Assembly: GCF_964204645.1 (NCBI RefSeq) | Contig: NC_134026.1 | Coordinates: forward strand, 25,330,150-25,394,149 | Direction of reading: 5' to 3' | Source of the DNA: Tubulanus polymorphus | Taxonomy: Eukaryota > Animalia > Nemertea | DNA: 64,000 nt | Shown here: piece by piece, positions 1 to 64,000 of the stretch | Layout of the letters: each line of letters starts with the position of its first letter | Numbering within the stretch: position 1 is the first letter of the stretch | Notes under the pieces: model-generated | The model's input: the letters and a program-made list of their open reading frames with translations, nothing else | What the model was told of the DNA's origin: nothing | Databases searched by the model: none | Made by a program: the position numbers and the translations under genes

Positions 1-360
1 AGGACCATGGATGAAACGTTTTATAATTTACTTTTGTTGTCTTCACGACTATTTGTTTGAAAATTAAATGATTTATGTGGAACTAATGACGTTGTTAATG
101 AACGATTCATCTGTATCAGTGCTGCTGCTGCTGCTACTGGTTTTATTGGCGACAGTGAGGGATTCAATAATTCAACTGAAATATCTTAGTCACAGATATT
201 TTGCGGTTTGTCACTAAAAGACAAACTTGACCCCAGTCGGAACTGATGATTATGCCAGTGAGAGGAACATTTTAGAAATAGCCAATAAGAAAAAGCCATA
301 TGAAAAGAAAAATATGTGAGCTTCTAGCCACAAAACAAAACAGCATAAAATGCTGATGAA

Positions 361-550
361 GAGTGGGGTTCGAGAGCAATTCGAAGGTTTAGTGTCCTGC
401 ACGCTTAGAGGGCGGGCAGGGGTCTATTCCTACCTCGACTCAAAAAAAGAGAAAAGAAAAAAAAGTGTAAAGAGTGGGCTCCTAGAGCAATTCAAAGGTT
501 TAGTGTCCTGCACGCTCAGAAGGCGGACAGGGGTATATCCCTACCTCGAC
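361..550. repeat. Two diverged direct copies of an ~80-bp GC-rich unit (361-439, 472-550) with an A-rich spacer
   Basis: gagtggggttcgagagcaattcgaaggtttagtgtcctgcacgcttagagggcgggcaggggtctattcctacctcgac versus gagtgggctcctagagcaattcaaaggtttagtgtcctgcacgctcagaaggcggacaggggtatatccctacctcgac. Confidence 0.85.
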
Positions 551-1487
551 GCAAGCACTTAAAGTCAGACAAAAGACAGTAAAAACGAAAAATGGCAAAT
601 GATGAAATATGGTCAGAGTTCTATTTGTTCCACTGGGTTCAAGTGTAAACTTGACAATCAAATTAAAATCAGACAGATTTTATGGTGTATATATTGTTAA
701 CATCAGCACATGAATAATAAATCTGAATGAATAGAATTCCATAAAACAACTTGCTCATATAAAGCCTTTAGTAGAGAGTATAGAGATGTCTAATCTGACT
801 ATCAACTGTCATTAGTCCACAATGGTTTCATAATGAGAGTGGTGACATGAATAGCAATACGTATTTTGATCTAGCTGAATCGGGCATCATTCTTGTCCTT
901 GATTTGTGTTTGCCCTTCTCACATTTTGTGAGTGTGGAGGTTTGGTTTGGATTTACTCCCTTGGTTCGGGTGAACCCTCCATATCTCCCTCCCTTACAAC
1001 ATTGTTAGTTGAGTTTCTTAGGTTTGGTTTGATAATTTGGAGATAAAACTTCTCTACAACTCAAATTGATAAACGAAATCTGTGAAATCTGTTTACAGAG
1101 AACTGCTGCAACATACCATGAAACTTGAATTGGTTTGAACAATCCCCAACATGATATATTGTCATATTGGAGGGCAAAGAAATAATAGGAATAATTTGAA
1201 TGAATTCCTCGAAATTGACAAATAAATCATCTGTAAAAATGAGGCCACGTGATTTTCAAGACTGTGATTAGTTTGCGAACTAGGCATATGATTATTTGAG
1301 ATGATCTGAATGCCTCCAAAATTGTAAAGAAAGTATCCATGAGTCTTGTCAATGATGCAATTGTTTAAGTATATTTATTCGATTTGTTTATATGAAATTA
1401 ATATGATCGTGAAAAATGGCAAATCATTTAGTAGTTATTGTAGAGATGAGTGGTTTCAGATAAGACAAGAGAGTTATGTAGGCTTTA

Positions 1488-1820
1488 TGGGAGGATATTG
1501 AGGGAGGGCTAGGTGGGAGGGCATCGAGGGATGGGGGATGGGAAGGTGGGGGCGGGCAGGAGGGATGGGGTGAGGATGGGCGGGAGGGAAGGGGTGTGAG
1601 GGCGGGAGGGAAGGGGTGTGGGAGGGCGGGAGGGAAGGGGTGAGGGTGGGCGGGAGGGAAGGGGTGTGGGAGGGAGGGAGGGAGGGAAGGGGTGTGGGAG
1701 GGAGGGAGGGAGGGAAGGGGTGTGGGAGGGAGGGAGGGAAGGGGTGAGGGCGGGCGGGAGGGAAGGGGTGAGGGAGGGAGGGAGGGAAGGGGTGAGGGAG
1801 GGTCGGGACGGGAGGTTAGG
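1488..1820 (+). repeat. G-rich low-complexity/minisatellite tract (GGGA/GGGAAGGGGTGT units)
   Basis: Continuous G-runs with recurring gggagggaaggggtgt units; explains the GREG-repeat ORF at 1618. Confidence 0.9.
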
Positions 1821-2088
1821 TGAGTTGAAATGTTACAATGTTTTAGTTAGACTTATGGGAATAGTGAAGATGAGAGAACAAATCACTGTTCAATATCAGG
1901 CGGAAGTAATACAGTGATCTGTACTCTGTATCTGTATGTTACACGTATCTGTAACCGTTCAATCAGTCTGTAATCTACAGCTGTATACATGTAATTTAGA
2001 GAAATCCTGCATTGTCTGATTGATTGAGATTTTTGATATGTTACTTGCTGCTGTGTTGTCACTGATTATTTTTTCTCTTTCTTTTCAG

Positions 2089-5000
2089 AATGAAATGCAG
2101 CAATAGAAATAAAAACTGCAGTTTTACTCTCATTTCATGATGAGATACCGGTTACACGCGGCACCAGCAGCAGGTAAAAGCTGTCTGGAAATCTATCAGA
2201 ATTCATTATTGTCATAGAAATATTCTATATAGATTTTTCTTATCTGTGTATTTTTTCAGCAGTCCATCACTCAAAGATCACGGCAGTTTGAAGTGTGTTT
2301 TCTATCATTTACGTCCTGATCGAAGTTGCGATTATCGAGGTCCTTTATTTTTCATACACATTTTCAGCAAGCAGAGCTATGGAGGTCTTGGCAGCCAACA
2401 GTCAACCTCGAATACCATTGGCTTAAAAACGTTGAGGAAAATGGTGTCTTTTTGATTTGGTTTGAAACTGCTCTTATTTCATAACAACGTATATATGCTT
2501 CTATTCAACATTTGTATTTCAGGGACCACAATGAAGCTGAACCTTAACAAATCTGCAAAGTAAAAACACTAAATGTAGCATTCTGCAAATCAAACACAGA
2601 GATGGTGAGTTTTATATTCATTTATTGCAGTAACCTGTGGTGATTTATCAGTTATAAACTTAATTTATTATTTTTTGTCCAGTTTCAATTGATTTTTCTT
2701 CTAATCAAGTTTTTTACGTGTGATTCTCTTGAAAGCTTTGTAAGAAGTGCGGCCGCTGCACCCCCAGTCAAATCTACTGCGGAAATATACTACTACTATT
2801 ACAATGATTTAAACAGGTAAGAAGAAAAGTATTTCTCAGCATACAGTCAACCCCCGATATGCCGCCCACATCGGTGCAGAACAATTTTGGCGGTATGGCA
2901 GTATATGGGGGGTGTTCTACTGTGTATTTGTATTGAGATGTACATCGAGAAAACCTGGCGGTAGGCGGGGGTGCTGGAATATGGGAGGGCAGTATATTGG
3001 GGGTTGACTGTTGCAGACACATGCATGATAACTAATAAATTTTCTCTTTACAGAATAAGATCTGACCCGCACCAGCCAGAATTTGCAGTTTAAAAGAGCT
3101 GTTTTTTAGGGAGCAAAATGAAGCTGAACCTTCGTAATGCAAACAGTAAACATTTCGCTCTACAAATCAAATACAAGTCAGAAGTGGTGAGTTTTCTATT
3201 GGTTTATTGCAGTAATTTGTGGTGATTTATCAGTTATAAACTTCATTTATTATTTTTCATCCAGTTTCAATAGATTTATCTTCTCAAATCAAGTCCGGAA
3301 AATGGTGGGTTTTTGATTGGTCAATGTCAGCAGAACCCTCAGAAATCTGCATACACTCAACACATTATGATAAACAACTCAAAAACCTGGTGGGTTTTCA
3401 GTCAATCGAACACAAACAAGTTGCAGTCTCTATGTATTTCATTAGCCATTTTCTGGCATAATCTTTCTCTTTCCAATATGCGATGCACCCATCTCAAATT
3501 GTGTTGGAAAAAAGATATTCACATTCAAATAATGAATAAGCGTATTGTTGCTGAAGCTGCTATTATTCTTTAAGAGAAACTGAGTAATTTTCTTAATTTT
3601 TTCAGGAAATTATCAGTGCTCTTAACTTTATGTCAAAATGGCTCTTGGAAGTGAAATCCTGCTAGAAATGAAAATGGTCAGCAAGGTCAAAAGGCACTAA
3701 CTAATCCAACTAATCTAATTCAGGAAAATGGTGAGTTTTTCGTCACTCCACTGTGCTCTGATTTGATGATAACTCAACAATTGATCATTCTATACAGTTT
3801 TTTTTATGTGTGATTTTATAGAAAGGCTTGTTAGAAGTGCGGCTGCTGCATCCCCGATCAAATCTACTGGAAGATATACACTATTACTACAATAATCAAA
3901 ACAAGTAAGAAAAATTGTAATTTTGAGATGATGTTTCCTCATTTCACTGATCAATTTTCTCTTACAGAATAAAGTCCACCAGCACCAGAATTTACAGCTC
4001 ATAACACCTGGTTCAAAGTTCACCTCGAACATAATGCTAGATTCTCCTCACATGCAGCCTAATAATTCTGCAAACAGATGAGATGAAAGCAGTGAGTTTC
4101 AAGTTGAAATGGCTATTATATCATAACTTTCAATGAGTATTATCACCATTTGTGAATTTTTATTTTAGGAGCCAAAATAAGCGGAACCCTCAACAGAATC
4201 TACGACCAGTAAACATTGAGAATTTACTTAACATTATGGTGGACATCGCTCCTCAAAACAAGTACTGGTAAATATCTTTGCAGATTCCAGGTTGCTCCTG
4301 TTCGACTAGATATATGAAGTCATTTCCTGATAAAAAGCTTTTCTTTTGTGACCACAGTTCCACCAAGTGGAACTACATTAAAAAAGAATGAAGAAGCTCA
4401 TTGCTATTATTAGTAATTTTCTCTACACAATTCAACAGTTCAATTATTTATATATTGATTTTTTCAGGAAATTATCAGCGCTCTTAAACTTCATGACATT
4501 ATGGTTCTTGGACATGAAATTCTGCTTGAAAATGAAAATGGTCTGCGTGGTCAAAATGGTACTGGACTAATCCGATACAAGTTTGGAAATGGTGAGTTTT
4601 TCATCACTCCACTATGCTTCAATTTGATACATGTAATTACTTTTGTCCTAGTTATGTGTTACCGCTACTGTTTACAGTATTTTTATATGTGATTCTTTAG
4701 AATATTTAGTAAGAAGTGCGGCTGCTGCACTGGAAATACTGTGGACAATATGCTACGATGATAAAAAAGTCAGAAAAAATGTAATTTTCAGGATAGCAGG
4801 TAAGATGTCTTTGTATTTCGCGAAACAATTTTTAATCAATGAAGTTTCCTCTATTTTAGGACGAAGTGGGGACCAATGTGCCATTTGACAGGGACAGGGC
4901 ACCAGCCATCTACCATATCTACCTGAAGATTGATATGCTGCCATTTATTTCAGAGATCTGCTATTTTAAATTTTTAAGCCAAATGAATATTATTATACAT

Positions 5001-5724
5001 TGTAATGTGCCGGTCGGTATAGGCAGCTTACTGTTGTTCTGTTTGTGATGGTTTCATAGACCCATAAAAACAATGGAGTGGTCCCCTGATTTGTCTCACA
5101 AAGCTGTAACATCCTTGTTGCCTTAATGCCTGAACACTGACTCAGGCGTGTAGCTCTAGAATAAATGATTTAAACCGCTATATGCAAATTCAAAAGATTA
5201 AACACATATTTAACACATATCAAAATAAACAAAGTAAATGAAGAAATATCTAGAACAACCTATGCACAAAATAACAAAACCTCAACCTAAGCACTAAACG
5301 CCTTCACTATACTTTCTCAATTAACATAAGTTCTTTCCTATCCCCACGTTTTAGTTATTTCTTCACATTTGACAATGGTCTCTGGAATGACTCGTATCAA
5401 TTCTTTTGAAAGAAACATGTCTTAATTCTTTTAAATTTGTATATATTGGGTTTTTATTCTTATTTTAAAACGATGGGCTTCCTGAGATGGGTCAAGGGCT
5501 TGAGGTATTTTACACACTCCATTAGTTGGTAATTATTTGTACCCAAGGACCAAGTTTCTGGTCTGGGTATGTATGTATAAACTTGTATAATATTGTAAAT
5601 CAATGACTTATTTTGTATGACGTGTTAAGTCCCACAATCCATGAAACCAAAAATTGCGACAGGTTTTCTTTTATCATGGGACTTTATTTTGTATGAACTG
5701 TTTGTATGGTTTATTTGAAATAAA
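2089..5724 (+). pseudogene. Multi-exon spliced locus with internally duplicated exon/intron blocks; lncRNA or decayed gene of unknown family
   Basis: Polypyrimidine-AG...GT(A/G)AG-bounded segments at 2089-2173, 2523-2604, 3054-3186, 3606-3730 and 4468-4591, last acceptor at 4860, AATAAA at 5719-5724 followed by a GT-rich tract. Block 2523-2710 resembles 3110-3293; 3606-3730 resembles 4468-4591; gaagtgcggc(c/t)gctgca occurs near 2744, 3835 and 4714. No continuous ORF across the exons. Confidence 0.45.
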
Positions 5725-5762
5725 TATTTATTTTCTGTGTTGTTCTAGTTGCGATTAAAGAC

Positions 5763-5998
5763 GACAGCAGTTTCATAGACTCTGCGTCGTCACACATGAT
5801 AAACCTACACCCACTGGCTCAGTTTCTGATAAACTTAATTATCTCTATGAAACTGAGACGAGGGTACAGTTTCACAAACCAACAATTGCGCTTGAACATA
5901 CATATGTAGTTCTTAAATCGGAGTTGATCCTTATGGGAAACTGGACCCTGCAGGGTATTAAATACTCCACTCGACTCGATGTATGAAACTGCAGCGTC
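5763..5998. mobile_element. Small inverted-repeat (MITE-like) element with nested cagtttca...tgaaactg palindromes
   Basis: gcagtttcata near 5768 and tatgaaactgc near 5982 are inverted; related internal pairs (ctcagtttc/gaaactgag; cagtttcac/gaaactgg). Confidence 0.5.
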
Positions 5999-6007
5999 TG
6001 AACTATG

Positions 6008-6572
6008 ATTGAAACCCTCGCATCATAAACCAAATCCTACTTGGGGGCCGGTTTTATAGACTGTGTACTAAGATAACGGAAATTTAACCCCATAGATTAC
6101 TAAACCTTAGGGTCAAATTTCAGTTTTATAGTTCAAGCTCATCGCTGATATTAGCTAGCCTCAGGGTTGGTATCCTTGTGCCTAGCATTGACTAAGTCAA
6201 TGTGGCAAAATAGGGTTCCAGTTTCACAAGAATACAATTACATGTTCATGTACTTCCTTAATCCATTTTAAGATAAACCGGGTTTCGTGGAGACCTTTTT
6301 GTGAGTTGACCCTGGATGAAATTCAATTGATCTTAAATAAATTTGGGAATTGATTATTTTTTGTGATATACTGCAACCTCTACAGCACACGAAAATGAGC
6401 TTGTCCAAATTGTCCATTGTATCTGGACCCTTGCCTGGCTACTACAATTAAGTTTGAAACGAAGTGTTTAAAACTTTTTGTGATGCTGGGCTTACACCTG
6501 GGTTTTAATGATTCTTACTCTGGCATGTGAATATTTGCATTGATTCTTGCCCTGGTATGCGAGGGTTTCAAT
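6008..6572. mobile_element. MITE-like element with perfect 16-bp terminal inverted repeats
   Basis: attgaaaccctcgcat (6008-6023) and atgcgagggtttcaat (6557-6572); no coding capacity. Confidence 0.6.
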
Positions 6573-7480
6573 AATAAGTCAATACATGTGCGGTCGATTA
6601 ATTATTGGGTAGCGTTCAAATATGTTTGACTATTACCTAGGAGCCAAATTTTTGAGTTGGGTCATCAAGACACGGCAGGCCTGCAAAATATGAGGCGAAT
6701 TGGATGAATACTTTTCAACTACGAACCCCTAATATATACCACCGTCCCAATTGGCCGAGCGCTGCCTCGCCGCACGAACGTAAATGACAATTTTATTTTT
6801 TCCTTCAATTCTTATTTCTGTGTAGAAGATTATTGTTGACAGTTTCTTTTTAGTTTTGATACCGGTAAATGTAACCGTGTTTGATCCCCTATGTACGGCA
6901 AAATGTTGTTGGAGCCGGGGAAATGGAATTTTCTGTCAAGGTGCTGTGCAATGCATCGTTCAACAGTCACAATGGCCATCCCCGAATTATTTGGAGTTTC
7001 AAAATAGATCTTAGCTGTCGAAAGTGATGCGGCGTCGGTGGTTGAATTCTGCTGATTGTTCCGACCCGACCGTCGTGTGTTTTGAGCGGCGCTCTATTAT
7101 AATAACGCAGCGTTTGACATGTACTGATCCCAGGGTATCCGGCGGTAATTCGAAATCTGTAGTCATTAAACCATGGACGCTTTGCTTGAGATGAATAGGT
7201 TGATCTAATCGAAAAGGTTTGTAAAATATCATCTAGATTTTGAAGGGCAGAATTACCCACCAATGTCAAGATGACACATCCACATGTCACTATTTGTGCA
7301 CCTGGCAAAAAAAGACAGACACTTAAGCAGGATGATATGGACAACAGGAAACTCAAGCAATTCGCAGTCTATCAATGGCAAAAAACTTATCAGATTTATA
7401 AAAATGCATTAGTGGATCCCGCTACCTCCAGATTCAGAGGATAACCTTTGAAATTCCTACAACGCGGGCAAAAAGCAATT

Positions 7481-7562
7481 CGACGAGGATGGGATTCGAA
7501 CCCACGCGGGCAGAGCCCAATGGATTAGCAGTCCATCGCCTTAACCACTCGGCCACCTCGTC
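7481..7562 (-). tRNA. tRNA-Ser(GCT): tRNA-Ser, anticodon GCT
   Basis: Reverse complement GACGAGGTGGCCGAGTGGTTAAGGCGATGGACTGCTAATCCATTGGGCTCTGCCCGCGTGGGTTCGAATCCCATCCTCGTCG: 82-nt cloverleaf with long variable arm, intact A and B boxes, T5 Pol III terminator 6 nt downstream (aaaaa at 7470-7474 on +). Confidence 0.98.
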
Positions 7563-8066
7563 AGCTGCCTTAATCGTGGGTTAAACTACCATATAAAATC
7601 AACAATAGATGCTTAGCTATTATTTTTGTCAATTGATTATTAAACAATCTGAATATGTATGAATTGATATAAGCATAGTGTTATAAATCGTGTATTCTTC
7701 GCTAGAATGAAGATAATTATTTTGTTTCTTTCAAACGAAATCGAACGTTCGAGGCTACGATTGAGACGTGACCCCTCCATGAGAACACATGTTCGATGTT
7801 ATTCTCCAAAAAATAAATAGTGTCTCATGAACGAACTAGGTATTTCAGACAAATCATCGTTGATAACGTTGAAGTCAATCCCCCCATATTAACGGGTTAG
7901 TCGTATATCCTTATCATCTTTTCACAAACTCGTAGTGTAAGCTTTTAATTGAAATAAAACGAATTGATTTGATTTTTTATTTTTGGAGGATGATTTCAGG
8001 ATTACACAGATATTCCTAATCTTTCAGTTCCATGCCCTGTGGTCGGTGAAGTGAAACATTGCAGCC

Positions 8067-11000
8067 ATGGACAGAAATATATCTCATGTTATAACTGGAG
8101 TGTCATTTAACACGTATTGTGCAGAAGATATCAAAAGACTAAGTGTCAAAGAAATAACGAACCCTAATACATTCGATTCTCTTGGACAGTCGAATTACAA
8201 TGGACTTCATGATTCCGCTTTAGGTAGAATAATCTTTGTATATTTTTATCATTTTTAATCCATTTATGATATTTTCATTAAGTTTTCATTGTTACATAGT
8301 GGACCTGTTATATTAAGAAAATCATTTTTACTTTAAGGGCCATTGGAATTTGATGATGTTTGCTCAACATGCGGCCTCAATTCTATGTACTGTCCAGGGC
8401 ATATGGGTCATATTACATTGCCATTACCCATATACAACCCTATATTTTTCCAAAAGGTTTATCAGGTATAATATTGATTGATTAACTTTTCGACATAAAC
8501 AACAAAAACAGTTTGAATTGAATGATTAATTAAGCTTGAATAATCAGATATCCTTTTGTTTATTGTAGATTATGAAAGGAACATGTTTCTATTGTCATCG
8601 GCTGTTGGTTCGTAATGCTCAAACATATATGTACAAGGCCAAATTAAAAATCCTAGAATTTGGCTGCATCAGTCGCCTACAAGATGTTGATGATGAGTTT
8701 AACACATTGGTCAATGAATTAGGTTCTACAAAATCGAAGGATGATGTATTTTCCGATAAGATGGATAGTTGCGTATCGAAGATCATAAAAGGTAGAAAAT
8801 GAAGAATCTGATTAATAGCTACCCTAGTTTTAGGAAATTAAGGTTTGGAAGTGATTTTTTTTTTGATTTTTGGAATTTCAGAGGAATCTGAAAAATGTAA
8901 AAGTCATGCGGTCAATGTGAGAAACGTTTTGTCCAAGAAGCAGGAAATAACATCCGCATTTATCGATTATCATCTGACACGTTGCTCTGGAAAATGTCAT
9001 TTCTGTCAACTGCCTGTACGTGGTCTTCGTTCTGAGAACAACTGCAAGATCTATTTCTCGAAGAAACTTTCACGAGCCCATGCTCTTAAGATAATGGAGA
9101 AAAAGAAAAAGTGAGTTTGCGTAATATATTCCGAAGTAAGCTTCGATTTCAAAAGCATGTTGGTTAATGGTATCATAAGCAGTGCGACAAATTCTTTCTT
9201 TTAACAGGCAGCAGAAGTCGAATGATCTCGATGAAGAATTGATAATGATCCATGAAGAGAAAGATGAGCAACAGGATAGTTTACCTTCTGAGGCGGAGTT
9301 CGAAGCTATATCGGATCATACTTATATAACACCGACGGAGGCACGCGATCATTTACGTGAAGTTTGGAAAAACGACGGCGAAATGCTGAAACTTCTATAT
9401 GGTTCGCTGAATAATAAATCTGAAAACACAGATTGCCCTATAGATATATTCTTCGTGGAAGTATTGCCTGTTCCACCGAATCGTTTCAGACCAGTAAGTA
9501 CAAGTTTTGTCGAAATCAGCTTTGATTACTGCAGCAAATTAATCATCTCTAATATTGCGCATACTTTTATGTGTTTATTTAGGTCACGATAATGGGTGAT
9601 AAGAAATTTGAAAGTGGACAAACAGCAAACTATGCAAAGGTGATAGAATCTGCTGTGGTAGCAAAAACTATTTTGATGGAACTGAAAAGACAGAGTGCTG
9701 CTGGAAAAGAAGTTGAACAAGTTATTGATGAGGCTACGAATAGAGTAAGTATTGTTCATGATTTGATGAATATGTTTACTGGGGCCTATTCGATTATGTG
9801 ATGTGATGAACTTAACTCTTCACTTCTGATTGATTAATGGTCACATGAACGTTTTGGAGAATGGAAAGGTGGTGTGATTGCAGAGACCACATAAAGAACA
9901 GAATATGCATTGGATTGCATAGAATCGAGTAGGCCTTGTCATTTATCATTCTCGAATATTGCAGGTACTGATTGGTGTAGCTGGTAATAGTATTACAGAA
10001 AAGTTACAGACCGCATGGGTCAATCTTCAGAATTATGTGAATTTGGTGATGGATAGTGATTTGGATCGCCTAACAGCCGGCAAAGACAAATTACCCGGTA
10101 TTAAACAGGTTAGTATCATCTCTATTTCATACCTCTATACCTATGTACCCACCGAACAAATATGTATGGGTTAACATAATCTGAAACCCAGGGCCCCTTC
10201 GACTCCTTGATTCCTTAAAAACTCCTTCTAAACAGAAAATGCTTTTGAAGGTGTTTTAAACTCCTTTAATTTGAGATAAAATTCCTGTAAAGCTCATTCA
10301 GTTTTGAGAAATAAGCAATAAGAAATGTTTCTAATTGTACAGAAAACTACGCCAGGATTTTATACCCAATTAAGCGGTTCCCGAGTTTGGCTAGTGTGAA
10401 TAAAAGATATTTGCTTACAAAACCACTAGATTACTGGTTTACAGAGATAATCAGTACCGATATAGGAGGAGTCTACAGTAATTGGGATATGAAAGTGTTG
10501 CGGACACTTCCTCAAAATCTAAAATTTTCTTCTCGAAAAATACTTATATCCAGGATTGACCAATCTGTAGGGACCCTGTAAGCCATTGAATCCCTTTTTT
10601 GATTCAGGTTCTCGAGAAAAAAGAGGGTCTCTTTCGTAAGAATATGATGGGTAAACGTGTGGATTATGCAGCACGTTCTGTTATCTCACCGGACCCAAAT
10701 ATTCACATCGATGAGATTGGTATTCCTGAGGTTTTTGCCAAAAAGTTGACGTATCCAACACTAGTTACTCCTTGGAATGTGCAAGATCTGCGTCAAGCCG
10801 TGATAAATGGACCCTCAGTTCATCCTGGGTAAGCAATCGCTATCAGAATTACCACATTCTATTCATCTACAGTTTTAACTCTATTTTTGAGTCAATCATT
10901 TTTAGGGCATCGTTTGTTGAAAATGAATATGGAAAGAAGATCCATCTGAACAATACAACTCAGATCCAAAGAGAAGCAATTGCCAATCAACTACTCAAAC

Positions 11001-14000
11001 CAGACTCGTCAAATAGGAAAATGGTTTTTGGACAGAAAAAGGTAGGATACATTGACTGCACAATTCATGATTCCTCTTAGTGACATTTGTTGTATATTTG
11101 TAGGTCTTTAGACACCTGCGTAATGGCGATATTCTTTTACTGAATCGTCAACCAACTCTCCACCGGCCGAGTATGCAAGCACATAAAGCACGCGTTCTGC
11201 CTGGAGAGAAGACTTTACGACTACACTACGCATGCTGTAAAGCTTACAACGCTGATTTTGATGGTGACGAAATGAACGCACATTTTCCTCAAAATGAAAT
11301 CGCTCGTGCCGAAGCCTATGAGATTGGTATGGATGATTGTTAGATAATAACAAATGAGATTCTATTTGTATTTTGCATTCGAAAAAATGATACTACGACT
11401 TCATATTGTTACTTCCAGCTGCTGTGCCTCATCAGTTTTTGGTACCGAAAGATGGAACACCTCTGGCCGGCTTAATTCAGGATCATGTTGTTTCTGGTTC
11501 TTTGTTGTCCTTGCGAGGTCGTCACTTCAATAGAGCTGACTATCAACAACTTGTATACAGCGGTTTGAGTCATAGATGTGAAACAATCAAATTATTACCG
11601 CCGTGTATACAAAAACCAGTGAGACTTTGGTCAGGGAAACAGGTAAACCTCTCCCGATTTACTGAGATAAGATGATGTATAGGGCTTAGTTTAAAAGAGT
11701 AGTTTTAATGTTTGCACAAGGCTTAACTTAATTGACATTGATTTGAGTAAACCTTGGGGCAAAAGTTAAAACTAGCCCAGATATTCATTCACTTGGGCTT
11801 TACTGCAAGCAATTTTGTTGTTTAGGTTATATCTACGTTGATTATTAATCTGATCCCAGCCAATAAACCACCCATTACACTTCATGGTACATCAAAAGTT
11901 TCTGGGAAGGTAAGAATAACCGGATTCATTTTATTTCAAGTTCGAATTTTAATGACTGAGTCAATGGACAACTGGCTGTTGCAAGTTGATTCTTCATAAT
12001 TCAAAATAGGCCTGCTGTTGCTAGATTCAATGATTTTCATTTCAGAATTGGCATGATGGTAAAGGTGCTTGCTGGCGTGCTGGAGGAACGCCATTAAAAG
12101 GTGATGATATGCTTGAAAGTCAGGTGATCATTCGTGATGGCGAACTGTTGTGTGGTTTACTGGACAAGGCTCACTATGGTCCCACCCCCTATGGACTAGT
12201 CCATTGTTGTTATGAGGTAAATTTTTGAGCGGAAGAATATCAGGCATCAGGATTTTTTTTAAATGGATGCTTCGGTAGTATAATTCAGTTTCACTTATAT
12301 TTTGTAGATTTACGGACCCGAAATGGCTGGATCTTTGCTTACTTGTTTTGCCAGATTATTTACAATATTCCTGCAACTGCATGGATTTACCCTAGGGGTT
12401 GAGGACATTCTAGTCAGGAAAAATGTATGTGAAATGGTGAATGTAAATAACTCCTCAATTATATTTGGCAGGGATGGCTATTTTGTTTTATATATTGTTT
12501 CTGCTTACCATAGGCCGATGAAGTGAGGACAGACAATATGGTCAGCGCAGCGCAGTGTGGGCCAAAAGTTGCAGCGAAGGCATTAGGTGTCGAATATGTC
12601 ATGGATTTAGATGCCATTCGAGATAAATACAATGCTGCTCATTTCGCTAATGATGACTTAGAGATGAAGGAACTGGATCTATGTATGAAGACATCAACCG
12701 ATGAATACCAAAACCAAATTACAAAGTGAGTTGTAAATCTGTTAAACGTTAGATAGCTCTCGGCATATAACACCGGTAAATTGTATTACGTTTCTTTTCA
12801 GAGCTTGTATGCCTGCTGGTCTTATCAAACAGTTTCCTTATAATAACTTACAATTGATGGTGCAATCCGGTGCAAAAGGATCATCTGTAGGTTTATGTAC
12901 TATCTATCTATGAAGGCTTTCCTTCACTTTCAATGATGATTGTAAGCAAACGGTTGATGAATCTGTGCTGAATATGAGACTTTTTCCTGTAGGTGAATTG
13001 CATGCAGATATCTTGTCTGTTGGGACAGATTGAATTGGAGGGTCGCCGTCCTCCTATAATGATCAGTGGGCGTTCGCTGCCTGCATTCTTACCGTACGAT
13101 ACATCTCCACGAGCTGGTGGCTTCATTGATGGTCGATTCTTGACCGGTATTCGTCCACAAGAGTATTTCTTCCATTGTATGGCAGGACGAGAGGTGTGTA
13201 TGCTTATTAAACTCTTCGTTGAATTTGTAAATATATGTCTTTACCGTACATGAATGTGGTCCATATTATGTTTTCTACTATTTCAGGGTCTTGTTGATAC
13301 AGCCGTGAAGACAAGTCGTAGTGGTTACTTGCAGAGGTGTATTGTAAAGCATTTAGAAGGTCTGAAAGTGAACTATGATCTTACTGTACGAGAAAGTGAT
13401 GGTAGTGTTGTTCAGGTATAGATAGACTACATGCCAAAAAACAGTGTTATTCGTCTTTAAAACTAGAAAAACATTGTACTAATCAAATATTTATCTCATA
13501 GTTTGCTTATGGTGAAGATAGTTTGGATATTCCTGCAGTGAAGTTCTCCTCCAGAAAGCAATTTCCCTTCCTGATGGAAAATTATGGTAGCATTGTCGAT
13601 CCAGTGATTCAAGAAAAGATCAGCAATCGGATGAATTGCACGTCTGCGCAAAAATATGAGAGCAAAGTAAGTACTCATAGGCTGAAGGTCCCATGTTGGA
13701 TGGAACTATACGTGTTGTTATCAGTAATGAAACTATTTTAGCTGAAGAAGTGGAAACGGAAAAATACAGGACAAAAGAATCGATTAACCAGTAGTCCATT
13801 CCTACTTTATGAAAGTACATGTAATATGGATAAAGCAGCCGTGGACAAACAAAAAGATTTGCTGGTTAAAAGCTGGCGAAATTGTTCAGGGAAAGAAAAA
13901 GAAAAGTAGGCACCCATTATAATTTCTTCATTCATATCTCATGCATTTTGGTCGAACTCATTTTTAAGGTAAAAACGCTAAATCTTAACATGTTTTCTGA

Positions 14001-17000
14001 TATTTTGCTTTGCCAGGTTTTTGAAACAGGCCAGTAAATGCCCAGATCCAGTTGTATGCCGGTGTAGTCCTAATCGTTATTTCGGATCCATTAGTGAAAG
14101 AATGTCTGAAATTATTGACCGGTACTTAGAAAAAAATGCCAGCCAAGTATGTATTTTCACAAAAAGGATGTTCATAATAATATGAAGGAAAGAATTGTAG
14201 ATCTATTGGATGTTCGTGGTGTTCTAATTGAGAAAATACATATTTCTAGTTTTCAGATGATGACGTCGAGTGCCCAAAAGGAAAATTATCAGAGAAACAG
14301 TTCAGAAACATGATGTATGTACAAAATCAAAAAGCTCTTGCTCAGCCTGGTCACCCAGTTGGTCTTCTCGCAGCGCAGGTATTGATTGATAATTCAGCAA
14401 TTTGCATAATTTGTTGATACTAACGTAAAGGTTGTTTTATTTATGTCATCATGTGTGTATTCTAGTCAATTGGAGAGCCATCTACGCAAATGACATTGAA
14501 TACTTTCCATTTTGCTGGTCGTGGTGAGATGAATGTCACGCTGGGTATTCCGCGTCTGCGTGAGATTCTCATGATCGCCAGTAACAATCTAAAAACTCCA
14601 GCTATGGACATACCTCTCATTCCATCGGACAATGCAGAGACAAACGCTAAATATCTTCAACGAAAGTTCACACGAATCCAGTTATCAGAGGTAAGGCTGG
14701 TCTTCAGTTATAGTGGAGTCTTAAATCTAAAAGTATACTGGGTTAAGATATTTTTCTTATGTTTAACATAGGTTCTCGAGTCAGTGGATGTCTGTGAATT
14801 CTTAACTGTGAAGAAAAATGAGTAAGTACAAAATTTCCTACTTCTATAAGCACTGTCACATAAATCCAAATTATAAGTTCTTATTTTTTGCTTAATAATT
14901 TTGCAGATCTAGAGGCAGAAACTATCGCATAAAGTTCAACTTCCTACCCTATGACCTCTACTCAGATAAGTTTGATCTAACTCCGGACAAGATATTAGAT
15001 TTCATGGAGAAGCAATTCATAGTCAAAATATCTCATGGGCTGAAGAAGAAAATGTCAGAGAATGCGAAGATCAAGTCAGTAACCTTGTGATTTTGATAGA
15101 AATCCTTTGAAACCATTTATGGATTAAAAGAAATTGATTTTACACGCACCATTTCCAGGTCAACTACAACTGCGTATATAGTAGATAATAAGAACAAAGG
15201 CGAGGAAAATCAGAATGTAGCTCAGTCAGATGAGGAGGCATTTTCAGATGATGATCTGAATGATGGTGACGCTACAGCTGCAAAACAACGTGAACGAGTC
15301 AGTGATGAGTTAGAATACATTGGAGAAGACGCTGAAAAACAAGATGTTGGAATAAGCGATAATGACCCATCAGGTACTTCTTAGGCATCGAAGTATCATC
15401 TTTTTCATTCATTTCAATTTTTTCAAAATATTCATGCTGTTTCCGATAATGATAATAACAGATGAAGAGTTACCAGATGTCGAGGGAAATGAATATGAAG
15501 CTGAAATTGAGAGTAATGACGGTGAAATTCATGCCCATGTTGGAAAGAAAACTCCATCCAAAGGTGCAGCACGATCTAAAAAGAAAATGGATTCAGCAAG
15601 GATTCATGTAAGTGATTTACTGAATCAATAATGTGTAAATTCTCCAGCAATTGTTTAAAGGTCTATCCGTAGACAGTATTTAGTTCCCAGAATATGTAAA
15701 CTTTGAAGATGCTTTTATTGTATCCCCTTGAGCCTAGCATCTCAAGAAAAAATTGAGTTGATCAGAAACAAGTTGGCCATCTTGTGAAATTAAATGAAAC
15801 AAAAAAGGTCATTTTATGTCTGGATTCTCAGGCTTCAAGCTTCTTAATGGTTTGTCATATTGCGCAAAAGATCTTATACAAATGAGACAGGTTTTTGGAG
15901 CAGTTGATTGTTACGCTGTGAGCAGAGCATCCAGCAGTTCCATTAGTTTTGGTTCATATCTTGAGAATAATTTTTGCTGAAAATATCAGCAGTTTTTACG
16001 TATTGTTACCCCTTGTTCTGTCAAAGGATACATCTCCTCACATGGAATTTGGATTACTCAGTTTATTTTTCATACCATCAGGGTGACTGTTAAATTATTC
16101 CAATATCGAACTACGTCGTATTTTGTATTTCTAGCATGTGTTACATATTAGCAACCTGATAACAGATTACAAATATGATCATCATAAAGGAGAATGGTGT
16201 GAGATATCGTATAAAGTAAGTCTCCGCTGATATTACCTACGCCAATGAAAGAATTGGATCGTATCAATAAAATTTGCTCGTTTTGATTGATATTATAGCT
16301 TCCGATGGAAAATAGTAAAATTGATGCGACGACCTATCTGGAAAATGAAGCTAAAAAGACCGTAGTCTATGAAACTCAGGATATTAAACAATGTTTCCTC
16401 AGTAAAAGTACGAAACCCGGAGAAGAGGGACTTATTCGTCTGAAAACTGACGGTGTCAACATTCAAGTGAGTTCATTGCCAGTCTATGCGATAGACGTAA
16501 AAGCCGTGTTCGTTTTATCGAGGCTGAGTCGACTCAATCAACTCGGTCTGTCGCTCTTAAGAAGTCAGATAGCTCAGTCATTAGCCACGATCACACAAGC
16601 ATTTAAGAGCCTAATGTCTGGTGATCACTGTGCCAGATTTGGCCCAGGCCAACTGTTAACTCTGGTATTAGATTGGTTCATTGCCTGTTTTAAAGATTTT
16701 AGCTTGGGTCAAATTATTCTGTGTGAATGCTTATTGGTTCACCTTGCTTGCCACTGCATCGTTTCATATAGCATTTAAGTAATGAGTGAGTGATTTGCGT
16801 GTTAACATGCTGTCTGATAATTTACAAGTAGAATTTGACTTGGGCCAGTTTGACCCGGGCCAATTCATGTGTCAATTCTGTGTGATCGTGGCTATTGTAA
16901 TCTCTGTGGCTCTTATCAACTTATATGGCATCATCCACAGATGAGAAAACTGTTAGTAGACGAATCCATTAGACTGTTCCAGGTTGGGAGCAGCGATAAT

Positions 17001-20000
17001 GATTTTGACATTTTCCCTTAGATTGCCATGGCGGACTGAACAGTTGACTCAGTCAGTCAAACGAACACAGCTAATGTGTTTTGAATCCCGGCCTCATTGC
17101 ATTGCTGTTTGTAGAAAATGCTAATACGATCTCCTGTTTTATAGGAAATGTACAAATACAGCGACATTCTTCAGATTGATAAACTGTACAGTAATCACAT
17201 TCATGAAATTGCTAGAACCTATGGTATAGAAGCAGCCGGACAAGTAATTGTTAAGGTAAAATCAGTTAGTTCTATATGAAATTGAATCCGGAAGAAGCAA
17301 CTTTTCACCCCTGCTTCTTGAAGATGATGCCATTGACGGGCATTTCAATAAACAAAATTTGTAGTTGGATGCCTTTTCAAACTGTCATTACCTGTACCAT
17401 CATATAAGATATCATTTCAAAACAGCTCTAAGTCTCGAACAGTTCTTAGTTGACGTTTTTAGGGAAACTGTGTCTATTACCACAGAAGTAGATTTTGATT
17501 AGAGCCAGTATGTTAGAAGTCTTAAAGATAATTAGTCTGGGCAATGATTGCGCATGTATGGGTTTGCTGATGTAACTATACTGTTAGAAAGTTTGAAAGT
17601 ATTATCTGAGAGCATCAATCATTCAAATATCGTCAGTCTGATCGCCAGGCGGTTTCGCTACAACTGTTTAGACATCATTTATTCAAGTCCCAGAGTGGAG
17701 TCATGGCTTTAAATATTCCTTTGGTCGTCTCCGATAGATTCCTTTACTTGTCTGCTGTTTAATAAACATCTTGCTGTTTTCGTTGCATCTCATTAGTAAC
17801 TCCCGTGAGGAGATAGAACAACATTTTCATCTAAAGGTCATAACACAATATGAATAGATAAATAATAATGCATGTTTAGTTCTGCTTCGCTGCTGGAATG
17901 GACGACCTTCTTGCATCGGTATAAAAACGAGTTGTCCATCGCAATTTACTTAGCTGAAATTGGTTTTGCTAAATCAAGATTGACCGGTCGCCCTCGTATA
18001 TTACATTACCGATGACCAGCGGATCTTCATTTGAGGCCATTCACTGAATAAATATGTTGCTTACAGCTGGAGGATATGCTCAACATCAACCAATGATTGT
18101 TTGGCCACTGTCTGAAAGAATTCTTTTAAAAGTTGCTTTGTTTTTCAAAATTTTTTCTTGATTTCACTCATCATTAGTCAGTATTGTACGACCTTTAAGA
18201 CATTATCGCCTTAAACGGGCATATTCTGCATCAGGCCACTCGAGTCATTAGGCATTCTAACCACTGAGGAGGTGCTATTTGCTAATCCTCAAGATCTGCG
18301 CACTGACAACTCCATCTGACCAGCGCGCGGTGTACGGACAGAATCGGTAAGCACGCTCTTTTGTGAACAAGGGAATTGTATTACATGTGATTTCTCCTGT
18401 GTCTAAATGCATTAATCTTGATGAGACTTTGGCATTCACACCAGGCACGGCTCGAAATCCAATCAGGCCATCTTTATCTGCCCCTTTTGTGTATAATTAG
18501 TACCGGCAGGAAATGGGGTGTCCATGAGCCGGTCCTATTTACAAAATCTGATCAGATCCTCACCAATGGCTCAACAATTGGATCCTATCAGTTGTTGTTG
18601 GCCTGCGAATTATTGCAGTATTACTTTGCTGATTGTATTTACATAACATTTCATCACCTATCAGAATGATGGGCAAATCAAAGTTTTTCTTCGGCAAACT
18701 TTTCGCGGTCAGCTTCGACCTGCTCTTTCATTTCATTGGACTTTCCTCGTATTCTGCCGACGATGTCTTGTTTTAAGGACAAGTGCATCAGTTTCTTTTC
18801 TTCAGGTCATTATACCGCCAGATCTAGCATCTACATGAAACTCATGTTTTTGGTGAGACATAAAGAGGTCATTCATCACACCTTCGCCGGTACCAATCTG
18901 CATGTATTTCCTATGAATCGGTAATCAAGCTTTGTGAATTCGTGCAGCAATGACCCATTATGAAAGAAATAATAGCAATTTAACTGGCAGTCTTTAGATC
19001 GTAAACTGTTTTGCTCGGGGTCCGTCGGGCGGGTGTACCCCGGTCTTGGTTTCACGAACAGTATATTTGCTAATGAGTTTCCGATTATCTGAATTGCTCT
19101 TGTGACTCGGGGAAACCGGCGCGAGGTGTCTTAAGACACATAAATGCTGGCGATTTATTGTCGTAGCTTATTTTCTGTAATTTCCATCGTGTAATTGGAT
19201 ATGTCAGTTCAGCGTTGGAGTGGACGTCATTCTGGGAGGAGACCTTCGCAGGAATTTCGACACGTTTGGCAGGAGATGACTGTTTTCGCTCTTTTTACAT
19301 GCATATAAACAAGTGTGTTGATGTGTTAGTTTTCATTAAGGGAATGTCAGTTGGTGAGAGGCCATGAATACTAATATGACAGCTGGCGAATGATCTTGAT
19401 TAAGCATCCGCTATTAAATATGAAACAATGCTTTTCGATTTGAACCCTGCACGCAGCATTCATCGATGCGCCACCCTGATTTGCAAATTTCATTACCTTC
19501 AGCGTCTACCGACTCCTCTCTAAATTTCACTTCGCTTTTCTCGTAGACATGGCGGTTTGTCGGAATTGACTTTGTCCGCAGTCGACAGTTTACTGTCAGA
19601 GTTTCTACGGACTGTGGATTAATGAAGAAAAGTTTCTTTCGATCGAAACATGTTCTACGCATCCATGCGCCTAATCAACTTGACACCCATCAGGTTTAGT
19701 TTATATGCCCGGTGTCAAAACGAAAAAAAATTCAATACACAACGAATGCAAATCGTATCGTCAGAATATTGTATCAATTCATCATATTCATGCAGTTAAA
19801 CTGATTTATTCTGACTTCGCAATAAGTCTGTTATTCATACATAGATACGTTTTTCATCGCGAGCACTCCGTTTTGAATTAATGCTGAAAAGTTTTTGTTG
19901 CATAAAACTTCATGTCTAGTTTTGCTGTTGAACTTTTTAGCAATCCCATCATTTGCGAACCATCACATTGTACAGAAACATAGAAAACGGTTATATGGTG

Positions 20001-20664
20001 TGGGCTGTTGGTGTTATTTTGACCAGTTTTATTATAGAAAATAGGAAATCAGTAATGAAGCTTTTGTTGTAATTAGCGCCAGATGAAGCGCTGGAAAGTT
20101 GTTCCTAATCAGAATTCAAATGTGATTCCGATGAATTATGTATTGAGTATGGAGCAAATTTAGAACAGCTCTGAGGTTCAGCCAGTATATTGCATGAATG
20201 TCACACTGGGACGTCGTGTATCAGGAAATGTGTCTGGAGCATTAAGATTATCAGCCAGTCATCTCTTTATGCGCTTACTGACGGAGGGAGCGAGGTCCAG
20301 CCATAATTTAATGGCAACGCCATGAAAATAATCATATAGTCAGAATTAGATAGAAATATTATTCTAAAACTTCTAAGCCTCTTCGACCCCAGCTAAACTC
20401 ACCTCATCATAATCAATGCATTTGTGTATGCATTAAAGCAAGGGATAGATGAGGACGCAGTGCTTGCTCCCATCGATTTAAATGATTTGCTCACAGTTTT
20501 AGAGAACTGTTTACATCCACCCAGCTGTCAATCCTGACATTATTTTCGATGTGTCATAATAGAATCAAGTTTGATAATTCCTTTGCTGGATGACTCGCGA
20601 TTTCGAGCTGACATTTTAGTTGATACGGAACCCATGGGTAATCACAGCAAAATCAAGCATACTT

Positions 20665-20725
<61 letters not shown>

Positions 20726-23700
20726 TCAATGATCCGATTCTTCCACCCCCTGTGTATTTGCCCAATCTATATCTGATAAAAATCTGATATGCCCACGGGT
20801 GCGCATAGAATCTAGCTGGCTGATAAAATGTCATACACATTCATTTCATTATTTCAGTCTACATATTTTTCATGTTAGTTCATCTGCTTGAGTTCATCTT
20901 CCTCGCCGATGACAGTTTCATCGACCTTCTATTTCGTTTCGTCAGTCTATTTGATAGCTGAACACGACGGGGCTAAGGATGTTCTTCATGCTTGATAGGC
21001 CTGAAATTCCTCACTTGGTTTTGACGTCTGGTCAAAAACTTATTTGGCAGTATATTGAAATCCTGTGATCTGTGTTAAATTAAATTATTTTCACAGGGTC
21101 GGTTTATGTTGTGCTAGATTTCATTCTTTATCAAGAATTTCATTCAACTCCAGACAACATTTCAGAGAATTTTCAAGGAAATATCTCTTTACGCTGACAA
21201 ACTATTCATTAACGCGCTGGAAGTAAATGGAGCTTTTAATTAGTGACTAATAATGACCACCAGAATTGAATGTCCCGTCCGAGTTGCCCATTCATATAGC
21301 TGATTTTACGTCTTGAGAATGAAGGTTTTGAACTGTGGTAATTATTCGGAAATAGCTATTTACATTGACCGATGAGAATAGCGCCTAATCAACACATGTT
21401 CATCAATTAATGAAGAGCGGTAATTTCATTTACTGTTTGCCTATATTGCAATGTTATATCGGACAAGTAGAATTTCGGTGCTTTGCGCATTAGCTGGTCT
21501 CAGGGTTGCGTTAATTGCGAACATCAATTAAGCATTTTAATGAGTAACTGCACAGAAGTTTCTATTGTTGTTAGCGGCTGCTGGTGGCTATATGCCGGGG
21601 TAATTCGCTTGTCAGTTGATTGCATGCCAAAAATTGAATCCCCTGCAATTAGTGCGGTTTTCATCAGTGCTCGTCCGGCCACTAGAAATCTCCTCGAGTC
21701 AATGTATTCCGTGGTGGCGAACAATTGCAATCTTTAACGATTAACAAGCGTCTATTGGGGCCCCTTCCATTGACTATGAGACATGATTACAATTTTGCAT
21801 GATCATATAAGTCTCTCGGGTCACATTTACTGTTCAGCACTGCTCTGACATGTATAACAATGCCTATCCCTGTCTCTAGCTAACCAACGAATTCTAAATT
21901 TCAGTTTATGCTGCATTTTTCCTCGAAATAATCAGTGTTATTATTCTACGAATGAGCCTTATGAACACGAGGGTGACTTATTTCAAATGGCGCCGGCTTC
22001 GAAAATCAGCATAATCAATTTATATGTCCACGTACAAACTGATCAACTGTAATCTGGCAATTAGTATGCGTATGTACATCTCGGCATAAATCAACAGTTT
22101 AATAAGATATAAGCTACAAAATGCAGTTTCCGCTATCGCAAACAATATATCTCGTCGATTAATCGAATCGGCCGATATTTCTTAGACGAAATCGATCGCG
22201 ACGTCTTACAGTTTATTTTATGCTCTCCAGAAGTCGGCGAGAAGAGCCGGTTGGGAAATTTGGACTCGGATTCGCGCGATACGGTAGATTAGGCGTTAAC
22301 CATAAAAACGGCTTTCGGTTTCGTTTCAAGTACGTATTGAAATTTCAATCGATAGAACGATCGACGTCGTCAATATTCCGCTCATTGTTTCGTCGTTCGA
22401 CTAATGGCCGTTTCTCGTGGACTCGCCGAGTAACGGCATTAATAGATAGTGCCTTATTACGTCGTGTTTTACGCCGTTTCGTACGCGCTACACGTCGCCT
22501 CATTCATATTTACGAGAGCGTTTGCGTCAGCTTTTCCGTCGGCGATAAAAAAACTTTCGCGCGCACGCCGCCATCGCATTGGAAAAAGTTGCGCGAAAAA
22601 CGTCGACGCAGATCGTCGAAATGATTTCTCCGGCGTCAATTTTCGTGTACCGCCGGGTGCACGACGCGGAAAGAATTTTAATCGGGCGAGCGCTCGCGAA
22701 ATTTAGAAAAGAATTATTACCTAACGTCGCTGATGTGAACCAGATTAAAGTCAAATGTCGCGACGAACCGTCCTGGTATATTTACCGCTTCGTACCGTCG
22801 ACTATCCGACAGCTAGAATCGAGTACCGGTTATTTGTATAATGAAATTATGTTAAAATGTCTGGCCTTGAATTAGTCTCGATTATCGGCACTTTTCTAAT
22901 CAACAGCGCTGTATACCGGTAGAACGGAATGTAATACATATATATCATCAAGTTCTCATCGGGTCTTGGCTCGTTTTTCGCCTGGGATTACTAGGTTTCA
23001 AAAACATTTCTTATTAACGCACCGGCATAATTTCATTATTCATATATTACTGTCCGGTCGCATGAATTTCACGCGTCGGCAAAATGCTGTTGAAGCGCCG
23101 TGTAATGTCTATACCCGTGTGGTGGTGCAGTTGGTTAAAGATTTCACCCTGTAAGCCAGGCGGCGTTAATTGCGCGTTGGAATTAAGTTAACACTTCCTT
23201 GTCAGGCGTCTTTACCTGATTAGGTCCCCCTCGCTGTACGTCGCTGTCAGAATAATTTATTTTCATCGAAAATATGAACACGTGGTAGATGCTTCGGGGA
23301 TATCAAAATGTTCATGTCCTTATCGCGATCGAAGGAAAAAGTATTCGTGTGGTCTTTGACTTCTTGGTATGCATTTAACTGGTGGAAATTTCCCGCAAAT
23401 TAAGAATGAACGAATTACGATCCAGAAGAGGTATTTTTTAAATTGGCCATTCATTCATCACTCAGTGAAGCGCTGCTTACCATTTTCCCACCGGTGTCAT
23501 TGTCTCAGAGATTTCTGGTAAATGTTACCCAGTTGAGGCTAGGTAATTGTTCCCTGTACGAATCTAACGCAGCACTGATTCTTCACTTGAACTATTTCCC
23601 TCAGACAGACGTTTGAACGTGTTTTGTTTTGGTAAATAACACATCCATCCACATTATGGTCGGTCAGCGGATGAATTTCTAATGAATGACTGATGGTGAA

Positions 23701-24630
23701 AAACTTCTAGCCAGTAACTAGTTCAGACTTTCTTACCTAGTTTTAGGACTTGCAATAATTAACTGGAAAACAATTCTTAACCCTTTCGGTGTGTCTACAC
23801 TGCAGTGCGGTGTATAAATTGGTGTTTGACATTGCTAGTACACCGCATGGTGATGTATTGATGTTAATAGTTGCTATCTGTATATTGAAAGATGGCAGCC
23901 CGTCAAATATAGCGATATATTAGTAACTAACGTTACACCGCACCATGGTATAGATGCACTAAAGCATTATGCCCGTTATTCAACAGACTGGGGTCGAATT
24001 TTTAGAAATCTTCAAAATGAATGATCTCCAGCACTTTCGGGTATTAGTCCGCACTGAAAGGGTTAACCCATTAGAGTCAAATCTTAACTCATAAGTGAGT
24101 TCTGTATAGCTCGGGGATTCAAAAAGTCTCAGTTTAAACTGTATCTTATACTAATCTACTGAATTTCTGTCTATACTTGTAGGAAGTAAGGGATGTATTT
24201 GCAGCATATGGTATTGAAGTCGACTACCGTCATCTGTCTCTGATCGCCGATTACATGACATTTTCCGGAGTATATTTGCCATTCAATCGTACGGGAATCA
24301 ATTCAAACTCGTCGCCATTCCAGAAAATGAGTTTTGAAACTACGATGAACTTCTTAAAAACCGCGACCATGGCAGGTAAATGAGAATGGATCGAATTTCA
24401 TATTCGGTTCTTGAAACTTATACCAAATTCTCACTAGCCAACGCATCTACTTTGCTAATGTTTTGAATAAATACATGTGTTTTACATACTTGATTCTGTC
24501 TGGTTTTTCAGGCTCAGCGGACACATTAGAATCACCGTCATCTCGTATAGTTGTTGGATTACCGGTTGGTGTCGGTACAGGCTGCTTCAAAATACATGAA
24601 CCAACTATTTCAACATCTCCTGAACAGTAA
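8067..24630 (+). CDS. POLR1A: DNA-directed RNA polymerase I largest subunit RPA1 (32 coding exons)
   Basis: GT-AG exons read manually: 8067-8223, 8338-8465, 8569-8791, 8882-9110, 9208-9493, 9583-9744, 9965-10108, 10608-10828, 10906-11041, 11104-11326, 11419-11642, 11826-11909, 12046-12216, 12308-12424, 12514-12725, 12802-12886, 12993-13193, 13287-13415, 13502-13666, 13742-13905, 14017-14146, 14250-14378, 14466-14690, 14772-14821, 14907-15074, 15159-15373, 15462-15607, 16135-16215, 16299-16466, 17145-17255, 24183-24375, 24512-24630. Motifs: [24 protein letters not shown], catalytic [60 protein letters not shown], acidic Pol I expander, [24 protein letters not shown]. Possible 5'UTR intron 7840-8027. 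Confidence 0.97.
10189..10578. mobile_element. Non-autonomous TIR element in a POLR1A intron
   Basis: Left end cagggccccttc; right end gtagggaccctg (reverse complement cagggtccctac). It accounts for this intron being ~500 nt rather than the usual 60-200 nt. Confidence 0.5.
16502..17072. mobile_element. Tourist/PIF-Harbinger-like MITE in a POLR1A intron
   Basis: TIRs agccgtgttcgttt (16502-16515) and aaacgaacacagct (17059-17072), 13/14 match, with subterminal gctgagtcgact/agttgactcagt similarity. Superfamily call rests only on the TIR sequence. Confidence 0.6.
16582..16894. mobile_element. Second MITE nested inside the 16502-17072 element
   Basis: Perfect 16-bp inverted ends tagccacgatcacaca (16582-16597) and tgtgtgatcgtggcta (16879-16894). 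Confidence 0.7.
17290..22080 (-). pseudogene. Endogenous viral element: decayed bunyavirus-like L protein (cap-snatching endonuclease + RdRp), C-terminally truncated, nested antisense in POLR1A intron 17256-24182
   Basis: Intronless and protein-like, with one frame persisting for hundreds of nt despite scattered stops (e.g. 21240->20722). Ordered motifs on -: endonuclease-like TPAY...TIETSV (21601-21551); F-like [19 protein letters not shown] (~19312-19253); A YVS*DTSRRFP (19142-19110); B-like [13 protein letters not shown] (18903-18865); C FAHHSD-[aggt]-DEMLC (18677-18641); D/E-like [20 protein letters not shown] (18442-18383). Ends are approximate. Confidence 0.8.
20669..20722. repeat. (TA)27 microsatellite interrupting the viral fossil
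   Basis: Pure TA run. Confidence 0.95.
22120..22875 (+). pseudogene. CpG-rich frameshifted coding-like fragment of unknown origin
   Basis: Abrupt switch to CpG-rich composition; overlapping + ORFs 22220-22624 and 22579-22875 can be joined by a 1-nt slip in the A-run near 22547-22553 (...[21 protein letters not shown]...). No family recognised. Confidence 0.35.
23115..23260 (+). mobile_element. Possible degenerate tRNA-derived SINE head
   Basis: A-box-like tggtgcagttgg at 23123-23134 in a tRNA-like 5' context; B box not recognisable. Confidence 0.3.
23781..24062. mobile_element. piggyBac-like non-autonomous element (MITE)
   Basis: TTAA duplication at 23777-23780 and 24063-24066; ends ccctttcggtg...cactgaaaggg (10/11 inverted match, CCC...GGG termini); three internal tacacYgca... 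quasi-palindromic repeats. Confidence 0.8.
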
Positions 24631-26154
24631 ATGCCACCTATGTTTGAAAATGACCAGTCCATTTATGCCAATTTTCCAATCCATGTATGCAAGAGTTTTT
24701 GATAAATATGTATATGTTAAAACTCTTATTACTGATAGGTCATGGATTTTCATTCAAATGTACTATTTCTATGTTGTAATGAAGGGTAATATGTACAAAA
24801 TGCTGGTTAAGAATAAAAGAATTTTTATATACATATATCATAGCTATATTGTCATTTACATTGGGGAACATAAGTGCACTCAAACTCACTTAAGTTGTCA
24901 CATTACTAAGTTATCCCTGTTTTTGTGTCCCCATTTGTTTTTTCAATTCAATTTACTAAGTTTACAACTGTTAGTTGTCGTTTGTCATGGTCTACTCAAG
25001 AATTTGACTCCACTACATTTGTTGAGGATCGTAGCTGTGTTAAGAGGTTTGGATCTTCCAGTTAGAGGCATATCATTGGTTTTCCCTGGCAAGGAGCTGC
25101 TTTTAGAAAAAGAAATGAAGCCAGATGTACGAGTTCCAACATACCGGGTAGCTGTTCCTCAAGCTGTCAGTCGAATTCAAAAGAAATGAAATCCAAGGAC
25201 TAATTCGATCAAAAATAAATAATGTAAACATTTATTTATTCATTTCCTATCTAATACATGTATATAATCCATTCTTAACAAATAGTTAAAGCTTGCATAA
25301 ATATGAGCTTTATGAGAGAGAATAGGTATAGTAGTATAGCATACAAATATTACAGATACATGAAATTCATACCTTACCATCATAAACTATACACATAACA
25401 TTGATCACAATTTTATCTATGGTGTGTTATACATATTCATTCATTTACTAATGATACCCATTTGCCCACGGCTCGCAATATTGATCAGCAGAAAAACAGT
25501 AACTAACTTACAGTTGAGTAGCGTTTAAAAAATTGGACGGATTTTATTTGCGACGGAATCATCTCCAATCTGACTAAGCCATTTAGTAGTCGTGAAGATA
25601 ACAGCCATTTGACCTTTAATATAAGCCGCAGACGGCGGATGATGAATGATATGTAGAAATATGCAGTCAACAGTCCCGGGTATCGACAAAAAACTTCAGA
25701 CACTTAAAGATGCCTTATAACCGATGCCAGATCATGCCTCCTTTCAACAGATGATGGTCTGATTTCCCTTGGGCTGACACGGAGGTATTCTTTGAATCGG
25801 AAGTAAAAATTTCCCAAGTGGACAGTTTCATACCAACGCTTGACAAGTAGGGAGTTTTCTTTATGGTCAGTCGTAGGAAAAATTGTCTGAGATTCTTCAT
25901 TCTAACTACAATATATTGGCATTTGCAGCACATAAACCTTCATAACGTACGAACAATGTACGAATTTTAAACAATATTCTTTTCAAAATTTTCTCTTTCT
26001 AATCCACCATCTTTAAGCGAAATGAATAAATATCTTATTTCGTTTAGTAATACAGTATTCATGAGGTGGGACATTCTTGTACACAGTGTATAGAAATGCA
26101 GTTTATTTGATCTGAGATCCCGTTCTTAATCCAGAGTATGGAATTCGATGAGAA

Positions 26155-29100
26155 TCAAAGTTTTCTATCATCAACTACCGGTAAATTTCCGTTGTGGTTT
26201 AAAGTCTGCTGTGCGTTAATTTCACTATTGTCACTTTGATCGTAAGGTCGATGCGTATAGCGATATCGTAAACGTGCAAATCCTGATCTGTAAAAGAAAT
26301 TCAAACAATATTCAGTGAAGAAGTACTGATAGACAGAAAATATAAGTGCTCTAGAAATGGGACAGCAATTACCACATTCATTATAGGGAAGAAGTAATTT
26401 TGAGTATACGCAATTGATTTGTGACGAAAAACCATATCTGCAGTGAGTTTATACGCAATTTATTTGTGACGAAAACCCTAACTTGCTGTGAGACAATGTT
26501 AGCATACACGACAAAACTCTACAATGTCTGTTTCTAATTTTATCGAAGTGCATCTATTGTACCGTAAGAAAGATATTAGCTTAAGATATTCGTTTGAGGT
26601 GTTTTCCAGGTTCCTATCTAGGCTAGGTATCTACCGAGACCAAATATCAGTTTAAACAGACCTGATGATAGAACATACGGATATACCTTCAACTGAGTGC
26701 ATAAGTCACCTATACCAAAAATTGAAAAGAGTGCTTGAAGACTTTGTGTAACGTTTATTACCTCAAGAATGCTTAAAAATCCATGTTCTTGCTAACATTT
26801 CTAAATTTTCACGAAGAACAGAAACAAGAAATGAAGTAAAATTATTATTTTTATGCATTTTTTCGCCATGTCATAACTAGTTCGCGAAGAAATAGATCAT
26901 TGAAACAGTCGGCCTTGTCAGCGAAAACGAATTCACATAAATTAACAATCAGCATCTCGTGGGTATGTTGCCACTTGGGTTTCGTATAAGAAACGAGACA
27001 AATTCAATTGATATTCCTGATTTTCTTGGAAATACTGAGCTAGACGTAGATAAATGCATTTGTTCGAGGAAATTCTGCCCATTTCGGATTCTCGCGGAAA
27101 TACAGCTCCTAGTGACGGTCCTTAATTTCTAACAGTTAATGAATCCCAGGATATTGAAATCTACTGCAATAAAAGATCAGAACCCTCTCTCACCTGTCAT
27201 CATTATTTGCATAATGTATCGGCTCAGATGCCGCTCGCTCTTTTCGATCTTTCTCCTTGGCACTGCCGCGGCCCGGTTTCGGTAACTGACCACTGCTCGG
27301 CTTCGTACCGATGTATCCGATAAGCTTATAGTAATCGAGAAACGTTCGCGCTACATTTCTACCCAGTTTCATATCTGTTTGTGTATTCGTTAACGGAAAA
27401 AAACAACCAAAAATTATCGATCAATTTATCCAAAAAAACTGCCATCAACGTACATTTCTTATTGACTGTCATCGATCATCAGCAATAATATCAGTGGAGC
27501 AAATAAACTATGAACGAAGCAATGACAGAACGAAATAACTGATTGTTTTTAATGTAGTTCGAAGATAGACAAGTGACAGAATCAACCTCGGCTTATTATT
27601 GGAACTTTGTCAAATCAATCATTCTGATTTGAGACAAGAGATGAGATGACCCATCAACTCAGAATAGTTTTTCGAGTTCACCAAAAGGATACAAGCTTCT
27701 TCGGTGTACGGTAGAGCGGTGCTCGAATTTGCCGTCTGGTAACTGAAGAATGACACTTCGAGGGTGTAACTGTAAGAAGAATCATCTAAACAGCCTCCGA
27801 GAGTCCTGAAAATATATTGAGAAAGTATTCAAGAAATCAACCTCATCAGCTTATGGTTAGCAGCTTCCTTGAACAGTAAATATTGTCTAGCATAAATACC
27901 AATTTTATGGTCAGTACTAGCGTTGGTTGTCAATTTGGGAACTAAATAAGAATTTATTTCTTTAAAAATAATATTTGTTACTAATGTAAAAAGCATCGTC
28001 ATATAGTATGGTAATACCAGAGCGGTTCTAACATAAAGCTATCACTGTTATTGTCTGGGATGTTCGCGGAATAGATCCTAGTTTGATCTGTATCCTAATC
28101 CCTTCTTATGCCTCAGTTAATCTCCATGAAAATACAGGCAGGCGATGATAACACAGAATCATATCTGGGGATTAGTTGCCATTGATGACTCTGTAATGCT
28201 CATCACGCTGATCAATCTTTCCTCAAACGAATAATTTTCATATTTGATTCGAACCGACCCGAGGGACCGAGCAAAATCCTAAATTCACGATACGAACGAG
28301 TCATAACAACAACAGAAGCAAATAGGAAATTAGCATAACTAAACTCTAATGATGAAATCCATTGAATACCTGCCAGATTAAATGCCCATAGTCTGGTTTA
28401 GATAGTCAATTTCAATGTGGGTCAATTTTTGAATTCATGAAATCGAAAAACAATATATTGAGTCTATTGAACCTGTAACTCAATAATGAACCAAAATTGT
28501 TTTCCATTTTCAAAAATCAAAAACAAATCTGCAAATGACACCTCTTATACTGAATTACCGTATGCATCAAAACTTCGATTATTTTTCTAATAACAATTGG
28601 GAATATGAACTGCAAATAATGAATTCAGTAAGATTTATTCCAGTTGAAGAGATGTCTAACTGAATGACAGATCCTCCAACTTATTCCCGATTTAATTACA
28701 TTAGCATTAGATTTCGAAAACCCATTTAGTTTTTCTCAACTTTGAAAATGAAAAGGTTCTGTAGAGTTCTTTCGAAAGATTAACTGGTTAACTTATGAAG
28801 TTTTTTACTATTCACTTCTTATAAGAATCGAAGGCTTACTGGCCAATAGTCACAGCTGAAAACTTTTGTAGTTATTTCTAACATATATCAAGATTTTCAG
28901 ACAGAAAATCATACAAAACAACTCATGGAAAAAACTGCTCTCTTGCTCAGCTAAATCCAAGCAGCCATAAACTTACTACAAAGTTTTTCAAGATAATTGC
29001 CTAAACAATAAATCATCAACTTTTTCATTTCACTAAATATCTAATCAATATTGGACTTTTTATCAACAGATCAATCTACAGAATTCATTGTTCTAAATGA

Positions 29101-32100
29101 CACACATACATTCAAATCATGTTACAGCATTAAACAGAATGGGATATTATTCTTACGACTGCTAATCCCGCTATCTTTTCTCATCACAGATTTATCACCG
29201 AAATCGACATGAGTCGTGCATCGATATTTGAAACGCAATCAAAGTCGCATTGATTTTCCGATCTGTGTCCAGTCGGGCTAGCAGATGGGAATAGCGGCAA
29301 GTGCCAGCAAGCGAGAAGACTGGGTAGAATTTGATAGCGAGTCGCAGCACGCAAGATTACAAATCGCATTGATCTCCCGAAATCTGGCCGTCCAAATGAT
29401 AAATAAGCGTATTTATCATAAACACCGCAGATGAATACGATACTGCCAGCATTGCTGGTATGAATATTTTGCAGCTGGATTTATCATATCATCCAGTAAA
29501 ATATCTATATTTTTCCTTTTTTTCTAAATAAGTTTTCAAACAAAAAGTCTACATCTACTGTGTCTACAGCAGAAATACGGGAGACTGGATATATCTTTTA
29601 TCGCATATTATCAACCATATTAACCAAACTGAAAATATTTTGTTCTACATTGCATTGGTTATGAGAGACAGAATATATTTTCTGATTCCCTGAAATTTGT
29701 TTGTAAAATCAATACCCCGGTATACTGACTTTGTCAATATTCTTCAATTTAATCTAACTCATTTAGGGAATCATGCAGACTATAATATAAATTAGGTGTT
29801 TTCCTAAGATAAAACCTACAGGGCTAAAATGATGAAACCAATTTAGACAAAGGCCCGATATGTAACATTAGAAACCTGATGTCTACGTTCCAATCAAATA
29901 TCAGCCGACCCTTGACCAGTGAGATCTCATGCATACGCATCAGACTCGAGAAAAAGTAATTCCACTCAGGATGTCAGTTGATTTGGTCTTATCTTAGTTG
30001 GCGAGACCGCCAATATTGGCCATAGAATCTGCCGAATGACGCCGGAACCTGATAAGCATGGCCACTGCCAAATAAACGGGCTGCGATATTGACGCAGACG
30101 AAGAAACACAAACGAACGGTTTCTCACTTGAGTATTTGTTGAGCAAAGGAAAGCTTTTAGTTTCTGTGTAATTAAGACCGTCTTTGTTGGTTTCTAGTAA
30201 CAGTAATTTCATCCTTCAGTTCGCGATACACAGACACGAATATGTGGGCTGAATTCATGATTCCGCATGATGACGACGAATCAGTAAAAATTATTTGCTT
30301 GAAATCCTTAAAAACGCTGTTGCTGTATGTTCAAGTACAACTCAGATGTAAATACGCATGCCGGTAAATTTTGAGAGCCCTTGGGGGGTTCATTTACAGA
30401 ATTCACAATAGAATATTAATCGAAGTTGAATTACCTTCGCCCGGTGCCGGCTTTCACCGCATCACGGTTGAAGGCTGTATTGGCCATGGAGAAATCCTCA
30501 GCATTGGCGACGAGTAACTTGGGAAACACCGCCTGCTTTTCATATCTGTTCGCATCTTCGTAAATATTACCATACATAAATCCATTCATAAGCGTTGAAT
30601 GAGCGTGAATATCGATATAAAAATCCACTTCAAATTCCTTAAAAAAAGAAACATATAAAAATCAATAAACTTATATCGTTTCATTGTGAATTTTCAAATT
30701 TCTTGTGATAAAATTTCAATTTTCTGCTCAGAGCATTGAAGGGTTGGTTAATAAACAGTAAACAAGCTGTGAAGTGAAAATACTATGAAGTGATAAACTT
30801 CATTCACGTTCGATTACCGTCAAAACTCTTCAAACTCGATATGACAATGCAATTAACCACTGATAATATAATGACCATAAAAACACTGACATTGACTCAT
30901 AAACAACCATTGCTCACTTTGCACCCAATTTATATTCGCATCCACTGTCTATTATGATTATCATTGCGCCATCATTTATTCGTTGGTTTTGGCCTTTTTA
31001 CATCTTGTCTTGCTGCTAAATTAATCTCGTGTTTCATCCCACAAGAGCAACTACAGCCGACGAGATGGAATTTTTGCAGTCCGAAATTGGACATTGATGG
31101 GATTATACGCGTTTATTGGGCACATGAACCTGGTTTATGAGGATAATATGGTCGGACGCATGTAATGTGACCGTATACGACTACCGGTGTGCAGAATGAT
31201 GTAACGGAAAAAGTAATTACATCCCGTCATTTACTTGCCTCAATAAAACCCTTGAAAACTGTGCAGATGAGAGATAAGAAAATTATGATTTTCAAAGGAA
31301 CAGAGGGATACTTTCTTTCATCGTATCAACTTTGGAAAGAGCTCTTAAAACGCAATATCATGACAAGTACACCAGTGCATCTGCGGTATGAATGATCGTA
31401 TGATTTTGCGTGAAATAAAATGTTGAAATGAATATAAAGTACTTACATCGCTTTGGTCAAATTCCATAAGGAGATTCTTGCATGCGTATAAAGTTGGATG
31501 GGCCCACGGGGACGGCTCCTGCCAGTGGCGATTCAAGTCAAATCCCATAAGAGAACATCTACAACCCAGAAAGTGGCAACATAATTTCCATATGTTTTAT
31601 ATTGATACATGCAATTGAATAATAATCAACATTAATTTTTGGAACACCATAAGCCTTCATGCAAGAGAAACTTAGATATCTGGGTTATATTCAAATCAAA
31701 CTATCCAATTTGTGGAGTTAAGATTTTACTCAACAGTAAACTCATATCAAACTAATTTCAACTCAGTTAATTTTAACTCAAAATTGTAACTACAGAATCG
31801 TATCCAGACTTATAACGTTTAGTTAGACTAGGTTTACCTATAATTCCCCAAGTATACCCCATCAGGATTTAACATGGGCACAATTTTGAATACGAGAGAT
31901 TCTCGGAGTATCTTGGCAATCGGGTGATTGCTGACTAGAAAATCAATAATCCCTGCAGTAGAATAGAAATGAAACAGTAAATTAATAACAATTTTAATAC
32001 GAAGAACATTAAACTGTCAACGCGCTATAAATACTGAAAATATGAGTGGATAGATAAAACGTGACATACCCTGACATAAGAATGAAGATGGAGTCTCCCC

Positions 32101-34109
32101 CGGATGGACTCTGGCAGTTATGAATACAGTTTTTTGCTTGGCATCAGTTTGAGTATTTTGAGGATTCGTGATAGTCAATAAATCTAGACGCCTTTGTTGC
32201 TAAAATAATAAAAGATGATATATTCAATTGTCCAGTGTTAGGGACTCAAGATTGAGAAATACTGGAATTCTTTCAAGATTGTACACGTACTACGCTGAGA
32301 CAGAGAAGCTCCCTTTGAAAATATGGCATATTTCGCTTTTCAAGATTATCGAGGTAAATTTGTAATCTCGTGTAAGAGTACGGATAGCAGTATGCAAATT
32401 GGTAAACGTCGTCCTCGCGATCGAAACAAAACGAAAACGACATGACGTAGTTTTTCCGGTGATCCGGACATCGATAGTAGTAAACATGCTTCGCCGGTAT
32501 TCTAACCCTAAAATAATTCGAAAAATAGATAAAAACCTGCTGGGGGCAGTAATGATATCATATGCAATGTTAATAAATAGTTTACCATTTTGGCCTGCTT
32601 GTGGATTTCACAAGTGGAGTCATGCCATCTCTGTATAAGGACTTCGTTTTGCTGAAGTTTACCACATTGAAGATTATTCGCTAAAATATTGAAAATATAC
32701 AAGAAAAAAAAAGAAATGAAAAAATTCAAATTACCAGTTTTGATATCGGAATTAAATGTGGATCATTGGCCGATAACTACCTGTTCAGATTTGACATTCT
32801 CAACGGTGAAATTGAACCAAACTCTGAACCGCGGATTACACGTATCAGGACGGATAAATAAATCGAATTCTGAATCGGTTATGTAATCGACCCTACCAAG
32901 ATTGCCTGCAAAAAATCATCAGGAGTCAATAAACAAAGGAAGTCTGAGGTTAGTATTGATGCAATTAATCCTAAATCTTACCGCTTTCGAAACAAGCATC
33001 GAATATAATATGACCTTTCTTTGGTCTTCCATTGTATCCAGGAGGAACCACACAGAATTTGTTCACATTTCCAACAACAGGCTCATCAGTACTCTCTGAA
33101 TCACTTCCTGAAATTTGAGAGTACAGTCTTGGCTATAGAGGATAGGAGTATGGAATAGGGCATGATTCCCCAACTGGGTGGTCACTGTTCAATTAATGAC
33201 TAGGAGAACTGTCATCTTGTTGGATTGGAATGTATTTAGGCTGTTTGGTTTTCGTAACAAGCCAGCTGAAAAAAATATCTGACCGATGTCAGCAAAAGCC
33301 ATGCAAATCTAAATGAATTGAACTAGTGTCTGGTCTGGTGGTTGGACGATAGAGAGCCAGAGCACTGTGCACACTTAATTGCTTGTTGATGATACAACCA
33401 CTTTCATCCAGGATTGGGGCCAGGGTGAACCAGTGGGCTGTATTAGGTTTAGGGTTAAGGTTTCTACAAGGTTAGTGTCTAGGGGTCCAAGTTAGGTGTA
33501 GGGTCCTTTTTACAGCTAGGGCGATAGGGTTAGGTTGAATGTTAGCCTATAGGGTAGGCTATATGTAGTTAAAACATTCTGTAGGATTACACTCTAACTC
33601 TATTTTCTCTAGATTTGTTCTTCACATTCCTTTTCTGAGTCCCCGACTCAATGCGATGCGCTGTGTAAATTAGCCAATCAGAACGAGTTGTATGTAGGCA
33701 AAAATAGCGTTAGCTAACAAACAGGAATGATGCGGCATTGCCCAATTCGCAAAATATATCACCTGCCAAAATGATTAACTATTTTCAAGTGTCAAGTCAA
33801 AGTGTCAAAGTTTTTAAGACTGACACTGTTTTCGGTCACCTGGATCCAGTTAAATCTAACATGTGATTTTTTCTTCTGGACTTTGAACTGTCTCTAAACA
33901 AAATTTAATTTGAATTCGATTTATGCAAAAAGGAGGTCTTTCAAAGGTTGTTACATAAAGCTAGACTCATCTACGGATTATGAACAGATCATCAACTTTT
34001 TGGGATAGTTGCAGGACCAAATAGATCGACTTTATTGTCCAAATAGTGTGGTTTCTTAGCAACATGTACACAAACCTGAATCCGGGGTTACTTTCTTGTT
34101 GTCGGCCAT
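26155..34109 (-). CDS. AGBL4: Cytosolic carboxypeptidase 6 (tubulin deglutamylase), 12 coding exons
   Basis: Exons on -: 34109-34076, 33107-32982, 32905-32781, 32680-32586, 32507-32291, 32199-32070, 31952-31838, 31558-31447, 30637-30435, 27805-27693, 27374-27194, 26287-26155 (last exon less certain). Peptides [79 protein letters not shown] and [21 protein letters not shown] match AGBL4/CCP6. Confidence 0.95.
27375..27692 (-). other. U12-type (minor spliceosome) GT-AG intron in AGBL4
   Basis: 5' splice site GTATCCTTTT; branch-point-like TTTCCGTTAAC ~15 nt before the CAG acceptor, with no polypyrimidine tract; splits the Tyr codon of EEAY|MKLG. Confidence 0.85.
34051..34063. promoter_or_regulatory. 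Putative RFX X-box near the AGBL4 start
   Basis: GTTTCTTAGCAAC a few nt inside intron 1, ~45 nt from the ATG. Confidence 0.4.
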
Positions 34110-34122
34110 TTTAATAACATAC

Positions 34123-34152
34123 ATGACGTCATACTACGCGCTATGACGTCTC
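34123..34152. promoter_or_regulatory. Tandem CRE/ATF sites immediately upstream of AGBL4
   Basis: Perfect palindrome ATGACGTCAT (34123-34132) and a second ATGACGTC at 34143-34150. Confidence 0.5.
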
Positions 34153-37100
34153 GTTCATTCATAAATTCTCCGGTGGTGCATTTCCGAATTTAATCCGTTT
34201 AATATCCATCAAATTAACCAGATATAGTCATATATCGATATATATCACTTAAAATTGGGTATGACGTTCCACAAAACTATTAGTGAAAGCTTGACTAGTG
34301 AGAAAAAGTAAATTATTTCTCCCGCCATGTATTTAAATTAGCCACGCATCTTGCCTTATTGCTAATGTGTTATTCCCCGTAGAAAATAGTGCATTACTTT
34401 TTCTCAAGTAATTTGTACGTCGATTTGAATTAAGATTATGATTCTATGCGAAAGTATAAAAAAATGTTAAAACGCTTACAATTTTGCGCTATAAATGAAT
34501 ATGTAACCTTGTTCTACAGAGCGCATTAATTAAGTATCCACATCTCGCATTGTCTCGCGAAGAAAATTGTACTCACGCGTGAACTGAAGCCATGATGATG
34601 ATGATGGAGGTGATGTATTTTTCTATAAATCAGCTAAATTTAGACTTGTATTCTATTTCAGCGTGTCGCGAATGTTTTGCATGTTGTGTAGTGAAGTTGT
34701 TTTATTCTCAAGTTCTTTTGTTCGTGTTGGAAGTGCCTTAAAATCGCACGTTTTATTGCGTTTAATAATGCTCGCATCCTCTGCTCCATCCGAGACGTGA
34801 CCCAAGTCGAGAACTCGTTCGGTTTCGTTTTAGGGGATGATTGGTTGGGGGGTGGAGTGAATGAAACCCCCGAAAGCTGTTGGCTGAAAACTGAGTGGGT
34901 TTTTAAAGTCTAAACCCATGTCCCACTCTTTTATAGCCTTGCTCAACAGTCAACATATACCATTAGAGAACTTATTAAATTAAGAGATATTTACAGTGTT
35001 GGGACTGTTGTTGGTTTGCATGACTAATATTAGACCAAATCGGCAAATGGCTCATTCAATGCGAGTTTGTTCAGGACTAGCGACTACAGCATCCAATAAA
35101 TGTTGGTCAGACAGTTCTCTCTGTAGCTATGATGATTTAATTTTCTTCATAGCTTGAGTCGCGCTAGAGGACTTGTTTATTTTGGTATATCCACAAATCT
35201 GAAAGGATTTTTTGGTCAGTTCGAATGAAAGTGTGGAGCTTGGCTTATTCATTGGTCATCTGTCTGTACGTAATTATTGGTCATTTTTCATTTGGCTAAT
35301 GGGTTTGTCACAAATATCTATGGGTATTCCTTAAAGTGGAGCTTAAATCCTATTTTGTGTGAACAAAGTTTGATGTCGGGCCTAATGTATCAAGGAAGAA
35401 ATACAATTGTCCTTCAATTGTCCATCATTCATACCATTCAGACATGAAAGCTAAATGAAGCCAAGGCTATTATTAAAGATCGCACATTGTATTAATTGTT
35501 GTGTTATGAGCTCTTATTGAAAGATGGCAGCACCTGTAATCATTGACACTTTCGGAATCATGATCTTGCGATGAGTAAACTTCAAATTAAATTTTAAGAC
35601 TGACTTGATAGATCAATAGAAGGTTTACTTGTTAATTCCAGTATTTAGATAACTCCCTCAATGTTCAATCTTTCGTAAAATAAAGTCAGATTCTCTCTTA
35701 GCTTTCTATTTTGGATTCTATTTTTTAAGCCAATCGGAATTAGTTGTAAAATTTTGATTGATCAAATTTTCTTGTAATACCATAAATCAACCCAATTAAA
35801 GGACAAGAATGTGAACTGATAGTTTCAACTTATCAACTTCTTAAGTGAAAAGTTTTTTTAGGGTTATTTGTAAAGTGCGTTTTCTCCATTTTCAGTGTAT
35901 GCCTATTTTGTCCACTTTGATATTTTTTGGTCGTTTTCTACGTGTAGATGGTCCGATAGTTTATTGTGGTTTTTTCTCGGGTAGATGTTGATATAGAAAT
36001 CCTCTAAGTTGATGATCCCACGTGTTGACTAGATAGGAAGAAAGCACATTTCGAAACGCAAATTTTCCAGATGAGAGTATGTATGCCTATTAACGTATTT
36101 GTTCAACCCTTGAAATTCAGATATCCGATAGAATTAAGTGCTAGAAATTCAAACCATAATTTTTTTTCTAAACAAGAAATATTTTATTTCTAATCTAGAA
36201 AATGATACTCTTCAGTTAGTTTCTATAAACCATGGTTAGTAGGGGGAACTTTTCCCGAGTAGATATTTTCTCAAAAAATTTTGTTCTCTGTCCTATGTTG
36301 TCCATCGGGCAGCCAGAACAAGTATGATAATTTGGTCATTCATTTATCCACAGTTATTTACATAAGATTACGCTTTGTGGATGCCTACTGGTCTTTGTGA
36401 TACACCAGCCATTGACGGATGCTGATGAATTCTCCATGTCTGGGATGCTATTGGCTGCTTTGCGCGTTGCCCGATATATGTGTATCGTCCACAATGAAAA
36501 GGGGTTCTCAGCTTCATTTCTGTTCAACTAAATTGTACTTTTTTGAGTTAAATTTTAAAAGTATTGACATATTCGGATACTAATTTACACTCGAGTCATC
36601 AATATTTGATCAGGTAGAACTTGTGCGCGATTTACTTTATTCATTGTTAATGAACCATCTGTCAGATTATGAGGAGTCTGCAGAGCTTCCACCCCCGGAC
36701 CGTAATGGACTGATCACATTTAGCTCTGGGTTTTTATTGGGATATTCGAACACTCTTCATGTGTGCGCTTTCTGAGCAGTACTGCAACTTATATCAGTCA
36801 GCATTTCTTTGAAACTACCCCAACTTTAAGTCAGCCTTGTTTAAACACTTCACAAATGCAGGTACTGTATATTTTTGTTTTTTCTGATTTTGTTTTCGTC
36901 CGTATGATTTCACTTGTTTCTATAGTTATGCTGTCATTATGCGTACATACATGGCTTTGATTATTATTGATTTCGATGAATTTGACATTTTTCGCCAAAT
37001 CTCTCATATTTTCTATGTTCCGATGCTTTTCGTTGGCGTTGATTCTCGATCGGTTATTACGAGACGTTATCATTATTTGCTTTAGGTTTGAAAATTCTTT

Positions 37101-37679
37101 ATACAATACCCCCTCTATCTATCTCAACCCCTTATTTTTGTGTTTTCTTGAAATATCAATTAATTATCGTTTACCGATACGTTTGATATTTGAGTACGAA
37201 ACGAATTTACGTATATTATTATTATTATTATTTTTGTGTATCGTTGGTTTTATTATTATAAATTTTATTGAAACGCTGGAATGGCGCGCGTCACTCGCAT
37301 TTTCGTGGTATACTTTATTCGTTTCGCGACGATGCCAAAGTATTCACGATAAAATGTGCAGTGAATTCGGACCTAACCAGTAAACCCGCGATGATATTTA
37401 GCTATAATACCATCGAGTTAGAAGATATATCTTGAAAACTCTGTGCGCGACGTGTGGAAACAGAGTAAGAGGATTAATTAAGATGTAATACACCTACGAG
37501 GATCATTGGAAGAAAGCTGGCAATAGCGACATCAGTATTTGAAAATTTTAACAGGAGTCTATATATATACGGCGAATTAAATGTGCTTCGTGTGTTTTAA
37601 GTGTCACTTTATTGGATAAACTGCATGTCCGTCACTTGGTTACATGTTCCGAATCGCATTGGATAAGTCTTCGACTACT

Positions 37680-54266
<16,587 letters not shown>

Positions 54267-57200
54267 AAAATAAACAGTCGTTTCGATTGAGAGGCGGAAC
54301 CGTAGTAAGCACGAACAATTTTTAAATAAAACTTTATTTAAAAAATGGAAAAAAGTGGATTGTGGATACTAGTCACCAAATAACATTATTATTTACAGAG
54401 GAGCATATATTATAAAAAGATATGAAATGTGTGAGAGACGAACAATATTATTTATGAAGCGTTTACTTAAAAAAAAAAACACAAAATTCTTCGACGAAAA
54501 TAAGTGTATCTGTACGTATACGTGTACGTGACTTGAAAAAGAGACAAGGATGTTATACAAAATGTGTTCATTGTGCTTGCAATCCTGAAAGGATGTACGT
54601 TAACTCTAAATGTGGTCAAAATAAGTCCACGCATAGCAAATTTAAATCAAACCATTGCGTTTGTGGCCCAACGTTTACCGTAATTGGCTAATTATCGTTA
54701 CCATTTTTTGTCTGAATTACGATCTTCTTGTTGTTATTACTATTTACAATTTAAAAGCGTTCTGTTTCGGGTTTTATCATTTTTCGATCAATTAGTTTTT
54801 CTCATCGACAGCATAATTTTTCTCTTGATTCATTTACATGATGTACACACACACACACACACACAATACATACACATGCAGAGTACTAATCAGTGCTCTA
54901 TCTCTCTCTTTCTCTCTCTCTCTCGCTGTTTTTTGCTGATGATTTTTTGTTCGTTGTGGGTTTAGTTCAGTATTTGTGTTGTTTAGTCATAACAAAAAAA
55001 TTGACAAAAAATTTTCTTATGTATGGAAAAAATTCATATTATCATAATATATCATACAAAACCAATCTTAATATTTTGGTAGTCACAATTACCAGACTAT
55101 AATGTAAATCGTGGTGTTTATATTTATTGTCTTATTCTATTTAACTCAGTACGATTTTGTTTTAGTCAGTAACCATTTGTGCATTTAACAATCTCAAAAG
55201 ACTCGATATCTTTCTAAGTCACTTTAGCTGCATATCAGTTTTTGGTCCTCGCCACATATATCTCGATGTTGATATATATTTAAGATTTTTTAACATGTTG
55301 CCAGGACCAAATCGATCAGCATATCTGCCAATCTCATTTCTCCGAGTCTCATTTTTACACAAAAAAAACCAGTGTTCGTTTTATGATTATATTTATTTGA
55401 TGATTTTTGCTGAAAATAACTGCTTTTTATTTACAGCGCGAGTAGCGCCGCCAAAGCAATTCTTTTTTGTTAGTAGTTTTCCTTTGATTTAGCCAATATT
55501 CTTTTTTAGTTTGCTAGTTTTGTTGGTATTACCTGATCATACAAGAATTTTGTAATCGATATATTATTAATTTATTTCTCTGATAGAAGACCTATCTGTT
55601 ATGATTTATATATCAATATGTAGATAGATATATATGTATATATATATTTATCTAAAATATATATATATGTATGTATGAAGATTGTACATAAGTCATGTAC
55701 TATTTATTTCTAATTTATTTCATTCATTAGTTACTCACATTACCTGTTTAGTTAGATTTTGTTGCTGGTTTACCAATGATAGTAATAATTATAATATTGA
55801 TGATGATGATAATGATGATAATAATAATAATATTATCCTTGTTTATTTCTAATTTGTGCTATTTAATGGGCTTATTGTTTTGCTGCACCTATAATCTCAT
55901 TGCTTTGTCCTTGTTGTTTTCCCGTGGAACGTTTATCATACATGTATTTTTTAGACACCTGACTTTTTCATTTTCTTCACCACCCGAGGCATTCATATTA
56001 ACAACATTTCTTTTGCGTTTTTGGGGTTCCTGTTTCTCTCGGTTATCAGTCGGTCTTCGTTTCAATAATTATTCTCTCTAAATTTTCCCCCGGGTGGGTT
56101 AATTTTGGCAGTGATAAGCCAGATGTAATACACATATATAGATACATGATATAACGTTTTTAAATTTGCATGTGATGGAAGAGACTGTGTTGTGATTTGA
56201 AAACCAAAAAATGAAAAATAGGATATTTAAAACAACTCAGTCCTGAGACAGCGCACTCGCTCGCTCACGGTGGCGAACAAGTCAAAACGGATTCTTCATG
56301 CAACTTCCAAAAAGAGATTTCTATATTTTTGTACAGTTCGATATGTAAATCTAGTCACTGGATTTTTAGCAATGGGGTTTTGTACCAATGATGTACAGTT
56401 CCGATGTACAAATACATAATTACAAGGCCACATTTCTGAGCTCTTCCATTTACAAATATATCTGTGAATATACCGGATTTTCATACATATGAGGCGGACA
56501 TTTAGATCCACTTAAAGGTCACACTTGCTGTGTATATATTATATAATGATTAACGTATTTGTGAAGTTCCATGTGTTTAGAGCGAGATGTTTAAAAAAAT
56601 GTTCAGCCTGTGTCGAAGCTGTTTGAGTGTCGTTTGAAAATTATCGAAAATACCGGTAAAAAACTCGTTCTTCAGACGGATGCGAAAACTATCGTCGCGT
56701 GTATTGCGAAACGACGCGTGTACTTGTGCGAGATAATGAACGACCTCGAAAGGATTTATTAAGCATATTACCGGTTATCAAACTATTATACTAGAAACAA
56801 AAACCAAAAACGCTAGAACCAGAAGACGACGTAAATTCCAATGCCTCAACTACGTAATCACCCCAACGAAATCTGTAAAATTGATACAATGACATTCCCG
56901 ATATGATGAAGACTGCACGTATCTAGTAAGTAGTTTGCTAGTGGCTTAATTGTAGCTTTTATATAGTGATCTCGCTTTTGAACCGTTTATATACACAAAA
57001 CACCTCCATGACTGTAAATTCATCCTTTACGGAGGTGCTAAATTATTTGGAAAGATATACTTTATGGAATGGGATCAAAGAATTTTATTGTATAAAAAAG
57101 GGTGACAATTTATAAAAGCTGATGTATTGTGTACATCAGGAATATAATGATTACATTAATGATAATAATGTTGATGCTGGTAATAACTTGATGCCTGTTG

Positions 57201-60030
57201 TTTGCTAAAAGATTAAAAGGTATATATATATATAATGGCATATATATATATATATATATGTATATGTATATATGGCATCGTATATTGTTGGAAGATTCTG
57301 GCATTTTCGACCCTTGTTTTTGTTATTGTAATATGGTTCATAAGCCGATTGTTATTCGCGAGCCATTGTACTGCGATTGTTGATTTGATATGACAAGGGG
57401 TGAAAATTTCCGCGTTAAAATTCTAGACAAGTATAAGGAACATGCCAAAACACTTATGTTTTAACTTACGGTAGGAGAATGAATGAAGTTTTCAGTTCGA
57501 TGAAACTACTGGAGATAGGGATTTGATGTGAATATATTTCTGATTCCTGATGATTCTTCCAATATTTCTTCTTTAATTCATCTTGTAACGATAATTATTG
57601 TTCTGAATTGTATAATTTCTAATTAATGTTTTTCATGGCCTGATTTCATGAACACAGCTACTATCAGTCGTCGTTTTTCTCTTTTAAAAAAAAAGTTAAA
57701 TCTATTTAGAGAAATTGTGTCGTTGTGGGCTAATGTAGCTTATATTAATGTCAAGCATTTATTATGGAGTAGTTAAAACCGATAACACAGAAAAAAATAT
57801 ATCCATAAATGGGTTTAACAGTATTCGTTTAGAGCCATTTCAGTTACAATACAGATTTTGATATATATGTACGCATACATATGATAAGACCCATATTATA
57901 TAGTGTCCTTTTTCCCATGTCCATTTCACAGACCACTACTGAAATTGGTTTTCTAGAAATTTCAGTTGCCTGTATATGGTCAGTCGCTTACCCTGCCACA
58001 TTCACAGATCAATAGATATATAAATGTTGGTTTCATTAGCGCTTATATTTTTTATGTCTGGTGAAAAATTAACAACAGTCCACATACATTGAAGTGAAAT
58101 CAATTATTTCTTCGGCGGAAAATGAATTGTGATCTGATCTGATTCGTTCATAGCATTATTACTAAGGCTGCTTCATTATAAGGGAAGGATACTTTTTCCA
58201 CAAGAAAACCATACAATTTTTGATACTAGAGGCTGTAAAAATTATTATGGAACCAGTTGGTCTTATTGTTGTCCCTATTGAAGAGTTTAATCATAAATAA
58301 TTATTAATATAAAAAAAAACTTTATCCATATATGCGCACGGCGTGCGTGTGTGTGTTAAGTATAATATATATATAGATATATCTACTTCAAACTATGTGT
58401 AGGTTTCTTTAAATGTTCTATTCGTCACAGTATGTGGTTTGTGAAACTTCGTTTAAATGCTTTGATCGCCATATTCTTTAGAATTGAATTTTTGAAGTCA
58501 TTCTAATTATTAGTAAATAGTTTATGTTTTCGTGTTTTGTTTCTTGCATTTACCGATACAGCTGGCTATTGTCGTGAAATTATACTTCTGAACTATGTGA
58601 ACGTGCAAAGTAAACTTTTAGCCTGTACGCTGGCGTAATTTTGTTCGTTCGGTTTAGATTATATTGAGGGTTGTTAGTTAATCATTATGTAGGTTCAAAT
58701 GTACTTTTAGACAGAAAAGATGTTTGCTTCGTTGTGACGTGTTCCTTTCATTTCCAGATTCCAAAAATAGTTAAACCTCTTCTTACAATATACTAAAGAT
58801 ATTACACGTGTATCACTAAAACCATGAAATTTATTCTTACTGAAAAAGTGAATAGCCTGAATTTTGTGATAGGAAATGCGTATGTATTTTTAGAAAGCAT
58901 ACTTAGCGGAAAGCCGACGCCTGTCGGTGAGAATTTCAACACAGTTCTTGGACTTGCAGGAATAGGCATTATATTTCTCCCTTGAGCCCCAGTATCAAAA
59001 TATTGTTAAATGTTATCTTTGTACTATTGTCATATAATGTGCTAGGAATACATTTCAATCCATCGGAGGATTTGAATCAGATTCCATCGGCTTGGCTTGA
59101 GTGATTGAAAAAAAAAACGAATTTATGTATATTTGTCGGCATATTATAGTCTTCTTGTTAAATATATAAATATGCTGCCTTTTAATCTTTCCCTGTGTGG
59201 TAGATTTTCTTATCATTATTAGTATTATTATTATTATATTATTATTATCATTTCTGCTAGTCCAAGTACTGCGCTAACAAACGATTGATGACAGTTTTAA
59301 TCAGTCTGTGAATGTTTTAAAGATACTTGCCATTCAAATTTTTAGGCATACATGCGTTATGGGTTAGAAAGTGGTTGCGTTGATTTTAACCGATTGATTT
59401 CTGTTTTCGGTGGTGCACGGGCCAGGCCCCCACGTTTGGTTACTTTAATGTATCGAATATCAAAAAAAGTATGTTTTAACCACTATTATTATTAAAGTGC
59501 GCTTTGAAACTGGAATGGCCGCCAGTTCTTGCCCATTTTGACGCTGTTTGCTCTCCTCAAAGTCTATAATTCCAAACTACTGCTATGTTATGATATCGTT
59601 GAATGATTAATTATATCTTTTCTTCTTCATCCCAATATCAGAGACAAACATGAATTAAATTCATATTAATTCCACATTTTTGAATATCTTCGCTCATCTT
59701 ATCCTGAAGTAATGCGAATGCATTGTATTTCATTTTCAACGTAGACAATTTGATACATACACGTATTCACAGTACGCGAGAACTGAAACGATGAACTTGA
59801 TCATTTTTACTAGAAAAGAAAATATTTTCATATATATACTACATTACAAAAATTTCTAAATATCTCAATTTTGAAAATAGGGCGTGCATTCCCTGTATTT
59901 CAGGATAAGATGCGTTCACTTCAGTCTTCAACTCAGCCGGCTGTCGTTTCTTATGTAGTTCGGTTGTATTGCAATATTTGTACTTTTACATGTCAAAAAT
60001 TACACAATAAATTGTATGAGAATGTATAAA
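54267..60030 (+). other. Probable extended AU-rich ELAV 3' UTR
   Basis: No exons recognised; U-rich tracts; AATAAA at 54269 and 54325 (proximal) and at 60006 (distal). The end is inferred. Confidence 0.45.
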
Positions 60031-60820
60031 AAAAATATCACATCTTCTGTTCATCTCTTATCAGCAGTGAGACATACATTCGGAGTTGAGACGGCAATTA
60101 CTCGATATGTCAATTTTTTTTAAACAAATTTCCAACTTCAGCTAGCTTTACTACTGAAGGACTCTTTGAAGTAAATATTCGCACATGGACAATTATTGAA
60201 ATTCGAAGACACCAAGCACCACTTTTTAAACAACTGCCGTGCTTAGGGACCTTGCAATCCGACTACATATGTGTATGTTCGTATCGGTAAGAAATGTCCT
60301 TGCTTTGAGCAGTTTGTTCCAGATGGTTTGAATAACAGCTGAATGAACACACAGGACGTGTGATGTTAGATCGTCCACTGTAGCAGAAAATTGAGAAGAT
60401 ATTTGATGAAATGCTATGAATAGCCGGCCAGCTTAAGCCGGCTAAGCTGGTTGCATAGCAAAGACAGAATCGCTGAAAATGTTTTTAAGTTTATTGCAGA
60501 CAGGTGCTCATAAAGAAACGCGAAGATTTTTTTTCGTGCAAGATCAGAACCAAACGTGAATTATTTAATGGATGATGAGTAATCGAGATGTTCTTATGTT
60601 GACCACGCAGGAAACACGAAGAAACGTGTAGATATCATCGTAGGGATTTGAAGAGCAGATTTGAAGGTAATGTGATCTATTTACAAGTTTGCATTGCTGA
60701 ACTTCGTCTAGTAATGAAATTTCTGGCATTTGCCAATAATTGTTAAAGTATGGGAAGAGGATGGAGAGAGAGAGAGAGAGAGGGAGAGAGAGTTCTGCAT
60801 CAGTGACACGGAGCCTTAGC

Positions 60821-60834
60821 GTTGCTATAGCAAC
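60821..60834. promoter_or_regulatory. Perfect palindromic RFX X-box
   Basis: GTTGCTATAGCAAC next to a (GA)n tract at 60763-60792. Confidence 0.5.
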
Positions 60835-62743
60835 CATTCCCCTCGTCTATCACCGTCCTTGGTGCCTTTCAGCGCTTAATGCATTTTCCTGTGTTCCTTA
60901 GTGGGCCCATAATGTATCGCCGACCCAGAATCATCAGCTCACTGAATTTTGTCATTAATGCCGGCTTGTCAAGAATTTATTGCCATAGTTTAACACTGCG
61001 ACATACACGCGCGCGAAATAAACGATATGCTCGAGAATATTGAAATGAACATCTGCAACATCTGGAAGAAGGCCAGAAATAGATAAGAACTATTCGTGAC
61101 GACAAACACTGGAAAATGACAAAATTGATAGAGACCACATATCATCGATGCGATGATACCGCCGAAATGAGTTTCGACAATAGCTTCGTTTTACACATCT
61201 TGGTTGAATAGGTGAATTAGTTCATTTTCTGTGATGGAAATCATTATTAGAAAAGTTTATTCGTTCGGCCGATGTATGGATACATAGAATCTCCGCATCT
61301 GGTGTGCTATGCGCTAAATTAACTATGCAATTAATTGTTATCATCGAATATATTCGCCTGTACTGAAGTGTTTTGTGCATGTACAAAAGAATAGAAAATC
61401 TGAATCGATGAATATATAGCTTGCAGTAAATTCAATTATGGTTAGGAAAAAAATTGATATTAAATGTACATGCAATAATATCACATGCTCGTATTTAACA
61501 GGTGCAGATAATTTTATTCCCTCCTGTGTCAGATGGTTTCGCAGTTTGGTTATTGTTAGTATAGTATAATCATTAATTGTACTACATATTACAACCTGTC
61601 TATTCAGTAAAGTATCTAAAAGAAATACCTGGATTTCATGGTTTTCTTGAAAAAGATGTTTAGCGCTAACAGATCGCGAAAAGTTTAAACATATTCTGTG
61701 ACTATCAGAAATGAAAATGTGCCAAACGAGGACTTCCGGATCCAGTATATTTTCTCGATTCCGTTCACTCACACGAAGCTCAAATCATATTTTAGATACA
61801 TGGATTAAATGAACCATGATAGGCTACATTTAATAAACACGTGTGCTGTCTCGTATGAAAACTCCAGTTTTTGAAAATTGAATATTAAATGATATATGAA
61901 TTCAGCCGACCTGATGTTTTGAAAGTGTATCAACTGGCGTCTGCAGAATTACGCGTCTGATTAAACAAGTAAATTGATTTGTTATGAGCAGTGGAGATTT
62001 TTTCATTAAATCCTAATTGAAACTTGATCTGTGTAACATTTTCCTCGACTATATATCCCGTACTGCTACTGGATATTTGATTAGTGCACCTGGCATTTCT
62101 TCATCGAGAATACTCTGGTGTTTTCTGTTAAAAAATAATATCGTTATTGTCGACGAACAAAAATGAGCTTACGATACAAAAATTGAAACCATACAACTAT
62201 ATTCCATTAAACCAGAAATAGAACAAGACACAGAATGAGATATTGGACTTGGCAATTTGAGATCTTACGTGTATTATGCGATATTTCACCAGCAGACACT
62301 CGTTGAATAAGGAAACCGGGTCTCGCATATATTTGAGATTCTACTCGATACAGAAAGGATATTTTATTGCGCAGAATATTGGGTTATATTCAGAAATATT
62401 GATTGCATCCATTATCTACTAATTGAATTAACTTGTATATTTCATGTAATTACAGCACGTCCAATATATATTGCTTTTCATGGTCGCTTTATAAATATTG
62501 ATGTTCTTTCGAGGCTAATCACGGGGATGTTATTATTTATGGTGAGGGCTACAGCCGACTGAGAAGATTAGATACATATATCACCAGGCCATTTCTGGCA
62601 ATCTCTTAAGTACTAGTTTCATGATAAAACCCCGGAATGAAATAATTAATTCAAAATACAGATTATAGACAAAACCAGTTGAGTACGGTAATCACATCGA
62701 CGAAACCTCTGCGAAAGGAGCGTGAAATGAAAGTTCAACTACG

Positions 62744-62844
62744 CTGGACCCGTTTCACAGTTTTGCGAACTAACTCCCGTTAAAAATATCTCAAACTCAA
62801 CTTCTAAGTCAACTTTTAACCCCAAACTGTCGAACTGGTTCCAG
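62744..62844. mobile_element. Short hairpin MITE-like repeat
   Basis: ctggacccgtttcacagttt ... aaactgtcgaactggttccag are imperfect inverted ends, similar to motifs at 5.8-6.3 kb. Confidence 0.5.
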
Positions 62845-64000
62845 AAACATTATCGAACGACCTGTCATTTCCGTATTAGCAGAATCTGAAACAGAGAGAA
62901 ATCAATATGAATGGTCCGGTAAGCAGGTTGATCTGGCCGATTCTCTTTTTCCATTTCTGAATCATCCACACGAAGTATTGATGTTGACAATGTCTTGTTT
63001 GCAGAAATGGAAAAGATCGATTTCCCCCGTGCACTAACCGTGCGGGCTTGCGTACACGGAATATGTACTGGAATATGTCACAGGAGCCGACTAGATGCAG
63101 CCGGAGCACATGATGTTTCCGCAATTTAGGACAATAGAGGATGTTATTGTTGTCTCATAATTGCTTCATTAGTTGTAGCACATCCATCACCCTAATCAAA
63201 GGCTTTGCCTAAATTACGCGCGCCGCTGATTTAAAATGCAAATGAGGAGTTCTCGCAGTATCAGACGGTAATGGAAATGGAATCGCAGATGGTTTAGCGG
63301 GATGTAGGCTATATAAATTGTCGTACTACCGACGGGTTCATGACTGGACGACCTCTCGATGGACGACATGCGAAACAAAGACAATCGGCCTTAAACGTCA
63401 TTTCTAGCAATTTCCTAACATTGATCGTAATAGATTTGTAATAAACATCTAACGCAGTTGGGCCATGTCGCGGTGCAAGTGCGCGTGTTAGTTGACGACT
63501 GACGACATTCGACTCACTCTAAAACTAGAAGAGAAAGATAAATTTCCGGAGACTGAAGTGCAAACTTTATCACCATGGTGACTGTGTTAGGTAAACAAAA
63601 CCGAGTCGCTTAATCAAATTGAGATTCCATCACCAGCGGGCAATTAAATTTAGAAAAATTAGCGAGAGGCGCTAAATAGCGACGGGAATCCTCGTAGCCA
63701 CGTAGGACAAAGGGCAGCATTTACTACTCCGTGTATTTCTAAGTAAATCTGAAGTGAATTCTTCCGTAGAGCGCTCGATGCCTCACGTATGCTTTATACG
63801 ACCGCGGCCTATTTACGATGTTCAGTCCCCTCCGTATATATTTGAACAGCGAAATGCAATCATGTCTCTAACCGGCGCAGTAGCCATCTTCGTCGTGTGT
63901 GTGTGAGAGAGAGAGAGAGTATTATTAAGTGTATACAGACGTCGTTTCCGCATTTGCAGTTCGTGCCAATAAAGACAGCGTTCGAAACACCGGAGGGATG

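What the first reader, a model, noticed from the sequence alone, without database searches (positions are those of the whole stretch)
17290..22080. Fossil bunyavirus-like L polymerase gene hidden antisense in an intron of POLR1A
Seen: POLR1A introns are almost all 60-700 nt, but this one is 6.9 kb, and most of it reads on - as one intronless protein broken by stops and frameshifts. Hand translation gives, in order: TPAY...TIETSV (21601-21551), K..KQ....KRVEI (~19300), YVS*DTSRRFP (19142-19110), IGTGEGVMN (~18890), FAHHSD+aggt+D (18677-18653; removing a 4-nt insertion restores FAHHSDD) and NAKVSS...GEITC (~18430). Established (recalled, not searched): hantavirus L has endonuclease TPD...E, motif A YVSADATKWSP, motif C FAHHSDD and D/E SIK.SPKKT...EFLS, and SDD is the segmented negative-strand virus signature. 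The A-to-B spacing (~80 codons) and SDD at ~1100 codons from the N-terminus also fit. Inference: an old, ~1600-codon non-retroviral EVE from a divergent bunya/hanta-related virus of an invertebrate. This would be an unusually long EVE and a record of a possibly undescribed virus lineage.
Basis: partly seen in the sequence, partly recalled or inferred. Interest (0 to 1): 0.92.

Follow-up and report, generated by a model that had tools for sequence, protein, structure and literature searches.

The report
Faint viral polymerase fossil in worm
An unusually long intron in a ribbon worm's RNA polymerase I gene carries four short motifs, in the right order, that likely come from a badly decayed negative-strand RNA virus polymerase gene; the signal is weak and does not point to hantaviruses in particular.

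Summary
The intron is real: 6,927 nt (17256-24182), intron 30 of 31 in POLR1A of the nemertean Tubulanus polymorphus or a very close relative; the other 30 introns are 62-678 nt. The quoted peptide strings are present on the minus strand. The claim that it reads as one ~1,600-codon protein was not confirmed: no stop depletion, no 3-base periodicity, and no significant Pfam, PDB, tblastn or frameshift-aware hit to hantavirus, 150 diverse bunya-like, ophio-like or qin-like L proteins. The endonuclease call is at chance level. One signal survives: within ~630 nt, palm motifs F-A-B-C occur in order on one strand. A family-agnostic chain score was reached by 1 of 2,000 randomised intron sequences and 4 of 300 whole-window shuffles, and is the best in the window. 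The test was designed partly after seeing the motifs. F and B resemble ophio/mononega-type polymerases; only A and C resemble hantavirus. Verdict: probably (about 55%) a heavily decayed Negarnaviricota L EVE of unresolved family; bunya/hanta assignment and length unsupported.

The parts
8067..24627 (+). POLR1A (RNA polymerase I largest subunit), 32 coding blocks, host gene
   Evidence: P0004 maps by exact peptide match in 32 blocks; Pfam Rpb1 domains 1-5
17256..24182 (+). POLR1A intron 30, 6,927 nt, GT-AG
   Evidence: the other 30 introns are 62-678 nt
17300..22100 (.). Compositionally distinct block (GC 0.395, few A/T runs): candidate inserted DNA; ends not definable, no target-site duplication or terminal repeat seen
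   Evidence: GC above all 15 overlapping comparison windows (0.319-0.377), A/T runs of 6 or more 2 against 5-23; no sharp boundary, longest end match 10 nt
19259..19294 (-). Motif F-like ([12 protein letters not shown]), best fit to the ophio-like profile
   Evidence: rank 9 of ~128,000 window positions; best hhalign hit of that frame, E 0.17
19110..19142 (-). Motif A-like (YVSxDTSRRFP, with a stop at x), fits hantavirus and qin-like profiles
   Evidence: hantavirus block rank 3, long qin-like block rank 8 of ~128,000
18862..18900 (-). Motif B-like ([13 protein letters not shown]), best fit to the ophio-like profile; Borna disease virus L also has GEG at this motif
   Evidence: rank 2 of ~128,000; hhalign E 0.2; Borna L alignment
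18660..18677 (-). Motif C-like (FAHHSD, then broken), hantavirus-like; overlaps an [11 protein letters not shown] reading in another frame
   Evidence: rank 7 of ~128,000; hhalign E 0.015, probability 2.9%
18389..18442 (-).
21551..21601 (-).
20669..20723 (.). (TA)27 microsatellite inside the block
22070..23270 (.). CpG-rich segment of the same intron, with two E2F-like words; separate from the motif chain, unexplained
   Evidence: CpG observed/expected 2.26 for 22101-23000

Best explanation
The long POLR1A intron likely holds a heavily decayed, inferred non-functional endogenous copy of at least the palm region of a negative-strand RNA virus (Negarnaviricota) L polymerase gene, lying antisense to the host gene and likely from a lineage absent from the references I could fetch. 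Shown: the intron is anomalously long and compositionally distinct, and F-, A-, B- and C-like strings occur in order on the minus strand in three different frames, with many stops. Inferred from established nrEVE biology: viral L RNA was reverse-transcribed by a host retroelement enzyme, inserted in the germline into this intron, was tolerated because it is spliced out of the POLR1A pre-mRNA, and then decayed neutrally until only the most conserved motifs remain recognisable. No protein is predicted to be made. How far the viral copy extends beyond 18660-19294, and which family it came from, are not resolved.
For: Family-agnostic chain (best of four profile families per motif, tail-calibrated). 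F-A-B 14.79: 0 of 3,000 shuffles, 0 of 19 non-overlapping real controls (max 12.86). F-A-B-C with B-C up to 85 codons 19.55: 0 of 3,000, 0 of 19. With wider symmetric spacing limits and a Markov null added: F-A-B-C 1 of 2,000, best chain in the 64-kb window (19.08 against 17.02), 4 of 300 whole-window shuffles. Four blocks rank 2, 3, 7 and 9 of ~128,000 positions within ~630 nt. Ophio-type F-B-D: family-wise 15 of 1,500 across 64 tests. F-B spacing is 136 codons against 132 in the ophio-like profile. The region was singled out independently by intron length and composition.
Against: No whole-alignment test is significant for any reference set: hanta, peribunya; 150 representatives; 1 of 142 cores beat all 33 nulls; ophio-like, mixed; qin-like; mutation-aware, 13-92 of 99 nulls at or above. 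No Pfam, PHROGs, NCBIfam or PDB hit; none among 347 and 622 word-sharing candidates. No residual coding signal. No similarity outside the palm. The ophio and qin profiles and some spacing limits were chosen after I had seen the strings. With the reference B-C range (25-55 codons) the four-motif chain drops to 36 of 3,000. In the pair tests 5 of 63 overlapping real controls matched it. F-A (55 codons) is shorter than in the four profiles (70-88) and B-C (74) is longer than in any reference. By eye the same stretch can be read as hanta-, ophio- or qin-like, which shows how easily motifs are over-read.
Confidence: 0.55

Rival explanations
1. The block is non-viral inserted DNA (a decayed transposon or other host sequence), and the motif strings are chance matches picked out of three frames.
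For: All alignment-level searches are null; no coding signal. No single family explains all four motifs. The whole-window chance rate is 1-4% before allowing for post hoc design, and a scan of many windows would turn up such cases. The neighbouring 678-nt intron has a similar composition.
Against: The chain is the best in the window and sits in the one anomalous intron. No transposon domain, terminal repeat or target-site duplication, and no second copy in the window.
Confidence: 0.33
2. One reading: a ~1,600-codon EVE of a bunya/hanta-related L gene, including the N-terminal endonuclease.
For: YVSxD and FAHHSD rank 3 and 7 for the hantavirus blocks; A-to-C spacing of 156 codons is at the top of the 105-157 range in 142 references; TPAY lies about 980 codons before motif C against 1,002 in hantavirus. 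Hanta-like viruses are reported from bivalves (passages of 10.1101/2021.04.21.440720). Arena/nairo/phenui-type L proteins were not deliberately fetched; a phenui-like motif B reads QGILHYTSS (passage of PMC5552725), so that side of the Bunyaviricetes is not excluded.
Against: Hantavirus chain at chance level; best z 0.63; A-C pair 175 of 2,000, endonuclease 242 of 2,000, endonuclease plus C 378 of 2,000; 20 hantavirus blocks outside the palm score below most nulls (393 of 400 at or above); hanta/bunya F and B blocks do not fit.
Confidence: 0.1
3. Assembly artefact or contaminant sequence placed in the intron.
Against: An RNA virus gives no DNA reads; the block is full of stops and holds a microsatellite, as old genomic DNA does; the matching protein lies on a 31.9-Mb contig; the splice sites are canonical.
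Confidence: 0.02

Closest known systems
Non-retroviral EVEs of negative-strand virus L genes in invertebrates (e.g. Mono-Chu, Qin, Bunya-Arena and Orthomyxo EVEs in basal hexapods; passages of PMC6955108)
   Same: Fragmentary genomic copy of viral RdRp sequence with no retroelement nearby
   Different: The host is a nemertean, and the copy is too decayed for a BLAST- or HMM-level hit; published EVEs are defined by significant hits
Endogenous bornavirus-like L elements (eEBLL-1 of Eptesicus bats; abstract of PMC4865735)
   Same: Long L-derived insertion; Borna L has GEG in motif B and about 139 residues from F to B (read)
   Different: eEBLL-1 keeps a 1,718-codon open frame under selection; this block has no open frame over 86 codons on the minus strand and no hit to Borna L in PDB
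Ophio-like viruses (Aspiviridae/Serpentovirales) and Yueviridae/Qinviridae L
   Same: F- and B-like strings and F-B spacing fit the ophio-like profile; the A-like string fits a qin-like block; ophio- and yueviruses have SDD
   Different: Ophio A and C blocks and qin F, B and C blocks do not fit; no full alignment; true yueviruses were not available for testing
Hantaviridae L and bivalve hanta-like viruses
   Same: A-like YVSxD and C-like FAHHSD strings
   Different: F, B, D and endonuclease blocks and B-C spacing do not fit

Membership tests
Non-retroviral EVE of a Negarnaviricota L gene | Significant translated similarity to a viral L protein or RdRp profile | tested here: not met
Non-retroviral EVE of a Negarnaviricota L gene | Palm motifs F, A, B, C collinear on one strand beyond chance | tested here: inconclusive
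   1 of 2,000 local and 4 of 300 window-wide nulls; 36 of 3,000 with reference B-C spacing; test partly post hoc
Non-retroviral EVE of a Negarnaviricota L gene | Embedded in host chromosomal DNA | tested here: met
   inside a GT-AG intron of POLR1A in the assembly; not confirmed by reads
Non-retroviral EVE of a Negarnaviricota L gene | Remnant of one intronless reading frame | tested here: not met
   no stop depletion, periodicity or coding likelihood; the coding test loses power at about 25-35% decay (host-gene control)
Non-retroviral EVE of a Negarnaviricota L gene | Empty orthologous site or orthologous copy in related species | not testable with these tools
Hantaviridae / Elliovirales-like L | N-terminal H-PD-E-K endonuclease | tested here: not met
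   PD+E pair 242 of 2,000 nulls; interval p 0.2-0.35
Hantaviridae / Elliovirales-like L | Motif B of the QG..N type, 37-50 residues before motif C | tested here: not met
   the site reads GEGVMN, 74 codons before C; block p 0.90-0.94
Hantaviridae / Elliovirales-like L | Motif A S.D.tKW and motif C HSDD | tested here: inconclusive
   partial strings rank 3 and 7; the pair alone 175 of 2,000
Haploviricotina (Aspi/Yue/Qin/Chu/Mononega) L | Motif F of KE[RK]E type and motif B of G..EG type about 130-140 residues apart | tested here: inconclusive
   ranks 9 and 2, spacing 136; family-wise 68 of 1,500 in pair tests; an intact peribunyavirus-sized L locus also scores z 6.3 on the ophio blocks
Haploviricotina (Aspi/Yue/Qin/Chu/Mononega) L | PRNTase capping domain downstream of the palm | tested here: inconclusive
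   anchored downstream alignment to the ophio-like profile 9 and 22 of 60 nulls; no dedicated PRNTase profile run
Hareavirales (arena/nairo/phenui-like) L | Family-specific motifs A, B, C and spacing | not tested

The most novel reading that the evidence does not exclude
The intron preserves a several-kilobase fossil L gene of an unsampled deep lineage of negative-strand RNA viruses that infected nemerteans, combining ophio/mononega-type motifs F and B with hanta-like motifs A and C and a long B-C insert. It would be the first ribbon-worm record of such a virus that my searches could find, and a datable marker near the split of the two Negarnaviricota subphyla.
Probability: 0.2. Interest if true: 0.72.

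Novelty: new member of a known kind. Interest (0 to 1): 0.4.

Why it matters
If real, it shows that a negative-strand RNA virus reached the germline of a nemertean. I found no EVE report for that phylum in nine literature searches (listings only) and none in this scan's notes. Its motif mix would point to a polymerase lineage missing from the references I could fetch, and orthologous introns in other Tubulanus species could date it. As it stands the signal is below the level that EVE surveys accept, so it is a lead, not a discovery.

Tried and rejected
Null results: Pfam on whole frames and on 72 pieces; PHROGs and NCBIfam; PDB; word-based protein searches; Rfam (only the TA repeat matches weakly inside the intron). 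tblastn and HMM searches with 30 hantavirus L, 150 representatives, 76 ophio-like and 25 qin-like proteins. Frameshift-aware local, chained, anchored and mutation-aware alignments. Conserved blocks outside the palm for five profiles (best was qin-like, 32 of 400). Rejected: my own by-eye reading of a qin-type IDD motif C at ~18665 (rank 773) and a Borna-like stretch at ~18980 (no PDB hit). The A/T-run deficit is only partly independent of GC (p 0.06 against mononucleotide shuffles). The Atlas query with an ophio-like reference gave cluster names but no sequences. Structure prediction was not run: there is no alignment and no open frame long enough for a useful model. The 11 metagenome loci were not added to any profile. 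One search scanned 63 of the 93 overlapping minus-strand pieces generated, plus 9 longer frames. Supplements of the papers were not opened; RdRp motif tables there could hold closer references.
Full report
Host and intron. A window exon matches P0004 at 98% identity, labelled by its source as RNA polymerase I subunit RPA1-like of Tubulanus polymorphus, a palaeonemertean ribbon worm. P0004 maps to the window in 32 blocks from 8067 to 24627. Thirty of the 31 introns are 62-678 nt; intron 30 is 6,927 nt, GT 17256 to AG 24182, and adjacent Pfam Rpb1_5 positions flank it. The block 17300-22100 has GC 0.395, above all 15 overlapping comparison windows, and fewer A/T runs. It has no sharp edge, terminal repeat or target-site duplication and no second copy in the window.

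Is there a broken protein? Homology-free tests show no remnant frame. There are 101-106 stops per frame, the cheapest stop/frameshift path is no better than Markov nulls, and 3-base periodicity is at non-coding level. A periodic coding model is also null, although a host-gene control shows that this test fades at 25-35% decay. The statement that most of the intron reads as one protein is therefore not confirmed.

Database and alignment searches. Frames read with X at stops gave nothing meaningful in Pfam, PDB, PHROGs or NCBIfam, or the large protein collection (0 of 347 and 0 of 622 candidates at E<=10). I fetched references: 30 hantavirus L proteins, 52 peribunya-sized and 17 tospo-sized, 150 diverse representatives found with a hantavirus core profile, 76 ophio-like and 25 qin-like. 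tblastn gave no intron hit better than E 0.26. A frameshift-aware aligner scored the intron 37.7 against 35-49 for 48 controls with the hantavirus profile. It was equally null for the other profiles and in chained, anchored and mutation-aware modes.

Motif-level tests. All motif-B strings parsed from the 150 representatives are of the QG/MG..N type, whereas the intron has [11 protein letters not shown]. That string, and [12 protein letters not shown] 136 codons upstream, are the best hits of an ophio-like profile, whose F-B distance is 132; Borna disease virus L has GEG at motif B. Among ~128,000 window positions the blocks rank: ophio F 9, hantavirus A 3 (long qin-like A 8), ophio B 2, hantavirus C 7. 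Single-family tests give family-wise 68 of 1,500 for pairs, with 5 of 63 overlapping real controls as high. They give 15 of 1,500 for larger sets, with 0 of 19 real controls (max z 5.15 against 5.27); the best hantavirus z is 0.63.

The family-agnostic chain. Taking the best of four families per motif, F-A-B was reached by 0 of 3,000 shuffles and 0 of 19 real controls. F-A-B-C was reached by 0 of 3,000 with B-C up to 85 codons, but by 36 of 3,000 with the reference range. With wide symmetric limits and a Markov null, F-A-B-C was reached by 1 of 2,000, was the best chain in the window (19.08 against 17.02), and was matched by 4 of 300 whole-window shuffles; F-A-B by 9 of 300 and A-B-C by 12 of 300. 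These numbers overstate the case somewhat, because the ophio and qin families were added after I saw the strings. The endonuclease pair (242 of 2,000) and the A-C pair (175 of 2,000) are at chance level, and 20 conserved blocks outside the palm show nothing for any of five profiles.

Mechanism. Shown: position, orientation, motif order and decay. Inferred from what is established for non-retroviral EVEs (general knowledge; PMC6955108 passages note retroposition signatures at EVE junctions): reverse transcription of viral RNA by a host retroelement enzyme, germline insertion into intron 30, removal by splicing, and neutral decay. POLR1A transcription would copy the virus-genome-sense strand into intronic RNA. 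Whether that yields small RNAs is untested and, at this level of decay, unlikely to matter.

Comparison with what is known. SDD in motif C is shared by Bunyavirales, Orthomyxoviridae, Ophioviridae and Yueviridae, while Qinviridae have IDD (passages; ICTV profiles read in full; passages), so it does not identify a bunyavirus. Hanta-like viruses occur in bivalves (passages), and a turtle virus has an L distant from all known groups (passages), so unsampled aquatic lineages are plausible. Long L-derived EVEs are known, for example the 1,718-codon bat eEBLL-1 (abstract). Passages of PMC11097642 and PMC6932829 added nothing specific. The arena/nairo/phenui side was not tested with its own references; one phenui-like motif B is quoted in PMC5552725 (passage).

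Verdict. It would be a new member of a known kind. It falls short of the usual EVE criterion of a significant hit, so interest is moderate (0.4); the decisive searches are listed separately.

Noticed in passing
window 22070-23270: CpG-rich segment inside the same intron (CpG observed/expected 2.26 for 22101-23000) with two E2F-like words at 22555 and 22591 and a 108-codon plus-strand open frame at 22549-22872 with no Pfam hit; could be a nested promoter or a separate insertion.
   Followed up: partly
window 16470-17144: The preceding POLR1A intron (678 nt, second longest) has raised GC (about 0.4) like the big intron.
   Followed up: no
window 7480-7563 (-): tRNA-Ser(GCT) about 500 nt upstream of, and divergent from, the POLR1A start codon.
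   Followed up: no
window 41125-54263 (+): Spliced gene with RRM domains, ELAV/Hu-like by recalled motif, with long introns.
   Followed up: no
window 43289-43522: Perfect 97-nt inverted repeat with a 40-nt spacer in an intron of the RRM gene; MITE-like or a very recent foldback.
   Followed up: no
window 2500-4750: Locally duplicated exon-like units at 580-1,090 nt spacing, 67-94% identical, with no Pfam hit in the frames scanned.
   Followed up: no
window 1499-1813: G-rich 24-nt tandem array; it gives the only motif-B block score above the intron's.
   Followed up: partly
L061 and L106: Short environmental viral contigs with weak similarity to both hantavirus and peribunyavirus L profiles (E 1e-15 to 1e-33): divergent bunya-like viruses.
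   Followed up: no
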